Of a stretch of DNA of 64,000 nt, positions 1 to 64,000 are shown one piece after another; within the stretch, counting starts at the first letter, position 1, and the number at the start of each line of letters is the position of its first letter. The notes beneath the pieces are model-generated. The model saw only the letters and a list, made by a program, of their open reading frames with translations. It ran no database searches and had not been told where the DNA came from. Source of the DNA: Escherichia phage EC.W2-6. The stretch lies in sequence record PP445229.1. One strand, given 5' to 3'. A program made the position numbers and the translations under genes.

Positions 1-9293: not shown

Positions 9294-9569
9294 ATGTCTA
9301 AAGTAATTAAGTTTTATAGCGATCAGTGTGCTCCATGTAAAGCAATGGCTCCTACCTTTGAGAAGGTTGTTAAGGAGTTTGATGTAGAAGTGGAAGAGAT
9401 TAACATCCTTGAAGGTGATGGTCGTGAACAAGCTGTTAAGTATGGTGTACGAAGTATCCCTGCTTTCGTTGTGCCTGACCGTAACAGTGGTGCGCACTAC
9501 AGCCTCTCCGGTATGCAGACTGAAGCAAACCTGAAAGCATTTTTGGACACAGCCCTGAGAAATAAGTAA
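9294..9569 (+). CDS. thioredoxin
   Basis: CAPC active site in a ~90-aa thioredoxin-fold-sized protein with the cis-Pro context (IPAF). Confidence 0.75.
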   Translation: MSKVIKFYSDQCAPCKAMAPTFEKVVKEFDVEVEEINILEGDGREQAVKYGVRSIPAFVVPDRNSGAHYSLSGMQTEANLKAFLDTALRNK

Positions 9570-9584
9570 TAAGGATATTCACGG

Positions 9585-10241
9585 ATGAATGAACAACTAC
9601 AAGCAACATTAATCGAAGCTATGGGAAGTGATCGTAGCGTAGTAAACGCAGCTCGAGTTTCCTTTGGCGTAACCCGTGAAGGTGATTTAAATGAACGTGA
9701 TGAACGTCTCATCAACTTTCTCGCAAGAGAGAAGCATGTTACCCCATTCCGACACCCGCAAGTCAGTTTCCGATGCAAAGCACCTATCGCAATTGCGAGA
9801 CAGCTGGGCAAGCATCAGGTTGGATTCTCGTGGAACGAAATGTCCCGGCGGTATAAAGATGGAGCAGTTGAAGTCTTCATCCCTAAAGAGATTTTTGCGA
9901 GACCTTCGGACCTCCATGCAGGTTCAGGGATTCAACTCATCGACGGAGAGCGAGCTGAAGCATTAATGCTGATTAATGATGCATATGAAGCTTCTCTAGC
10001 AGCATATGACAAGTTGATTGAATTTATTGCACCAGAGCAGGCTCGATTTGTTCTTCCTCAGGGGATGATCACTGAGTGGGTGTGGACTGGTTCTTTGTAT
10101 GGCTGGTTTGAGTTGTGCCGTCAGCGACTCTCCTCTCACGCTCAATATGAAGTTCGAGTGTTTGCTAAATCTCTAGATGAAGAGATGGCTAAACTCTACC
10201 CAATCTCGTGGGCAGCTCTGAAGAAAACTTTGGAGAGTTAA
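9585..10241 (+). CDS. thyX: ThyX-like flavin-dependent thymidylate synthase family protein (divergent signature motif)
   Basis: ARVSF, CKAPIAIARQ, SWNEMSRRY and SSHAQYEVR are collinear with ThyX blocks as I recall them; the canonical RHR is KHQ here. Confidence 0.65.
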   Translation: MNEQLQATLIEAMGSDRSVVNAARVSFGVTREGDLNERDERLINFLAREKHVTPFRHPQVSFRCKAPIAIARQLGKHQVGFSWNEMSRRYKDGAVEVFIPKEIFARPSDLHAGSGIQLIDGERAEALMLINDAYEASLAAYDKLIEFIAPEQARFVLPQGMITEWVWTGSLYGWFELCRQRLSSHAQYEVRVFAKSLDEEMAKLYPISWAALKKTLES

Positions 10242-10242
10242 A

Positions 10243-10491
10243 ATGGCTAGTAAAAGTATTTGGATTCTGAGTCGTGTTGAAGAGACAGACAGAGGGGAGT
10301 ACACAGAAGTGCTTTGCTCTTTCATTACATACCCCACAAAACAACAGCTTGAAGATGCTGGAGTAGAAATAAATCTTTCTCAATCTCTTTTTGATAAAAA
10401 GGTTTCCAAGTCAACAGCCCCATTCTTTGGTTATTACTACACACTTGATAGTTTGGAGCTACTGATGAATGATTCTTGTTTGGAGAATTAA
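10243..10491 (+). CDS. hypothetical protein (82 aa)
   Basis: ORF in operon context. Confidence 0.45.
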   Translation: MASKSIWILSRVEETDRGEYTEVLCSFITYPTKQQLEDAGVEINLSQSLFDKKVSKSTAPFFGYYYTLDSLELLMNDSCLEN

Positions 10492-10625
10492 TGTTGGAAG
10501 AAGATGACGATGTGTTCTGCACCAAGTGTGGGATGACAGTTGATGATGCATATGACCCAAGTGTAGAAATTTGTCCATGTTGCAGAGTATGTGAATATTG
10601 CTGTTCCCACAACTCAGAGGATTAG
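10491..10625 (+). CDS. small Cys-rich protein (44 aa)
   Basis: Not in track; TAATG overlap with upstream gene; CxxC ... CPCCRVCEYCC pattern. Confidence 0.3.
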   Translation: MLEEDDDVFCTKCGMTVDDAYDPSVEICPCCRVCEYCCSHNSED

Positions 10626-10637
10626 CAGGAATTCCTT

Positions 10638-10871
10638 ATGAAGATAAAACATATTACAGATATTCAGGAGGCATTTAGAATGCTTCCTCGAAGAGAGAAA
10701 GATAAGATTAAGAAGCTTATTCAAGTCTATGGTCATACATCTGAAGGTGATGTAGATTATATGCCTGCCACTTTTAGAGAATGCGGAATTGCTCGTAATT
10801 TCACATTTGATCATAAAGTATTTCAGCAATTCGTTGACCACTGGAGAAAAGATGGAAAAGAAAGTCTGTAG
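10638..10871 (+). CDS. hypothetical protein (77 aa)
   Basis: ORF with AGGAA Shine-Dalgarno. Confidence 0.45.
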   Translation: MKIKHITDIQEAFRMLPRREKDKIKKLIQVYGHTSEGDVDYMPATFRECGIARNFTFDHKVFQQFVDHWRKDGKESL

Positions 10872-11037
10872 CTTCTGTAATAAAGAGAAGACTGTCGCCA
10901 ACTTTAAACCTAATCCTGTAACTGGTCTGACCCATGTCATGTGCCACTCTTGCAGGATATATCTTGAAACAAAACACACTATCAATAGATTGCATTATTA
11001 TCACCCAACAACATTCAAATTTAAGGTTGTGAAATGA
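10852..11037 (+). CDS. small zinc-ribbon protein (61 aa)
   Basis: CSFC ... CHSC cysteine pairs; start taken at internal ATG with GGAGAA upstream. Confidence 0.4.
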   Translation: MEKKVCSFCNKEKTVANFKPNPVTGLTHVMCHSCRIYLETKHTINRLHYYHPTTFKFKVVK

Positions 11038-11363
11038 TTGACAGTAATACATTTAGGACTTCAAATGGAAGTGAAATAAGTCCCGCTGAAGTAATCAATC
11101 GGCATAGAAGGCAATTGATCATCCATTCCTATTTGTATTACTGGTTGGATGACCCTATCTGGTCTGATGATAAATGGCAACAAGTTGCTAATGATCTAGT
11201 GGAGCTGCAAGCTCTGTATCCAGAGCCTACCGGAGTCTTTGACAGTGAGTTCAAAGATTGGGATGGTTCTACAGGGATGCACCTCCCACACAATGAGACT
11301 GTTGCTTGTATGGCGACAGCTGTTTACAGGATTCATAAAGATATGAACCATGAAGTGCTCTAG
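11034..11363 (+). CDS. hypothetical protein (109 aa)
   Basis: ORF overlapping upstream stop. Confidence 0.45.
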   Translation: MIDSNTFRTSNGSEISPAEVINRHRRQLIIHSYLYYWLDDPIWSDDKWQQVANDLVELQALYPEPTGVFDSEFKDWDGSTGMHLPHNETVACMATAVYRIHKDMNHEVL

Positions 11364-11535
11364 ATGTGAAGGAACAAACCTTCATTTAAGTAACAAGGTT
11401 ATCAGAGAGCTTGCCAAAGGCTCTCCAACCAAAGGGAAGAACAAACGATTTACTAACGTCAGGGTTTATACAGCAATCTGCAAAGACTGCTTAACTACTG
11501 AGTGTCATTACGAAGAAATTGGAGAGCGTAAATGA
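11350..11535 (+). CDS. small zinc-ribbon protein (61 aa)
   Basis: CSRC ... CKDC pairs. Confidence 0.4.
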   Translation: MKCSRCEGTNLHLSNKVIRELAKGSPTKGKNKRFTNVRVYTAICKDCLTTECHYEEIGERK

Positions 11536-12269
11536 GTCGTCGTCAATCACGGAAAGAATCACGGAAAGACCTTCGTCGAGAAGCACTTGTTACTCGTAAG
11601 GGTAAGCGAGAGTATGAAGAGGTGGTTTTAGCAAAGCCTGTAGTCCCTCAGAACCAGTTTCAGTCTGAGCTACTCAATGCTATTAAGACTAAACAAGTTG
11701 TGTTCACAGACGCTCCTGCGGGCTGTGGTAAGACCTTTGTAATCACTTCCACGGTTATTGATGCACTGAAGAGTGGTAAGATTCAGAAGATCATCCTGAG
11801 TCGACCTTCAGTTGGCATGGGTAACTCTCTTGGGTTACTTCCGGGAGGAATGCGTGAGAAGTTTGAACCATACCTGATGCCTATCATTGATGTTATTACT
11901 CAGCGATACGGTAAGGGATTCTATGAATGCCAAATCGGAAATGGTAACATTGAATTTGTACCTCTGGAATATCTCCGTGGTCGCTCTTTCAACGATGCCA
12001 TTGTTATCGTAGATGAGTTCCAGAACACAACTAAGGATGAAGCCTTCTCCATCATGACTCGATTGGGAGAAACCTCTCAATTGTTCTGTATGGGTGATAC
12101 AAACCAGCATGATATGCGTGGTCGCGAGAGTGGTCTAACTTGGGCTACTAACTTTATTGATGAACACGATCTGTATGAGTTTGCTGAGATTGTAGATGGT
12201 GAATCAGATGATATTGTTCGTTCTGGTTTCTGTAAGGCGATTGTTAAAGCAATGGAAAAGAAAGCTTAA
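11532..12269 (+). CDS. phoH: PhoH-like ATPase
   Basis: Walker A DAPAGCGKTF, Walker B IVIVDEFQN and PhoH-type GDTNQHD motif. Confidence 0.8.
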   Translation: MSRRQSRKESRKDLRREALVTRKGKREYEEVVLAKPVVPQNQFQSELLNAIKTKQVVFTDAPAGCGKTFVITSTVIDALKSGKIQKIILSRPSVGMGNSLGLLPGGMREKFEPYLMPIIDVITQRYGKGFYECQIGNGNIEFVPLEYLRGRSFNDAIVIVDEFQNTTKDEAFSIMTRLGETSQLFCMGDTNQHDMRGRESGLTWATNFIDEHDLYEFAEIVDGESDDIVRSGFCKAIVKAMEKKA

Positions 12270-12280
12270 ACAGTAACTTA

Positions 12281-12289
12281 TAATGTATA
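12281..12289 (+). promoter_or_regulatory. TAATGTATA element (candidate phage-sigma-dependent promoter)
   Basis: Exact 9-mer about 37 nt upstream of the 12326 start codon. Confidence 0.45.
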
Positions 12290-12325
12290 CTCCTTAGTGT
12301 ACACTGATATATTAAGGAGTTTTAA

Positions 12326-12643
12326 ATGGCAGATCATGTAGGAAAGAGAGATTATGCACAAGAAAGACGTACCGCAATTGCCCGTGGTGAGACAGGCGTT
12401 GGGAGCAAGAGCGGAGATGCTCAGCGCCACCGTGCACGTCGCATCGTTGAAAAGCGCGATGGAAAAGCTGCTGTCAGAGGTAAAGACGTTGGACACAAAC
12501 GAGCTGTCAAGTCTGGAGGCTCTAATGCGTCAAGCAACTTACGTGTTGAATCAGTCAGCTCAAACCGTTCAAACGGCGGCAAAAGTGGTGATCGAGCTGG
12601 AAAAGCAAACGGAGCTAGGAAGGGGGCGTTGAGTGGTTCTTGA
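12326..12643 (+). CDS. basic Gly/Arg/Lys-rich low-complexity protein (KGG-repeat-like)
   Basis: AAGGAG Shine-Dalgarno 8 nt upstream; T/A-ending codon preference like the rest of the phage; TAATGTATA element about 37 nt upstream. Confidence 0.5.
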   Translation: MADHVGKRDYAQERRTAIARGETGVGSKSGDAQRHRARRIVEKRDGKAAVRGKDVGHKRAVKSGGSNASSNLRVESVSSNRSNGGKSGDRAGKANGARKGALSGS

Positions 12644-13124
12644 TGACACCTTATCTTACGATGCGGTCACAGGTAACCTATATTACACAAAATCTCCTAG
12701 CAAAGGAGTGATGTGGAACAAAAGCCACCCCGGAAAGATAGCTGGATGTATGATATCGAAAGGCTATATCGGTGTGTATTTCCAAGGAAGACGATGGAGA
12801 GCGCACCGACTTATAGCTACGCACTTTATACCAAACCCTAACAATTATCCAGAAGTCAACCACATCAATGGGATAAAAGACGATAATCGACTGGAGAATC
12901 TTGAATGGGTATCCGCTTCTGAAAACATACAACATTCCTTTGATACAGGGTTGAATAAAGGGCACACTCGTGACAATAACGGAATGACCAAATTATCCTC
13001 TGGAGATGTTGTAAAGATTAAACAGATGTATGTGAAGGGTTCTAGGGATTTTGGCTCTAGAGGTCTTGGTAAGTTGTTTGGCGTGAGCCATACAGCTATA
13101 CTCCATGCTTTAAAGGAGCTTTAA
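12633..13124 (+). CDS. HNH-family homing endonuclease
   Basis: HFIPNPNNYPEVNHINGIKDDNRLENLEWVS is the classic HNH (HNH_3) core; C-terminal helix-turn-helix-like tail; GTG start overlapping upstream stop. Confidence 0.75.
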   Translation: MVLDDTLSYDAVTGNLYYTKSPSKGVMWNKSHPGKIAGCMISKGYIGVYFQGRRWRAHRLIATHFIPNPNNYPEVNHINGIKDDNRLENLEWVSASENIQHSFDTGLNKGHTRDNNGMTKLSSGDVVKIKQMYVKGSRDFGSRGLGKLFGVSHTAILHALKEL

Positions 13125-13140
13125 GCTCATCGTAATATGA

Positions 13141-13169
13141 GGCTACCCAAATGGGTGGCCTTTTCTTTC
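13141..13169 (+). terminator. rho-independent terminator
   Basis: GGCTACCC-AAAT-GGGTGGCC hairpin followed by TTTTCTTTC. Confidence 0.6.
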
Positions 13170-13203
13170 ATATAAACCAAAATAAACTTCTTAGGTAATA
13201 AAT

Positions 13204-13458
13204 ATGTCTATTGTAAAAATCGTAAATATTTTTGATGTAACCAGAGATGGCAAGATTGTTAAGTGGACTTTCACTAACCACCACAACAAATCAAACAAGA
13301 TCATCGAACGGATGATTGAGATTAACCCAAAAACAGCTCGCACTAACGTACTCCTTCGAGGAGCTGATGGAAAATTTATCTCTTATAAGAATAAGAACGT
13401 AGAAAAATCTTTCCGTGTTGCAGTAGAAAATCTCATCCCATTCCCTAAAGGAGTTTAA
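13204..13458 (+). CDS. small protein, paralog 1 of a tandem pair
   Basis: Shares KTARTNVLLRGADGKFISY ... AVENLIPFPKG with the next ORF. Confidence 0.55.
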   Translation: MSIVKIVNIFDVTRDGKIVKWTFTNHHNKSNKIIERMIEINPKTARTNVLLRGADGKFISYKNKNVEKSFRVAVENLIPFPKGV

Positions 13459-13459
13459 T

Positions 13460-13744
13460 ATGAATAAGTTAGCTATGGTTCAGATTCGAGACACATACCC
13501 TAACCGCCCGGAGCAGAAACCGCGTACTTGGTCTTATCTGTTGGCTGAAAGTAAGACTATTGACAAATACGCTGTAGGGATTGATGCTATTCCAAATAGT
13601 GTCACATTACTCCCTCACAAAACAGCCAGAACTAATGTAATGTTACGTGATAGCAAAGGTAAGTTTATCTCTTATCGTGATTCAAGAATCAATAATGAAA
13701 TTAAATCTGCTGTGGAATTTTTGATGCCATTCCCAAGAGGTTGA
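13460..13744 (+). CDS. small protein, paralog 2 of a tandem pair
   Basis: KTARTNVMLRDSKGKFISY ... AVEFLMPFPRG. Confidence 0.55.
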   Translation: MNKLAMVQIRDTYPNRPEQKPRTWSYLLAESKTIDKYAVGIDAIPNSVTLLPHKTARTNVMLRDSKGKFISYRDSRINNEIKSAVEFLMPFPRG

Positions 13745-13747
13745 GTT

Positions 13748-13906
13748 ATGAAAGAGTATATTTACGTTGGTCAGCGGTGGTTCGGTGATGAATGGGAAGG
13801 TGGATACAGCGTTGTGAAAGCTTTTAAGTCTGAAGAAGATGCCAAGGCATGGGTCTTAAAAGATGACGTTGGCGAGAGAACTTACATTGAAGTAGAGGTG
13901 GAGTAG
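13748..13906 (+). CDS. small hypothetical protein (52 aa)
   Basis: Not in track; tightly packed between flanking genes. Confidence 0.3.
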   Translation: MKEYIYVGQRWFGDEWEGGYSVVKAFKSEEDAKAWVLKDDVGERTYIEVEVE

Positions 13907-13907
13907 A

Positions 13908-14330
13908 ATGCCATTACCAGCTAGACACCAAAACCGTTTCTTAGTTCTTAAGTGGGATGATATCGAAATGAATCTCACTGAACATGAACTTGATTTGTTC
14001 CATGAACTACTGTCAGAGATTCGCTCTGGTATCCCTGAACGTCAGTATGTGGTTATCAGTGATAAGCACCCTCAAGAGTTTGAAGAAGCTTGGGGTATGA
14101 AGTTGGCTTACATTCAGAGAGCTATCCGAGAAAGAGAAGAAGTCGCTAACCAAAGGGTTGTGGCTCATTTAGTACGAGAGCAACCTCGTGAAGCTAGGGC
14201 TAACCATGCACCACCTCCACCTACTCCTCGGATAGTTGTTAACGGGGCGGTTAGGGCTTACAGTTATGAAGCTACCGCGTTAGATGTGATAGAAGATAAC
14301 CAAGCATTTACAGATTTACTTTACCAATAA
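13908..14330 (+). CDS. hypothetical protein (140 aa)
   Basis: ORF immediately upstream of DNA polymerase catalytic gene. Confidence 0.5.
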   Translation: MPLPARHQNRFLVLKWDDIEMNLTEHELDLFHELLSEIRSGIPERQYVVISDKHPQEFEEAWGMKLAYIQRAIREREEVANQRVVAHLVREQPREARANHAPPPPTPRIVVNGAVRAYSYEATALDVIEDNQAFTDLLYQ

Positions 14331-14346
14331 TTTAAAGGAGTATAAA

Positions 14347-16191
14347 GTGAGCAACCCGGACGCTCTTCCATTTTTGACAGAGATGACTGTCGCTGATATA
14401 ATCTCTAAGCAAGCAAAGCACGGAGTTAGTTTCAACCGAAGAAATGCTCGGTGGTATGTTCACCTCCTTAAAGAGATTATTGTTAATATTGACAGAGAGT
14501 TGATTCCTCTCTTACCTAAGATGAGATTAGATGGCTCTACTTATATGAAGCCGTTTAAGAAGTCTGGAGCTTTACAGAAGTGGCCTCAAGCTTATTGTGA
14601 TAGGGTTGGGCTGAAAAGAGAAGACATTGGTGGAGCATTCACCTGTGTCGAATATGTAGACTTTGATCCATCGAAAGATGCACGAGTTAAAGAAGCTCTT
14701 ATGGATGAGGGCTTTCTTCCTCCAGAGTTTAACGTATCTAAGAAGCCTTGGAATACTTTCGAAATTAAGAAAGATATGAGAAAGTATGGAACATACCAAG
14801 CATGGTATACTGCTTGGATGCGAGGTAATGCTAAACAGAAGCAGACAGCCGAGATGGTTGACGCTGATATTAGAAAGTTCTTAGAGAAGCATTTTCGGTT
14901 TAAAACTAAGAACTACATGAAGGCTTACGTATTTGGTTTGGGATTAAACCCTAATCGCCGTAATCCTGTAACGTTTGATGAGATTAAGAAAGCACTAGCC
15001 ACATCAAACAAGTGGCCTACAGCTCCTACAAACCTCGAGGAGACTCTTGAAGAAGGGTTAGGGGGTGAGCTAGGGAGTGTCGGAAGTTTGCTTAAGAGAC
15101 GCGTTGTGGCGGCTCACAGGCTAGGTCTTATCAGTGGACTCATAGCAAAGGAACGCGAAGATGGTAAACTTTCGGCAGAAGCTAACAGCTGCGCTACGCC
15201 GACTTTTCGATTCAAACATCGTATCGTGGTTAATATTCCCTCCCGTGGTCTGTTTGGTCACGAGTGTCGCAGTTTGTTTGAGTCTGACTATAACTCAGAC
15301 AGTGATCACTCTCGTCCTTTCGTTATTACTAACGTTGTTCCTGATGGTTGTTATATACGAAAAGGTACTAACGTAATTTACGAGAAAGGTAAGCCGGGGA
15401 AGAAAGACAAACCTGTAGGCGCTTACAAATATTACATACCCACTGGTAAAGAAGTATTCTTAGGGTATGATGGTTCTGGACTGGAACTTCGTATGCTCGC
15501 TCACTACCTCATTAAAGAGTGTAGGGATATGCTTGCTGAGGCAATTGAAGAGAACAACCCAGCTAAGAAAGCTCTGGCAGAACGTGGTTTAGCTTCTGCT
15601 ATTATGTATCGTGATATTCTCCTTGAAGGTGATATCCACTCCCACAACCAGAAACTTGCTGGTCTTCCTACTCGTGACAACGCTAAGACATTTATCTATG
15701 CATTCAACTACGGTGCTGGCGATGCTAAGCTTGGTTCAATTGTAGGTGGTGGGGCTGACGAAGGTTCAGTGATGCGAGCACGTTTCTTAGCAGAGAACCC
15801 ATGTATTGCAATCCTCATTGATCGTATGACAGAGAAAGCTGCTCAAGGATACTTGATTGGAGTTGATGGTCGTAAGATTACAATGAGACGGGATGCCACT
15901 GGTAAGGTTATGGTTCATAAAGCCCTTAACACACTCCTGCAATGTGCTGGTGCTGTTGTTATGAAATATGCTATGATGTTCCTTAACAAGTGGATTGAGA
16001 AAGATAAGGTTCGTTGTGCTAAGGTAATTGATATGCACGATGAAGGTCAATTCTCAGTAAACCGTAATGATGTACAGAAACTCAAAGAGCACACTGAGCT
16101 TTGTGTTAAGAAAGCTGGCGAGTATCTGAACATGGAATGTCCTCTGGCATCTGATTGTCAGATTGGACTTAACTGGATGCATACACACTAA
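14347..16191 (+). CDS. DNA polymerase I family (T7 gp5-like), polymerase domain; C-terminal part of split polymerase
   Basis: GYDGSGLELRMLAHY (motif A), LPTRDNAKTFIYAFNYGAGDAKLG (motif B), VIDMHDEGQF (motif C); AAAGGAG Shine-Dalgarno before GTG start. Confidence 0.85.
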   Translation: MSNPDALPFLTEMTVADIISKQAKHGVSFNRRNARWYVHLLKEIIVNIDRELIPLLPKMRLDGSTYMKPFKKSGALQKWPQAYCDRVGLKREDIGGAFTCVEYVDFDPSKDARVKEALMDEGFLPPEFNVSKKPWNTFEIKKDMRKYGTYQAWYTAWMRGNAKQKQTAEMVDADIRKFLEKHFRFKTKNYMKAYVFGLGLNPNRRNPVTFDEIKKALATSNKWPTAPTNLEETLEEGLGGELGSVGSLLKRRVVAAHRLGLISGLIAKEREDGKLSAEANSCATPTFRFKHRIVVNIPSRGLFGHECRSLFESDYNSDSDHSRPFVITNVVPDGCYIRKGTNVIYEKGKPGKKDKPVGAYKYYIPTGKEVFLGYDGSGLELRMLAHYLIKECRDMLAEAIEENNPAKKALAERGLASAIMYRDILLEGDIHSHNQKLAGLPTRDNAKTFIYAFNYGAGDAKLGSIVGGGADEGSVMRARFLAENPCIAILIDRMTEKAAQGYLIGVDGRKITMRRDATGKVMVHKALNTLLQCAGAVVMKYAMMFLNKWIEKDKVRCAKVIDMHDEGQFSVNRNDVQKLKEHTELCVKKAGEYLNMECPLASDCQIGLNWMHTH

Positions 16192-16196
16192 GGTGA

Positions 16197-16565
16197 GTGA
16201 TGAAAGAAACCAATATCATCTACAGAACATTGAGATGTTTAGCTAAAGAGAGGGGGATGGAGGATTTCCTCCTCCAATATTATGAAATAACTAAGACTGG
16301 AATTTATCCAAAATGGTTTAGTGAAGATCACGGATTATGCTTCAACTTTCGCTGTTATAAGAGGTATTACTATTTCACAAAGCATTTAGATATTGACGAC
16401 ATGAAGAATATGTTTAATCAAGAAAAGTTTTTGGACCCAACATACCCATTCGGATGTTATCAATATTTTAGAGATAGGGAAAACGGGGCACATCATAAGA
16501 ATCCAAAACGACGGGCTTGGATTAAAGATACACTGAAAACTCTGTACAGTATTGAGGTTGAGTGA
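16197..16565 (+). CDS. hypothetical protein (122 aa)
   Basis: ORF in operon context. Confidence 0.45.
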   Translation: MMKETNIIYRTLRCLAKERGMEDFLLQYYEITKTGIYPKWFSEDHGLCFNFRCYKRYYYFTKHLDIDDMKNMFNQEKFLDPTYPFGCYQYFRDRENGAHHKNPKRRAWIKDTLKTLYSIEVE

Positions 16566-16756
16566 TGAGTGTTCGTGGTTATTATGAATCTTGGGCCGTC
16601 TTCAGCGGTGGCTCCACTCTCGTAGCATTAAATGGTCAACTGTGTATCTTTGAGACAGAGAACTTAGCAATAACCAAAGCAGCAGAGCTAGTTCGAAAGT
16701 TTCCAAACAAGACATTCACAGTTAAAAGGATAGAAGTACCTGCATTGGTAGAGTGA
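16562..16756 (+). CDS. hypothetical protein (64 aa)
   Basis: ATGA start/stop overlap. Confidence 0.4.
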   Translation: MMSVRGYYESWAVFSGGSTLVALNGQLCIFETENLAITKAAELVRKFPNKTFTVKRIEVPALVE

Positions 16757-16912
16757 ATAAATAAGACGAATGAACTATTCTTATTGATTGGTTCGTAACA
16801 AGGAGATTGAAGTGGAAGAGATGCCATCGGATTGGTGTTATCGTCAGAGCGCCATCTGTAATGAACAAGGTCGTCCTGATGAGGCTGAGTTCTATCTAGA
16901 GCTAGCCGAACT

Positions 16913-17107
16913 GTGGAAAGAACGAGAGGAGAAAGAGTGATGGAAGGTATTTACCGTAAACCGCCTCCAAAATATAACATCCTTTATACTGATGCAACAG
17001 GTGAGTTTAGAAGTGTGTTAGTTTACACGGATGAAGAACGAAACCAAATGGTTGCTGCTATTGAAGCCAATGGTGGTACAATCATGCGAATTTATAACAT
17101 AACATAA
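16913..17107 (+). CDS. hypothetical protein (64 aa)
   Basis: ORF with GGAG upstream. Confidence 0.4.
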   Translation: MERTRGERVMEGIYRKPPPKYNILYTDATGEFRSVLVYTDEERNQMVAAIEANGGTIMRIYNIT

Positions 17108-17116
17108 GGAATATCA

Positions 17117-17293
17117 ATGACTGCTTCTGAATTAAAAGAAACCCTATCCACTGAAGAAGGTAAAGCTTTCTTCTTATCTCAAGTACACTCTATGGGTAAA
17201 GATGCCCTTCGCCAAGCAGTCGTTGAGCTTACTGGTGTAGTGATTGACTTGAGTATTGAAAATGAAACACTTGAAGCTAAAGTGAACGGTTAA
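17117..17293 (+). CDS. small hypothetical protein (58 aa)
   Basis: Not in track; AAGGAATATCA upstream; followed by hairpin terminator. Confidence 0.35.
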   Translation: MTASELKETLSTEEGKAFFLSQVHSMGKDALRQAVVELTGVVIDLSIENETLEAKVNG

Positions 17294-17300
17294 ATAAGAA

Positions 17301-17323
17301 GCTGCCTTCGGGCGGCTTTTCTT
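17301..17323 (+). terminator. rho-independent terminator
   Basis: GCTGCC-TTCG-GGCGGC hairpin followed by TTTTCTT. Confidence 0.6.
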
Positions 17324-17339
17324 GTCTAAAGGATTTGAC

Positions 17340-17732
17340 ATGAATATTGGTTTAGATTATGATGACACTTACACAGCAGATAGACGTCTGTGGAGAGATG
17401 TGATAGGATTGATGAAAGGGTATGGACATGATGTAAGATTCGTGACTTTCCGTTTCTCAGAGCCTAATGGTTATGATAACGTGGATATCCTCTATGATGC
17501 AGAGACCCTGCAAATCCCTGTCATCTTTTGTAATGGTGTGCAGAAGGATGAGGTGTGTCGACAGTTAGGTTTCTTCGTCGATATCTGGATTGATGACTTC
17601 CCTGTTGGAATCCCCAAAAAGGACCACCTAGATGGTATGCTGAAGGGCGTAAGACTTAATGACCTTAGGGCAGCACCTCCTGTAGAAATAGCCGCTCCTG
17701 TGTACTCTGAAGAGCCTTTGGTGATTCGATGA
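17340..17732 (+). CDS. HAD-superfamily-like hydrolase (putative nucleotidase)
   Basis: N-terminal GLDYDDTYT fits the DxDxT motif I; IWIDDFP is motif IV-like. Confidence 0.45.
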   Translation: MNIGLDYDDTYTADRRLWRDVIGLMKGYGHDVRFVTFRFSEPNGYDNVDILYDAETLQIPVIFCNGVQKDEVCRQLGFFVDIWIDDFPVGIPKKDHLDGMLKGVRLNDLRAAPPVEIAAPVYSEEPLVIR

Positions 17733-17896
17733 AGAAATATAGTGTATGGATTAACGAGGAAGAAGAAGGTTTTGATGAAGCTGGAGGGTGGGTGAATATC
17801 CTAAACACCGACGACATAGAAGAGGCCGAGAAGTGCGCCCTAAACTATAACTCTGGATATTATGAAAGAAATTGGGAATATGGGGAAGAAGAATGA
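17729..17896 (+). CDS. small acidic hypothetical protein (55 aa)
   Basis: Not in track; ATGA overlap with upstream gene. Confidence 0.3.
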   Translation: MKKYSVWINEEEEGFDEAGGWVNILNTDDIEEAEKCALNYNSGYYERNWEYGEEE

Positions 17897-18114
17897 TTTG
17901 GGTTCACACTTATAGAATTGGAAAGAAAGGGCTTACTACTATTCATACCTCTGAAGACAGTGCTAAAGCATCTCAGGCTGTACTGAAAGGGAAGATCACA
18001 CCTTATGTAGTCGCTGAAGAAAAGAAGAGTCCTCCAGTTTTGGAATACTTAGGAACAGGTAAAGCTTATACAGCACTGGATGTTATTAACAACAAACAAG
18101 GAGATGTGGCATAA
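17893..18114 (+). CDS. hypothetical protein (73 aa)
   Basis: Start moved to ATG overlapping the upstream stop (ATGA). Confidence 0.4.
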   Translation: MIWVHTYRIGKKGLTTIHTSEDSAKASQAVLKGKITPYVVAEEKKSPPVLEYLGTGKAYTALDVINNKQGDVA

Positions 18115-18116
18115 AA

Positions 18117-18332
18117 ATGGAATACATTGATAAATACTCAAGTGAAGACTCAACCAACGCTGAAGTTTTGTTCGTACTAAAAACAGACTGCCTCGAACAT
18201 GGTCAGCTCATTAACTTTATGGAGTTGGCAAAACTTAAAGAAGAGATTGATCAACTATACAGCGATGAGCAATCCAGATTACTTTCCCTGTCCCTGCTAG
18301 GTGACTTAACTTGTGATGGGTGTACTATCTAA
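18117..18332 (+). CDS. hypothetical protein (71 aa)
   Basis: ORF in operon context. Confidence 0.4.
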   Translation: MEYIDKYSSEDSTNAEVLFVLKTDCLEHGQLINFMELAKLKEEIDQLYSDEQSRLLSLSLLGDLTCDGCTI

Positions 18333-18341
18333 GAGGTCTTT

Positions 18342-18845
18342 ATGGCTGAAGTTTATTTTGCAGGGGATGGTCACTTAGGCCATCGCAACATCTGTAGTTT
18401 TCGTAAGCAATTTAAAACCATCGAAGAACACGACAAAGTAATCCTAGCTGCATTTGATCATGTAACTAAGCGTGATAAAATCTTCTTTACCGGTGATTGG
18501 GTGTTTGAAAAGTATGCCCTTGATATCATCGCTGAAGTAAGAGGAGAGAAGCATCTAGTCTTAGGAAACCATGACAGGTTAGAACTTCTCCCTGATATGA
18601 TGAAAGTCTTCCGTAGAATCTCTGGTGATTATAAATATAAAGAGTTTTGGGTAACTCATATTCCTATTCACACTGATGAGATGAGAGGAAAGTTTAACAT
18701 TTATGCTCATACACACAACCATGTAATTGATGATTGGAGATATTTCTGTACATCAATGGAGCAAATTGACTATAAAGCTGTTTCTCTGCAAGAGATTAGG
18801 AAGGTCTTTGATGAAAGAAGAAAAGAACAAGATCTCATTATTTAA
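18342..18845 (+). CDS. calcineurin-like metallophosphoesterase
   Basis: GDGHLGH, TGDWV, GNHD and HTHNH motifs in the canonical order. Confidence 0.7.
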   Translation: MAEVYFAGDGHLGHRNICSFRKQFKTIEEHDKVILAAFDHVTKRDKIFFTGDWVFEKYALDIIAEVRGEKHLVLGNHDRLELLPDMMKVFRRISGDYKYKEFWVTHIPIHTDEMRGKFNIYAHTHNHVIDDWRYFCTSMEQIDYKAVSLQEIRKVFDERRKEQDLII

Positions 18846-19323
18846 AGAACCTGTAGTACATAAAGATTCTATCAGAGATCAATATAATGAGATGTTAAAG
18901 AAACAAGCTGATTCTAATCTTCGTTATCAGAGGATAGTAGAACAATCTAACTTTAAAGGTTTACTTGAATGGTAACTTATATCCTTTACTTTTTAGCTTT
19001 CTTAGGAATAGTCTTTTTATCTATTCTTATTGAATTTGGTTTAAGTAAGTTAGTTAATTATTTAGGTAATAAGTAATTAATATTCTTTTAAATAGAGAAT
19101 CAAAGTCCCTAGGAGTCCCTACAACCTAAATCAAGGATTCCTTAATTCTCTATTTTTATCTCGCAGGTGGCTCCTGCCCTTCGGTACTTGCAAGGGATTC
19201 TGTGAATTGCCCAATATACAAGCCTGCAATAACTTTATCAGCTATACAATATATACATTACTAGTGTGATATATCTACTACCAAAGATACTTATATTATA
19301 TAGTACTCTTATCGGTATAAGCG

Positions 19324-19332
19324 TAATGTATA
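19324..19332 (+). promoter_or_regulatory. TAATGTATA element (candidate phage-sigma-dependent promoter)
   Basis: Exact 9-mer about 60 nt upstream of the putative SSB gene; mirrored by an inverted copy at about 19255. Confidence 0.45.
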
Positions 19333-19391
19333 CTATACATAACCGCTCAAAGAGAGCAACAATCTTTCAAATTAAATAAGGAAATTAAAAT

Positions 19392-20138
19392 ATGTCTATG
19401 ATTCCAACTATCGCAACCGCTTCCCGTAAATCCAACTACGATGTAATCCCTGATGGTGAGTACGAAGCACGTATCGTTCGTGTAGTAGGTTTGGGTGTTC
19501 ACAATCGTGACCCTTGGATTGACCCGAAGACCAAAGCAGTGACTCCTAAGAATCCGGCTTTCCGTATGGATTTAGCTTTCGAGCTGATTGGTGTTGATGC
19601 TACTGGTAAAGATTCCGATGGTAAGGCATTAGAACCACGTCCAGCTTGCCAGTTCAAGAGCTATGATGTAAACCCACGAGCTAAGAACTCTGGTATTCTT
19701 GATCTTTGCAAGATGATTGACCCAAGTATTCAAGCACTGAAAGGTGATCTATCTTGGTTCAAGGATGTTCTGTTAGGTCAGCCTGTTAACATTCTGGTTA
19801 ACTCTTATACTAACAAAGCTGGTGAAGTTAAAAACTCCATCAAGACCATTTCTCCAATCCCAACCAAATATCGTGCAGCAGTTGGTGAAGCTCGTAGTCC
19901 TCTGGTATTCTTCGAACCATATGCTGAAACCGACGAGAACGTAGCATCCTACCAACTGATGTTCCCGTTCCAGCGCAACCTGCTTACTCAAGCTAATGAC
20001 GCTAAGAACATGCCTCTGGCTGGTCGTGAAATTACTCGTGCTTCTGAAACAGAGCAGAAAGAAGCTACTCCTTCAATCCCTACGATTGATAAAGAGCCTG
20101 CTTCTACTTACGAAGACGACAACGATAGCCCATTCTAA
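19392..20138 (+). CDS. putative single-stranded DNA-binding protein
   Basis: Acidic C-terminal tail ending in Phe (EDDNDSPF), as in T7 gp2.5 and bacterial SSB; long promoter-bearing leader upstream and hairpin terminator downstream. Confidence 0.5.
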   Translation: MSMIPTIATASRKSNYDVIPDGEYEARIVRVVGLGVHNRDPWIDPKTKAVTPKNPAFRMDLAFELIGVDATGKDSDGKALEPRPACQFKSYDVNPRAKNSGILDLCKMIDPSIQALKGDLSWFKDVLLGQPVNILVNSYTNKAGEVKNSIKTISPIPTKYRAAVGEARSPLVFFEPYAETDENVASYQLMFPFQRNLLTQANDAKNMPLAGREITRASETEQKEATPSIPTIDKEPASTYEDDNDSPF

Positions 20139-20160
20139 TAACTCTCCTTGTTATAGCTTA

Positions 20161-20182
20161 GCCACCTCCGGGTGGCTTTTTT
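20161..20182 (+). terminator. rho-independent terminator
   Basis: GCCACC-TCCG-GGTGGC hairpin followed by TTTTTT, directly after the putative SSB gene. Confidence 0.65.
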
Positions 20183-20195
20183 CGTTGGAGACAAC

Positions 20196-20546
20196 ATGCA
20201 AAACACATTAAGTGATAACTTAGGGTTTATCGTTTTCTCAGCTCTTGTATTCTTTGGTGGTATGAAGTTTAACGAATATCAAACAGACAGCAGTAATCTG
20301 GACAAAGAGAAGCACCAGCAAGAGTTAGAGATTGAAAGAAGTAGAGCAGCTGATGAAGTTGCTCAGAGAGTTCTTACCGGTTTATCTAACTGGAAGAAGA
20401 ACACAGAAACCGTTTATAAAGAGATGCATTATGAGAAAACTAAACCAGTTTTTTATGATGTCTGCGCTAGTGATGACTATGTCCGCATGTTCAATGATCG
20501 ACAGCAGCAGGCAATCAATGCCCTTACCAACAAACCTAAAAGCTGA
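20196..20546 (+). CDS. putative i-spanin (Rz-like)
   Basis: N-terminal TM helix (LGFIVFSALVFFGGM) followed by charged coiled-coil-like periplasmic region; contains an overlapping lipoprotein ORF in another frame. Confidence 0.5.
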   Translation: MQNTLSDNLGFIVFSALVFFGGMKFNEYQTDSSNLDKEKHQQELEIERSRAADEVAQRVLTGLSNWKKNTETVYKEMHYEKTKPVFYDVCASDDYVRMFNDRQQQAINALTNKPKS

Positions 20547-20690
20547 ATGCAGGGTTGACTTACCTTTTTTAGAGAGTGCTCAAGGAAAAGCACTAGCCAC
20601 TACGTTGGAGTGGTATCAGGACCAGTACACAGAATGTGCTGCCAATCACAATGGATTGTTAGAAGCTCTGAAAGAGCGTGGAATAGAATA

Positions 20691-20691
<1 letters not shown>
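20431..20691 (+). CDS. putative o-spanin (Rz1-like lipoprotein), overlapping the i-spanin gene
   Basis: Signal peptide MRKLNQFFMMSALVMTMSAC with lipobox-like MSAC; Pro-containing mature part; overlapped architecture. Confidence 0.45.
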
Positions 20692-22183
<1,492 letters not shown>

Positions 22184-22187
<4 letters not shown>

Positions 22188-23077
22188 ATGAAGAGGTAAA
22201 AGCTTTAAAGAAAGCTCTTGCAATTAAAATCAAACATTTAAATTTCGTCAGAGATGAGTTGGAGGAGCTATCCAACTTATCAGGATATGAGTTACAGAAT
22301 GAGCTTGTAGAGTTTCAAATCAATATTGATGGCGGTAAATACGTAGAAACAACTAGAGCGATTTTACCTAAAGTTACTGGTAACAAAACTTCTCCAGTAG
22401 ACTACTCACATGACCACACGGAGCAATTAGAAATGGAATCTCAAGGCAATCCAGCACTGACCAATATGGTGGGAGATTCCCATTATAAGCCTTTAGTAGT
22501 AATTCTTAATGGGCCTCCGGGTTGTGGTAAAGATACGATAGCCAATGCTTGGGTCAATGCCCATTCATACCATCACAATTATTCAACCAAATCCTTCAAG
22601 GAGCCAATGTACAAGGTAGCTGCTGCTGCACTAGGCATACCTCTAGAAAACTTTCTAGCACGCTATGAAGACCGTGAATGGAAAGAAAAACCTAGACCAG
22701 AATGGGGAGGGAAGTCTGTAAGAGATTTGATGATTTCTACAAGTGAAGACTTCTTAAAACCTATGTTTGGCAACAGCCATATGGGGGATCTTGCTGTAAA
22801 AAGCATCAAACAAGAAGGGTTAGGTCAGGATGATATTGTCATGTTTACTGACGGAGGTTTTGATGCAGAGGTACGAGAACTAGAAAAGAATTTCCATGTC
22901 CAAGTTGTACAAGTTCTTAGAGATGGTTGCTCTTTTGATGGAGACTCTCGCTCATATATTGAAGGCGAACAGAGAAAAACATATCTACTGTTTAATGACT
23001 CAACTATTGAATCAGCAGTATCAGATCTAGATTGGATTATTGCTCAAGCTCAGGATGATATTTATGGAAGAAGTTAA
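22184..23077 (+). CDS. deoxynucleoside monophosphate kinase-like P-loop kinase with N-terminal coiled-coil extension
   Basis: ILNGPPGCGKDT Walker A and C-terminal VQVLRDG ... NDS blocks resemble T4 Dnk as I recall it; start at ATG overlapping upstream stop. Confidence 0.6.
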
Positions 23078-23882
23078 GCTCCCTGAAGTTGCTATAGTGG
23101 ACGCTGACGTTCTTCGGTATGAAGTGGGCGCTCTTACTCAGGAGCATCCCTTTCTTGACACAGGACGTGTTCCAGTTGATTACAATTTCATGATTGAACG
23201 ACTTCAGTACAAGATCGATACAATCATAGCTCGCTCGGGTTGTAGTAAGGTTGTATTCTACTTCAGCGAAGGTGGTAACTTTCGTTTCGATGTTGCTAAG
23301 CAACAAGACTACAAGGCAAATAGACCTCCCGGAGAAAGACCTTTTCACTGGCAAAACGTTGGCGATTACATTAAAGCCAAGTACGAATATGTTGAGGTCT
23401 TTGGGAGAGAAGCTGATGATGCATTAGCTGAAAGGCAACGTAGGGATAAGAATACTATCATCTGTACTAGAGACAAGGATTTGTTGATAACTCCCGGATG
23501 GCATTATCGCTGGGCTTGTGGAGAAAGACAGAAAGAAGTACCTCCTCATTATGTATCTGACTTGGTATCATGGCAAAATTTCTTCTATCAAATGTTGATT
23601 GGGGATGGGACAGATAACATTCCCGGATGTGGTGAACGTAAAGAAGTTATGTGGGGCGGTAAGCTCCAGCTACGACGTCAAGGTGTCGGGAAGAAAGCAG
23701 CAGCTAGTCTGTTGGCTGGTGTTGCAGATAAGTGGACCATGTATCATATAGTACGAATGGAATATTATAAGAAGTTCGATACTGAAGATGAAGAGAAGAT
23801 GCTCGAGAATGCTCGGCTTCTCTTTGTTGGTCAGACTCCGGAAGACCTGTTCGACTGGACATGGTTAGATAAATCTTGGTAA
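23064..23882 (+). CDS. 5'-3' exonuclease (FEN / T7 gp6-like)
   Basis: VAIVDADVL, GREADDALAE and ICTRDKDLL fit the metal-binding motifs of 5'-3' exonucleases. Confidence 0.7.
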   Translation: MEEVKLPEVAIVDADVLRYEVGALTQEHPFLDTGRVPVDYNFMIERLQYKIDTIIARSGCSKVVFYFSEGGNFRFDVAKQQDYKANRPPGERPFHWQNVGDYIKAKYEYVEVFGREADDALAERQRRDKNTIICTRDKDLLITPGWHYRWACGERQKEVPPHYVSDLVSWQNFFYQMLIGDGTDNIPGCGERKEVMWGGKLQLRRQGVGKKAAASLLAGVADKWTMYHIVRMEYYKKFDTEDEEKMLENARLLFVGQTPEDLFDWTWLDKSW

Positions 23883-23895
23883 TAAGGATATTATA

Positions 23896-24075
23896 ATGGG
23901 TAAATTTGATTATCGTTCATATGATGAAAACTCCTCCAACCGTGAATCTCGTAAAGACCAAAAGATTAAACATCAACTGTTTGATCAGAGAACTGGTCGT
24001 ATTCCTCGTGAGGGTAAGGTGAGCCATCGTGTAAACAAACGAGTTTGGGAAGAAGCTGATTATGGCGAAGTCTGA
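23896..24075 (+). CDS. small basic hypothetical protein (59 aa)
   Basis: Not in track; AAGGA upstream. Confidence 0.3.
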   Translation: MGKFDYRSYDENSSNRESRKDQKIKHQLFDQRTGRIPREGKVSHRVNKRVWEEADYGEV

Positions 24076-24463
24076 GAAGACTCGCTGTAGTGGAATGTGG
24101 ACTGAAGCTCGTTACAACTCTTTCATCAAGTCAGGGATTCGTTCTCTGACTAGAAAGTGGAAGCCCATGTTCGATGCACTAGCAGACGCCAAGACAGAGC
24201 AGAAGATTAATCCAAAGACAGGAAGACTGGCAATGCACTTTAAATGTGCCATGTGTGGTTCTGACCACCCTGTAAAGGATATGGCTATTGACCACATAGA
24301 GCCTATAGTTCCCTTAGATCATGAAGCAACTTGGGATGAAATCATCTCTCGTGCTCTGTGTGAGAAAGAAGGTTTTCAGGTTCTATGTAAAGACCCTTGT
24401 CATAAGATTAAAACAAAAGAAGAGAATGATGCAAGAAAACAATTCAAAAAAGGAAATGAGTGA
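24062..24463 (+). CDS. HNH endonuclease (zinc-binding)
   Basis: CAMCGS ... IDHIEPIVP ... CKDPCHKIK HNH/zinc-finger signature. Confidence 0.7.
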   Translation: MAKSEKTRCSGMWTEARYNSFIKSGIRSLTRKWKPMFDALADAKTEQKINPKTGRLAMHFKCAMCGSDHPVKDMAIDHIEPIVPLDHEATWDEIISRALCEKEGFQVLCKDPCHKIKTKEENDARKQFKKGNE

Positions 24464-24683
24464 TGATCAAAAATCTACGCAACAAGTGCTTCGCTTTCGC
24501 TATCGCAATTGGAGAGGCGAGGTTGCTGACCGGTCCGTTATTCCACTCCGAACCTCCGTTGCTAGCTCCCGTTTTCATAACGGTGGCAAACCTTGTTGGA
24601 TTATGACAGCGATAGATGTAGAGAAAGATGAGATTCGAGAGTTCAAACTCTCTGACATTATTCAGTATTACGATTTAATCTAG
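24456..24683 (+). CDS. hypothetical protein (75 aa)
   Basis: Start at ATG with AAAAAGGAA upstream, overlapping HNH stop; last gene before bidirectional terminator. Confidence 0.4.
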   Translation: MSDDQKSTQQVLRFRYRNWRGEVADRSVIPLRTSVASSRFHNGGKPCWIMTAIDVEKDEIREFKLSDIIQYYDLI

Positions 24684-25007
24684 GAACTGACATTATCACA
24701 CAAGCAGATAAAAATAAACTCTTCGACTTAATCCACGACCTATTAGAAGCTCAGAGCTTTATTGACAATGCCGATACTTGGGAGATGGAAGCAGCTGGAA
24801 AAGCTTTTGATGAAAGTGAAGAGAAACTTACTAATTTTATAAACACAATCTAGGAGGGTATATGAATGAAGAAGTTGTTATCCTTGGAAGTAAATCAGAT
24901 TGGTTCTATGGAGGCATCTCAGGATGCTTTGAAGATGAACATCCAGACTTCTGAAGAAAATTGGGATGTATGACGAATTTGATGGTTTTTAAAACTTAGA
25001 AACAAAT

Positions 25008-25041
25008 AAAGCCCCTTCCTTTCGGTTGGGGCTTTTCTTTT
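25008..25041. terminator. bidirectional terminator between convergent arms
   Basis: GCCCC-(loop)-GGGGC hairpin flanked by A-run upstream and T-run downstream, so it reads as a terminator on both strands. Confidence 0.6.
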
Positions 25042-25042
25042 A

Positions 25043-28000
25043 TCACTCCTTAGGTCGAACTCTTACACGGAGTCTCGATTGACGCTTACTGCGTTCAAGC
25101 TTCTCTGACAATGAGCCACGTTTAATCTTAGGCTTCCCTTCGTCATTAAACTTCTCCAAGAACTGCAAGTACTCAGTACGATTTGTTGTCTTGTAAGAAG
25201 GAATCTTGATATCAGGGTTCTCTTCAATCACACGTCTCATCTTCGCTACATCATCCCTACCAAGCAACTTACTCTTAGCCTGTTCAGCTGTAGAACCAAA
25301 GATCTTCTCCAGTGCTCTGGATTTGTTACCACCTGCGGAAGAAGCACCAAGTTTAGCAATGGCAGAGTAATCATCAGCACTAAACCAAGCTACTGGATTA
25401 TCACCATACTTCTTCTTGTTTTCAGCAGCAGTCTGCAATGCACGTACAAAGCGACGGTTGTTACCAGCCTTATCTGCACCATGAACCCTGTCTAAAACTT
25501 CAGCCACACTAGCTAATTCATCCAAGCTCTTCCCGCTTAAGAAAGCTTTCTCTACTTTATCAGCAAAGACCTCTTCCTGTTGTTTAATGCTTTCCAAGAT
25601 ATCAGAATTTGCTTGAGATTTTTCATCATCAGGTAGAGCAGAACGAATCTTCTCCATCTCCAATTCTTCCTCTTGCAGTTTCTTAATATCAGAGTCAACC
25701 TTCTGAGCCTCCTCAATAGCCTTCCTAGTATCCGCATCCAAGTTATCAAGCTTACCTTCAGTATCTCCAGTAACCTTAACAATCTCTTTCTCGATAGGAG
25801 TCATTGATTCGTACTTCTTAGCAAACTTCTCAACATCAGCTTCGATACGAGAACGAGCATTCTGATGTTCAGTAGGAGTCATAGGTTTCTCAAGAAGTGC
25901 ATAACGGTTGTCCATATAGGAACCAGCAAACGCTTCAGCATCCTCTCTAGATATGCCCTTATCTTCCATAGTACGCATCAGGCGGCGATGAATGTCATCA
26001 CGTTGACGTTGTACTGCCATAAGATCATTCTCACGCTCTTGGGCCGCTTTAAGCTCTTCACTGCGCTTAACTCTCTTGTCCACATCAAACTTACGGTTCA
26101 TCTCTTCCGCTTGCTCGTACATCTTGTTCCACTTGGCCTGACGAGCATCTTCCTCTGCATCAGTTAAACGACGCTGACGATCAAGGTAATCTGACTCGGC
26201 GTTGTGGATACGTTCAATGTAACTACGGAACTTCTCTGGAGGAACTGGAGAGTTCTTGTCATGGTGAGCAGCCAACTGTTTCAATGTACGAGATTCCTGA
26301 GCCTCACGAACAGGTTTAGGTAAACCTTCCATCATCTTCTCAATCTCACTCTTCTGAGCTGCAATAGCCTCTAAAGTTTTACGTTCATTCTCAACAGCAG
26401 CCTTAGCATCTGAACGAGCCTGAGCCTTTTTCCTGAGGGTAGCAAGACGTTCTTCACGAGCCTGTAAGTGCTTAGCAGCAGCTTCGTACTGAGAGTTCTT
26501 GTTAGCTTTGTTGAAGGCATTCACTTCTCTGTTGTAGGTGTTAATAAACCCATCCCAAATATCCTTCATCTGACCAACTTCCAAAGCCTCTTCCCTACCA
26601 GCCTTCTCTGAAGATTTAAACTTCCCATCTACAAAGTCATTCATCAGCTTACGCATAGCATCTTTCTGAGCAGGACGTAAAGGTTCTGAATCAATCAAAG
26701 CATCAATCTCAGACTGAAGCTCTTTCTTCTGATCAACCAGTTTAGGAGCATCTTTCTTATCGAAAGCTTTGTTCTCTTCTAGAGCTTGTTGGTACAGTCT
26801 ATCAAACTCATCCTCACGCTGCTTCTGATACAACCTTTCAGCACGACGTTTCAGACTATCCAAGTTAGTTACGTTCCCACCTAAACCTTTCTCTTCAGCA
26901 CGTAATGCCTTAGTAGCAATGTCTTCTGGCAGACCACGTTCTTTAACCCATTCAGCAAAATTAGTTCGTACAGTGTTGTTCTTAGCAGTAGCAATACCTT
27001 GCTGAGAGGCCAGCTGGTTACGAGCCATTTCTTCATGACGTTCAGTGTTGATAGCATTATCTTCCTGACGAATACGACGCATCAGTTCCTTAGGATCGCC
27101 TTTATAAGCCAAGAAGTTTTCAGCAGTAGCTTTAGCTTTAGCAGCCTTAGAGTACAGAGAACGAGCAAAGCGTTCTGCACGATCTTTAGTAGCCTGACGA
27201 GCAGCACTAGACATAGCAGCTAAACGTTCTACACCACTTGCCGGTTTAACGTCCTGTACAGCTTCCTTAGGAGCTTTAGGAGCACGAGCAGGTAACGGCT
27301 CAGCTTTGACTGTTGGTTCCTCTACGGTTGGTTCTGGAGCCTGTGCGGCCTCTTCTTGAGCACGTTGCTGTTCCATTGCACGACGCTCCTCTAGAGGGTT
27401 ACGAGCAGGGAGAGGTTCAGCCTGTGGAGCTTGTTCGACCGGAGCTTCTTGAGCTGCTGCTGCCTCTTCTTCAGCTCGACGCTGTTCAGCCTGACGGATA
27501 GCGCGTCTTTGCGCAACTAAATCACGAGCTGTGAGAGGGGTTTCTTGAGGAGTAGAAGAAGGAAGATTTTCTTCCGTCACAGTACTAGAAGAAGGCTCCC
27601 GAACCGGTTCGGTTTCCACGTCATTTTGCGTCTTAAATTTAATGTCATCAACAACTGGTTCTTCTTCCATCTTAGCACGAGCTTCATCAGCAGTAGATTT
27701 AGCACGAGCAACTTCCAAATCACCACGAGCCAGAGAGCGGATAGCTTCACTATTAGACTCTTGTTGCTTAACACGTTGAGAACGGGCACGCTGAGAAGAG
27801 AAGCGATTCAGAGCATATTTAGCAGCACCGAGAGTGTTCATCACCAGACTAGGAGAAGAAGCCTCACGGAATCCATCATCAGTCAAGGAAGTCCAACCAC
27901 GATCTTGGTTGCTCATGAATTTAGCTGTATTGTTCAGAGTATAAGCATCTTGAATAGGATTAAAACCTTCAGGCATACCTTTCAGTTTCTTCAACCCACC

Positions 28001-29464
28001 AATAGCTTTCTTCATCTCTGGAGAAACATTATCAGCCATCTTCTGTAGTTCAGCAGCTTTCTCTACAAAGTTATTAAAGTCTTCGCCATCACGAGCTTTG
28101 AATCGATTTGCTTCATTGTAGAAAGTCTTGTAAGCATCAATGAAATCACGGTCGGCTTGTGTACGGTTCTTAATATCAATCGGACTACCAGTAAAATCAC
28201 CAGAAGCTCGGAGAGAGGTTAATTCACGATCTAGATTATCTAGAACATCTGTAAGAGCTTTCGTGTTGTCTTTGGTGTAGTCAGCCATTGCATCCTTCAT
28301 AGCAACAGCCTGCTTCTGGTTGTGCTCGTTATCAGCGAATGCTTTACCACGAGTCTTAGCAGGAGAAGCTAAAGGGTTGAGGCCCGGAATGTTGGAATGT
28401 TCTTTCTGAATGGAAGCAGCTTTCTCAGCACGAGCTTGGTCAGTATTAAGAATACGCTGAGCAGCAGGAGAGTCTACAGCAACAGCATCTGTAATACGGA
28501 ATCCATTCTCATCCAGAAGGTTCAGAGCAGAAGCAGCGTTAGCAGTTTCAGCTTTAGAGTAAGCTTCTTTCAGTTCATCAATATTCTTAGCACTACGAAT
28601 TAGTTCATCATCAGCAGCAATATCAGTCTTCGCATACTCTGGAGTGTTCTTGAAGACAGTAGAATCCGGACGGTTAATCAAACCATGAACCCCACCAACT
28701 GCACCACCGAATGCAGCACCCATAGCACCTTCTTCGATAGCACCTTCTAATACATTAGCAAAGGTTGTATCATCTCCATGCTTGTTCTGAGCTTCAGCAG
28801 CACCTACAAGAGCGCCACCTTTAGCACCAGCCACTGCGTTAGTAGCAACGTTCTGACCAATACGTCCAAGTGTGGACTCAGCTGTACCAACAGCGCCCGG
28901 AAGGATTCTCTGAGCCGCATAGTTAGCACCACCAACTAAGGCTGCATCTAGAATAGATTTATCTTCCCCCTCTTCAGGGGTTTGGTCTGCATATGCACGA
29001 CCTGTCTCACGACCTGCGATGATAGCAGCAGCAGCCAATGGGTTAGCAACAGTCATACCAATATCACCAGCAACGCCAGCATACTGACCTACAGTTTTAC
29101 CAATCCCATCCTCAATCTTATCCATACGTTCTTTCAGAAGATTCTGAGAGTTCTCTTGGATACGCTTACCATAACTAGTTTGTGCTCCAGCTAGATTCTC
29201 ACCAATCTCAACTAAACCACCAATACCTTTAGCAGCACTAGCTGCAATATTTGCACCACCAGATTGAAGAGCATTTGACACACCTTGAGCAAACTCACCT
29301 ATAGCACCACGTTCTTCTTGTTGTGGTTGTGCTACTGGCTGTTCCTCAGGAATAGAGCCACCTGCTGCCTTATATTGTTCTCTCATTTGAGCTTGTTGCT
29401 CCGGAGAGGCATTCAGATACGCAGGAGCTTTGGAAGCTTCTTCCCACGGTTTAATGTTAGCCAT
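25043..29464 (-). CDS. large internal virion / ejection protein (1473 aa)
   Basis: Start placed at internal ATG (MANIKPWEE) about 40 nt downstream of a TAATGTATA element; Gly/Ala-rich N-terminal region and long coiled-coil-rich body. Confidence 0.55.
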   Translation of the reverse strand: MANIKPWEEASKAPAYLNASPEQQAQMREQYKAAGGSIPEEQPVAQPQQEERGAIGEFAQGVSNALQSGGANIAASAAKGIGGLVEIGENLAGAQTSYGKRIQENSQNLLKERMDKIEDGIGKTVGQYAGVAGDIGMTVANPLAAAAIIAGRETGRAYADQTPEEGEDKSILDAALVGGANYAAQRILPGAVGTAESTLGRIGQNVATNAVAGAKGGALVGAAEAQNKHGDDTTFANVLEGAIEEGAMGAAFGGAVGGVHGLINRPDSTVFKNTPEYAKTDIAADDELIRSAKNIDELKEAYSKAETANAASALNLLDENGFRITDAVAVDSPAAQRILNTDQARAEKAASIQKEHSNIPGLNPLASPAKTRGKAFADNEHNQKQAVAMKDAMADYTKDNTKALTDVLDNLDRELTSLRASGDFTGSPIDIKNRTQADRDFIDAYKTFYNEANRFKARDGEDFNNFVEKAAELQKMADNVSPEMKKAIGGLKKLKGMPEGFNPIQDAYTLNNTAKFMSNQDRGWTSLTDDGFREASSPSLVMNTLGAAKYALNRFSSQRARSQRVKQQESNSEAIRSLARGDLEVARAKSTADEARAKMEEEPVVDDIKFKTQNDVETEPVREPSSSTVTEENLPSSTPQETPLTARDLVAQRRAIRQAEQRRAEEEAAAAQEAPVEQAPQAEPLPARNPLEERRAMEQQRAQEEAAQAPEPTVEEPTVKAEPLPARAPKAPKEAVQDVKPASGVERLAAMSSAARQATKDRAERFARSLYSKAAKAKATAENFLAYKGDPKELMRRIRQEDNAINTERHEEMARNQLASQQGIATAKNNTVRTNFAEWVKERGLPEDIATKALRAEEKGLGGNVTNLDSLKRRAERLYQKQREDEFDRLYQQALEENKAFDKKDAPKLVDQKKELQSEIDALIDSEPLRPAQKDAMRKLMNDFVDGKFKSSEKAGREEALEVGQMKDIWDGFINTYNREVNAFNKANKNSQYEAAAKHLQAREERLATLRKKAQARSDAKAAVENERKTLEAIAAQKSEIEKMMEGLPKPVREAQESRTLKQLAAHHDKNSPVPPEKFRSYIERIHNAESDYLDRQRRLTDAEEDARQAKWNKMYEQAEEMNRKFDVDKRVKRSEELKAAQERENDLMAVQRQRDDIHRRLMRTMEDKGISREDAEAFAGSYMDNRYALLEKPMTPTEHQNARSRIEADVEKFAKKYESMTPIEKEIVKVTGDTEGKLDNLDADTRKAIEEAQKVDSDIKKLQEEELEMEKIRSALPDDEKSQANSDILESIKQQEEVFADKVEKAFLSGKSLDELASVAEVLDRVHGADKAGNNRRFVRALQTAAENKKKYGDNPVAWFSADDYSAIAKLGASSAGGNKSRALEKIFGSTAEQAKSKLLGRDDVAKMRRVIEENPDIKIPSYKTTNRTEYLQFLEKFNDEGKPKIKRGSLSEKLERSKRQSRLRVRVRPKE

Positions 29465-29502
29465 AACGTCTCCTTTTATAAATAAAAATGTCCTACCCCC
29501 TA

Positions 29503-29511
29503 TATACATTA
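29503..29511 (-). promoter_or_regulatory. TAATGTATA element on minus strand (candidate phage-sigma-dependent late promoter)
   Basis: Exact 9-mer (minus-strand sense) about 40 nt upstream of the large internal protein gene start. Confidence 0.45.
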
Positions 29512-29531
29512 TAGAAGGCAGGACTTAGGTC

Positions 29532-31187
29532 TTATTGAGTAAACCAGCTAGTGTCTTCGACAGCTGATAAAGCACCATTGAGCTTAGGATTGGTTGCTGC
29601 ACCACCAACTGCTTCTTCTGCTTGTTCAGAGAAAACACCTAGAGGGTCATAGAAACCACCAGAAGGGATTGCACGGTTAACCAATGCAGTAGCTCTCTTC
29701 TTATCCATACCAGAACCGATGTAAGCTTCAATCGTAGCTCTCTTAGCATCAGCAACACCTTTCATTGCAGAGGTGTGACCAACGTTAGCTTGCTTACGAG
29801 CATAAGCAAGAGCAGAATCAGTAGGACGCCATCCAGATTTCAGTGCAAACTTGTTGCCAACACGAACGAAGATTGATGGGTCTTCTGCAAAGTGCCCCAA
29901 GTCTTCTTCGGTAAGAGAACGAGTAGCACCGATTTCAGCCCTTGCGGAGTTCATGATAGCCTGCATGTAAGCAGAACGAGCTGTCTGATAGTCTTTATCC
30001 TTAACAGCCTTATCAGCCAAATCCAAGTCTTTGTTAGACTGGTTAAACAGGCCACCTTTCTCTGCCCACTGCTTAGCAACCGTACCTTCAGCTGTATTCT
30101 GAGCAAGACGAACTTCTTTCGGGTTAAAGTTAAAACTCTGAGCAGCTTGTTCAGCACGTTCAGCCTTAACCTTATCACGATAACCAATCAACTCTTTCTG
30201 ACGTTCAAAGTTCATGTTAGCTCTTTCTTCAGCGGCACGACGAGTTTCATCAGCACGCTCACGCATAGTTTGCTCTTGAATCTGTTGACGTCTATCCCAT
30301 TCAGCATTTTGTCGTTCTTCACGAGCAGCATACAACGCTTCTTTCTGAGCAGGGTCTACAGCTCTCATCTTCAGTAGAGATGGGTCTCCGTTAGCAATAG
30401 CAGCTGCAATCGAGTCTTGAGAGAAGCCTTGTTCAATCAGAGCATCACGGTTAGCTTCCAGTTGCTTCTTAGTCTCATCTTGATTAGCCATTCCCTGACC
30501 AATCTGGAAAGCTTCAATAGGAGACTTACCTGACATAATGGAAAGACCTACACCCATCAAACCTGTGTAGAAACTAGAGTTCTGATAGAATGGTTCTTTC
30601 TGTAGCTTGTTCCAAGCTTCCGAAGGGTCTTTAGCTTTCGCAACTTGCAAGATATCATTGTTAACACGTTCCTGATCTTTAGCACGAGTAGCAGCAGCCA
30701 TTCCATCACCAGTATCTTGTCCTTGAGCAAGAGTATTAATCACACCTTGTGCCTGTTCCACCTGAGAAGGAGTAAACTCCATAGGACCAGCTTCTAACGG
30801 TTTAGTAGGAGGTGTTACCGGAAGAGGGTCACTAGGCATAAGCCCAGCATCCTGTAAACCTTGATCAGTGGATAGGTTAGGGTTAGACGCTACAGGGGCC
30901 GGTGCTCCAATATCAATACCTTGAAGACTTGTAGGAGTTCCTTGATTCTGCTGTTCCATAAGACGTTGCTGGAATCCCGGATTAACCATAGCAGTCTGAT
31001 CTTCTTCTGCCTGAGAGACAAGACCCGCAAGAGATGAAGGTACAGCAGGACGTTGATACATAGAAATATCTGCTGTCTGAGTTGGTCTAGCCATATAAGG
31101 AGAGGCCGAAGCCGCTCCCGGATTAACACCATAGAAAGTATTTCTCGGGTCACGACTTCTGACCTGAGCGTAAGTTGTCTGTTGCAT
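29532..31187 (-). CDS. internal virion protein (551 aa)
   Basis: Position in virion gene block; mixed low-complexity N-terminus and helical C-terminus. Confidence 0.45.
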   Translation of the reverse strand: MQQTTYAQVRSRDPRNTFYGVNPGAASASPYMARPTQTADISMYQRPAVPSSLAGLVSQAEEDQTAMVNPGFQQRLMEQQNQGTPTSLQGIDIGAPAPVASNPNLSTDQGLQDAGLMPSDPLPVTPPTKPLEAGPMEFTPSQVEQAQGVINTLAQGQDTGDGMAAATRAKDQERVNNDILQVAKAKDPSEAWNKLQKEPFYQNSSFYTGLMGVGLSIMSGKSPIEAFQIGQGMANQDETKKQLEANRDALIEQGFSQDSIAAAIANGDPSLLKMRAVDPAQKEALYAAREERQNAEWDRRQQIQEQTMRERADETRRAAEERANMNFERQKELIGYRDKVKAERAEQAAQSFNFNPKEVRLAQNTAEGTVAKQWAEKGGLFNQSNKDLDLADKAVKDKDYQTARSAYMQAIMNSARAEIGATRSLTEEDLGHFAEDPSIFVRVGNKFALKSGWRPTDSALAYARKQANVGHTSAMKGVADAKRATIEAYIGSGMDKKRATALVNRAIPSGGFYDPLGVFSEQAEEAVGGAATNPKLNGALSAVEDTSWFTQ

Positions 31188-31200
31188 ATTTATCTCCTAA

Positions 31201-32169
31201 TTAAGTACTAGCCAACCCACCGATTACACCCCCAGCTAATGCACCCCAAGGCCCAAAGGAAGAGCCAGCTGCTGCACCACTCATAGCTCCACCAAGGAAA
31301 CCACCTTTGCCACCAGATGTTTTAGTAGTTGTAGTTTGTCCGAGAGCACCGTTAAGTACACCTGCTGCACCGAGTTGGTTATTGATATCTTGCCATCCCC
31401 AATTAGCTGCGTTCTGAGCATTCTGGTAGGCATTATCATATTCATTCTGTTGTTGCTGTTGTTGCTGCAACCCTGCATTCCATTGATTCATTATTTGCTG
31501 TTGAGACAAATTAGCACCCTGCTGACCTAGGTTAGAAAGGTTAGAACCAATATTAGAAAGACCAGAGAGAGCAGCTGCCTGATTCTGTCTATTACCAGAG
31601 AGGATGCTTTCAGCTTGGCTAATAGCCGAGTTATAGGCACTATTGGTAATATCTGTTGCTTGGCCTTGCATCTGATTCAGAGCATCACCTTGGGCAAAAG
31701 ACTTAGCCATACGAGCACCTGAACCTTGTTGACCAGCAAACTGTTGAGCTAACTGAGGAAGAGCATTACGTGCCAAGTTCTGTTGAACCTGTTCATTATT
31801 AGCTGTAATGGCTGCTTGCACAGCGTCATCATCATACAGTTGACCAGCGAGAGCACCAATCTGCTCTCCAGTAATCCCACCTTGTCCAGAGAGGCTCTGA
31901 TAACCTTTATAGGCATTATCTAGATAACCCAAGCCTTGACCTGCTGCATCCATATACTGCTGTGAGAGAGTACCTAGAGCGCCAGATTGTGCTAGGTTGT
32001 TAAGTGCCTCTGTCTGATTGTTATTAAACCCTACATTGTCACGATAAACATAATCCCCTGAACTAGTATTACCAATCTGTTGGTTAAGCTGGTCAATATA
32101 CTGTTGAATGTATTCAGGGCGAATCATTTGGGAAGTAGTTTTACTACCCCCGCCTCCGAAAAGTCCCAT
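31201..32169 (-). CDS. Gln/Asn/Gly-rich internal virion protein
   Basis: Strongly Q/N/G/A-biased low-complexity composition (QQQQQQQNEY, NLSNLGQQGANLSQQQ). Confidence 0.45.
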   Translation of the reverse strand: MGLFGGGGSKTTSQMIRPEYIQQYIDQLNQQIGNTSSGDYVYRDNVGFNNNQTEALNNLAQSGALGTLSQQYMDAAGQGLGYLDNAYKGYQSLSGQGGITGEQIGALAGQLYDDDAVQAAITANNEQVQQNLARNALPQLAQQFAGQQGSGARMAKSFAQGDALNQMQGQATDITNSAYNSAISQAESILSGNRQNQAAALSGLSNIGSNLSNLGQQGANLSQQQIMNQWNAGLQQQQQQQNEYDNAYQNAQNAANWGWQDINNQLGAAGVLNGALGQTTTTKTSGGKGGFLGGAMSGAAAGSSFGPWGALAGGVIGGLAST

Positions 32170-32181
32170 ATCAAATCTCCT

Positions 32182-33234
32182 TTAGTTTGCTCCAAATGCC
32201 CCTAAGACACCACCTAAGATATTACTACCTGCTGTGGATAACCAGTTAGACTGACCTTTCTGTTGAGAAAGATTAGAACCACCAATCATAGGACCAGCCA
32301 TTCCAGATTGCCCACCTGAGTTGTTATAGGAACTCCAAGCATTCTGAGTCTGTTGATTAGGAGAGAAAGCACCCATACGACCTGCAATACCTAATCCAGT
32401 GATACCAGCACCTAGGAGCTGTTGTCCAGTATTAACCCCCGGAGCAGCATTCTTAATCGTGTACCCAGCCATTGGGCTTACACTATTTAATACATTAAGT
32501 TGGTTGTTAAGCTGATTCCACCTATACTGTTGAGAGCCAATAGCGTTCTGCCAATTAATATCAGCTTGAGCTTGGGCTTGTTGCTGTTGTAGATTACCAG
32601 CCATGAGTTGATTCTGGATAGCTTGTTGAGTTGCCTGAACACCTTGAGCACCAAGATTGAGATTCTGTCCAGCCAATCCTGACTGAGCACCAAGTAAGCC
32701 CCTCTGGAAGTTTTGGTCTTGTTGAAGAGCACTGATTCCCATATTCTTGCCACTGATAGTACGAGCTAAGTTTGTATTAGCACTGTTCAGAGCAGCACCT
32801 TGAGCAGCAGCTCTACGGAGAGAGCCTGAATCAGAACCATTTCCGAGGGATACATTGGAAGCTGCCTTACTAGTCGCTTGAGCAAGAGCTGAGTTATTCA
32901 ATCCTTTACTAAAGTTATTAACACCATCAGCAGTTAGACCACCACCATTGACAATATTCTGATACTGCTGTGCAAGAGAGTTTAATTGGTCCAACCCTTG
33001 CTGTGTACGAGGCGTGTACATATCAGCCAATTGCTTCTGAGTAGTAGAAGCTGCTAAGTTGTTCAGAGCACCCTGTTGGTTGCCATTAAACCCAGCCAGT
33101 TGTTGGGAGATGAATCCCGGATCGTTGTTCTGCATATTCTGAGCATTAGCAACAATCTGCTTCAGCAGGGCATCAACCTGAGAGGAAGGGGCCACTGTGG
33201 TTTTGCTAGAAGCTGATTTTCCAAATAAAGACAT
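32182..33234 (-). CDS. Gln/Asn/Gly-rich internal virion protein
   Basis: Similar composition to the downstream gene; likely paralogous. Confidence 0.45.
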   Translation of the reverse strand: MSLFGKSASSKTTVAPSSQVDALLKQIVANAQNMQNNDPGFISQQLAGFNGNQQGALNNLAASTTQKQLADMYTPRTQQGLDQLNSLAQQYQNIVNGGGLTADGVNNFSKGLNNSALAQATSKAASNVSLGNGSDSGSLRRAAAQGAALNSANTNLARTISGKNMGISALQQDQNFQRGLLGAQSGLAGQNLNLGAQGVQATQQAIQNQLMAGNLQQQQAQAQADINWQNAIGSQQYRWNQLNNQLNVLNSVSPMAGYTIKNAAPGVNTGQQLLGAGITGLGIAGRMGAFSPNQQTQNAWSSYNNSGGQSGMAGPMIGGSNLSQQKGQSNWLSTAGSNILGGVLGAFGAN

Positions 33235-33253
33235 AAGTCCTCCTTAAAGATTA

Positions 33254-34036
33254 TTACTTTACACCAATGCTAGCCAGACGTCTGAGCACTGCTTGTGTTT
33301 GTGGACTGTACTGAGAACCTGCTGCATGTGGTGCACTTGCCCTCTGAACTGTTTGAGAAGTGGGAGGTTTACCAGCAAGCATAGCAGCTACCCCTAATAC
33401 TGCATTACCAAAGTTCTGTTGAGGTTTCTGATTTTCGCCTTCCTGCACTTCATCAGAGTAAAACTCTACTGGATTTCCACCTAAAGCACCTGTCTTAGAA
33501 GCAGCAATCTCTGCCTGAGTTGGAGCTTGTGCGGCCTTCTCTCTATCTAACAAGTCAGGACTAAACTGATTGACTGGTTGAACAGCTTGCAAAGCTCCAA
33601 CAGGGTTAGCAATCTGAGAAGCTGCATCACCATAGAAAGGAAGAAAGTGTTTATTGTTCATGGAGTCAAGAGCTTGTGGAGTAAACCCCTTTTTACCAGC
33701 GAACATTTGCTTAGCTCCACCGATACCTTCTGAATAACCAACCATTGCTTTCTTAACATCACCATTAAAAGCTTTTAAGTTATCTCTTATGTAACGAGCG
33801 CCCATATCAATATTCTTTGCTGGGTCAAGTCTATCTTCTAGTTTGTAACCGTAATCTTTAGCCAACCCTTTACTGATCTGCATTAAACCTACAGGACCAG
33901 TTCCAGAGGCCACTGTAGGACGACCACTGGACTCTCTTTGGATGACAGCATGAATCAAAGCAGCAGGAATCCCATACTTCTTTGAAGCTTGCTGTACCAT
34001 TGGGTCTAGTTCTTCGATACCCATTCTGATTGCCAT
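33254..34036 (-). CDS. virion-associated lytic transglycosylase (SLT domain)
   Basis: IQRESSGRP ... GPVGLMQIS ... AYNGG-like SLT motifs (ES, GLMQ). Confidence 0.7.
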   Translation of the reverse strand: MAIRMGIEELDPMVQQASKKYGIPAALIHAVIQRESSGRPTVASGTGPVGLMQISKGLAKDYGYKLEDRLDPAKNIDMGARYIRDNLKAFNGDVKKAMVGYSEGIGGAKQMFAGKKGFTPQALDSMNNKHFLPFYGDAASQIANPVGALQAVQPVNQFSPDLLDREKAAQAPTQAEIAASKTGALGGNPVEFYSDEVQEGENQKPQQNFGNAVLGVAAMLAGKPPTSQTVQRASAPHAAGSQYSPQTQAVLRRLASIGVK

Positions 34037-34045
34037 AATATCTCC

Positions 34046-35080
34046 TTATTGTATACTCCTGAATATCTTTCTAGCATCTAATATTGGAATACTTAACCCG
34101 AGGGCACCACCCCCTCCTAAATCATATTGACTACTCCAAGAGTAAATCATCCTTCCGAAACCTGTACCGAAAGAAGAGCCATTCATCATGTGAGATCTTG
34201 TGTGTTGAAAATACCAACCACTAGCCTTGCCTCTTATTGCTCCTGCTCCGTAAGATAGTGGTATCATTGGATAGGCCAGAGATGTGTTACCGCCACTCAT
34301 AGGCATAAATCCCTCAACACTAAAAGGGGTTCTATATGTAGAAAATACACACTGAGACCCATTTGGAGAGAAGATATTTAAACCACCATTGTGGGTTGGT
34401 ACTCCAGAACCATCACAGAAGACGGCAATTCTAACACCACCAATGTATCCTGTTTGGTTTGTGTTACCATTATCATGAGACCTGTTCTGGTACACATAAA
34501 CAACCCTATTGGATGGATTGTATAGCAGCCCTGCTCCACCGTTACTCCAATTCGCGTAGACAGTTGCTCGGCTCATATCAAAACCACCAATATCTGGTAT
34601 TTGAAGAGAACCATTTATGTCACCCTCCCAAGCCCAAATACATTGACCAACAACCCCAGAATCGGATATTGAGAAATAGTCAGCAGAGTTGGAGAATGTG
34701 ATTCCATAATTCCTGTTAGCTCTAGGCCATATTTGATACACATTAAAAGCCATATCAAATACCCAACCGTTTACATTATAGTCCATAGTAACTCTGAAGG
34801 TTGAGTTATTAATAACAGATATATCCGTTATCCAATACACATCAGACGTTACGTTAGGAGGTATGTATCTCTCCCAAACAACAGACCCTGTTGGAACTAC
34901 AACTATCTGACCACTACCATCCCAACCACTTATAGGCAAGTCACAGGTATTTCCACTAAAAGAGAAATTCCCACTGACTCTATTTCTGAGTTGAGGGAAT
35001 GTGCTACCACTATCGATGTAAATATCAGCAGGTGCCGCTGGACCCGGACCAACCGGGCGTGTCCATATTCCATATGCCAT
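34046..35080 (-). CDS. tail/baseplate protein (344 aa)
   Basis: Position; beta-rich, Gly/Asn/Ser-rich. Confidence 0.4.
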   Translation of the reverse strand: MAYGIWTRPVGPGPAAPADIYIDSGSTFPQLRNRVSGNFSFSGNTCDLPISGWDGSGQIVVVPTGSVVWERYIPPNVTSDVYWITDISVINNSTFRVTMDYNVNGWVFDMAFNVYQIWPRANRNYGITFSNSADYFSISDSGVVGQCIWAWEGDINGSLQIPDIGGFDMSRATVYANWSNGGAGLLYNPSNRVVYVYQNRSHDNGNTNQTGYIGGVRIAVFCDGSGVPTHNGGLNIFSPNGSQCVFSTYRTPFSVEGFMPMSGGNTSLAYPMIPLSYGAGAIRGKASGWYFQHTRSHMMNGSSFGTGFGRMIYSWSSQYDLGGGGALGLSIPILDARKIFRSIQ

Positions 35081-35081
35081 G

Positions 35082-36116
35082 TTACCAACTCCCTATTCTT
35101 ATGCGAAGAGTTCCACTCCCATCATAAAAATCTATTCTATTACCATTCATCCACAACTGAGAACCACCTGTACCACCCATAACAAAATCACCACCAACAG
35201 TAAGTCTCCAGTTAGAACCCCACATAGAACCAGCAGTGATTTTATCCGCTGATAAGTTCTGAATCTGAGCATTGGAGATAGATACGTTATCAATCTGTGC
35301 CCATTGGATCCTAGCGTTGGCAATCTGAGCAGTTGTGATGTTGACGTTCTTTATGTCAGCGAATTCCATCCTAGCTCGCCCACCCTCAAATACGAAGGGG
35401 GTATTCCCAGAGCTGCCATCACCAACAATAAATTTGTTAGCTGTTACTTGGAATTGACTGTTTGTTCCGTTGTTAGTTAACTTGACCCCAGCATATCTTC
35501 CGTTGACTGTAGAGTTAACACCCCACGTAGCTTCATACTCAGAGAGTTTCATATACTGAGAAAGGCTTCCGTTGATATTTTGCAGTTCTGTCTGAACAAG
35601 AGCAATCTCTTGACCTTGATCGTTAACAATACCTTCTACTGTCTGAATTTTAGTTGTGTTACCTTCGATGCTGGTCTTAAAACCAGATACAGTGCTTTCT
35701 AGCTTCACAGGGGGTTGAACAGAATTATCCCAAATGTCCTCAGTGGACAGGTTCCCCATCTGGGTTTGGATATCTGCAATAGCTGTTTCTATCTCTGTAG
35801 TAATTCTATTCTCAAGCTCATCAAATTGTAGATTCATTGCATTAAGAGCTTTAATACGAACATCAATCTCTTCGTGAATTTCATCTATAGCTTGGAACAT
35901 TTGGTTAGTAGCTGTGCTAACTTTTTGTAATTCATCATACACGGCTACGTTATATGTTTCTGTGTCCTGTACATTATTGAGAAACCCAACGTTGTACGGG
36001 AGTGTGGTGTTGTTGCGACCAGTGTTCTTACGAAAACCACCTGCACCCATAAGTTCCTCCAAAACAATAAAAGGGGCACGAAGCCCCTTGTTGTTATCTC
36101 CGCCCGCCAACAGCAA
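35082..36116 (-). CDS. tail fibre-like protein (344 aa)
   Basis: N-terminal coiled coil then repetitive ANARIQWAQIDNVSISNAQIQNL segment. Confidence 0.4.
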   Translation of the reverse strand: MLLAGGDNNKGLRAPFIVLEELMGAGGFRKNTGRNNTTLPYNVGFLNNVQDTETYNVAVYDELQKVSTATNQMFQAIDEIHEEIDVRIKALNAMNLQFDELENRITTEIETAIADIQTQMGNLSTEDIWDNSVQPPVKLESTVSGFKTSIEGNTTKIQTVEGIVNDQGQEIALVQTELQNINGSLSQYMKLSEYEATWGVNSTVNGRYAGVKLTNNGTNSQFQVTANKFIVGDGSSGNTPFVFEGGRARMEFADIKNVNITTAQIANARIQWAQIDNVSISNAQIQNLSADKITAGSMWGSNWRLTVGGDFVMGGTGGSQLWMNGNRIDFYDGSGTLRIRIGSW

Positions 36117-39111
36117 ACTCTATCGTTAAACCATTGATAGCAGCATTACTATTAACATCATTATCTATAACATTATAGAAAAGGTATGGATGGTTCAGTC
36201 TCACCGAGACATGCCTGTCAACACCGATCGTATATGTCTTAGATGTGTGTGGGTGTCCATATTCATTTGAGAATTGACTACCACCAGCTTCAAATATGTA
36301 AGTACCTGAACCAGTTGTCTGAGGTCGGAACCTGTTAATATGCTTCTGATTCCACTCATTCGTCACATTATCAAAATCTATACCAGTCCTCTCCAACCTC
36401 ATTTCCAGAGGCTTCTCTATAACAACATCATTTAGCCTGTCATAGAAGTAATCAAGAGCACCTACATCCACTTGATAGAATCCCTTCAAGAATGAACCTA
36501 CTATCGTAACCCTCTGTCTAAAGTTTGTTGCATCCTTTCTCCAAACGAGTTCTTTAATAGATGGGTCATCCCAAGTGATTTCTTGGAAGTCAGACCAGAT
36601 TGGACCTCTTTCTAAAACAGGAGGATCAACCAGACCAATACACTGAGCATATGGGATAGTACGGAATGACCAAGTATCAAACTCGTAGTTCCATACAGCA
36701 GCTTTAGTACAAGCGAAGCTTTCTTTTGGCTCTCCCGGACCTACGTACAGAACCCAAACTTCTTTCTTATCCTGATGCAAATGCACTCGAGTTGCTAGAG
36801 GGTTAACCAGACATACCTCGTTAATCAGCATATTCTTAACACGGTTAGATGCAATTGACTTCTTAGTTGCACCGTTGTGTAAGATTACATCGTTCTGAGT
36901 AACTACGAAGTGACTACCTTCTACTTCAACCACACACTCAGGAGCAAGGATACCAGAGTCGTTAAAGAGCTTCTTGAACATTAGAGGTTGGTACGTGTTA
37001 TTAGTCGGAGAACCAATATACGTTTCAAACTCTGTATAAACGAACAAGTAATCTTTAAGAGGTAGGATATCAATCAAGCTACCATTAGAATCTGCTAAGT
37101 CAATGTAACCAGCATACCCATTCTCTAGAGCCTGAGTCTGCCCTACGATGTTAGAAGCTAAGTCCGAAGACACAACTCGATCATAGGCAAAGTCATCCCA
37201 CAGTGTAGGAGCCTTGTTCTCATTGGCAAAGTTAGACCAACGAAGACGAAGCGGGTAGTTAGTGGTAACACCAGAAGCATTAGCCTCTCTCATATTCAGA
37301 GCAAAAAGACGGTTGTTAAAAGATCTTACTCTCTCACATTTCCAGTTAAACTTCTTGACTGAAGGGTTTCCATCACTATCCACCACTGTTTGCTCACCCC
37401 ACCCCGGAAGGTCTACAAAGTATTCTGATTCGAATTCTTTTACCTGAGGAGTTTCATAGTGAGTTGTAGCAACTGCACAGTTAGAGATAACAGCGTGATA
37501 CCAAGGGTAGTCATCAAAAGCATCGTAATCCTTCTGAGTCATCTGACTGACAGTACATGTTACGTTAATCTCTCCTTTACGAAGAGCAACCAGTTTGATA
37601 GATTTACCAGTGACTGAAGTTGTAGAAACATAACCAGTTTTATCAACAGACCACTGATAAGAGTACTCACCTTCTGGAGAAGCTGTGGCTGTAATGACAA
37701 CCTCTTCACCAACATCAAGAGAAGCGCTGACAATATCTAAGGTTACAGATGACAAAGGGGTTGCCAGTAAAGAAGCTCTTGCAAAACCTTCAATGTCATT
37801 CACGTTAGAGTAGTCATAGAAGTTATTACCTTCGTACATCCCTGACGTATCAATACCGGATGTAGGCTCAGCAAAATAAACCGTCTCTTCACTTTCAGGA
37901 GGAGTTACTACTTCTTCCTCTTGAGTTTCTACTGACTCTGACACAGGAGCAGCAAATGCCATAGAACTTGTTCTCATTGTTCTTCCAGCTAAATCTACAC
38001 GTACAGTACAGACAGCAACCCTGTTGCCTTCTTCAGTGGTAGCTGTAATCTCAGTAAAGCCAGCAAGTAAAGCGTTGATCGTCCCTTGTGTGCTAGTCCC
38101 TGATACTGTTGCAATATTTGGATTAGAAGAGGTCCAAGTAATATTTTGATTAGGGGCGTTAGCAGGAGAAAGGGTAGCAGTTAAGATATACTGAGAACCT
38201 CTACTCACAATAACATCTGACTGGCTTAAAGAGATACTATCAATCTGAGGGATGGAAACAACCTCACAAGAAGCAGTCTTAGTTCCGTTATCAGCAGTGA
38301 TTGTTACATTACCTTCTCCATTCGCTGTAATGACAGCAGTTAAAGAATTGGCGTTAGGGGTTACGGATACAATAGAAGCGTTATTGCTGGACCAAGTTAC
38401 AGGAGTCTTGCCAGTAACAGCCGTGAGAGTAGTAGTCCCTCCTTTACGAATTGTAACAGTGTCTTGACTCAAGAAGATGCCTGAATCACCGTCGATGATA
38501 TTAACAGCAATCTGAGCCACTACGGATTCGTTGGCAGTAGAGATAGTTACTACAAGATTACCTTCTTTCTCAAAAGATGTTAGAGTAGCAAGTTTAGAGT
38601 CACTAGGGTCTACCGTAATACTTCCATAGGATGAGTTACTAACCTCCCAAATAAGATCAGTATTGTTAGCATCAGCAGGGAGAAGAGAAACCTCTAGATT
38701 CTTGGTCTGATTGAAGTTCATTGAGATAGTTGATTCTTTAGGAACGATCTGAGAAACAACTGGATAAATCTTAATTGAGGCAGAAGCCTTCTTAGTGACT
38801 GTAGCAACCTTACGGCTAATATCAGTCAAGCTTTCATCTGTCAGTTTATATAACTTCTTATCCGTACCTACAACAAGAAAGCTATTACCTGCGCTATAAT
38901 AATCGAAAGGCATAGAAACGAAAGACAGAGGGGTTAAATCCTTATCTTCATCTACATAAGAAAGAGGGGCATTGCCCCCCGTCTTAAATACTCTCTGCTC
39001 AACAAATCGAGCATTTATAGCATTAGTGAAAGCATTAGGAGCTAAGTCTGTCGGAGCCTGATCAGCGATAATGCCTACAGCACCTAGTGACTTTATTGGA
39101 TACAGCGCCAT
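36094..39111 (-). CDS. large tail protein with Ig-like (BIG2-type) domains
   Basis: Several ~80-aa Thr/Ser/Val-rich repeats resembling bacterial Ig-like domains in the N-terminal third. Confidence 0.45.
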   Translation of the reverse strand: MALYPIKSLGAVGIIADQAPTDLAPNAFTNAINARFVEQRVFKTGGNAPLSYVDEDKDLTPLSFVSMPFDYYSAGNSFLVVGTDKKLYKLTDESLTDISRKVATVTKKASASIKIYPVVSQIVPKESTISMNFNQTKNLEVSLLPADANNTDLIWEVSNSSYGSITVDPSDSKLATLTSFEKEGNLVVTISTANESVVAQIAVNIIDGDSGIFLSQDTVTIRKGGTTTLTAVTGKTPVTWSSNNASIVSVTPNANSLTAVITANGEGNVTITADNGTKTASCEVVSIPQIDSISLSQSDVIVSRGSQYILTATLSPANAPNQNITWTSSNPNIATVSGTSTQGTINALLAGFTEITATTEEGNRVAVCTVRVDLAGRTMRTSSMAFAAPVSESVETQEEEVVTPPESEETVYFAEPTSGIDTSGMYEGNNFYDYSNVNDIEGFARASLLATPLSSVTLDIVSASLDVGEEVVITATASPEGEYSYQWSVDKTGYVSTTSVTGKSIKLVALRKGEINVTCTVSQMTQKDYDAFDDYPWYHAVISNCAVATTHYETPQVKEFESEYFVDLPGWGEQTVVDSDGNPSVKKFNWKCERVRSFNNRLFALNMREANASGVTTNYPLRLRWSNFANENKAPTLWDDFAYDRVVSSDLASNIVGQTQALENGYAGYIDLADSNGSLIDILPLKDYLFVYTEFETYIGSPTNNTYQPLMFKKLFNDSGILAPECVVEVEGSHFVVTQNDVILHNGATKKSIASNRVKNMLINEVCLVNPLATRVHLHQDKKEVWVLYVGPGEPKESFACTKAAVWNYEFDTWSFRTIPYAQCIGLVDPPVLERGPIWSDFQEITWDDPSIKELVWRKDATNFRQRVTIVGSFLKGFYQVDVGALDYFYDRLNDVVIEKPLEMRLERTGIDFDNVTNEWNQKHINRFRPQTTGSGTYIFEAGGSQFSNEYGHPHTSKTYTIGVDRHVSVRLNHPYLFYNVIDNDVNSNAAINGLTIEFAVGGRR

Positions 39112-39120
39112 AATTCCTCC

Positions 39121-39924
39121 TTAGCTAATACGTCTCCAAATGTGAGCTGCTCTGAATGGTGGCAAAGTGTTAATAGGTTGACGAGAGATATCATCACGAC
39201 CAAGACTTACACTACCAGAGATTGTATGAGTGTGAGTATCATTATCAGTTCTCTGACTGTATCCACCACCCGGACTATACCAGTTTGGCGAGCTGTTATG
39301 ACCACTAGCATCTCCACGACCAAATACCATGTTGTGACTGTGAGTATTACTGGATAGAGAGAAGCTGGAGCCATTAACTGTCATCAAAGGTACGTTCTCA
39401 GTTCGAATAGTATTGAAGACACGACCACCAGTACCACCTGCTTGGAACTCAACTCTCTGAGCATTAGGGACAGAACCATCAGGGTTTACTACACCAGTAC
39501 CCATGATAACACCAGTCACTTTAGCCCAAGAGCCAAACCCTAAGGAGATGGAATCACCGGGGTTAATATCTTCTTCAGTGATGTAGTAAGAACCAATTCG
39601 ATAGAGCTTATTCTCCATCCAGTTCTTCATGAACGCTTCCATCTGGCCTTTAGTAACAACATCCTTGTCACCAGTTCCCGGAGTAACGTTCTTGATCATA
39701 AGACCACCAACATCCATTGAATCACCAGTAAACTTGAGCTTCTCTGACATAATCTTAAAGGTGTCAGAATCTATATCAACTGGTTCTGTAACATTGGGGA
39801 ATGTGTTCTGTAACGTTTGTTTAATGAGGCGGATTTGAGCCGCCCCTTCGTAGATGTAATCCCTGTCTCTAGGATAGAGCGGGTTTAAGTCGGTAATAAC
39901 TACCGCATTAGTTTCGATAGCCAA
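39121..39924 (-). CDS. tail fibre / receptor-binding-like protein (267 aa)
   Basis: Position between large tail gene and endolysin; Gly-rich beta composition. Confidence 0.35.
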   Translation of the reverse strand: MAIETNAVVITDLNPLYPRDRDYIYEGAAQIRLIKQTLQNTFPNVTEPVDIDSDTFKIMSEKLKFTGDSMDVGGLMIKNVTPGTGDKDVVTKGQMEAFMKNWMENKLYRIGSYYITEEDINPGDSISLGFGSWAKVTGVIMGTGVVNPDGSVPNAQRVEFQAGGTGGRVFNTIRTENVPLMTVNGSSFSLSSNTHSHNMVFGRGDASGHNSSPNWYSPGGGYSQRTDNDTHTHTISGSVSLGRDDISRQPINTLPPFRAAHIWRRIS

Positions 39925-39936
39925 AAGGCACCTCCA

Positions 39937-40428
39937 TTAATATTTACCTTCGGTGTAAAGATTAGCTTCTGCAACTCTTCTATTATGAAGACCCTGACTT
40001 CTCTGCTTCTCTCCCTTGACCGTTATTTTATCCCAACGAAGAAATTCGGAATAAACATCCCCCTTAACATCTCCATTGATTACCTTCCTTAACTTAGATG
40101 TGCTCAAAGCCCCACTGCCAACATTGAAGTTGAAAGAAGTGAGTGCATCAAACTCATGAACTAGTAAAGGAACCTTTATGTTCTTCTGAGTAGCACGAAC
40201 AGAGTCTTGTGTGTCTCTATCTAGCAGAGCTAGACAATCCTCTATAGAATACGTTAATCCTTGTCTAACCGGATAACCATTCATATCGCGCGTAGCCCCT
40301 ACACATATAGTCCAGATACCTGCGGAATCTTTATAAGCCTTGGTTCTCATACCCTCATGCTTCATGATGAATTCCATTCCAGCTGGGCTTAAGTTTAATT
40401 GTACAGGTGGCAATGCGGCGTTATCCAT
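39937..40428 (-). CDS. endolysin, T4-lysozyme-like (GH24)
   Basis: FIMKHEGMRTKAYKDSAGIWTICVGAT matches the catalytic E ... D ... T region of phage lysozymes. Confidence 0.8.
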   Translation of the reverse strand: MDNAALPPVQLNLSPAGMEFIMKHEGMRTKAYKDSAGIWTICVGATRDMNGYPVRQGLTYSIEDCLALLDRDTQDSVRATQKNIKVPLLVHEFDALTSFNFNVGSGALSTSKLRKVINGDVKGDVYSEFLRWDKITVKGEKQRSQGLHNRRVAEANLYTEGKY

Positions 40429-40457
40429 TTCTAACCTCCTTTTGTAGTCCCTTTAAA

Positions 40458-40676
40458 TTAAGGTAGTATCTTTCTCAGAGCGTTAGATTCAGCATCAGGG
40501 CAAATAACAACTAAGTTATTTTGAATTGTTCTCTGCTTGCATTGAGAGCTAAGCTTCTCTACTGGAGCAGGGACAGTTACTAATGGATGAACTGCGCCTA
40601 CAGGAACTGCGGTGGATACCACAACACCTGCGCCTAAACATATTAAACCATATGCAGCTTGTTTCATCATTTTCAT
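40458..40676 (-). CDS. small secreted protein (72 aa)
   Basis: N-terminal signal-peptide-like hydrophobic segment; two Cys in mature part. Confidence 0.4.
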   Translation of the reverse strand: MKMMKQAAYGLICLGAGVVVSTAVPVGAVHPLVTVPAPVEKLSSQCKQRTIQNNLVVICPDAESNALRKILP

Positions 40677-40742
40677 TTGAGTGTCTCCTATATATTAACC
40701 TCTTGGGATATAGTAGTTTCATTACTTATTCACCAGTTTTAC

Positions 40743-40766
40743 TCCTAAAAGCCCCCGAAGGGGCTT
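40743..40766 (-). terminator. rho-independent terminator (minus strand)
   Basis: GCCCC-CGAA-GGGGC hairpin with T-run in minus-strand sense, after the tail fibre gene. Confidence 0.5.
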
Positions 40767-40769
40767 ATC

Positions 40770-42938
40770 TCACTTCTCTGCTAACTTCGCTTCTAGAACT
40801 TCAATACGCTTCAGCAGATCTTGAACAACCTGCATGGTATCTAAAAGCATTGGAGTTGCATCCAACTCTTTCTGTTCCTGCTCTACCCCATCGTTGTCAT
40901 GGAATTTACGAGTTTTAACATAAAGAGGTTCAACTTTCTCTGCCTGCTGTGCAATGATACCACGACGAGTTCTTCCTTGATTATCATTGTTGTACACAAA
41001 CGATTTGAAATCCAAACCTTTTATCGCACGAATTGCTTCATCAGGAGAGATATCTTGGATGTTATGTTTCAACTTTTCATCAGATACAGGATTCATAGCA
41101 AGAGTATAAGTTCCGGTTGAACTTGGCTGCCAAGTGTAGTAGTAAATCTCGTTCCTGTTTGGTCGGAGAGTTAAACGACAACCATATTTGTTGTCTTCAT
41201 CTCCCGAAACATGCCAACAGGAATCAGCAAAAGATCCAGCATCATTGTGAATCATCCCTACATGGGTAGTAGTTTTGTATCCACCTTGGGATGCTTGGGA
41301 AGCACTCAGTATAGAGTTAAAAGAGTAGTTAGCACCAACCCCTTGGTTGTCTATAGAAAACGTCCCTCTGCGACTTCCTGTTTCACTCCAAGACATCAAT
41401 GTTCTAGACCGAGCAACATATCTATCAGAGTTCAGGGTTCCAGAATCGTCAAAAGCTAATTGCTTGGTAACTCCTTTGGTTTTATTATAAACATTGATAA
41501 TCCCATAATAAGCTCCGTCGATATAAGCATCAGTTTGGAGCGTAGTAGAGGCTTCTACTTCTGAACCTATTTTATATTCAGAAACAACTGAACCGCTAGT
41601 TACCCTAGTTCCACCAGCAGGACGGTTTGCATCACTGTTAATAACTGACCAAGAGGTGTTAGCAGCAGTAAAACCTCCATGAGCACGAATAGTCCAAACA
41701 CCTACAAAGTTACGGGTCAGAATCTCCTCAGTGGAGCGACCATAAATAGGACTGGAACGCGATGCGTCAAAGTTTGTGGATATGTATTTACCTCCAGCCC
41801 CCACTGGAGCCACATCGTCTGTAGAGGTGATTGATTGAATTGCCCCGTTAGTCGCCACCTGCCCCGGAGCGGAGGCTAGTGTTACCATTGTGTGAGGGGA
41901 CGCATATGTGATATTCGGTGCAGCAGAATCAAACACTTGGCCATTTGCAGCAGAATTACCACCATCACCACGGCCATATAAAGCTCTCAGTGACCCCTCT
42001 TGGATACCATTTCGGTCAGGAACACGGAAAGTTGTTGTACCATTTCCGGTAGAATACCTACCCCTCTGATAGATATTAGACAACCAAAGAGAGTCTTCAA
42101 TTGGGGATAGCAGTTGTGCATAAGCCCATAAATCTGGGTAGTCAGCACGATTCAAAAGCTGCCCATCCGACACAACCTCAAAAGCTGGGATGAAAGCTCG
42201 ACTGTCACGTAAATGGAAATCACCAATACCAAAGTTAGAGATACCGCTCATCGTAGGACCACCAGAGCCACCACCACTGTTTCGAAGCTGTCTCAAAGTA
42301 ACCGCATCATAATCACCAACTGCATCAGGGACAGTTACTGGTTGAGTGAAAGTAACTTTCTGTGTGAGCTGTTTGATATCAGAGTTAATCCCTGTACGAG
42401 TAACACCTACCGTACGACCTTTAGAGTCTTTAACATAAGAACCAATTGCAGCAAAAGGCAAATCCTCAATCTCAGGACGGTAACGTTTAGAATAAACTGG
42501 ATACTTAGTTTCTACCCCAGAGTCATTCTGGTCAACAACCTGAAGACGACCAGCAGAATGAATCTCTACACCTTGAACTGAAGAGGCATAACTACCAATC
42601 TTGATTGAGTTATCAGTAGTAACTTTCATCATATCAACTGATTCTACACCATTAGCTCCAGTAGAACGGAATGGGGTATCATTAACAACCCAAGGGTCTT
42701 CTCGGAACAGCGCACCAGACATAATAGGTTGAATCGAATCCAGCACAAAATCTTTAGATGCACCCTCTGTTTTAGTTTGATAGGTAGCAGCTGCGTCGGT
42801 TTTCTGTAAATATTTTCCGGTGAGGTTAATAGCTCCAGTCTGTCCATCTACAGTAGAAACCCCAACAACAGCCGCGTCTCTGGTTACAACCACATGAGGC
42901 ATCATTATACCAGATTTGGGCATTAATTCTCTAGACAT
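40770..42938 (-). CDS. tail fibre / tail spike with C-terminal intramolecular chaperone (peptidase S74-like) domain
   Basis: C-terminal SDEKLKHNIQDISPDEAIRAIKGLDFKSF ... GIIAQQAE matches the self-cleaving chaperone domain of endosialidase/L-shaped tail fibres as I recall it. Confidence 0.6.
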   Translation of the reverse strand: MSRELMPKSGIMMPHVVVTRDAAVVGVSTVDGQTGAINLTGKYLQKTDAAATYQTKTEGASKDFVLDSIQPIMSGALFREDPWVVNDTPFRSTGANGVESVDMMKVTTDNSIKIGSYASSVQGVEIHSAGRLQVVDQNDSGVETKYPVYSKRYRPEIEDLPFAAIGSYVKDSKGRTVGVTRTGINSDIKQLTQKVTFTQPVTVPDAVGDYDAVTLRQLRNSGGGSGGPTMSGISNFGIGDFHLRDSRAFIPAFEVVSDGQLLNRADYPDLWAYAQLLSPIEDSLWLSNIYQRGRYSTGNGTTTFRVPDRNGIQEGSLRALYGRGDGGNSAANGQVFDSAAPNITYASPHTMVTLASAPGQVATNGAIQSITSTDDVAPVGAGGKYISTNFDASRSSPIYGRSTEEILTRNFVGVWTIRAHGGFTAANTSWSVINSDANRPAGGTRVTSGSVVSEYKIGSEVEASTTLQTDAYIDGAYYGIINVYNKTKGVTKQLAFDDSGTLNSDRYVARSRTLMSWSETGSRRGTFSIDNQGVGANYSFNSILSASQASQGGYKTTTHVGMIHNDAGSFADSCWHVSGDEDNKYGCRLTLRPNRNEIYYYTWQPSSTGTYTLAMNPVSDEKLKHNIQDISPDEAIRAIKGLDFKSFVYNNDNQGRTRRGIIAQQAEKVEPLYVKTRKFHDNDGVEQEQKELDATPMLLDTMQVVQDLLKRIEVLEAKLAEK

Positions 42939-42978
42939 TTAAATCTCCTTAAAGCCCCCCGAAGGGAGCATTGTTAAA

Positions 42979-45537
42979 TTACTCAGAAGGCATTTCAACA
43001 CGAACTGAAATAAAAGCATCACTCGGGATATCAATAGGATCACCGTCAGAAAAACCTTCTATCTCATTTCTAGAAAAAACCGGAGAGGTTGGATGGGTTC
43101 TGTGATAGGTTTTAACTAAAATAGAACCATCTTCTTTAATCTCATAGTCCAGCCAAACCCTAGGTTGTTTGTTGCGGTCAGTAGGGATTTCAAAGCCGCC
43201 GTCAATGCCTCCCCATTTTGCATCTGCGTTTAAGCCAAGGCAACCGGTAATCAAGTACTCACCAACACCTTGCCGAATGACATTAACCCCCTCAGATTCC
43301 TCGTTCGTCTCATATCGACCGTCGGAGTAAATATGAACTACCGGAGATGCCGCTTTGATAAATCCGTTTACATCAACAGTGGTGTTTTTGTTTGTAAGAC
43401 AATGGACATATTTTATTGTTCCGTCTGCAATCTTTATTGCGTAAGATATGCGACCGTATTGTGAGGCTTCGCCACCAGACCCTGCATATGACACACCGTG
43501 GGCAATCCAGAAGTTAGTATCCTCTGGCTGCATATACCAGTAGCAGTTAAACAAGTCTAAAGTAAACAGGCCGTTCCCGGAGGCATGTTGGACACGATCC
43601 CCAGTACCACCTACGCCTGAATTTGCTGGGGTGTTACTTAGCGCTCCAATATTGAACCTTGCACCAGCAGCATCTCCAGCCCCTGTCCCACCATTAGCAA
43701 TAGGTACATTATCCAGAGTAGAAACACTTCCCAACCCTAGATTAGAACGAGCACTAGCAGCATTTTTAGCTCCAGTGCCTCCTCTTTCAACACCTAGAGC
43801 CAAATCGCCAACTCTTCCAGGCGAGGTACTGTAACATCCCCACCCATTATTATCCACAAAGAGGTAGGTTTCTTTGTTAGGAGATAGTAATCTACTCTCC
43901 CCAGAGGCTTGATCAACTCTATCTATAGATAAATTGGAACGAGCAGCATCAACAGTAGTTGCCCCTGTACCACCATTAGCTATAGGAATTGTGTTGAGTG
44001 TAGCTATGGAGCTTAGACCTAGATTAGAACGAGCACTAGCAGCGTCTTTAGCTCCAGTGCCTCCTTGTGTGACAGACAGTGCTGTAGTGAGTCCCGTGAG
44101 GGATGTTATATCAGAGTTTGTACCAGAAGCGGCAGCACCTAAAATTGATCTGGAGATGTTCACATTACCAGTAATCTCATCAGGAGCTTGGTTATTTACA
44201 GTAACAACATAAGGTTTCTGAGCCTGTACAGACCCATTGTACTGAGAGTCTTTATCAGAATCTGGTGCTCTTATTGCCTCCCCTCCAGTCCAATCAGGAA
44301 GTCGAATGTTGATAAAATTAGTAGAATCTGCATCGGTAATACCATCTGCCAATTTACCCCAAGAGAAGTATTGTTTAGCCCCTGCTTGCCATTCAGTTTC
44401 AGAAACAACAGGAAGTTGTCCACTGACAAGGGATGGGCCTAAATCTGAAGCAGACTCTTTAGACACTAGACGACCATCGGCTGGAAGAACGCCCGGATAG
44501 GAGATATTCTTTGTTGGGTCATAAGGGAACATTACCATCTCACCAAGATATAGAGAAGGGTTTCCTGTTGGAATGGTAATGTCAATATTACCACTGGAGT
44601 CTGGAGAACGGGAATTAACAGTAAGAATTCTACCTTCAGTTTTAACAGGAGTTAATGTTTTGTTAGCAGCAACAGTATAAAATTCATACTTAGTAGCTTC
44701 CCAAACTAAGACCTTCTCACCAACTTGGCGATACTGAGCGTCAGCATCAGCTTCTGCTTTAGATTGATATGTCTTGGTGGTTTTATCAAACTTGTCATTA
44801 ATCTCTTGACGACTGTACTGAGCAACGTTCAGAACATTTCCTAAACCTACCGTCTCTTTGTTAAGCGTTAGAGCAACCTCTCCATCAAGAGCTGGACCGC
44901 CGTTAATAGAGACAGAACGGACAGATGGGATTAAGTTAGCAATGTTATCTAGAGTAGTTTTGTGGACGGTGTTGTCATCTTTGTCAACATAGAAACCTAA
45001 ATCACCTAGCTCTGGAACACCTGTAGGTGCTGTATCCAAATCCTTAACAGAACCATCTTTTCCGGGATCACCTTCTGGAATACCTAAAGAGATTACACCA
45101 GTGTTAGGATTAAAAGAGCCAGTAGCTGGAGTTCCCGGAGGGAGAGTTGTTACATCAACAGACATTCCTAACAGAACATCAAGCTGATTCTGGACTTCAA
45201 TAAGTTTTTGGTTAATGAGAGCAACGGCATTATTAGCATCCGATACTGCTGCGTTGGTTTGGGCAATCAGAGTCATCAAACGAGCATCTTGATCCTTAAA
45301 ATCCTGCTTAAGATCTTCAATATCCTGCTTCATCAGAACACCCTGTTGATATAGACGCTCTACTTCAGCGATTAAATCATCAATTGTACCAAACTTAGAT
45401 TCTGCTAGCAGTGCCCAATATTTGGAGTCAGCTGCATATTCTGCTGCTTGCTTGTAAGCTCCGATAGAGCCTTCAGTAGCACCAAACTGCCCAACGTTAT
45501 TCACTGCATCAGGTGCTTGGTTATTATAAACGATCAT
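42979..45537 (-). CDS. tail fibre protein with internal repeats
   Basis: N-terminal coiled coil; two copies of a ~45-aa unit (GGTGAKxAASARSNLGL ... PIANGGTGA). Confidence 0.55.
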   Translation of the reverse strand: MIVYNNQAPDAVNNVGQFGATEGSIGAYKQAAEYAADSKYWALLAESKFGTIDDLIAEVERLYQQGVLMKQDIEDLKQDFKDQDARLMTLIAQTNAAVSDANNAVALINQKLIEVQNQLDVLLGMSVDVTTLPPGTPATGSFNPNTGVISLGIPEGDPGKDGSVKDLDTAPTGVPELGDLGFYVDKDDNTVHKTTLDNIANLIPSVRSVSINGGPALDGEVALTLNKETVGLGNVLNVAQYSRQEINDKFDKTTKTYQSKAEADADAQYRQVGEKVLVWEATKYEFYTVAANKTLTPVKTEGRILTVNSRSPDSSGNIDITIPTGNPSLYLGEMVMFPYDPTKNISYPGVLPADGRLVSKESASDLGPSLVSGQLPVVSETEWQAGAKQYFSWGKLADGITDADSTNFINIRLPDWTGGEAIRAPDSDKDSQYNGSVQAQKPYVVTVNNQAPDEITGNVNISRSILGAAASGTNSDITSLTGLTTALSVTQGGTGAKDAASARSNLGLSSIATLNTIPIANGGTGATTVDAARSNLSIDRVDQASGESRLLSPNKETYLFVDNNGWGCYSTSPGRVGDLALGVERGGTGAKNAASARSNLGLGSVSTLDNVPIANGGTGAGDAAGARFNIGALSNTPANSGVGGTGDRVQHASGNGLFTLDLFNCYWYMQPEDTNFWIAHGVSYAGSGGEASQYGRISYAIKIADGTIKYVHCLTNKNTTVDVNGFIKAASPVVHIYSDGRYETNEESEGVNVIRQGVGEYLITGCLGLNADAKWGGIDGGFEIPTDRNKQPRVWLDYEIKEDGSILVKTYHRTHPTSPVFSRNEIEGFSDGDPIDIPSDAFISVRVEMPSE

Positions 45538-45546
45538 ATTATCTCC

Positions 45547-46299
45547 TTATACACGAGAAGTACGAATACCATAAATATCAGGCAAGCTGCTCTGAAGCCG
45601 AGTCATGTTATTCGGAATTGCGATAGGTGAACCTGAGTACTCTTGTTTCTTATTCTGCTCTACCATTTCATCAAGGATAGCTTTTCCTAATGCTGACCAT
45701 TTCTGAACACCGTTATCATCTTGAACAAAGAGACAAGCATGACGTAGGGTGAAGTACAGAAGAAGTTCTGGTGCGATAGTAAGAATAGCACTGGTATCTG
45801 TATCTTCGTGGAATTCCGGTGGGTCTGCATAATAGCTAAGAATCACTGAGTTTTCTGCTGGAATTAAAGGGCTTCCATCATCAGGATAAACAGGAGTATC
45901 TGCTTCAATACTAGGGTAGAAAATGAAACGACTCCCGAAACGAGCAAAGTTAACAGGTTGGTTATTCCAGTGAGATGGATTAATTGTTCCATGCTGTCTA
46001 CGATAGCTAATCTCCTCAGGAGAGGTTACTTGGAAGATTGTACCATCTTTGGCTCTCATCATCCATTGAGCTTCTAAGTAATCAGGAGGAATATAAGCTA
46101 CTCCATCTTTGATATCTAAATACACTTCTTTTTCCAGAGGAGGAATACGTAAGTTACGATAAATCTCTTTCTCTGCAAAGTTAATAAAGTTTGGAATTTG
46201 ATTAACAAATTCATCGTCGTCCCTATCTGCCCAGAGGGCCACGGCCTTCTTTAGCCACCCATAGGTATTGATGGGGTATTGAACATCTGGCATTGCCAT
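45547..46299 (-). CDS. hypothetical virion protein (250 aa), possible head-tail adaptor
   Basis: First gene after the capsid terminator; TAATGTATA element about 34 nt upstream of its start. Confidence 0.35.
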   Translation of the reverse strand: MAMPDVQYPINTYGWLKKAVALWADRDDDEFVNQIPNFINFAEKEIYRNLRIPPLEKEVYLDIKDGVAYIPPDYLEAQWMMRAKDGTIFQVTSPEEISYRRQHGTINPSHWNNQPVNFARFGSRFIFYPSIEADTPVYPDDGSPLIPAENSVILSYYADPPEFHEDTDTSAILTIAPELLLYFTLRHACLFVQDDNGVQKWSALGKAILDEMVEQNKKQEYSGSPIAIPNNMTRLQSSLPDIYGIRTSRV

Positions 46300-46332
46300 A
46301 GGTTGTCCTCCTTGTTATATGTAGACAAAGAA

Positions 46333-46341
46333 TATACATTA
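46333..46341 (-). promoter_or_regulatory. TAATGTATA element on minus strand (candidate phage-sigma-dependent late promoter)
   Basis: Exact 9-mer about 34 nt upstream of the 46299 start, just after the capsid terminator. Confidence 0.45.
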
Positions 46342-46361
46342 CACACTAGCTTGTATAGGTC

Positions 46362-46392
46362 TTAAAACGAAAAAACCCCGCCCGAAGGCAGG
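46362..46392 (-). terminator. rho-independent terminator after the capsid/Ig-like ORF (minus strand)
   Basis: CCCTGCC-TTCG-GGCGGGG hairpin followed by TTTTTTCG in minus-strand sense. Confidence 0.6.
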
Positions 46393-46400
46393 GTCTGATT

Positions 46401-46913
46401 TTAAGCAGGTGTTACACCAGTAAAAGTGCATGTTGCATTGATGGACGGGTCAGCTGTCAAACTTGCTTGAACAGTAACTTCGCCACTTGCAGCAGCATCT
46501 AAGGTTAACGCACCAGCGGCGCTTACTGTACCGGCTTCTGTAGGAGTTACAACAAACGTGTAATCCGCAGCAGCAGAGTTAGTTACAGTAAACATGGTAG
46601 TGAAATTAGTGGAAGAACCACCAGTTTTACCCGTAATTGGACCCTTAGCTACAATAGTAGGAGCAGGAGCAACAATTTCAGAAATGGTTGCTGTACCAGA
46701 AACACCTTCTAAAGTTGCAGTAATGGATACATCAGTGGATTGAGACGCACTCGGAGCAGTATACAAACCAGACTGAGTGATAGAACCACCTCCTGTCACT
46801 GACCAAGTAAAGCCAGTTGTTTCGGTAGAACCATCACTTTTCTCCGCGCTTGCAGTGAACTGCCGAGTAGCCCCTGTCTCTAGACTTGCTAAAGACGCAG
46901 GGCTAACAGTCAC
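46401..46913 (-). CDS. Ig-like domain ORF, probable -1 frameshift extension of the major capsid protein
   Basis: Open in the -1 frame relative to the capsid gene from a GGGAAAG heptamer 4 codons before the capsid stop; Thr/Ser/Gly-rich Ig-like composition; hairpin terminator just downstream. Confidence 0.55.
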   Translation of the reverse strand: MTVSPASLASLETGATRQFTASAEKSDGSTETTGFTWSVTGGGSITQSGLYTAPSASQSTDVSITATLEGVSGTATISEIVAPAPTIVAKGPITGKTGGSSTNFTTMFTVTNSAAADYTFVVTPTEAGTVSAAGALTLDAAASGEVTVQASLTADPSINATCTFTGVTPA

Positions 46914-46924
46914 ACTGTCTACTG

Positions 46925-47983
46925 TTACGCCGCCACCTTTCCCGCAGCAGTGAACAGAACGCCGGAAGCATACGGGTTGCGGTGACGCAGACCAACTTCC
47001 ATTTCAATCATCCACTTCTCGTAAGAACCGTCTTTAGCCAGTTCAGTACGTTTCGGAGCACGCAGAACCATCTGAGTCCAGTCAGCGCTACGGAAGAAGT
47101 AAACTGCATCGGTAGGCATCCAACGGTTAACGATGATTTTGTAGCTCTGGCCCAGCGGGTCAGTGATGCTGTTAACTTCGTAGATGAACTGCTTGGTGTT
47201 CTCAAAGATACGCTTACGTGAACCCTGAGTATTTTCTTGCAGACCAGCAAAGATCTTAGCATGAGCCGGGTTAATCATGATGATATCTGCTTCAGAACCA
47301 GCGGTATACAGTTGCAGAGTCATATCAAAGATATCAGCTTCGTCGAAACCAATGTTAGTGGTCGGGTTAGAAGCATTCTGTGCAACTTTAACAGTTACTG
47401 CACCAGTGTCCGGGTCAGCAGGACCATTCTTGGTCTTGTCAACAACGCCACCAGCCAGACCACCGTGAGCACACAGGAACTGGAATGCACCAGTCTTACG
47501 AGCTGCATGGGTGTCATTCAGACCAACAACAGCAGGATCAGTTGCAGAGTTAGTCAGATACTGGTCAGCCAGAACGTCGGTACGAGCCTGACCGGACAGA
47601 AGGATTTTCTCGAGGTCACGCTTGATCTCTTTACCTTTCTTCTCCAGCTGATACATCAGTTCACGACCACGACCGTAGTTAGCGGTGGTGTTAGCAGTAT
47701 CAGAAACACGAACAACCTTACGCAGAATCTGAGTAACGTTAGATTTGATAACAGTCGGTTTCATTTCACCGTCTTCAGCACGAGAGCCTTCGACGTGTGC
47801 GTTATTACCGTCAACGCTTGCCAGTGCATCGGTCTGCCAGCTAAAGATAGTCTGGTTGATAGACTCTTTACCGGTCATAGATACGAACGGGGTATCCTGA
47901 GGGGACAGAACAGAAATCCAGTTAGCAAAAGAAAGTTTTTTACCATTCTGGTCATACGATACAAATAAAGTTGGATTAGCCAT
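46925..47983 (-). CDS. major capsid protein
   Basis: 352 aa, directly downstream of scaffold gene and upstream of the strongest late terminator. Confidence 0.7.
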   Translation of the reverse strand: MANPTLFVSYDQNGKKLSFANWISVLSPQDTPFVSMTGKESINQTIFSWQTDALASVDGNNAHVEGSRAEDGEMKPTVIKSNVTQILRKVVRVSDTANTTANYGRGRELMYQLEKKGKEIKRDLEKILLSGQARTDVLADQYLTNSATDPAVVGLNDTHAARKTGAFQFLCAHGGLAGGVVDKTKNGPADPDTGAVTVKVAQNASNPTTNIGFDEADIFDMTLQLYTAGSEADIIMINPAHAKIFAGLQENTQGSRKRIFENTKQFIYEVNSITDPLGQSYKIIVNRWMPTDAVYFFRSADWTQMVLRAPKRTELAKDGSYEKWMIEMEVGLRHRNPYASGVLFTAAGKVAA

Positions 47984-48024
47984 GTTATGTTAGCTCCTAT
48001 ACTATTAATAATTTAATTTGTCGA

Positions 48025-49101
48025 TTAATCTACGAGGAATTTGAATGCGTCTTCGTGACTAACGCGACCCTCTGCGAATGCCTTGGCAACCTTAGCGTTG
48101 TCGGGCTTATTGGAAGTGCGAGACTTTGCAGCATCAGACTTCACAACCTTGCGTGGAGCACCGGGACGTTTAATCTTAGCCATCACCTGTTGCTTACCTT
48201 TATCAAATTGGTATGCTTTGTGGAGAGCTAGGAAAATAGACGGACGGTTTTCCTTCAATACTTCTTCTTCAGTAGCACCTAAGTCAATTGCGTATTGCAT
48301 TAAGTTTTGATATAAGTTTTCATCCCAATTTGGAATCTCACGTTTCAGAATATTAACACATTCAATACTCTTGGCTTGGAAAGCTTCCTGCTCTTTAGCT
48401 GCTGCTTCCTGCTTAATACGGACCTGAGCCTGTTCAAGCTGTTGACGGCGAGCTGTGTACTTCTCTAGGAAACGTTTGTTTTCAACATATGCTTGAGGAT
48501 CTTCTACTGCAAGCTTGTCCCAATCAAAACCGTTATAATCTTCAATTACTCGGTCTGCTTCTAAAGACGCTAGTTCTAATACATCCTTCAAACCTACTAC
48601 ACGTTCCTCGAATGCTTCCATATGACGCTGAAGAGTTGATTCTCGTTCTGTCATATCAGCACCAGTAAGATAGCCATTAGAAAGTTCTTCAATAGTCATC
48701 TCACGTCCATCAGGAAGGGTGATAACGGTTTCGTAGTCTACATCAAAGACTTCACCTTCACCGTCAGCAGAATCATCTTCATACTCTGCATCGCTTGAAT
48801 CTTCTTCCTCTTGTTCTTCTGCTTCAGAGGATTCGTCTTCATCTTCTTCGACTTCGCCTTCCTCTTCACGATCTTCCCAACCATCTTCATCTTCGAACTT
48901 AAGCTCATCGCTTTCACCGAGAAGGTCGGTATCAAAGTCGAAATCGTCACCGTCTTTTTCCGGGAACTCATCGTCAATGTCCACTTCTGGTTCTTGTTCA
49001 GATTCTAATCGACCGAGTTCTTCTTTGAAAGAACCTTTCAGGTCATCCAGTTGGAGGAAAGATTTAAAATCGTTCGGGTCAATATAATTATCTTGTGGCA
49101 T
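48025..49101 (-). CDS. scaffolding protein
   Basis: Extremely acidic N-terminal third followed by coiled-coil-like helical region; between portal and capsid genes. Confidence 0.55.
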   Translation of the reverse strand: MPQDNYIDPNDFKSFLQLDDLKGSFKEELGRLESEQEPEVDIDDEFPEKDGDDFDFDTDLLGESDELKFEDEDGWEDREEEGEVEEDEDESSEAEEQEEEDSSDAEYEDDSADGEGEVFDVDYETVITLPDGREMTIEELSNGYLTGADMTERESTLQRHMEAFEERVVGLKDVLELASLEADRVIEDYNGFDWDKLAVEDPQAYVENKRFLEKYTARRQQLEQAQVRIKQEAAAKEQEAFQAKSIECVNILKREIPNWDENLYQNLMQYAIDLGATEEEVLKENRPSIFLALHKAYQFDKGKQQVMAKIKRPGAPRKVVKSDAAKSRTSNKPDNAKVAKAFAEGRVSHEDAFKFLVD

Positions 49102-49337
49102 TATGAAACATCTCCTGCACTATTGATAGCAGCTTTTATGACCTCTTTTAAGCTACCAACCATTTTATACTTTTGATAACAATCTTCGCGTTTCTTATTC
49201 TCATGAGGTTCTGTTTGAACTATCTCTGTCATGAGTCTTTCTTTCAATGCCTCTAATGCTGCGTCAAGACTGCCGTTAAGGTTGAGAGCCGCCAAAGCGG
49301 CGGCGTGCTCTTTATTAAATTGATGTCTAATGTTCAT
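49101..49337 (-). CDS. hypothetical protein (78 aa)
   Basis: Small helical ORF between portal and scaffold. Confidence 0.4.
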   Translation of the reverse strand: MNIRHQFNKEHAAALAALNLNGSLDAALEALKERLMTEIVQTEPHENKKREDCYQKYKMVGSLKEVIKAAINSAGDVS

Positions 49338-49346
49338 TCGACGTCC

Positions 49347-51590
49347 TTAGTTTTTACTTCCAAGACGTTTGCCTGGAATCCGTGAATCTTTGAGAGAAGC
49401 TTGTTGCTCTTTCTTAGTTACATTAGCTTCTTTCTTTTGGAGTTCCAAAGTTTTATCCTGAACACGAGCTTGCTGAACAATCTTCTCTTGGTCTACCTGA
49501 TGCTCCATAACCATCTGCAATTCTTTCAGTACAGACTCATACTGACGGACCTGCTGTTGCATAAGAGCTAACTTGTGCTTAGCTTGTTCCAGAGTAGCAT
49601 TGTTATCCTCTTTACGGTTTTCCAGAGTCATAGCATCTGCTGCATTTTCTTGCTTGAACTGCAACTCTTCCTGACGCAGACTTAATTCATCCGCAGCTTT
49701 CTGCTGTTCGAATGTAGTACGTTCACGTTGGTCGAATGCATCAGCAATCATCTTCTGAGAAGAAGCCTGTACGTTCTCAACCTGTGCTTTAGTCATCTCG
49801 AGTTGGAGGATTTCCATTGGAGACGGCTCAGGAGGCTGATACTGTTCCAGAGGCAGTAAGTATTTATGAGTGTCCTTAATACCCATCAACTCAAAGATCT
49901 GTGCAGTCATGTAACGGTCTTGCTCCAAACCGAAGAGAGGTGCTAACTGTGCATCTGCTGCAATCAGCTGTTTCAAGCTAATCAGTTTCTGTGCACGTTC
50001 TGCTTTCTCATTAGGAGAGATAGCTACAACAACTTGAAGATTGTGACGAGCTGGCAATTGTTTCGGATTTACCTGAACCATACCACGAGGGGTTTGTACC
50101 TCAATAGGAACTTCACCATTTTCTCTGATAAGGCTGTAAATACCACGCATCAATTCAACCATACCATTGTGAGCAATGTTACGACATACCATACGGAGAC
50201 GGTTCTGTGCAGCATTCATCATCAAGCCTACAGTTGCATAAGCGTTATCATTCTTAAACACATCAGGGTTGATACCCATGCCTAGTTTGGTTACACCTGT
50301 ACGTGTCTCTTTAAGCTCCTCAGACATGCCTAGGAGGCCGTCAATACCTTGAGGTAGGTTATGGTATGGGAACAGGTCAATAGCGTCCTGACGTTCCATT
50401 TCAACCACTCCACCGGGACGGTTATCAAGCAGAGAGCGACGGTCGTATGCACCAACAAGAGCTTTGTATCGACCATAGTTAGCATTGTTGACGTTATCAA
50501 TATAACCACGAACTAACGCGGTACGTAAATCTTGAATATCTTTCGTAATGTCATAGACCGATTGACCATAGAAGGAACCCGGAATCGGATATGGGCAGAA
50601 GGTTACAAACGGAATGTGAGTTACTTCTTCAGTGTGAAGGATATGCTCACCAGCTTGGATAACCTGATAGAGTTTAGACTCTTTATTCTTATCTAGAACA
50701 CCAGTACGAATGTAGTGCTCGTAAACCCAAACCATAGAAGCGATATCTTCGGTATCTGTACCAATATCAGCATCAATATCTTGACGCCAGTCAGTACGAG
50801 ACCAAGCAACTGTAGATTGAGTAGTATCCATCGTGTCTGTCCAGTCGTTGAATGCTTCAATCTCATCTTTAGGGAAGCCCATAGCAACCAGATCTTCTTT
50901 AGAACGACGTACACGATGACAGAAGTATTGTGCATCTGCAAAAGAGGTAGCATGTTCATCAACAAAGATTTGCTCTGAAGGAACATATTCAACTTTCACA
51001 CGTTTAACAGTTTGTTCGTAAGTAACTTTAACATCGACTGTACCGTCTTCATTTTCTTCAGTGAAGACTTCCAGATTCTTGAGTCCACCAGCTTCTAATC
51101 CCTGAACATATGCAGCCAATGCTTCCGGTGGTACACCTTCAGCTTCTTCAGTTTGAGTAGAAGTTTGTTCATCCCAATAATACTTGATAAAAGAGTTACG
51201 AGTAACTAGACATTCTTGTGCAGCAGAAGAGATAATATTGTATCCCGGATTATCACGCAGAAGAATTTGGTTAACTAATTTAGTTGCTACATCAGCAGCA
51301 TCAGAATCCTGTTGGTTGTCAGCTACGAAAGTAACTGCTTCATCACCAGAACAGAATACGTTAATAATATCTTGCAATGTACCGTTAACAGATTCCCAAA
51401 CAGTACGATCTACCCAACTAGAGCTGCCAGCAGTTACTGGTGCAGGTAAGTTACCATAGAAATATTCCCAAGCTTCACGAGCATAGCCCTTAACAGCCAT
51501 GTCCACGTAACCTTGAGCGTAATTAAAACGACGTTGAAGGTCAACACGTAACTCGTCCAACACCTCTTCACTATATTTTTGCTTAGCCAT
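49347..51590 (-). CDS. portal protein
   Basis: 747 aa, immediately downstream of the large terminase gene; long C-terminal coiled coil. Confidence 0.65.
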   Translation of the reverse strand: MAKQKYSEEVLDELRVDLQRRFNYAQGYVDMAVKGYAREAWEYFYGNLPAPVTAGSSSWVDRTVWESVNGTLQDIINVFCSGDEAVTFVADNQQDSDAADVATKLVNQILLRDNPGYNIISSAAQECLVTRNSFIKYYWDEQTSTQTEEAEGVPPEALAAYVQGLEAGGLKNLEVFTEENEDGTVDVKVTYEQTVKRVKVEYVPSEQIFVDEHATSFADAQYFCHRVRRSKEDLVAMGFPKDEIEAFNDWTDTMDTTQSTVAWSRTDWRQDIDADIGTDTEDIASMVWVYEHYIRTGVLDKNKESKLYQVIQAGEHILHTEEVTHIPFVTFCPYPIPGSFYGQSVYDITKDIQDLRTALVRGYIDNVNNANYGRYKALVGAYDRRSLLDNRPGGVVEMERQDAIDLFPYHNLPQGIDGLLGMSEELKETRTGVTKLGMGINPDVFKNDNAYATVGLMMNAAQNRLRMVCRNIAHNGMVELMRGIYSLIRENGEVPIEVQTPRGMVQVNPKQLPARHNLQVVVAISPNEKAERAQKLISLKQLIAADAQLAPLFGLEQDRYMTAQIFELMGIKDTHKYLLPLEQYQPPEPSPMEILQLEMTKAQVENVQASSQKMIADAFDQRERTTFEQQKAADELSLRQEELQFKQENAADAMTLENRKEDNNATLEQAKHKLALMQQQVRQYESVLKELQMVMEHQVDQEKIVQQARVQDKTLELQKKEANVTKKEQQASLKDSRIPGKRLGSKN

Positions 51591-51617
51591 CTATTCTCTC
51601 CCTCGGTTGATAGCTTA

Positions 51618-51646
51618 AATAAAAGAAGGGAGGACAAACCTCCCCC
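51618..51646 (-). terminator. rho-independent terminator after large terminase (minus strand)
   Basis: GGGAGG-(loop)-CCTCCC hairpin followed by TTCTTTTATTT in minus-strand sense. Confidence 0.5.
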
Positions 51647-51651
51647 TTACT

Positions 51652-53193
51652 TTAGTAACTCTGATTCCATCTGCTTACGTTTGCCTCATACAGAGAAGCA
51701 CTTCCGTAGCTAACGTCATGCTTAGAGCGACCACGATGTGTAACAGAGCACGCTGAATAGCGCATTGCATCCATTAAGTCATCATGTTCTTTAATAATCT
51801 TACCAACCTTACGGTGATATCTAGCTTTCTCTTCGAATAGCTTAGCATTAGCGGCTGTGTTAAAGATTTTAAAGCGTCCACTCATCATTCTTTCTCGGAT
51901 ATCTGTGATTCCCGGTTCTACAAAGAAGTTCTTTTTACCATCCATTCCAATTTTGTTGTAGAAGGTCTCACTCTGTACGTTAACTCCTGCATTCTTATAG
52001 AATTGAGCAACAGATGAGCCACTACCTTTCTCAATATTGTCCGCATCGTGCGGTAGGATGACAGGAATCCACTGACCACGACCATTAATAGCTGGAGCAT
52101 GATACACTGGAGTAAAGCCACCTTCTTTATATGAGTCGTAAACATAGATAGTATCCGTGTTTGCATCGTAAGCTGTCCAAACAGCAGCAGTTGGGTGATC
52201 AATACCAATATCAATTGCACAGACACGTTTCCACGTATCAGGAATTTCGAATGGTTCACATTTAATTGTGTCATCCGATACATCATAAATCAAACCACTT
52301 CCTAACAATGGCATACCTTTCGAACGCATCTCTAACTGCCACGCTGGAATACCTTCAGTCATATCTTTTATATCTTGGTCAGTGATATGTCCACCTAGGT
52401 CTGCATGAGCATCCCACCAAGAAGCGTTCTGGAAATATAGAGAACCTGTGTTCTCATCCCCTTCGCCTTTCATAAATTTATCTACCAGTTCAGTTAAACC
52501 GTTCTCTGGTGTAGCTGTAATTGTAACTAGACCTTTAGTTGTGAGTGTACGTGTGACGCACTGTGCGAATATAGCCATAGACTCGTATGGATCTTCTTCG
52601 TCTAACCAAATGTAGTCAACTGTTGCACCCATCAATGTGTGTTCACCCTGTTGGGTTGAACGGAATTCTAATGTACTTAAACCGTCAAACTCCCCTCTCT
52701 CATTTTGATGTTTGATTTGTACGATTTGAAGTTTGTTACCATCTCGTTCTATCGTGTCAATGACGATAGCATCACGAGGAATGACACCTGTCCCCAATAA
52801 GTTTGTATCCTTTCCGATAGGTGTACCAAACAATTCCTTTTGCAATACTTTCCTTGTGGAATCCCCTGTAATACCAACTGCCCATGCTAAGATAGGTCTT
52901 TTAAATTTATATCCTGTCCACCAAGTTGGGTAGCGACCTGTGACATGACAAGCAAACTCGTATGCCTCGCTATAAGATTTACCAACACGGTTCGCTGCAC
53001 ACAAGAATCTAAAGCGATGCTTCAATCCTGCTGCATAAAATTTCTTTTGGAAGTCATACGCCTTGAAAGACAAAATCTTATTATACTTCCTCCATTGGTC
53101 ACGCTCTTTCAACATATTCAATAGTGCTTTCTTTTCCTCTACACTAAGATTGTTACCAGTTAGAGCTTCATAAATTTGTTTATCTAATGACAT
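51652..53193 (-). CDS. terminase large subunit
   Basis: Walker A AANRVGKS, Walker B YIWLDEE, C-terminal nuclease-like acidic motifs (AIDIGIDHP, DAMRY). Confidence 0.85.
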   Translation of the reverse strand: MSLDKQIYEALTGNNLSVEEKKALLNMLKERDQWRKYNKILSFKAYDFQKKFYAAGLKHRFRFLCAANRVGKSYSEAYEFACHVTGRYPTWWTGYKFKRPILAWAVGITGDSTRKVLQKELFGTPIGKDTNLLGTGVIPRDAIVIDTIERDGNKLQIVQIKHQNERGEFDGLSTLEFRSTQQGEHTLMGATVDYIWLDEEDPYESMAIFAQCVTRTLTTKGLVTITATPENGLTELVDKFMKGEGDENTGSLYFQNASWWDAHADLGGHITDQDIKDMTEGIPAWQLEMRSKGMPLLGSGLIYDVSDDTIKCEPFEIPDTWKRVCAIDIGIDHPTAAVWTAYDANTDTIYVYDSYKEGGFTPVYHAPAINGRGQWIPVILPHDADNIEKGSGSSVAQFYKNAGVNVQSETFYNKIGMDGKKNFFVEPGITDIRERMMSGRFKIFNTAANAKLFEEKARYHRKVGKIIKEHDDLMDAMRYSACSVTHRGRSKHDVSYGSASLYEANVSRWNQSY

Positions 53194-53204
53194 ACTTCCT
53201 CCAG

Positions 53205-53245
53205 TTTAAAAATAGAAAAGGGAAAGTCCCTTCGTCAAAGAACCT
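53205..53245 (-). terminator. possible attenuator hairpin between small and large terminase genes
   Basis: AAGGGA ... TCCCTT hairpin with T-run in minus-strand sense in the 70-nt gap. Confidence 0.3.
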
Positions 53246-53262
53246 CCCCTTCTTTCCTTTAC

Positions 53263-53736
53263 TTAACTCTCGTCCGCTTCCTCCCCCTTTTCAGCGTCCT
53301 CAGAGTTGTCTTCTTCTGGAGGCATAACGTCGATACCAAGTGCTCCAGTCAAGAAGTCCTTGATTTGTGCATTCAATGATTCTTCGTTGATTACATTCTC
53401 TTCCTCAATCTTAACTTCAACAGAGGCCGCCTTAGGATATACCAGATCTGCAACTTTTGATGCAGCCTTGAATCTAAGATCAGGTGGAATATTAGGATCT
53501 TCGTAAATTTGAATTAACACTTCATCAGGAGACAAATGACTTGCAGCAACACGGTCCAACATTAATTGTGTCAGTTTACCTCTACTACCTCTGGGTCGTC
53601 CGAATTTATTTCCCTTTTGAAACTTCCCATTGCTTGGGTTCATACCACGGCCTTCAAGTTCTTCCGTTACTCCGGGTAATCTTCCTGTAATCTCAGCTAC
53701 CTGTGCAGGCGTGAGTTCTCCGTTTTCTCCAAACAT
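53263..53736 (-). CDS. putative terminase small subunit
   Basis: N-terminal helix-turn-helix-like LTPAQVAEITG, basic GNKFGRPRGS segment, acidic C-terminus; directly upstream of large terminase. Confidence 0.5.
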   Translation of the reverse strand: MFGENGELTPAQVAEITGRLPGVTEELEGRGMNPSNGKFQKGNKFGRPRGSRGKLTQLMLDRVAASHLSPDEVLIQIYEDPNIPPDLRFKAASKVADLVYPKAASVEVKIEEENVINEESLNAQIKDFLTGALGIDVMPPEEDNSEDAEKGEEADES

Positions 53737-53792
53737 TTTATACTCCTTCTACATTATCAACAACACAAAAAGCCTCCCAACGGAGGCAAATA

Positions 53793-54425
53793 TTACTTAC
53801 AATCACCAACGGACAGGTTAAACATCTTACCTAGAGCAATCGTCTCACCTTCCCACGGAAGTTCTGCACCCTTCTCTTCCTCTAAAAGAATAGAGCCGTC
53901 GACCAAAAATTTTTCGTAGTCTCGCAGTGCGTCGTCTACTAGCTCACTCTTGTGAATCCATGTAATTGTTTCTGTACCATCCTCTTCGATTCTAACATCA
54001 CGATGCCATTCATCTTTGGAGGTAATATAATCATGGAGCATTTCGTATTCAGCTTCTTCAATCATCTCAATCATTGCACGAGCATAGTCAGGGAGGTGAT
54101 CATGTTTAGTAGATTCGTATTCAACTACTTCCAGAGTAGAAGGCTTAGCCCGTGCAACTTCTTCAAGTACTTTTGAGCGATCTTTGTAGTAGTTCTCATA
54201 TTTATCACCAATAGTACCGACTTGAAGTCCACGGTATTGTTCTACTAAACTCATCATATCTTTCTTCTCCGTAATAGTTGGTTTAAGAATACTTCCACTA
54301 TATAAATCTTGTACAGCCAATCCTGAAACATTTCCCATAGTTTCTAAATGCTGTAAGCTACAACCAGATCGACATAGCTGTGAATTGTAATCGTTAAGGT
54401 CCATCGCTTGGATTAAATTATTCAT
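53793..54425 (-). CDS. hypothetical protein (210 aa)
   Basis: Start at internal ATG overlapping upstream gene stop by 8 nt. Confidence 0.4.
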   Translation of the reverse strand: MNNLIQAMDLNDYNSQLCRSGCSLQHLETMGNVSGLAVQDLYSGSILKPTITEKKDMMSLVEQYRGLQVGTIGDKYENYYKDRSKVLEEVARAKPSTLEVVEYESTKHDHLPDYARAMIEMIEEAEYEMLHDYITSKDEWHRDVRIEEDGTETITWIHKSELVDDALRDYEKFLVDGSILLEEEKGAELPWEGETIALGKMFNLSVGDCK

Positions 54426-54672
54426 TTGTATCTCCCTTGCTGTAATCTTTGTATGTTTCTTTTCTGTAAGTGCGGAATGCTCTGAAGAAGAGCCAACCAA
54501 AACTACTTACATCAATTGTAATATCGAAATCTGTTTCATCATCTAAATCAACAAGACGGCCTAAGCAAGTAGCTTCCATCCCTTCTTCAGAGTCACTGTT
54601 GACCACGAAAGCGTATGTCTCCGTTCTGAACCGAGGCACCATCTCTGATAAAAAGTCTAGTACTAAATTCAT
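54421..54672 (-). CDS. hypothetical acidic protein (84 aa)
   Basis: First minus-strand ORF after the large non-coding junction. Confidence 0.4.
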
Positions 54673-55261
54673 AATTCTTCTCCTCTGAATAAGAGTATAA
54701 AGGGCACATCATAAGACCTACCCGTAAAGGCCACCTCACATTAACACCCGTGAGAATACCTGTATTCATTTTCGTAGTCTTCTTCAGAGAAGCTACCGTA
54801 TTCATCTTCTGTCATACATCCCTCTGATAAAGTTAAGACATAAAGGGGACGTCATCTTTGATGACTACTTCACATTAAGGCACCCCCATAAAGGCCATGT
54901 CACGTTAAGGCCTATCCATCCATGTGCTGTGTTTAAGCTTACCACATTTACTACATCTCCAAGTGGACTTATAAAGGGTGTGAACTCTTTCATCCCCGTA
55001 AGCTTTGCGTATCCGATAGTACTCATGATCACATTTGAATTGCTTAATGATTAACTTAATTTTCCACATAAGTTCTCTTTCAACCTTATATATAAGAGTT
55101 TAAAATACAGATTTATAAAAAATAAAGATGTATATATCTGTTTAAAATTCTGATTTGACCGAGTGGGGCTAGCCGCTCGCCGCGCGTTTCCTAAAAGGGG
55201 GGAGTCCTCATTTAAAAAAGGGTTATTGGCAATGCCTTTACACCTCCTTCCACGTTCCAAC

Positions 55262-55330
55262 CTTTCCCCGTGCCTACTCCCCGTTATTCTTTCCCCGTGT
55301 ATACCATCCTATTCATTAGCTACCCGTTTA
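55262..55330. repeat. iteron cluster 1 (four YCCCGTR repeats)
   Basis: TTTCCCCGTG, CTCCCCGTT, TTTCCCCGTG and CTACCCGTT within 70 bp. Confidence 0.55.
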
Positions 55331-55635
55331 TTTAGTACCCCTTTAGAGAGTGAGAGAAAGGCTATACTCTGATAAGGCACAATCATAACAGGTCTAATAA
55401 TACCGTATTGTTACCGTTCAGCTCCCCATAGTTTGAATGTAAATAGTTTCAATAGTAATGATTATGAGTGCAATAATGATGTATGTATTAATTAAGTGGA
55501 TGATTGTAATTCTTTTAATAATTGCTTTTATTCTTTTCTTTTTCAGCGTGCCTTTGTGAGCGTAGCGAACGTCTTTGATGTTTGAGTTATACAATTATTT
55601 AAGTGGTATATTATTACCGCACTATCTTGCTATGT

Positions 55636-55722
55636 TTCCCCGTGGTCTACCCTGCGGTTGTATGCTCCCCGTGTCCTGGTCTGTTGGTCTGCTACCCGTA
55701 GCACCAGCGTAACACCCGTAGG
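55636..55722. repeat. iteron cluster 2 (four YCCCGTR repeats, ~25 bp spacing)
   Basis: TTTCCCCGTGG, CTCCCCGTG, CTACCCGTAG and AACACCCGTAG; separated from cluster 1 by an AT-rich stretch. Confidence 0.55.
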
Positions 55723-55836
55723 ATTAGTGTTATAAAGTAACAATAGCTAGTAAGCTGATTCTCTGAGTATGGAAGGTTTAGTAAATTAAATTCCTTTAGT
55801 TTTCAGTGAGTTATAAGAAAGTTAGAAAATAAATGG

Positions 55837-55866
55837 TTGACAGGTTTTTCCTTTATTATATAGTTG
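55837..55866 (+). promoter_or_regulatory. sigma70-like promoter (TTGACA-N16-TATAGT)
   Basis: Near-consensus -35 and -10 hexamers about 45 nt upstream of the 55909 gene; spacer closely resembles the promoter at 58091. Confidence 0.55.
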
Positions 55867-55908
55867 CGATTGTAATTTGTAGTTTTCATCAACCATAAGG
55901 AATATCAA

Positions 55909-56781
55909 ATGTCTAAAGTAGCAATTAACCACTTGAACAAAGCAAACGAAAGCCTTTCCTCTTTAGGCTTAACCGTTGGTAGTCCTGATGCGTGGATGGA
56001 AAACGAAAGCGCACGTAAAGGATTCAAAAACTCTGTAATGCTGGCTTGCTTGATCATTAATTCTACTGCGAACGCCTTACAGTGTGAAGATGAAAGCACG
56101 TTCAAAGAGAATGGCTTTACCGATATACAGGACGCTATCAACTGTTACATTCAGGCAAATTTGGATAGCTGGAATCAGAAAGATTGGCCTGAGTCATGCC
56201 GTGATGTGAAAGCTGAATTATCCCGCTTGTCTGTCATGGTTGAAGCATGGAACAAGAAAAACAAGAAACAACCAATCAAGCCTACTGTTGCAAGTAAGAT
56301 TATGAAGTCTGTTAATCTGGCAAGTTATGCACTGGTTGCAGCTATCGGTGTTAGTGCACTGGTCACGTCTCTTTCTGATAAGGCTATCGCTAGTCCTGCT
56401 CCTGCAACTGATGCGGCTAGTGTCTTCTCTAGTTCCATCAATAAGGGTTGGATGATTTGCAACGGTGCGGATAGTGACGGCAATAATATCGTGCTAAAGA
56501 TGAAATTTAGCAACGTAACAAATGATGGAGTTCTCTTTCAATCTAAAACGTTAGATAATCAGCCTAACAGTGATCTAGTTCTCAAGCGTACTGATAACGA
56601 TGCGGATATGGTGACATTTGGCACTGTACAACGTTATGAAGACGTTAAAGCTGTAACCAACCTAGTGAGCTATGGCCCGATCAATGAGTCGATGATCGCC
56701 ACCACGGTTTACAATAACGCTGATAATGCTGTTTATACTGTTCACGTTAATTTAGCCAACTGCATTAAGGCTAGTAAGTAA
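55909..56781 (+). CDS. membrane protein with central TM helix (290 aa)
   Basis: Hydrophobic LASYALVAAIGVSALVTSL between a helical N-domain and beta-rich C-domain; sigma70-like promoter about 45 nt upstream. Confidence 0.5.
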   Translation: MSKVAINHLNKANESLSSLGLTVGSPDAWMENESARKGFKNSVMLACLIINSTANALQCEDESTFKENGFTDIQDAINCYIQANLDSWNQKDWPESCRDVKAELSRLSVMVEAWNKKNKKQPIKPTVASKIMKSVNLASYALVAAIGVSALVTSLSDKAIASPAPATDAASVFSSSINKGWMICNGADSDGNNIVLKMKFSNVTNDGVLFQSKTLDNQPNSDLVLKRTDNDADMVTFGTVQRYEDVKAVTNLVSYGPINESMIATTVYNNADNAVYTVHVNLANCIKASK

Positions 56782-56805
56782 ATAACCTATTTTGGGAGTG
56801 TAAAA

Positions 56806-57069
56806 ATGGCTATCAAAGAAATTAAGTTATCTAATGGCTTTTCTTGTTTTGTTGGTGGAAGCTCTATCCTGTTTAATACACTTGATGGTCAGATAACGTT
56901 ACCTGTTATCACTTTTTGCAGGATGGAATATCAGCCTCTTAAAGATTGGCTAGCCTTTGCTGATTTTGAAATTACCCGTGAAGACTTCAAATCAATCTAT
57001 ATTGACGGTGATTTATCACTGGCTAACCTGCTCAATCATGGACTAATTAAGGGTGATATTAATGGGTAA
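56806..57069 (+). CDS. hypothetical protein (87 aa)
   Basis: ORF with GGGAG upstream. Confidence 0.4.
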   Translation: MAIKEIKLSNGFSCFVGGSSILFNTLDGQITLPVITFCRMEYQPLKDWLAFADFEITREDFKSIYIDGDLSLANLLNHGLIKGDING

Positions 57070-57316
57070 TGAAACAATCGCACTGATTGACACGCACAAT
57101 TACGGTGGCGTTACGCTCTCCTTTGATGAGTCAATCGACTACACTTATTTGTCCTTTCTAACTAAGGGTGAAATAAAAACTATTAGCTTTCCTGCGGTCT
57201 ATTTAGTACAGGATTATCTCACTATTGGGAAGTATTTAGCCCAACGCGGGATTCTTCTGTCGCTGGAAGAAGTGGAACAGGTTAGCGTAGCATTTTTTGG
57301 CGAGGATAGCAACTAG
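57053..57316 (+). CDS. hypothetical protein (87 aa)
   Basis: Overlapping ORF in operon. Confidence 0.4.
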   Translation: MILMGNETIALIDTHNYGGVTLSFDESIDYTYLSFLTKGEIKTISFPAVYLVQDYLTIGKYLAQRGILLSLEEVEQVSVAFFGEDSN

Positions 57317-57408
57317 TGATTCATGATTATTTTTGGCGTTGCTTGTTCGTTGTTACAGTGGCGTTATTCGTCGCTGATATGCTTTATTCTTATATTCTCT
57401 AACTATAG

Positions 57409-57786
57409 GTGATTATTATCATGGGTATTATCAAATTTGTAGTAAAAGTATTCGTGGGCTTCTTCCTTGTCGTTCTCCTGCTGGGTGTGCTCCTATCGGC
57501 TATGGGTAGCGTTAAGGCTGCAACATTCTCCCCTGCTACGGTGGAAGGTTTACAGTGCACCTATTTGATAGAAAATTATGATACCGGTAAAAAGTCACCT
57601 AAAGTTATTATTTTGCATGTAAATGATTTCGATCATGTGCAATCAGATAGTAAAACTATTCTACTGGTAAATGAAACTACTGGTAAACAAATCACGGTCG
57701 ATCACTTGATGCGCTCATCGTTAACGCTCTTTGATGAGTCCATGAATGAAATGGCATCCGGTAATGGTCAATGTGTAAATCCATAG
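57409..57786 (+). CDS. membrane-anchored/secreted protein (125 aa)
   Basis: N-terminal hydrophobic segment (IIKFVVKVFVGFFLVVLLLGVLLSAMG); two Cys in extracytoplasmic part; terminator downstream. Confidence 0.45.
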   Translation: MIIIMGIIKFVVKVFVGFFLVVLLLGVLLSAMGSVKAATFSPATVEGLQCTYLIENYDTGKKSPKVIILHVNDFDHVQSDSKTILLVNETTGKQITVDHLMRSSLTLFDESMNEMASGNGQCVNP

Positions 57787-57862
57787 GCTTAATCTTTCTC
57801 CTGTATTGTGCCGTAGTCATGCCTATGGTCATAATTTATCTGATGCTTTAAATCCTTCCTGT

Positions 57863-57890
57863 AAGCCTCCTAGTGAGGCTTTTCTCTTTT
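57863..57890 (+). terminator. rho-independent terminator
   Basis: AAGCCTC-CTAGT-GAGGCTT hairpin followed by TTCTCTTTT. Confidence 0.6.
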
Positions 57891-58090
57891 ATGAGGTGAT
57901 TGTATGCCTTACTCCCTTTTAGCTCGTTGTGGTGCGTTACAGGCCGCTTATTATTGCTTTACAAGCCGTTTTCTATGATGTATCACGCGCCCCCGCTCTT
58001 TTACCTCCTGATTTCTTCCGGTGTCCTACCGACAATAAAATAAATTCCTTTATAAAACAGTGAGATGAAAAATAATTTGAAAAAAGGGTA

Positions 58091-58118
58091 TTGACATGAT
58101 TTTCCTTTATAGTAATAT
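58091..58118 (+). promoter_or_regulatory. sigma70-like early promoter (TTGACA-N16-TAATAT)
   Basis: Consensus -35, 16-nt spacer, good -10; preceded by an A-rich UP-like tract. Confidence 0.55.
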
Positions 58119-58296
58119 GAATCCCGTAGTAAGCAGTAAGTAACAACAAGTAGTAAAAACTCCTCGATAGGTGATTAGCATCACGGTAAAAGGCTTCAAC
58201 GGGGAGCGGTAGGAATACCGACAGTAAGACGCACAATGAAGGTGCTACGCTCTTTAAAAATCAGGCTAGAAAGTGAAAATATTCTTAAAAAGAGTA

Positions 58297-58325
58297 TTGA
58301 CACCGAAAACAGCCTGATTCATAAT
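58297..58325 (+). promoter_or_regulatory. sigma70-like early promoter (TTGACA-N17-CATAAT)
   Basis: Consensus -35 with 17-nt spacer; near-duplicate of the promoter at 58600. Confidence 0.6.
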
Positions 58326-58444
58326 AAGCACTCAGTCAGCGATGACTTAAAAAATCCCGCTCTTTAAAAACTTATCATCTTGCCTTTTCGCATAGATTCA
58401 CGCGAGATAAGGGAAAAGAATAAAAGAAGATGATAAAAAAGAGA

Positions 58445-58479
58445 TTGACAAGCTAACACGATGTGTTAAGCTGTAAATG
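58445..58479 (+). promoter_or_regulatory. possible weak promoter (TTGACA with poor -10)
   Basis: Consensus -35 only; no good -10 hexamer at 16-18 nt spacing. Confidence 0.25.
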
Positions 58480-58599
58480 CTACACCGCTCTTTAACAATA
58501 TGAATCATAAGTTAAGCATCACCGCTTAATCTTCAATCAAATAAAGCTGATTGATATATCCTCCCAATAGCGGGAACGACGAAAAAGATTAAAAAGTGG

Positions 58600-58628
58600 T
58601 TGACAGCGAAAACAACATGATTCATAAT
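58600..58628 (+). promoter_or_regulatory. sigma70-like early promoter (TTGACA-N17-CATAAT)
   Basis: Same architecture and nearly identical spacer to the promoter at 58297. Confidence 0.6.
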
Positions 58629-59549
58629 GAGCACTCACTAAGCAAATCACCGCTTCAGTGAAAAGCGTAACAACGGCTAACAGTTGCATAGTGTGAGAAA
58701 GCACACTGATAGATTTACCGCTCTTTAATAATTTAAACATTCTCCTATATCGGTTGAATATGTTAGATGATAATAACCATCGGATAACATACCAGATAAA
58801 ACGGTGTAAGATTCTCTAAACTATCAGAGAAAACAATCTTATAATCCCTTGCTGGAAACGTCACCACTGATAAACGGATTCATTGAGTGTACGCAAAGAT
58901 TTAAGCTAATCGCCCACGGTTAAGGGTAGCGGCGGTCATCGCTAACAAGGCGCTACAGTGAAAGAAGTTAATCAGGGTAGGCAAGCCCGAAGAATTAACG
59001 CTCAATTGAGAGCGGCGGGGAGTGGTTAAAAAGTGGCAAATTGCTATTTAACAATAAGGTTTAGTGTGAACGTTTACGATGTGAATGATTTGAGGCCACT
59101 ATTGATGGCGTACATAGTCAGTTTATGTAGTAAACTTGCCGAAAGATATAAAACGTCAGAACATTAGACGGTCAATGACTCTTTCACAATAGCATCCCGT
59201 TGTGGGCGATGGCTAGTGATTGAGAGTTGATACAAAAGGATAGGCGAGAGCGAAAGCAAAGTAGACGATATTGCCGACGGTTACAATAAACGTAACTAAT
59301 TAGAGTCGGACGCACTGCCTTATTGTGATGATTGATCATCGCTATCAGGTCGGCTTCGTTTATAGCGACTAATTAAAGATACCAGATGAAACATCACGGA
59401 TAAGGGGGCGGCAAGGTTAACTCCTGATAAGACCGCCCCGCTTACCTATAACTACTTAACAACGAGTGGTTATAGTTAAGTTAATAGTGACTTAAACAAG
59501 CTCATAGAGAGCGGGGCAATAGCGCCCTTACAAGTGAAAGGTGAATATC

Positions 59550-60449
59550 ATGGCTAAAATCTTTACTCTGGTTAACGAATCCGGTTTTAATGCTCTGGCT
59601 AACAACATTCGCAGTAATAACGCGGCGATCAAACAAGATGTTTCTAACTTCCTGTTAGGGCACTTACAGCACTTCCGCAGTAATGGTAAGAAGCTGGACG
59701 TATTGCAGTCGGCGGTTGACTTTCTGTTAACTGAACGTTTCCGTGATATGGATGTTATTGCCACTGCAATTACTTTCTTAACTCCTATCAAGTTTAACAC
59801 CGATGCGGCAAATGGTCGTAAAAAGTGGATTAATCTGGAAGGTGAGGCGAAAGCTAAAGAAGACGCGAAAGAAGCGCAAATTAAAACCAAAATGGAACAA
59901 AACCGCGCTCGCTGGTCAAATGCTTTCGAGAATTTTGCTTTAGGCCGTGAAATTGAAGTTGATAATCCTAACTTTTACAAGGGTTGCAATGACAACGTGG
60001 CGGCACACCTGCAAATCCCGGCGAAAAACAAGGAAGATTTTAATCAGGATATTTACGCTTTAGTTGAACGCTTGAATGCAATCCGTATTGAAGCCAAATT
60101 ATTGGCTGATGAGCGCAATGGTGCTACCAGCGATAACACTATCGCCTTAAGTGAAGAAGTGGGCAAAGTTAAGAAGTCATTCGACTCGCTCATCAAGAAA
60201 GTCACGGCCTCAACGGTAGCGATCTCTGATAACTACCTGATGAACGCATCAAGCAAGGAATTAGAATCACTCGATTCATACGCTGATGAAATGGAAAAGA
60301 CTGTTGCAGCTATGCAGGAGAAGTTAGAAAGTCTGCGCGGTCGTATCTCTTCAACGGTTGCTACCCGTACCGAACAAGCTGCGAAAGCAGAAGAGGAAGA
60401 AGTATTGCGTAAAGCGGCTGAAATTATGGCGGCACGTCAAGCGGCATAA
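59550..60449 (+). CDS. hypothetical alpha-helical protein (299 aa)
   Basis: First ORF after the ~0.9 kb untranslated leader; GAAAGG Shine-Dalgarno; terminator downstream. Confidence 0.5.
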   Translation: MAKIFTLVNESGFNALANNIRSNNAAIKQDVSNFLLGHLQHFRSNGKKLDVLQSAVDFLLTERFRDMDVIATAITFLTPIKFNTDAANGRKKWINLEGEAKAKEDAKEAQIKTKMEQNRARWSNAFENFALGREIEVDNPNFYKGCNDNVAAHLQIPAKNKEDFNQDIYALVERLNAIRIEAKLLADERNGATSDNTIALSEEVGKVKKSFDSLIKKVTASTVAISDNYLMNASSKELESLDSYADEMEKTVAAMQEKLESLRGRISSTVATRTEQAAKAEEEEVLRKAAEIMAARQAA

Positions 60450-60473
60450 GTAAGACAATTTAAATAAACATAA

Positions 60474-60506
60474 GGTGCTATCTTAACGGGTAGCGCCTTT
60501 TCTTTT
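60474..60506 (+). terminator. rho-independent terminator
   Basis: GGTGCTA-(10 nt)-TAGCGCC hairpin followed by TTTTCTTTT. Confidence 0.5.
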
Positions 60507-60551
60507 ATCAGTGCATTGATTCAGTGCATTAATCAAAGAATTTAATCAAAG

Positions 60552-60779
60552 GTGATGATCATGTTAATTACGCATACCACGATTTATAGGAATCTTGTCA
60601 ACGGTCAACATTACCGCCTATCTAAAAAATATGGCGTTGAATGTAAATGTATTATTACCGGTGAATGGTATCCGTCACCAATGAAGATTGAAACATTGGA
60701 ACGTGAAGCGATCAGCTATATTATCACGCAAGAAACAACGTTAGGCCGTATCTTAAGAAAGTTGGGATTGAGAAAATGA
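60552..60779 (+). CDS. hypothetical protein (75 aa)
   Basis: ORF with AAAGG upstream; exact start (GTG 60552 / ATG 60555 / ATG 60561) uncertain. Confidence 0.4.
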   Translation: MMIMLITHTTIYRNLVNGQHYRLSKKYGVECKCIITGEWYPSPMKIETLEREAISYIITQETTLGRILRKLGLRK

Positions 60780-61000
60780 TATTCAGTAATAATTTTGGCA
60801 AGTGTCCTATTTGTGAGAAACATCGCAGCACGGGAAACCATCGCAAATGTAGTAAGATATTACAGCGCCAACGTGATAACAACCATTGGGATACTGTACA
60901 CGCTAATCAGCGTAAAGAAGAAGTTAAAGAAATGGCTGTTAAAGCATCCTTTGCCCAATCCACCCGTATTGAACACATCCAAAGGTATCAAGCATTATGA
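60776..61000 (+). CDS. small zinc-binding protein (74 aa)
   Basis: CPICEKH ... HRKC pattern. Confidence 0.4.
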   Translation: MIFSNNFGKCPICEKHRSTGNHRKCSKILQRQRDNNHWDTVHANQRKEEVKEMAVKASFAQSTRIEHIQRYQAL

Positions 61001-61206
61001 TCACTAATATTTCAGAGTTTAAGAAAGCGCCTTCTCGTCTGTTAGGTCGTCGTGTTGTGTATCTTTATAGCAATAAAGGTAAAGCTACAACTGGACGAAT
61101 TACAACAGTAAGTAGTGTTACTAAAGGTTTGCTCAAGTTATGTGTAGCTATGGACGATGGTACAATCCTGCTACGCAGTTGGAAGTCATTTAGTTTACTC
61201 GATTAA
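60997..61206 (+). CDS. hypothetical protein (69 aa)
   Basis: ATGA overlap with upstream gene. Confidence 0.4.
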   Translation: MITNISEFKKAPSRLLGRRVVYLYSNKGKATTGRITTVSSVTKGLLKLCVAMDDGTILLRSWKSFSLLD

Positions 61207-61275
61207 GTTATTTGTTCAAGCCTGTCACCTTGATGGGCTTGCCCGATATAATTTATCACTAAAAGGAATAAGGTT

Positions 61276-61719
61276 GTGGCTAAATCTAAAATCAGCATGA
61301 AGGGCGGGCGTTGTTTTTCTATATCTGAACTGGAGAAAGAGAATCCAAAGGCAACCAATCACGTCAGCAAGCGTAGTTTAAAACGTCGTGCTGCAAAGGC
61401 TGAAGCTGAATCCCATATCCCTTCTAGTGTGGCAAAACGTGTAGGCCATCGTGTCCATCGTGCTGATGCGTTATTGTTAGCCGATCATAAACGTTCTTTG
61501 TTAAAGAGCGGGGGAGCAAAAACAGAAGAGGAGAAGAAGTTAGAAATCTTCTGTAATGGTCGCACCCGTGGTAAACAGAAGTTTAAGGGTAGCACGAAAG
61601 ACCCGCAGGCTTTTCCTAAGACAAGCCAGTGCGCACCTGATGTTTTCTACGCAGACAGTAAACACAAGTGGGGCGTTGAAAAATACATTGATCCCATCAA
61701 AGAGGCGAGGGTAAAATGA
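61276..61719 (+). CDS. highly basic protein (147 aa), possibly nucleic-acid binding
   Basis: Lys/Arg-rich throughout; GTG start with AAAGGAATAAGG upstream. Confidence 0.4.
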   Translation: MAKSKISMKGGRCFSISELEKENPKATNHVSKRSLKRRAAKAEAESHIPSSVAKRVGHRVHRADALLLADHKRSLLKSGGAKTEEEKKLEIFCNGRTRGKQKFKGSTKDPQAFPKTSQCAPDVFYADSKHKWGVEKYIDPIKEARVK

Positions 61720-61889
61720 TTTATTCAGAGATTCTAAATAAAGTCAGAGAGATGCGGCAAGGTGATGCAGTAGTTGATGTTCTGGTCCATCTGGTAGCAT
61801 CCTTGCAAGAAGAAAACGAATTGGTTAAACAAGAAAACAAGGCATTAAGGAAGGCAATAAGTAACCTCTCCAATAGCCTCTCTTTTTAG
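61716..61889 (+). CDS. small coiled-coil protein (57 aa)
   Basis: Not in track; ATGA overlap; leucine-zipper-like heptads. Confidence 0.3.
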   Translation: MIYSEILNKVREMRQGDAVVDVLVHLVASLQEENELVKQENKALRKAISNLSNSLSF

Positions 61890-62040
61890 TACTATGACGC
61901 TCTTTCTGTCGCGTCGTGCCCTCTCCCCATTTGAAGCTTCCGCATAGCCGCCTTTGAGCGGCTTTTTGCGTTGCTGTAAGTGCATTTGCGAGTGTATTTA
62001 TAGCAACGGTCATGTGTTGCTTTCAGGTTTGCCCCGGCTA

Positions 62041-62067
62041 CGGCTGGGGCTTTTTTATGCCCGTAAA
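62041..62067 (+). terminator. rho-independent terminator
   Basis: GCCCCGGC-TACG-GCTGGGGC hairpin followed by TTTTTTA. Confidence 0.65.
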
Positions 62068-62105
62068 ACAGGAGGTATCAAGTTCTGATAACAACGGCAC
62101 AGCTA

Positions 62106-62495
62106 ATGTTGACATTGACTATTTATTATGAGGCAGGGAATCAGCCAACCGCATGTAAGGCTTTAGTTGCGGATACCGTGATAAATAGAATGGCCCAACG
62201 AAAACTGACCGCTGAACAGGTGATAAGACAAAAGAACCAGTTTGAGTGGATTCCGGTACTATTAAAACAGGAGAAACCTTATAAACGTTATGTAAAGCTG
62301 ATTCGTGATAAAAATCCGATGACTAAGCAAGCCATTGGAGAAAGCGAGCGGCTGGCTAAACGTGCCCTTAAGAAGAATTATGTTCCGCTGTACAGTGGGA
62401 CTTACTTTCAGAGTAAGAGCGAAGGGGTGCCAAAATGGTATGCCAATCCTATGTATTGTGGTGATTTAGTATTTGATAATAGCTCTAGGGAATAA
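62106..62495 (+). CDS. cell-wall hydrolase, SleB-like (Hydrolase_2 family)
   Basis: TIYYEAGNQP ... KALVADTVINRM and GTYFQSKSEGVPKWYANPMYCGDLVF parallel the conserved blocks of SleB-type hydrolases as I recall them. Confidence 0.55.
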   Translation: MLTLTIYYEAGNQPTACKALVADTVINRMAQRKLTAEQVIRQKNQFEWIPVLLKQEKPYKRYVKLIRDKNPMTKQAIGESERLAKRALKKNYVPLYSGTYFQSKSEGVPKWYANPMYCGDLVFDNSSRE

Positions 62496-62694
62496 TCACT
62501 AGTGCCAGATTTGACAAACTAAATTCCTTTATAAACCAACCACTTAGTAAATTTATTGAAAAAGATGGTAGTATTCTGGGACTATGGGTAATGCTCTGTA
62601 TATAGACCCTTTGAAAATTTCTTAGAAAATAAGTTTACTAAATATAACTTACTTAAATAATATTACTTTTAATCTCTGATAAAGGGTAAATAAT

Positions 62695-62991
62695 ATGACT
62701 TTAGAAGTATATAAATTCCTTTTTGTAAGCTGTTTAACTATCAGCGTTCTAGGATTTATTGTTCTAAGAAACAAAGCAGCAAGCTGGGAAAGAATGTATA
62801 AATCCCTAGTCCGAGTGGATGAGATGTATAATGAGAAGGTTAAAGTAACACTCAACGATCTTATTATGCAAGTTGAGGACAGAAACAAGCGTCTTCAGAA
62901 CCTCAATCACGAAGTGTTACGCCTTGCTCGTGCTAATGAAGACTTGCGAATAGCTATTGCTAAGCAGCAGGAGATTAACAGTGATAATTGA
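62695..62991 (+). CDS. membrane protein with N-terminal TM helix and coiled coil (98 aa)
   Basis: FLFVSCLTISVLGFIVL hydrophobic segment followed by heptad-rich helix. Confidence 0.45.
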   Translation: MTLEVYKFLFVSCLTISVLGFIVLRNKAASWERMYKSLVRVDEMYNEKVKVTLNDLIMQVEDRNKRLQNLNHEVLRLARANEDLRIAIAKQQEINSDN

Positions 62992-63217
62992 TATGAACAA
63001 CGCCCCAAAGGTTTTAACTCTTGGGGATTTAGAATCAGGTGATGTATTCCAGTTCCCTCTGGATGGGGAGAATTACTATATGTTATCTAGTCAGAAGTTT
63101 GGGACAACAGACAAGAGAAGTTATATCAATCTTTCCTGTGGCGTTATTGCAACGGATGAAGGTAATACAGTCATCAAGAAGGTCAGCAATGCTCGGCTTA
63201 CCAATAAGGTGGATTAA
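62981..63217 (+). CDS. small protein, paralog A of a tandem quartet
   Basis: Shares LGDLxxGDVFQ ... Y ... N-L motif with the next three ORFs; GTG start 6 nt after AGGAGA. Confidence 0.5.
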   Translation: MIIDMNNAPKVLTLGDLESGDVFQFPLDGENYYMLSSQKFGTTDKRSYINLSCGVIATDEGNTVIKKVSNARLTNKVD

Positions 63218-63219
63218 CA

Positions 63220-63456
63220 GTGAAAGTTAATATTAAATCCGATCGTACAATGCTTCGCTTAAACAACATGAAGCCGGGCGTTCTATTTGAGCGTAAAGAA
63301 TCCCTTTACATTAGAACCGACACATTGTACGCAGACAATTATGTCAACTGTGTTGATGTGGTAACTGGAAAGCTCATTCCTTTTAAACGGGATGAAGTCT
63401 GCCAAGTACGCAGCGATCTCCACATAACTAACATAGAGGCTAAAGATGAAGATTGA
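63220..63456 (+). CDS. small protein, paralog B of a tandem quartet
   Basis: Same length class and motif spacing; GTG start. Confidence 0.45.
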   Translation: MKVNIKSDRTMLRLNNMKPGVLFERKESLYIRTDTLYADNYVNCVDVVTGKLIPFKRDEVCQVRSDLHITNIEAKDED

Positions 63457-63703
63457 TTTGAAGGTAAATGAACCATCTTTGTGTGTTGGTGATCTCAAAC
63501 TTGGAGATGTATTCCAAATCAGGGAAACACGAGCAGATTTCTACATGGTTGTTCAGCTATTTACCTCACAGATTGAAGAGACCAAGCCTTCTGATGGGGG
63601 TTGTGTCGTCCTTAGTCTGACAAATAAGCAAGTCCTTAAGCTTAGCTCGAAAAGCAAGGTTGTTCTTCTTCATGATGTTGTTATTACTAACAAGGGCAAG
63701 TAG
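63446..63703 (+). CDS. small protein, paralog C of a tandem quartet
   Basis: VGDLKLGDVFQIRE ... YMVV core. Confidence 0.5.
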   Translation: MKIDLKVNEPSLCVGDLKLGDVFQIRETRADFYMVVQLFTSQIEETKPSDGGCVVLSLTNKQVLKLSSKSKVVLLHDVVITNKGK

Positions 63704-63922
63704 ATGGAAATTAAAGTAGTTGATTATCCTAAATATGCAAATGCAGAAGATGTTAAAGGTGGTGATGTTTTCTCTTACGACAGACGTTTCTGGCTGATGT
63801 TAGAAGATAAAACTCCCGATGGTTTATGTAAGGCCGCCAATCTGAACAGCGGTTCTGTTGAAGTCTTCGGTCTATCAACCACTGTTATGCCACGCCCTGA
63901 TCTGTGTTTATCCCAAAAGTAA
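63704..63922 (+). CDS. small protein, paralog D of a tandem quartet
   Basis: DVKGGDVFSYD core. Confidence 0.5.
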   Translation: MEIKVVDYPKYANAEDVKGGDVFSYDRRFWLMLEDKTPDGLCKAANLNSGSVEVFGLSTTVMPRPDLCLSQK

Positions 63923-64000
63923 CATCGACTTATAGCCCTTGTGTTTATCAGAGGGCTATGTGAGGGTGTTCCTCATTAACTTATTAATTCAGGCATATGC

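Follow-up and report, generated by a model that had tools for sequence, protein, structure and literature searches.

The window analysed here, that is, the whole 64,000-nt stretch of Escherichia phage EC.W2-6 (PP445229.1), belongs to a Kuravirus (phiEco32-like) coliphage. In it, the genes homologous to phiEco32 125 and 124 are separated by a 1.75-kb spacer that is ORF-free, A+T-rich and promoter-rich and lies close to one genome end; in the relative PAS59, 609 bp separate the end of the annotated terminal repeat from the first promoter, and the promoter array is located at 2.9-3.3 kb. The features of the spacer and its surroundings are listed in Table 1. No informative match to gp124 or its neighbours was obtained in Pfam, PHROG or PDB, homologues of gp124 are confined to approximately 97 coliphage records, and ARAGORN found neither tRNA nor tmRNA.

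Table 1. Predicted promoters, boxes, RNA structures and flanking features of the gene 125-124 spacer (positions in the window)
Feature	Position	Strand	Remarks
Promoter ahead of gene-128 homologue, TTGACA-16-TATAGT	55837..55864	+	Consensus scan; SU10 Table S2
Intrinsic-terminator-like hairpin and T-run	57863..57891	+	Closes gene 128-125 operon; annotated as terminator in SU10
Degenerate box CGCTCTTTTA	57994..58003	+	Off BoxA consensus at position 8; upstream of first spacer promoter
Promoter P1, TTGACA-16-TAATAT	58091..58118	+	Consensus scan; A-tract directly upstream of -35 hexamer
Hairpin GCAC-AAUGAAG-GUGC	58231..58245	+	3 nt 5' of boxA1; local fold
boxA1 GCTCTTTAAAAAT	58249..58261	+	14 nt identical to E. 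coli rrnB 16S-23S spacer boxA GCTCTTTAAAAATC
Promoter P2, TTGACA-17-CATAAT	58297..58325	+	Consensus scan; paralogue of P4
Hairpin AGUCA-GCGA-UGACU, GNRA loop	58334..58347	+	11 nt 5' of boxA2; kept in relatives with other promoters
boxA2 GCTCTTTAAAAAC	58359..58371	+	GYTCTTTAANA match
Promoter P3, perfect -35, poor -10 TAAGCT	58445..58473	+	Decayed in EC.W2-6
boxA3 GCTCTTTAACAAT	58487..58499	+	13 nt identical to rrnB leader boxA GCTCTTTAACAAT
Promoter P4, TTGACA-17-CATAAT	58600..58628	+	Last promoter; found in 15/15 phages compared
Untranslated structured leader RNA, ~915 nt	58635..59549	+	234 pairs, 40 helices; conserved
boxB-like hairpin UAGUGUG-AGAAAG-CACACUG (helix 2)	58689..58708	+	11 nt 5' of boxA4
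boxA4 GCTCTTTAATAAT	58720..58732	+	GYTCTTTAANA match
Domain closed by long-range helix (58732-58745 with 59017-59030)	58732..59030	+	Helix 3
phiEco32 gp124 homologue	59550..60449	+	299 aa; first gene past leader; no assigned function

A consensus scan of the + strand recovered all three strong sigma70-like promoters named in the preliminary description, along with the related site at 55837. The homologue of the weaker promoter at 58445 in PAS59, SU7, EK010, MLP3 and TH34 reads TTGACA-16-TAGAAT (11/12). The nearly identical spacers that had been claimed for two of the promoters are likewise borne out, since P2 and P4 share a 44-nt repeat with 86% identity. When a perfect TTGACA and an overall match of at least 10/12 were required, the 64-kb window contained seven sites on the + strand and none on the - strand, whereas 200 shuffles averaged 1.5 sites per strand; in none of them did three such sites fall inside 510 nt (maximum, two). 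As a set, the promoters at 58091, 58297, 58445, 58600 and 55837 are far above chance, and transcription is predicted to start from them. Four of the five were predicted earlier for SU10, and the SU10 authors cite three spacer promoters in phiEco32; across the phages compared here, the spacer contains two to four.

Interleaved with the promoters is a C(C)GCTCTTTAA box, which was initially counted five times between them. Four of these are exact copies (CGCTCTTTAA occurs on the + strand exactly four times, at 58248, 58358, 58486 and 58719), and the fifth is the variant CGCTCTTTTA, which precedes the first spacer promoter and is kept in NJ01, ECBP2, O18-011 and IMEP8. The four exact copies agree with the gamma-proteobacterial BoxA consensus GYTCTTTAANA (PMC5725501), the perfect matches starting at 58249, 58359, 58487 and 58720, and they agree through position 13 with the leader and spacer boxA of E. 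coli rrnB (MG1655 sequence). In the window, GCTCTTTAA has six matches vs 0.85 expected, and GYTCTTTAANA has seven vs 0.48 expected, four of the latter being located inside 480 nt on one strand.

The box is strongly conserved in sequence and placement. In 14 relatives, GCTCTTTAAnAAT is kept in 58 copies, every one on the transcribed (+) strand, and at positions beyond the search pattern A+10 and A+11 are found in 58/58 copies, T+12 in 53/58 and C-1 in 51/58, with variable flanks. Each phage has three to six boxes (four to six except in EP335), and each spacer promoter in every phage is followed by a box before the next promoter, at 18-149 nt from the predicted start in the pairs measured. As negative controls, the promoter at 55837, a paralogue of P1 with a translation start approximately 40 nt further on (at 55909), and three further sites, at 5267, 14374 and 17335, lead directly into ORFs and are without a box. 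Scans of IMG/VR by protein and RNA motif returned nothing beyond known phages, a metagenome scan gave 34 motif matches of which just seven are true, all near-identical, and the single match of a GTDB scan is at chance level. Salmonella phage 7-11 has an ORF-free leader of approximately 1 kb, yet no boxA on the transcribed strand; it was set aside as a wider relative, its leader being dissimilar and its gene 151 not homologous to gp124.

The preliminary description missed an untranslated, structured RNA of approximately 0.9-1.4 kb that is fed by the promoters. In the leader alignment, 98.8% of the cells are paired, and double changes are seen at 80 pairs (263 cells), vs just 8-12 pairs (9-21 cells) in a control with the partners slid; for four of five measures, the observed values were reached by 0/500 shuffles, and the MFE z-score is -6.1. 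The alignment contains 370 G-U cells vs 10 A-C cells, and the structured RNA is therefore the + strand. Helix 3 has three covarying pairs and is 97% paired, and its 5' strand starts at the last base of boxA4. The stem of helix 2 also covaries at three pairs, and five of its six loop bases are invariant, the sixth differing in one phage. boxA4 itself falls within AGATTTACCGCTCTTTAA (58711-58728), the longest stretch of the leader alignment that is both unpaired and invariant; RNAalifold pairs part of it with 58661-58667, without covariation support.

The longest stop-free stretch in the leader is at most 62 aa in EC.W2-6 and at most 98 aa in any relative, and the conservation of the leader is well above that of gp124 third codon positions (e.g., 77% vs 55% for PAS59). 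A search of Rfam 15 with E up to 10 assigned no family and no rRNA, returning just chance matches (E of at least 1, bit scores far below the gathering thresholds), and E. coli genomes showed no similarity to the region outside boxA. The distribution of the structured RNA is very narrow, covering approximately 100 coliphage records and seven metagenome contigs. Over 58800-59550, the GC skew is +0.08 to +0.30, with no clearly C-rich, G-poor stretch; the leader, being G-rich and structured, is thus not an obvious Rho loading site. Among other candidate pairings, that of boxA2 with 59498-59515 was dropped because the latter segment is taken up by a local hairpin of the consensus structure, and so was one joining the leader 5' end to the Shine-Dalgarno region of gene 124 (alignment columns 16-20 with 960-964), which is missing in PAS59 and TH34. 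A possible 10-bp helix of the boxA3 flank with the P4 -10 region shows one compensatory change and is mismatched in two phages. The structured leader RNA is the likely reason for the boxes.

With rRNA-type boxA sites between its promoters and a structured 0.9-kb RNA, the phage appears to imitate how an rRNA operon is built. On the model of E. coli rrn, and with a probability of roughly 0.7, NusB/NusE-binding boxA sites would assemble an rrn-type, Rho-resistant and RNA-chaperoning elongation complex on the long untranslated leader. The region would then be the main early transcription unit, laid out like a ribosomal RNA operon, in which three to four tandem strong sigma70 promoters would fire rightward and each nascent transcript would soon gain boxA GCUCUUUAAnAAU, mostly with a small hairpin 5' of it. 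As in E. coli rrn leaders, the boxA RNA would be bound by NusB-NusE(S10), and these, together with NusA, NusG, SuhB and S4, would make RNA polymerase processive, Rho-resistant and tethered to the 5' end of the transcript. The modified polymerase would cross the 0.9-1.4 kb of untranslated RNA as far as gene 124 and on into the further early genes, and the same complex probably aids the folding of the ~915-nt leader into its conserved multi-domain structure. Of the options originally offered for the box, a factor-binding site is the best fit, as the box matches BoxA, the NusB/NusE recognition sequence, which is read on nascent RNA; rrn-type BoxA binds NusB:NusE at approximately 8 nM (PMC2800207). 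From this likeness we infer that Nus factors would bind the phage boxes and that the transcript would be shielded from Rho and chaperoned.

Against rrn-like antitermination count the lack of an obvious Rho loading site in the leader, the RNAalifold pairing of part of boxA4 and the boxA-free ORF-free leader of Salmonella phage 7-11. The multiplicity of the boxes, too, is not explained by antitermination alone, because one boxA past the last promoter would serve all transcripts. The boxes exceed the one needed (four here, three to six in relatives) and are of the high-affinity rrn type, which would suit a Nus-factor sponge, i.e., abundant RNAs from the four strong promoters with one to four high-affinity boxA sites that titrate NusB, S10 and SuhB off the host rrn operons and thereby contribute to host shut-off. 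In 1990, Friedman and colleagues reportedly found that plasmid-borne boxA competes for a host factor in a transcription-dependent manner, which also counts for such a sponge. It is compatible with rrn-like antitermination and differs from it in purpose only; however, the strict one-box-per-promoter rule and the invariant last box heading the structured RNA argue for action in cis, and sigma70 shut-off is already served by gp79 in the phage (PMC12276001), which leaves a sponge improbable as the main role of the boxes.

A different partner protein would be involved if the boxes were lambda-like nut sites, at which a phage N-like protein on the hairpins and NusB/E on boxA would bring about read-through of intrinsic terminators in the early operon. 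GNRA-type hairpins indeed adjoin the boxes (GUCA-GCGA-UGAC and GUGUGA-GAAA-GCACAC, the latter with a near-invariant loop and a covarying stem), and several terminator-like hairpins follow downstream on the + strand, at 60472, 61946, 62031 and 62382. However, with the hairpins 5' of boxA, the order is that of rrn sites and not that of lambda (PMC8632103), and the boxes are of the rrn type GCTCTTTAA, not of the lambda type CGCTCTTA. In addition, no arginine-rich motif was found in the 16 neighbouring early ORFs, which is weak negative evidence with regard to an N-like protein, and 0/9 scanned among these carry an RNA-binding family annotation. We consider nut sites of this kind unlikely.

The preliminary description had further proposed a processing site or the 3' end of short RNAs made from each promoter. 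The motif is U/A-rich and, in local folds, the boxes are unpaired or partly paired, as with RNase E sites; RNase E sites are not known to be conserved with such sequence precision, though, and the agreement of the boxes with the NusB/E consensus (13 positions, 58 copies) speaks against processing or decay. The proposal of 3' ends finds no support, since the + strand from 57990 to 59540, boxes included, has no hairpin plus T-run resembling a terminator, and both proposals have to accommodate a last box that heads a 0.9-kb structured RNA with no promoter beyond it; either is very improbable. That the boxes act on DNA, as replication-origin iterons or as sites at which a regulator of the neighbouring promoters binds, is highly unlikely too. 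The boxes are indeed direct repeats in one orientation, and their surroundings are rich in A+T and in promoters, ORF-free and close to a genome end; they are, however, irregularly spaced (110, 128 and 233 bp, with other values in relatives), lie 49, 87 or 114 bp from the next promoter with none beyond the last box, and would match a host RNA-level signal exactly by coincidence.

Beyond rRNA-operon-like antitermination, the leader may represent a new class of large RNA (~0.9 kb, ~40 helices) with a function of its own in addition to that of a gene-124 5' UTR, a tentative proposal that we rate at somewhat less than even odds. As part of this same proposal, the RNA would be produced in large amounts as soon as infection begins, from an imitation rRNA operon in which tandem strong promoters precede a boxB-like hairpin, boxA and then a long-range helix. 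The phage would borrow the host complex for ribosomal antitermination and RNA chaperoning, using it to transcribe and fold an RNA of its own, and the RNA might act as, e.g., a protein sponge, a scaffold, an anti-defence decoy or a replication primer. Large non-coding RNAs without an assigned function are rare and have repeatedly been a source of new biology. If confirmed, the present case would add a new one, large and structured, whose folding is strongly supported by covariation and whose promoter system is defined and very strong. It would also account for the approximately 2-kb "empty" spacer that is unannotated or given spurious ORFs in approximately 100 Kuravirus genomes. Kuravirus-type phages are present in therapy collections, and the spacer is handled as dispensable room for engineering. 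To our knowledge, few cases of host-type boxA use by a virulent phage have been described outside the lambdoid phages, and here it occurs in multiple copies. The literature searched contained no earlier description of the box or the structured RNA, either of which may be mentioned in the original phiEco32 papers (Savalia 2008, Pavlova 2012).

Among known systems, the leader RNA, with its approximately 0.9 kb, many covarying helices and phage location, is comparable to the large structured bacterial and phage ncRNAs GOLLD, ROOL, OLE and HEARO; it differs from them in matching no Rfam 15 model and in its very narrow distribution. The comparison with T7-like phages made in the preliminary description is apt as far as design is concerned: T7 also has tandem strong host-polymerase promoters (A1, A2, A3) near a genome end, pointing inward, and one consensus boxA, CGCTCTTTAACAAT, at 812-825, 63 nt past the annotated A3 promoter position and before gene 0.3. 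This is said to have been noted in the T7 literature. The phage is phiEco32-like and not T7-like, however, and with T7 in an unrelated family the early promoter clusters resemble each other in design, not by homology; moreover, the single boxA of T7 is followed by a leader of ~110 nt, whereas in the phage there are four boxes, and the structured RNA extends over 0.9 kb. In lambda nutL and nutR, a phage-borne boxA likewise lies by a small hairpin downstream of early promoters, but there boxA is followed by a 3' boxB hairpin, whereas the phage hairpins are 5' of the boxes, and lambda boxA is the weak CGCTCTTA form requiring N (PMC2800207).

CRISPR arrays and the suhB 5' UTR share with the phage a host-type boxA (GYTCTTTAANA, PMC5725501) heading a long untranslated transcript, although theirs is chromosomal and single-copy. 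Long untranslated CRISPR arrays use the upstream boxA against Rho (Stringer et al. 2020, PMC7665894), and the boxA of the suhB 5' UTR represses expression, with no promotion of read-through (Baniulyte et al. 2017). In E. coli rrn, the leader order is boxB-boxA-boxC (PMC8632103), and rrn and the phage have in common tandem strong sigma70 promoters, a boxA identical through 13-14 nt, a hairpin 5' of boxA, a long-range helix right after it and a long untranslated structured RNA. The phage helix 58732-58745/59017-59030 is analogous in location to rrn boxC and is supported by covariation, without a UGUGUGGG boxC sequence in the phage. The phage further differs from rrn in having four boxes in 480 nt vs one per leader, and its product is a 0.9-kb RNA with no similarity to rRNA and no assigned function, with protein genes further along the same transcript. 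If confirmed, Nus-dependent antitermination, so far described for rRNA, CRISPR arrays and suhB, would also operate in a virulent phage, on its early leader.

The genes homologous to phiEco32 genes 125 and 124 are separated by a 1.75-kb spacer free of ORFs; it is unannotated in most records, and short 'hypothetical proteins' are entered in a few. In a sequence search, the 1.75-kb stretch 57790-59540 was 100% identical in Escherichia phage EC.W8-1 and 92-97% identical in phiEco32, SU10, and dozens of other Kuravirus (Gordonclarkvirinae) coliphages. The most interesting feature of this region, missed by the preliminary description, is a conserved, heavily structured 0.9-kb RNA, which the upstream promoters and boxes would serve.

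Features of the spacer, its borders, and related sites (window positions)
Feature	Position	Strand	Basis or remark
Promoter TTGACA-16-TATAGT	55837	+	consensus scan
Promoter TTGACA-16-TAATAT	58091	+	consensus scan
Promoter TTGACA-17-CATAAT	58297	+	consensus scan
Promoter TTGACA-17-CATAAT	58600	+	consensus scan
Strong sigma70-like site	5267-5295	+	10/12
Strong sigma70-like site	14374-14402	+	12/12
Strong sigma70-like site	17335-17363	+	11/12
boxA1, boxA2, boxA3, boxA4	58248, 58358, 58486, 58719	+	exact box copies
Gene-125 homologue (phiEco32)	57421-57786		5' border of ORF-free spacer
Gene-124 homologue (phiEco32)	59550-60449		3' border of ORF-free spacer
Large domain 1, long-range closing helix	58732-58745 with 59017-59030	+	predicted
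Large domain 2, long-range closing helix	59051-59068 with 59311-59326	+	predicted
Third domain	59327-59395	+	predicted
Five terminal hairpins	leader	+	predicted
Intrinsic-terminator-like hairpins with T-runs	60472-60499, 61946-61963, 62031-62050, 62382-62401	+	within early operon, past gene 124

The recurring box, CGCTCTTTAA, has exactly four copies on the + strand; a fifth, counted in the preliminary description, is a variant, CGCTCTTTTA, at 57994. All four match perfectly the published gamma-proteobacterial BoxA consensus GYTCTTTAANA (PMC5725501), which was found seven times in the window against 0.48 expected, with four matches within 480 nt on one strand. The phage boxes, e.g., GCTCTTTAACAAT at 58487 and GCTCTTTAAAAATCA at 58249, can be set beside the boxA sequences read directly from E. 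coli MG1655, namely, GCTCTTTAACAATTTA in the rrnB leader and GCTCTTTAAAAATCTGG in the 16S-23S spacer. Among 14 relatives, 58 copies were found, all on the transcribed strand (four to six per phage, three in EP335). At positions that the search pattern left free, A+10 and A+11 are kept in 58 of 58 copies, T+12 in 53, and C-1 in 51, and the flanks are variable. Judged by its sequence, the box is a host-type boxA, and belongs with the high-affinity rrn boxes, not with the weak lambda ones; the reported affinities are ~8 nM for NusB:NusE on rrn BoxA and 2200 nM for NusB alone on nutL BoxA (PMC2800207). The box goes unmentioned in the literature searched on these phages, a search that did not reach the primary phiEco32 papers; as far as checked, boxA is new for the phiEco32-like group, and its presence in several copies is unusual. 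An exact CGCTCTTTAA at 61501-61510 on the - strand, antisense within the + strand ORF 61276-61719, is probably due to chance. The sequence CGCTCTTTGA at 57725-57734, within the 3'-terminal part of the gene-125 homologue and kept in phiEco32 and NJ01, does not fit the BoxA consensus and may be a relic or chance.

The near-consensus promoters of the preliminary description, three in the spacer and a related one at 55837, were all recovered by the consensus scan, on the + strand. With the threshold set at a perfect -35 and 10 or more of 12 matches overall on both strands of the window, seven sites were counted on the + strand and none on the - strand (1.5 expected per strand), and three such sites inside 510 nt occurred in 0 of 200 shuffles. 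The two promoters noted for their nearly identical spacers, those at 58297 and 58600, are paralogues (86% identity across 44 nt). Those at 55837 and 58091 are paralogues as well and have in common, when read directly, the spacer TTTTCCTTTAT and ~50 nt upstream. This duplication spans 55787-55864, before gene 128, and 58042-58118, its upstream part reading AAATTCCTTTA..CAGTGAG; it may mark a shared regulatory site. The site at 58445, rightly described as weaker, has a poor -10 in EC.W2-6; because the homologous site reads TTGACA-16-TAGAAT in five relatives (PAS59, SU7, EK010, MLP3, and TH34), it is a degenerated copy of a genuine module. SU10 equivalents of the promoters at 55837, 58297, 58445, and 58600 are listed in Table S2 of the SU10 paper; the promoter array is real and was previously described, as predictions.

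In every phage, a box follows each predicted spacer promoter and precedes the next one; where promoter-box distances were measured, the box lies 18-149 nt past the predicted start. There are two to four promoters per phage, and the last box has no promoter downstream. The box is absent after promoters that lead directly into translated ORFs, namely, those at 55837 (ATG at 55909), 5267, 14374, and 17335; the latter three each lie inside, or overlap the start of, a + strand ORF. A small hairpin usually stands 5' of the box, the order also seen in rrn, whereas lambda nut has the reverse order (PMC8632103). The hairpin before boxA2, GUCA-GCGA-UGAC, is kept across phages with different promoters. 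In that before boxA4, UAGUGUG-AGAAAG-CACACUG, three stem pairs show covariation (UA/CG/GC at one), and the six-base loop is invariant except for one base, which is changed in one phage. A phage-encoded protein is a possible partner of these hairpins, but an arginine-rich N-like motif was found in none of 16 nearby early ORFs. The 3' flank of boxA3, UAUGAAUCAU (58498-58507), is the perfect complement of the spacer/-10 region of the 58600 promoter, AUGAUUCAUA (58618-58627), with one compensatory change in IMEP8 and mismatches in NJ01 and ECBP2; a helix between the two in longer transcripts is possible.

The leader extends over 915 nt from the predicted start of the 58600 promoter (~58635) to the gene-124 ATG (59550), measures 908-950 nt across 15 phages, and holds no stop-free stretch longer than 62 aa on either strand. 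Its conservation far exceeds that of gene 124 synonymous sites, e.g., 77% identity versus 55% at gp124 third positions against PAS59, and 94% versus 55% against SU7. From the 15-phage alignment, RNAalifold predicted 246 pairs, and compensatory double changes occur in 80 of these; two unsupported pairings were dropped before counting, leaving 234 pairs in 40 helices, with 98.8% of cells able to pair. Changes on both sides were seen in 80 pairs (263 cells); with the 3' partners slid by 1-3 columns, the count fell to 8-12 pairs (9-21 cells), and 0 of 500 shuffles reached the observed values on four of five measures. G-U cells number 370 and A-C cells only 10, which places the structure on the + strand, i.e., the strand transcribed from the promoters; the MFE z-score is -6.1. 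The longest invariant unpaired run of the whole alignment, AGATTTACCGCTCTTTAA, is boxA4 with its 5' flank, and the last base of boxA4 starts the first long-range helix. In rrn leaders, boxC holds the matching position, and tethering to the polymerase is thought to bring the leader to its distant partner (PMC8632103). A boxA look-alike, TTGCTATTTAACAATAAGG (59043-59061; C4 to A), is partly paired (helices 17 and 18) and near-invariant across the 15 phages, with one substitution, in TH34. The LAMP leader carries insertions of 21 nt (columns 527-547 of alignment A1, ~59145) and 11 nt (columns 598-608, ~59194) and is diverged between them, and the first small hairpin (columns 18-27) is missing in PAS59 and TH34, which marks these parts of the leader as tolerant. 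No Rfam 15 family matched the leader, even at E up to 10, no tRNA or tmRNA was found in the region, and no similarity to E. coli genomes was found. Its distribution is narrow: ~100 coliphage records, five IMG/VR contigs (the same phages), and seven near-identical metagenome contigs.

Rho ends transcription of untranslated RNA. Long non-coding transcripts of bacteria, rRNA and CRISPR arrays among them, evade Rho via boxA-nucleated Nus complexes (PMC7665894; PMC8632103), and the phage is most simply read as relying on this mechanism too. Polymerase from any of the tandem promoters would acquire NusB-S10 at boxA; NusA, NusG, SuhB, and S4 would then join, and the resulting Rho-resistant polymerase would cross the structured leader and go on to transcribe gene 124 and the early operon. 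The Nus complex may also chaperone the long-range helices of the leader, as proposed for 16S rRNA. Against protection from Rho, no obvious C-rich Rho loading site was seen in the leader, which is structured and rich in G. A single box after the last promoter would suffice, so another reason is needed for the multiplicity: the promoter-plus-box modules may have been duplicated, loading may occur early on the A-rich upstream RNA, or Nus factors may be titrated. At the four terminator-like hairpins past gene 124, early transcription either passes or is attenuated.

A distant relative, Salmonella phage 7-11 (NC_015938), has an ORF-free leader of ~1 kb upstream of gene 151, on the reverse strand at the early end, within the final ~1050 nt of the record. 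This leader likewise folds well (MFE z = -4.6 versus 40 shuffles) and lacks sequence similarity to the Kuravirus leader. boxA is absent from its transcribed strand, a weak point of the explanation above; long structured leaders at the early end may be more widespread among these prolate-headed phages. The unrelated coliphage T7 has the same promoter-then-boxA design in miniature: its record annotates A1, A2, and A3 at 498, 626, and 750 and the start of gene 0.3 at 925, and a perfect consensus boxA, CGCTCTTTAACAAT, unannotated in the record examined, lies at 812-825, 63 nt past the annotated A3 position and 100 nt ahead of gene 0.3. The PAS59 record places the terminal repeat at 1-275; the first promoter (609) and the array (2930-3257) all point inward. 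Given these end-proximal promoters and the likeness to T7, it is conceivable, as pure speculation, that early transcription draws the genome into the cell as in T7.

Follow-up and report, generated by a model that had tools for sequence, protein, structure and literature searches.

The DNA analysed here, referred to as the window, is a stretch of 64,000 nucleotides from Escherichia phage EC.W2-6 (PP445229.1), a Kuravirus (phiEco32-like) coliphage with 100% identity to EC.W8-1 and 93-95% identity to phiEco32. A gap without genes extends from 57787 to 59549 between homologues of gp125 and gp124, and within it positions 58740-59549 lie between four sigma-70 promoters and the first early gene, the gp124 homologue. 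This leader region sits near one genome end in phiEco32, and the 1.8-2 kb stretch is blank or filled with spurious small ORFs in many deposited genomes. The original prediction described 58740-59549 as a segment without a credible ORF between the last early promoter and the first early gene, and its coordinates, content and position were all confirmed. It made no mention of a boxA after every promoter, a two-domain architecture, the RNA in distant relatives or a terminator after gp124. The promoters, boxA elements and gene features are as follows.

58091-58118, + strand: early promoter P1, TTGACA-16-TAATAT (promoter scan; position kept in phiEco32 and Paul)
58249-58259, + strand: boxA1, GCTCTTTAAAA, a perfect match to GYTCTTTAANA (consensus search)
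58297-58325, + strand: early promoter P2, TTGACA-17-CATAAT (promoter scan and comparison with relatives)
58359-58369, + strand: boxA2, GCTCTTTAAAA (consensus search)
58445-58472, + strand: early promoter P3, TTGACA-16-TAAGCT with an extended -10 TG (relatives and sequence reading)
58487-58497, + strand: boxA3, GCTCTTTAACA, the same as the E. coli rrn boxA (consensus search and rrn comparison)
58600-58628, + strand: early promoter P4, TTGACA-17-CATAAT, the last before the leader (promoter scan and relatives)
58690-58707, + strand: hairpin directly 5' of boxA4, placed like the boxB of rrn leaders (helix 1)
58720-58730, + strand: boxA4, GCTCTTTAATA (consensus search; many relatives read GCTCTTTAACAATTTA)
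59538-59544, + strand: Shine-Dalgarno sequence of gp124, AAGGTGA (sequence reading; conserved in the alignment)
59550-60449, + strand: first early gene, the gp124 homologue, 299 amino acids, always directly 3' of the RNA (PHROG 13018, function not assigned)
60472-60509, + strand: intrinsic terminator closing the promoter-RNA-gp124 unit (terminator scan; equivalents in relatives)

Four sigma-70 promoters have been described as early promoters in phiEco32 (PMC8948821), and it is from this published mapping together with the sequence that we predict transcription of the leader. Because P4 is the last promoter and ends at 58628, its transcript would carry about 915 untranslated nucleotides. Searches of the + strand from the last promoter to the start of gp124 revealed no terminator-like sites, no phage-sigma (gp36) promoter was present inside the leader at up to one mismatch, and no tRNA or tmRNA genes were found. 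Likewise, we found no discrete 3' end, either a terminator or a known processing site, between the RNA and gp124. Distant relatives L029 and L025 have an equivalent of the terminator after gp124, and the SU7 record annotates it as well. The gp124 protein offers no functional clue: it had no sequence match in the PDB, its helical AF2 model (pLDDT 79.6) had no Foldseek match in the PDB, and comparison with Pfam gave weak coiled-coil matches only. The leader itself has no similarity to E. coli genomes, indicating that the RNA is not host-derived and that this genome collection holds no prophage copies.

The boxA sequence GYTCTTTAANA is the NusB/S10 site of host rrn operons. This gamma-proteobacterial consensus (PMC5725501) is matched perfectly at four + strand sites (58249, 58359, 58487 and 58720), at distances of 40-160 nt from the preceding consensus-like promoter, and seven times across the whole window against 0.48 expected matches. 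The alternation of promoter and boxA is kept in every relative, with three to six boxA copies in every Gordonclarkvirinae locus and two to three in each of eight distant relatives. The corresponding rrn leader sequence, containing CTGCTCTTTAACAATTTATCAG, occurs in 5426/5426 E. coli genomes at a median of 7 copies. Both boxA3 and the boxA4 of many relatives equal the rrn leader over 13-16 nt, and GCTCTTTAACAATTTA is identical to it over 16 nt. A boxB-like hairpin precedes boxA4, where three of the six pairs of helix 1 (58690-58707) covary and one position shows four pair types; before boxA1 and boxA2, candidate hairpins were seen by eye. This order, hairpin and then boxA, is that of rrn leaders rather than of a lambda-type nut site. 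The sequence after boxA4 reads AAUUUAAACAUUCUCCUAUAUCGG and contains no UGUGUGGG-like element, and no GU-rich boxC was found downstream of the boxA elements. No N-like protein family was detected among the 8 (Pfam) or 7 (PHROGs) proteins scanned near the locus, which comprised gp124, five (Pfam) or four (PHROGs) early genes downstream and two genes upstream of the promoters. A further boxA-like sequence, GCTATTTAACA (59043-59053), was not counted because it is mismatched at C4, a position important in boxA (PMC5725501), and is base-paired. In metagenomes, a 19-mer of boxA and its flank matched many contigs, with the RNA present in 6 of the 80 tested; a guess that the remaining contigs were rrn leaders found no support, as six that were checked carried no rRNA gene.

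Downstream of boxA4, the consensus fold of the leader has two multi-helix domains, each of them closed, and then a series of 3' hairpins.

58732-59030, + strand: RNA domain 1, multi-helix, with a long-range closing helix (A1 columns 44-56 with 334-347; helices 3-14)
59031-59049, + strand: inter-domain hairpin, invariant in sequence, overlapping the 5' half of the boxA-like GCTATTTAACA (helix 15)
59051-59326, + strand: RNA domain 2, multi-helix, closed by the 10-bp helix ACAAUAAGGU/GCCUUAUUGU (helices 16-27)
59327-59528, + strand: row of 3' hairpins, with the invariant single-stranded UACCAGAUGAAACAUCACGG among them (helices 28-36)
59327-59340, 59348-59370, 59405-59439, 59446-59475, 59477-59494, 59500-59512 and 59513-59528, + strand: the 3' hairpins one by one (helices 28-36)

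The + strand fold contains 231 pairs, with 99.2% of cells paired. Compensatory double changes were observed at 75 of these pairs compared to 4-10 in slid controls, and none of 500 shuffles equalled this number. G·U cells far outnumbered A·C cells (553 versus 15), identifying the + strand as the structured strand, and the minimum free energy z-score was -8.4 for the leader versus -0.4 for adjacent coding sequence. In a generic test for structured RNA, compensatory changes therefore exceeded the controls and were specific to the + strand. Many compensatory pairs fall in helices 3-14 of domain 1, the 5' half of which is weakly conserved in distant relatives. The strands that close domain 2 (59051-59060 with 59317-59326) have undergone compensatory swaps in distant relatives, from AAUAAGG/CCUUAUU to AAUUUGG/CCAAAUU. 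Among the 3' hairpins, the GGGGCGG...CCGCCCC stem-loop that had been noticed from the letters alone is real, pairing 59405-59411 with 59433-59439 and covarying at five of seven pairs (helix 31). The degenerate repeated segments reported alongside it are present and conserved, but their structural contexts differ, with one forming a hairpin loop and one a stem, and they do not form a repeat family. For the 3' hairpins, a covariance model built on 59326-59443 detected exactly one copy per genome. Two predicted contacts were discarded: helix 2 of RNAalifold, which joins the flank of boxA4 to the Shine-Dalgarno sequence of gp124 (GGUGAAU), was set aside because it shows no covariation and by eye is lost in distant relatives, and kissing loops via GGUUAA motifs, proposed by eye, were dropped as not conserved in distant relatives.

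The leader is 802-814 nt long in 97 phage records. Its diversity is 0.10-0.14 compared to 0.25-0.32 at four-fold degenerate sites of gp124, so that it evolves 2-2.5 times more slowly. Measured against synonymous sites it experiences purifying selection, and it is not a spacer. Unpaired columns are conserved as much as paired ones and include many invariant motifs. All eight metagenomic relatives, whose gp124 proteins are 47-70% identical, have two to three boxA elements and a leader of 870-936 nt, and a profile of the leader alignment matched 8/8 of them with E-values of 1e-25 to 1e-107. Nucleotide similarity was detectable even where gp124 is only 47-49% identical. The original prediction had proposed structure conservation in related phages as a check, and the fold passed it both by covariation in the close set and in the distant set, where the structure derived from close relatives alone was 77% paired versus 36-44% when slid. 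An Rfam covariance search, proposed with it, matched the window to no known family. Run at permissive thresholds on the window and five relatives, the search of Rfam 15 (GOLLD, ROOL, OLE, group I/II introns, 6S, riboswitches and leaders included) gave no match near a gathering score; the best scores were 15-27 bits against gathering scores of 34-167 and were scattered and inconsistent between relatives. In Salmonella phage 7-11 we found no homologous RNA: the phage has neither a boxA nor a profile or covariance-model match, and gp151, the protein encoded first in its early region, bears no relation to gp124. A scan of IMG/VR with a 14-base motif returned noise only.

Together, the + strand covariation, the selection, the lack of a conserved ORF, the position downstream of early promoters and the absence of terminator-like sites on the + strand as far as gp124 support the earlier suggestion of a long structured leader or non-coding RNA. 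The explanation we favour on balance is that this region makes up the body of a large non-coding RNA with an independent fold, which would form the 5' 0.8-0.9 kb of the immediate-early transcript and be made as an rrn-style, boxA/Nus-modified unit. Host sigma-70 RNA polymerase would start at the four tandem near-consensus promoters, and nascent transcripts would soon expose an rrn-identical boxA, with a hairpin before it as in rrn leaders. We infer that NusB-S10 on boxA, together with NusA, NusG and SuhB, would assemble an rrn-type elongation complex that is Rho-resistant, fast and RNA-chaperoning. Such a complex could cross the 0.9-1.4 kb of untranslated RNA while folding it co-transcriptionally, then continue into gp124 and partly past the terminator 3' of it. 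The RNA, with its two domains, 3' hairpins and invariant unpaired motifs, may have a sequence-specific function of its own, most likely as a stable RNA or RNP during host take-over. BoxA is known to shield long untranslated RNAs, such as rRNA and CRISPR arrays, from Rho (PMC7665894). Against the Nus/Rho part of this explanation, the leader is C-poor (C 18%, G 24%) and highly structured, so that Rho may act on it poorly even if no Nus factors are present; moreover, a single boxA after P4 would be enough for antitermination, which leaves four copies unexplained.

A more tentative extension is that the locus specifies an undescribed class of structured phage RNA of about 0.8-0.9 kb, with rRNA-like biogenesis, that acts in trans after release in the first minutes of infection. 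In that case it could serve as an RNP scaffold, divert a host factor or defence sensor as a decoy, or assemble into an RNA particle by itself. However, the RNA adjoins the ribosome-binding site of gp124 and occurs only together with that gene, and a purely cis role fits this equally well.

One close counterpart is the E. coli rrn leader (boxB-boxA-boxC; NusA/B/E/G, SuhB and S4), which shares tandem strong promoters, a hairpin followed by an identical boxA, and then a long, highly structured untranslated RNA. In the rrn leader a single boxA follows P1 and P2, whereas the phage has four promoter-boxA cassettes. The phage also lacks a GU-rich boxC, and its structured RNA is unrelated to rRNA and precedes protein-coding genes; its Nus dependence is a prediction. 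In phage T7, also a virulent coliphage, a perfect boxA (813-823) lies between promoter A3 and gene 0.3, so that the early leader (A1-A3, boxA, RNase III site R0.3, gene 0.3) likewise combines tandem sigma-70 promoters with a boxA before the first gene. In T7 the leader spans about 175 nt and there is a single boxA, whereas the leader here has four boxA elements, about 830 nt and two multi-helix domains supported by covariation. The boxA elements of CRISPR arrays (PMC7665894) and of the suhB 5' UTR (PMC5725501) share the same GYTCTTTAANA ahead of a long non-coding transcript, and Nus factors at such boxA elements block Rho termination (Stringer et al. 2020, PMC7665894; Baniulyte et al. 2017, PMC5725501). 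Each of these host loci contains one boxA, and that of suhB is repressive and near the start codon compared to 830 nt from the ATG here. Lambda nut and HK022 put sites are also phage early-transcript elements 3' of early promoters that confer termination resistance, but nut sites have the order boxA-boxB whereas the hairpin comes first here, and put RNAs, at about 70 nt, contain no boxA. The ornate non-coding RNAs GOLLD, ROOL, OLE, HEARO and raiA resemble the phage RNA in exceeding 500 nt, in their many covarying helices in closed domains and in their conserved unpaired motifs, and GOLLD and ROOL also in phage association. Unlike them, the phage RNA, which matches no Rfam model in sequence or structure, these families included, is an mRNA leader and not a stand-alone gene, and it is confined to a single coliphage clade and its relatives.

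The strongest alternative is a purely cis-regulatory 5' UTR with no role beyond its own transcript, which would act on gp124 and the early mRNA by controlling stability, RNase III/E processing and initiation of translation, in the manner of the leader of T7 gene 0.3 with boxA and the R0.3 site. The layout of promoter, boxA and first gene is the same in T7, about 10 nt separate the final hairpin from the Shine-Dalgarno sequence of the gene that the RNA always directly precedes, and promoters, RNA, gp124 and terminator form one conserved unit with no terminator between RNA and gp124. Yet a leader of 800-900 nt that contains two closed multi-domain folds as well as numerous invariant unpaired motifs goes far beyond what known bacterial or phage 5' UTR regulators require, the sole predicted Shine-Dalgarno contact is the discarded helix 2, and the RNA persists at the nucleotide level beside strongly diverged gp124. 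We regard this as a serious possibility, although one that we would not expect to hold.

A decoy or sponge is an unlikely reading, in which massive early RNA with up to four boxA elements and invariant motifs would titrate NusB/S10 or another host RNA-binding factor and thereby cripple a host defence or the synthesis of host rRNA. The locus has four boxA elements where one would do, all behind very strong promoters and the same as the host rrn boxA, and the invariant single-stranded motifs suggest binding partners. In work by Friedman et al. in 1990, transcribed boxA on multicopy plasmids reportedly competed for a host factor. This reading presupposes action in trans, however; tandem promoter-boxA cassettes could also be explained by duplication, and phiEco32 already owns a dedicated sigma-70 transcription inhibitor, gp79 (PMC8948821).

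About equally unlikely is a cis-acting RNA antiterminator, comparable to HK022 put or Bacillus EAR, that would bind polymerase and allow read-through of the intrinsic terminators of the early operon. A strong terminator follows gp124 in all relatives with the remaining early genes beyond it, and the authors of the study of 7-11 call an undefined antitermination strategy likely in this phage group (PMC8948821). Known RNA antiterminators are, however, about 70-120 nt rather than 800 nt, boxA already offers a protein-based route, and we found no sequence or Rfam similarity to such elements.

Small proteins overlooked by annotation are a highly improbable explanation of the leader. Some depositors annotate four to five small proteins here, and a 19-codon ATG ORF (58760-58819) is open in 21/21 close relatives. 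This ORF has no Shine-Dalgarno sequence, its amino-acid changes are scattered, it is missing from distant relatives, and its variable bases are accounted for by covarying helices 5, 6 and 8; the annotated small proteins of CHD5UKE1 lie on the antisense strand. The longest ORFs in 58740-59549 are 44 aa on the + strand (GTG, 59033-59167) and 51 aa on the - strand (59184-59339). As the original prediction of no credible ORF would have it, no ORF of at least 25 codons is common to all 21 compared genomes, the best + strand ORF occurring in 7 of 21; the pattern of substitutions has no 3-base periodicity, and indels of 1 nt occur throughout the region. The leader thus lacks the combination of conserved ORF, ribosome-binding site and codon-position bias that marks protein-coding sequence. 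A DNA-level element (a replication origin or a packaging or injection signal) or a neutral spacer conserved through close kinship would suit the conserved length and the location near a genome end, but can be given very little credence in view of the G·U excess and compensatory changes, which point to single-stranded + strand RNA, the slow evolution relative to synonymous sites, the conservation at 47% protein identity and the absence of iteron-like repeat families.

Large, highly structured non-coding RNAs without known function are rare, and OLE, GOLLD, ROOL, raiA and HEARO occur mostly in organisms that are hard to manipulate. By contrast, work on the transcription programme of phiEco32-like coliphages spans more than 15 years, and their host is E. 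coli K-12-compatible. An RNA in such tractable coliphages makes genetics, Nus and Rho mutants, structure probing and cryo-EM immediately feasible. The four promoter-boxA cassettes suggest that a virulent phage hijacks the host rRNA antitermination and chaperone machinery. If so, Nus-factor biology would extend beyond lambdoid phages, rRNA, CRISPR arrays and suhB, and the finding may answer the question raised by the study of 7-11 of how early transcription passes terminators in this phage group (PMC8948821).

The leader, the stretch at 58740-59549 (+) that holds no conserved ORF, lies in a conserved region: over 57900-59700, Escherichia phages EC.W8-1 and EC.W14-3 match it at 100% identity, and phiEco32, SU10, Paul and further members of Kuravirus/Gordonclarkvirinae reach 93-97%. 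In phiEco32, where the gene-free gap is 1.94 kb, four sigma-70 promoters located where the early cluster begins drive the early genes (PMC8948821), and the SU10 genome paper treats the gap merely as a "spacer region" with promoters (PMC4281155). We found that the leader lies immediately behind consensus sigma-70 promoters with an rrn-type boxA after each, and that the feature is more elaborate than the original prediction: four promoter-boxA cassettes feed a conserved RNA of ~0.8-0.9 kb. Its parts are:

57787-59549: gene-free gap between homologues of phiEco32 genes 125 and 124, containing the leader
58091, 58297, 58445, 58600: the four promoters, all carrying TTGACA as a perfect -35
58249, 58359, 58487, 58720 (all +): boxA1-boxA4, perfect motif matches to GYTCTTTAANA
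58690-58707: covarying hairpin upstream of boxA4
58720-58730 (+): boxA4
58732-59030: domain 1, closed by a long-range helix
59031-59049: short inter-domain hairpin
59051-59326: domain 2, closed by a 10-bp helix (ACAAUAAGGU/GCCUUAUUGU)
up to 59528: seven 3' hairpins after domain 2
59538-59544: gp124 Shine-Dalgarno sequence, with the gp124 ATG at 59550
60472-60509 (+): strong intrinsic terminator (12-bp stem and T-run) directly 3' of gp124

The interval from the last promoter (58600) to the start of gp124 contains neither another promoter of this kind nor a terminator-like site on the + strand, and no phage-sigma promoter was found inside the leader. GC skew over the window (1-64000) is positive at 1-25 kb, turns negative over ~25-55 kb and returns to positive at ~56 kb; these blocks match blocks of opposite transcription direction, the last beginning with the leader's early region.

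Using the gamma-proteobacterial boxA consensus GYTCTTTAANA (PMC5725501), we counted seven matches in the whole 64-kb window against 0.48 expected. All four promoters have their boxA 40-160 nt downstream, and promoters alternate with boxA elements in all relatives examined. Over 13-16 nt (GCTCTTTAACAATTTA), boxA3, and boxA4 of many relatives, match the rrn leader of E. coli exactly; that leader sequence occurs in 5426/5426 E. coli genomes, with a median copy number of seven. The phage elements also follow the rrn order of hairpin and then boxA. The principle has a precedent among virulent coliphages, on a far smaller scale than here: T7 has a single perfect boxA (813-823), which follows promoter A3 and precedes gene 0.3. 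The stretch between boxA2 and the third promoter (58370-58445) is 86 nt in the window versus 270 nt in phiEco32, Paul and most relatives, ~185 nt being missing; the inter-cassette spacers are thus plastic, and the length of the leader body is fixed. An invariant boxA-like element, GCTATTTAACA, occurs at 59043-59053 (+) in 21/21 close relatives, one base off rrn boxA at the critical C4. Its halves are base-paired, one in the inter-domain hairpin and the other in the domain 2 closing helix; because of the mismatch and the pairing it was rejected as a fifth boxA and left out of the count, and it may represent a boxA that is masked or has decayed.

The leader has no conserved coding potential, in agreement with the original prediction that no credible ORF separates the last early promoter from the first early gene. 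Its longest ORFs encode 44 aa (+) and 51 aa (-). In an alignment of 21 distinct relatives, no ORF of at least 25 codons was common to all (the best on the transcribed strand reached 7/21), three-base substitution periodicity was absent and 1-nt indels were dispersed across the leader. A 19-codon ATG ORF (MLDDNNHRITYQIKRCKIL; 58760-58819, +) is open with identical start and stop columns in 21/21 Gordonclarkvirinae genomes; it was rejected as a gene, as it lacks a Shine-Dalgarno sequence, has its variable bases within covarying helices and has no counterpart in distant relatives. The EC.W8-1 GenBank record places a 67-aa hypothetical protein (XDJ04174.1) at 58537-58740 (-), antisense across the last promoter and boxA4, and the CHD5UKE1 annotation spreads ~14 tiny ORFs over the whole gap; both look like gene-caller artefacts within a non-coding RNA region.

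The leader forms an RNA structure on the + strand, and purifying selection acts on it. We found it in 97 phage records, always 802-814 nt long and at 74-100% identity, and its mean pairwise diversity is 0.14 versus 0.31-0.32 at gp124 third-codon or four-fold degenerate sites (0.098 versus 0.247 in 16 genomes of one gp124 allele group). RNAalifold predicted 231 pairs from the 21-sequence alignment, with standard pairs in 99.2% of cells. Both sides changed in 75 pairs, compared to 4-10 after sliding the 3' partners by 1-3 columns, and the covariation score was 0.267 versus at most 0.066 in slid controls; 0/500 shuffles reached the observed pairing and covariation values. The pairs hold 553 G·U cells and only 15 A·C cells, and as each G·U would be a mismatch on the other strand, the + strand is the folded molecule. 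The single-sequence minimum free energy is -261.7 kcal/mol (z-score -8.4); the z-score of the complementary strand is -5.3, and that of the adjoining coding sequence (860 nt) is -0.4. Conservation of unpaired columns equals or exceeds that of paired ones (diversity 0.129 versus 0.148), and unpaired motifs without variation include ACGGUUAA, UGUAGUAAA, UUUAUAGCG and part of UACCAGAUGAAACAUCACGG. This covariation-backed fold behind four sigma-70 promoters supports the long structured leader or non-coding RNA first proposed from sequence alone. The GC-rich stem-loop singled out there is real (59405-59411 pairs with 59433-59439, 5/7 pairs covarying); the two "repeated segments" both exist but are not a repeat family, one being a hairpin loop and the other a stem.

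The whole layout is conserved across deep divergence. Logan metagenome contigs carry gp124 homologues at just 47-70% amino-acid identity, and eight such loci formed our deep-relative set. Each has 2-3 + strand boxA elements, an 870-936 nt leader from last boxA to ATG and at least ~1.4 kb (maximum 3.4 kb) of upstream sequence without genes, and all eight match the Kuravirus leader profile (E-values 1e-25 to 1e-107). Structure conservation in related phages, a proposed check, was borne out: when the structure derived from close relatives only was applied to these sequences, it was 77% paired versus 36-44% in slid controls, with 85 versus 34-45 double-change pairs. The 3' hairpins and the helix that closes domain 2 show clear compensatory swaps. 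A covariance model of the RNA core (59326-59443) found exactly one copy per genome with no second match in the window, was positive in 6/80 metagenome contigs sharing a 19-mer of boxA and flank, and had no match in Salmonella phage 7-11 or T7. Equivalents of the post-gp124 terminator occur in two distant loci (L029, L025), kept at 48-70% gp124 identity. Downstream early genes therefore need read-through, and the conserved unit comprises tandem promoter-boxA cassettes, the ~0.85 kb RNA, gp124 and the terminator.

Several further loci bear mention. In five distant gp124 loci (L025, L027, L029, L030, L154) the gene-free region upstream of gp124 (upstream of position 3000) is 3.0-3.4 kb, of which ~1.5-2 kb lies upstream of the promoter-boxA cluster beside divergently oriented genes and could represent terminal repeats or further RNAs. 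Phage 7-11 has ~1 kb gene-free (right-end sequence L024, 5865-6917, -) upstream of its first early gene, 151, without boxA consensus or Kuravirus-leader similarity, and its first early protein is unrelated. The 19-mer GCTCTTTAAYAATTTAAAC lies ~2.1 kb upstream of a C4 antisense RNA (RF01695, P1/P7-type immunity) in metagenome contigs L178 and L191, suggesting that P1-like elements carry boxA too; many further matches fall at contig ends. In L160 (IMGVR_UViG_3300049856_000074), an 18-nt motif (TGATGATTRATCATCGCT, 2437-2454) without a core covariance-model match at E<0.01 either matches by chance or belongs to a rearranged copy.

The suggested Rfam covariance-model search returned no family match in the window or relatives, no tRNA genes were found, and E. 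coli genomes showed no similarity to the leader. gp124, a helical protein, gives no functional clue: it matches no PDB fold and no functionally characterized family. We argue that the RNA has a specific function beyond that of a spacer, based on its size, two closed domains and invariant unpaired motifs. A purely cis role in the stability, processing or translation of gp124 and early mRNA and the boldest form of a trans role, as an RNP, decoy or particle, are rated alike, each as possible but less likely than not. A strict need for antitermination at the leader is argued against by the absence of boxC, by the expected sufficiency of a single boxA and by the leader itself, which, being C-poor and structured, may be a weak Rho substrate anyway.

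The four promoters were previously known; the searched literature and databases contain no description of the boxA cassettes or the structured RNA, the two primary phiEco32 papers lying outside that scope. boxA recruits NusB-S10, which with NusA, NusG and SuhB renders RNA polymerase Rho-resistant (PMC7665894; PMC5725501), and it protects long untranslated RNAs including rRNA and CRISPR arrays (PMC7665894); the rrn complex is also reported to chaperone RNA folding (PMC8632103). Given these activities and a boxA after each promoter, we propose that the phages rely on the host elongation complex of the rRNA type both for the synthesis and folding of a large leader RNA and for carrying transcription onward into the early genes.

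Follow-up and report, generated by a model that had tools for sequence, protein, structure and literature searches.

Small barrel-like proteins encoded in tandem in the early region of a Kuravirus, and their relatives in other phages

What are the four small genes that follow one another at the end of the 64,000-nt stretch of phage DNA analysed here (the window), and what might they do for the phage? All four ORFs are annotated as hypothetical proteins. The first-pass annotation, made from the sequence, had proposed that they are tandem paralogs with a common GDVF core, members of an expanding family of small beta-rich proteins of the early region, with host interaction or anti-defence as a plausible role. 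The last 2 kb of the window are 100% identical to positions 62000-64000 of Escherichia phage EC.W8-1 (PQ030848.1), a 76.4-kb Kuravirus of the subfamily Gordonclarkvirinae. Matches were found in 99 related phage records, including SU10 at 96.5% identity, and orthologs of the four genes are kept across the 99.

The array, its homology and its history

The genes, here called A to D, lie on the plus strand and are tightly packed. A (62981-63217; 78 aa; XDJ04183, SU10 gp114) begins with GTG, and AGGAG lies 7 nt 5' of it. B (63220-63456; 78 aa; XDJ04184, SU10 gp113) follows after a gap of 2 nt and is overlapped for 11 nt by C (63446-63703; 85 aa; XDJ04185, SU10 gp112), whose loop between strands 3 and 4 is longer; D (63704-63922; 72 aa; XDJ04186, SU10 gp111) adjoins C with a gap of 0 nt. 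A Shine-Dalgarno-like sequence is found 6-8 nt 5' of each gene. The GDVF core is present in A (LGDLESGDVFQF), C (VGDLKLGDVFQI) and D (DVKGGDVFSY), but B has PGVLF in place of the literal motif. Similarly, the N-L pair that had been noted downstream of the core is the second motif of the family, VNLxTG. A and D have it intact; in C it has degenerated to LSLTN, and in B it has become VDVVTG. At the N-terminus, MIIDMN of A aligns opposite MKIDLK of C.

Are the four proteins homologous? Smith-Waterman scores compared with 2000 shuffles give z values of 7.0 for A-C, 4.3 for A-D, 4.2 for C-D and 3.8 for B-C, with A-B and B-D at chance level. Profile comparisons supply further links. A and C match phrog_9955 (4.6e-27 and 1.6e-36, respectively) and, weakly, phrog_7832 and phrog_6570; D matches phrog_6570 (2.2e-32); and B matches phrog_16423 (1.4e-48), phrog_6570 (3.6e-8) and phrog_7832 (1.7e-5). 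Because B also matches the group of D, and because A and C have phrog_9955 in common, all four are homologous despite the chance-level scores of A-B and B-D. Homology that is detectable on proper alignment, on which the proposal of a four-gene family had been staked, is thus found in both the shuffle tests and the profile links.

All ORFs of the complete genome (the window plus locus L001) were searched with phmmer and then with an iterated HMM. The HMM built from A-D and a further copy, E, found by phmmer, matched each of its input copies at E <= 2e-29 and recruited three more. The copies outside the window entered at E-values from 2.9e-9 to 5e-6, after which all eight scored E <= 1e-24, and within-genome profile E-values were as low as 1e-34. 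The fifth to eighth copies are on the plus strand past the end of the window, at 66359-66580, 67864-68109, 68112-68360 and 68825-69067 of PQ030848.1 (10360-10581, 11865-12110, 12113-12361 and 12826-13068 in L001 numbering), and the scan of the whole genome found no members besides the eight. The proposed count of four tandem paralogs is therefore correct for the window, but the genome has twice as many. We considered whether gp79 of phiEco32, an early protein that binds RNA polymerase, might also be a member; the genome-wide HMM matches were the eight copies only. The view that the second copy is the more diverged did not survive. On the HMM of the wide family described below, A-D score 48-67 bits, and B, at 67 bits, is level with the top-scoring copies. 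A and C are the derived pair, and B is no outlier.

How did the array arise? The DNA of the paralogs is for the most part too diverged for alignment. The exception is a 25-nt direct repeat at the gene junctions (GATTAACAGTGA..., plus strand): copy 1 (62973-62997) spans the start codon of A, copy 2 (63212-63236; 84% identity to copy 1) spans the stop codon of A and the start codon of B, and a weaker copy 3 (63438-63462; 68% identity to copy 1) spans the start codon of C. The spacings, 239 and 226 nt, each equal one gene length. Since the junction repeats are one gene length apart, we conclude that A-D arose by old in-register tandem duplication.

Comparison with five other Kuraviruses (SU10, KM01, 172-1, MN05 and SkaterBoy/Bas90) shows that the array varies among them. 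The A-D cluster varies from 3 to 5 genes: MN05 is without A, and KM01, 172-1 and SkaterBoy have an additional 70-aa member between C and D. The A alleles of 172-1 and SkaterBoy are divergent, that of SkaterBoy being very different, and SU10 and others carry further members, such as gp107-like and gp098-like genes. In the compared loci each genome has 8-10 copies, out of a pool of at least 12 lineages; 172-1, whose locus is cut at the genome end, is left out of this count. The term 'expanding' is thus apt, as gene number and content vary among Kuraviruses and the junction repeat marks in-register duplication. The DNA between the arrays is a hotspot where these phages gain and lose genes, and in MN05 and SkaterBoy a tRNA-Arg gene lies between the paralog clusters (L011 10963-11038 and L012 11810-11882, respectively).

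What kind of selection has acted on the genes? Nei-Gojobori dN/dS, the comparison suggested at the first pass, lies at 0.01-0.2 for close orthologs, which differ at many synonymous sites, and at 0.25-0.45 for divergent allelic classes. The value for A against SU10 is 0.05, and C, which has two allelic classes, ranges from 0.06 to 0.33. Values so far below 1 indicate functional genes under mostly purifying rather than diversifying selection, with occasional allele replacement. Within ortholog groups, the loops between strands 3 and 4 and strands 4 and 5 are the most variable parts, and the N-terminal MKI strand and the paralog-specific C-terminal tail are the most conserved.

Predicted fold and a large phage family

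AlphaFold2 models were made for B and D. With an alignment of 49 sequences, D is predicted to be five-stranded and all-beta (pLDDT 87, pTM 0.72), and B to have the same architecture (pLDDT 84). The models of these two show a stand-alone, five-stranded SH3-like small beta-barrel, which is the predicted form of each of A-D, at 72-85 aa; the expectation of small beta-rich proteins is well matched. The nearest PDB folds include FeoA and the SH3 domains of DtxR/IdeR. A Foldseek search of predicted viral structures with the barrel found other small phage proteins, among them Kuravirus paralogs from other lineages and uncharacterised proteins of about 70 aa from phage N4 (gp21), the podoviruses EP335, ZC08, PaP3 and MP2, Proteus phage Myduc, Erwinia phage Cronus and others. 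The positions conserved across the family are turn glycines and residues that, judged from strand periodicity, resemble core hydrophobics (G-[DE]-V-F, YYM, VNLxTG and a late V). These conserved positions look structural, and the loops and tails look lineage-specific.

How widely is the family distributed? When 1.84 billion representative proteins were searched exhaustively with the HMM, 1386 clusters (about 1,400) came up at E <= 1e-3, mostly proteins of 66-87 aa that start with MKI. Among the best 147 newly listed matches of that search, 126 are 66-90 aa long and mostly start with MKI or MKV, and 14 (about 10%) are 131-200 aa long, those inspected being two-domain fusions. Three of the best 150 (P0122, P0124 and P0235) were rejected as spurious; they are unrelated giant repeat proteins whose scores are summed over 5-9 repeats. 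The family consensus reads MKI..K....v.L.dlkpGdvF....dyYmkTd......cVNL.tGel......kV.pv.a.lvi. The family HMM finds N4 gp21 at 1.5e-18, in addition to the Foldseek match of this protein to the model of D, and 114 of 118 diverse members match phrog_6570. The family covers at least nine PHROGs (6570, 7431, 7832, 8365, 16423, 9955, 12612, 34455 and 10911), all labelled 'unknown function', and the PHROGs database keeps these groups unlinked. For stand-alone phage members the median pI is 5.1, and 68% fall below 6.

Could such similarities be due to chance among short ORFs of AT-rich DNA, through low-complexity sequence, some of the ORFs not being genes at all? The chance-level scores of A-B and B-D and the three spurious matches among the best 150 would be expected from such a process. 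The PHROG matches, the iterated HMM and the dN/dS values refute it, however, and we give it next to no credence. The independent PHROG models cross-match, the within-genome profile values and the recruitment of the extra copies are far from chance, the low dN/dS values are accompanied by many synonymous changes, the predicted folds of B and D are confident and concordant, and orthologs are found across the 99 records.

Tandem arrays of the family are not confined to Kuraviruses. A temperate siphovirus-like element has 3-5 adjacent copies, the number differing between related contigs; a 172-kb phage has at least 3; a Gram-positive-type phage with a CHAP endolysin has 3; and an SPbeta-like phage has 5-6 family domains, including one fused pair. 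In an unrelated phage contig (L014 311-1017 and 1008-1739), three tandem members lie directly 5' of a gene for a protein with a metallo-beta-lactamase fold and a faint Pfam match to Apyc1 (anti-Pycsar). The Kuravirus arrays are one lineage-specific expansion of a huge pan-phage family and no novelty of Kuraviruses.

Pfam, NCBIfam, PADLOC and the PDB sequences gave no match for A-D or the 118 diverse relatives, and PADLOC in particular gave nothing at E <= 1 for A-D and six relatives. Literature searches on the early paralogs of Kuravirus/phiEco32, N4 gp21, the member PHROGs and anti-defence links turned up nothing on any member. Simpler searches recover little of the family. In tblastn searches of a phage collection the consensus had one match, P0207 had none and N4 gp21 found near-identical N4-like phages only; the method is too insensitive for divergent proteins of 70 aa. 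The broad family alignment is without a conserved stretch of 7-10 columns, and a word-indexed homolog search with it returned 11 proteins only. A search of bacterial genomes with protein P0131 confirmed no related locus. We regard A-D as part of a new family with clear limits, made up of small beta-barrel accessory proteins from the early regions of phages; it stands out chiefly because it is large and is missing from curated databases.

Cellular relatives of the barrel do exist, in another setting. The SprT-like zinc metalloprotease P0247, from Tenacibaculum, carries five repeats of the barrel in its C-terminal part, and its relatives in Bacteroidota (P0272-P0284, for example P0280 of Aureibacter) are chromosomal, with 1-5 repeats each. 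The repeats match the HMM with domain E-values of 1e-8 to 1e-5 and are homologous to the phage family in the core barrel, but they are cellular and fused to a protease, are without the MKI strand, and have a median pI of 9.6 versus 5.1 for the phage members. The repeat domain of these proteases appears to be undescribed, and it probably binds DNA.

Early expression and proposed role

When would the proteins be made? In SU10, the homologous block (CDS 69-125) is of the early class and is transcribed by the host sigma-70 RNA polymerase (PMC4281155, PMC8948821), with three sigma-70 promoters in the spacer between genes 120 and 121 (PMC4281155). The block runs opposite to the structural genes, and its mostly unknown genes are described as likely to serve host takeover (PMC4281155, PMC8948821). 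In the window, a 1.7-kb non-coding spacer contains three near-consensus sigma-70 matches on the plus strand (TTGACA, 16-17 nt, then TAATAT or CATAAT) at 58091-58118, 58297-58325 and 58600-58628. They are the counterparts of early promoters known from SU10 and phiEco32, and are likely to be the early promoters that feed the gene block of the array. A terminator-like GC hairpin with a T-run (62031-62050, plus strand) stands between the promoters and the block of the array, and may attenuate read-through.

Sites for the phage sigma factor lie elsewhere. The middle/late promoter motif of the phiEco32 gp36 type, TAATGTATA, has five exact matches in the window, at 12281, 19252, 19324, 29503 and 46333, and none in the 56-76 kb region. 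A near match, cAATGTATA at 8112-8120, has the upstream context ttggtagtagatat in common with the site at 19252 and is probably a sixth phage-sigma promoter. Another, gAATGTATA at 62792-62800, 180 nt 5' of A, has one mismatch and no flanking context in common with the real sites; it is probably due to chance. The early-region location proposed for the array thus agrees with the maps of phiEco32 and SU10 (PMC4281155, PMC8948821), with the three upstream promoter-like sites and with the lack of an exact phage-sigma motif nearby. Synteny with these phages and the promoter-like sites suggest that A-D are expressed early.

Several neighbors of the array merit comment. The gene at 62106-62495 (plus strand) encodes a 129-aa protein with a match to Pfam Hydrolase_2 (SleB-type cell-wall hydrolase; E 1.7e-7), and lies inside the early block, distant from the lysis and structural genes. 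The gene immediately preceding A (62695-62991, plus strand; 98 aa) is called 'DNA helicase' in GenBank. Because there is no Pfam match, and because the sequence seemingly has a hydrophobic stretch at the N-terminus and then a coiled coil, this label is probably erroneous. Two further labels of the block, 'DNA polymerase B region' (56806-57069) and 'terminase' (57421-57786), both on short genes, look doubtful on size alone. A 69-aa early ORF at 60997-61206 (plus strand; ...GRRVVYLYSNKGKATTGRITTV...) is KOW/SH3-like by eye, and its E-value of 4.6 with the family HMM amounts to no match.

Might the proteins be parts of the virion? Small SH3-like and Ig-like domains are common virion decorations and often decorate capsids, so that a minor virion or decoration protein is a natural thought for a barrel of this size. 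It is nevertheless very improbable for A-D. Their genes are in an early-class block opposite to the structural genes (PMC8948821, PMC4281155), and mass spectrometry of phage preparations, which detected 34 proteins, found none of the SU10 orthologs gp96-98, 102, 107 and 111-114.

What, then, might the proteins do? The reading that we prefer, and to which we would give an even chance, is that each copy is an early binder with a single domain and a macromolecular target of its own, in most cases probably a host protein, and that it redirects or disarms the cell. The copies would be made early, from promoters of the host RNA polymerase, and each would use its variable loops and a C-terminal tail peculiar to it to bind a different protein of the host or of a competing element. 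Binding would block or redirect the target, in a form of counter-defence or of host takeover. One robust scaffold would carry all the diversified binders of the array, and duplication and the swapping of alleles between phages would adjust the coverage of targets. In keeping with such binders, the genes behave as accessory genes, with differences in presence and absence and with divergent alleles, there are precedents among stand-alone SH3-like protein binders, and the phage members are mostly acidic. The tandem arrays in other phages, the early class of the block and the pattern of conservation inside ortholog groups also speak for it. Other observations count against it. Among the eight copies, whose pI values run from 4.9 to 9.2, C, E, F and G are basic or near-neutral to basic (7.9-9.2), and the selection seen is purifying, not the strong diversifying signal that one would expect of an arms-race protein.

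The basic copies bring up the main rival, in which the proteins bind nucleic acids, as small barrels of KOW, Tudor, Sso7d or LSm type do, and tune early transcription, translation or mRNA stability. [quoted passage not shown] As the median pI of the phage members is 5.1, versus 9.6 for the SprT-fused repeats, the majority of phage copies do not have the make-up of a nucleic-acid binder. We consider this rival unlikely.

Do the paralogs instead work together? Translationally coupled neighbors might co-assemble into homo- or hetero-oligomers, such as dimers or Sm-like rings, and so form one multi-subunit particle, an arrangement compatible with either class of ligand. The adjoining or overlapping start and stop codons would favor equimolar synthesis; about 10% of the best 150 relatives are natural fusions of two domains, and one such fusion lies inside an array; and the conserved N- and C-terminal segments have a pLDDT of about 60 in the monomer, as might be expected of strands that pair between subunits. 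The copy sets differ between close phages, as in MN05 and in the three phages with the extra gene between C and D, and this variation is hard to reconcile with a fixed hetero-complex. The single copy detected in the first 30 kb of N4, the part scanned, also argues against it. We think co-assembly improbable.

If the copies are separate binders, the question of their targets follows. A host-interaction or anti-defence role, as proposed at the first pass, is plausible. Characterised anti-defence proteins (anti-CRISPR, anti-restriction, anti-CBASS/Thoeris/Pycsar and similar) gave no sequence or structural match, and the faint Apyc1-like neighbor in the unrelated contig is the sole, weak contextual link to anti-defence. 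In a bolder version, the arrays are a repertoire: each copy would neutralise its own immune effector or abortive-infection toxin of the host, much as the structurally similar VapX antitoxin acts, and duplication, fusion and allele exchange would keep re-tuning the set. This version is quite unlikely to be right; if it were true, the family of about 1,400 clusters would be among the largest unrecognised classes of counter-defence proteins.

Why should such proteins be of interest? Small unannotated early genes make up much of the 'dark matter' of phages. Here at least nine unlinked PHROGs, N4 gp21, 8-10 genes per Kuravirus and the repeat of SprT-like proteases are joined in one barrel family that is missing from Pfam and NCBIfam. 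Annotators gain a family to define, and experimenters gain eight paralogs, in a group of therapeutic-type E. coli phages, with natural variants in presence and absence. If the copies prove to be target-specific binders, they would be a rich source of small binding scaffolds and of factors for host takeover or anti-defence; should they have no measurable activity, the family would be another well-delimited domain of unknown function.

Comparison with known systems

How do A-D relate to small barrels already described? The Sm/LSm proteins, such as Hfq, have an alpha-helix before the five-stranded barrel and form rings, and these features were not found for A-D. Nor were the signatures of KOW, Tudor and chromo-like domains (the KOW glycine motif, the Tudor aromatic cage), or a Pfam match to them. 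By the tests run, A-D are outside the Sm/LSm, KOW and Tudor families. Stand-alone or modular SH3-like protein binders are among the nearest known systems and include the precedents cited above: the VapX antitoxin, FeoA, HspQ, and the Tudor domains of CarD and of the UvrD C-terminus, which bind the beta subunit of RNA polymerase.

[quoted passage not shown] These, like the A-D family, are paralogous, non-essential early proteins of phages (PMC12152347). Both groups are predicted to form a bent, five-stranded antiparallel barrel with PDB neighbors that include FeoA and the SH3 domains of DtxR/IdeR, and in this respect A-D conform to the T4 family. The T4 proteins, however, have an N-terminal domain of about 80-90 aa, a linker and a C-terminal domain (GoF is 141 aa and MotB.1 is 119 aa), are not in tandem and are found in Tevenvirinae only, whereas the present family is single-domain, 66-87 aa long, often in tandem and spread over many phage groups. 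GoF and MotB.1 score about 0 bits with the HMM and have hhalign probabilities of 0.2-0.3%. Membership of A-D in the GoF/MotB.1 family was rejected at the sequence level; given the lack of profile similarity, the other domain architecture and the T4 members not being in tandem, we place A-D outside it. A match to the N-terminus of T4 Pin (E 0.33) was dismissed as weak.

The family to which A-D do belong is that of N4 gp21 and the nine PHROGs. The relationship is seen in the similarity of whole-protein profiles, and size, MKI N-terminus and motifs are alike. Each of A-D is a single domain with the M-K-I start and the family motifs, with motif variants in B and C, and the models of B and D have the five-stranded SH3-like barrel predicted for the family. 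The difference is one of number: one copy was detected in the first 30 kb of N4, the part scanned, and eight are present in the Kuravirus studied here.
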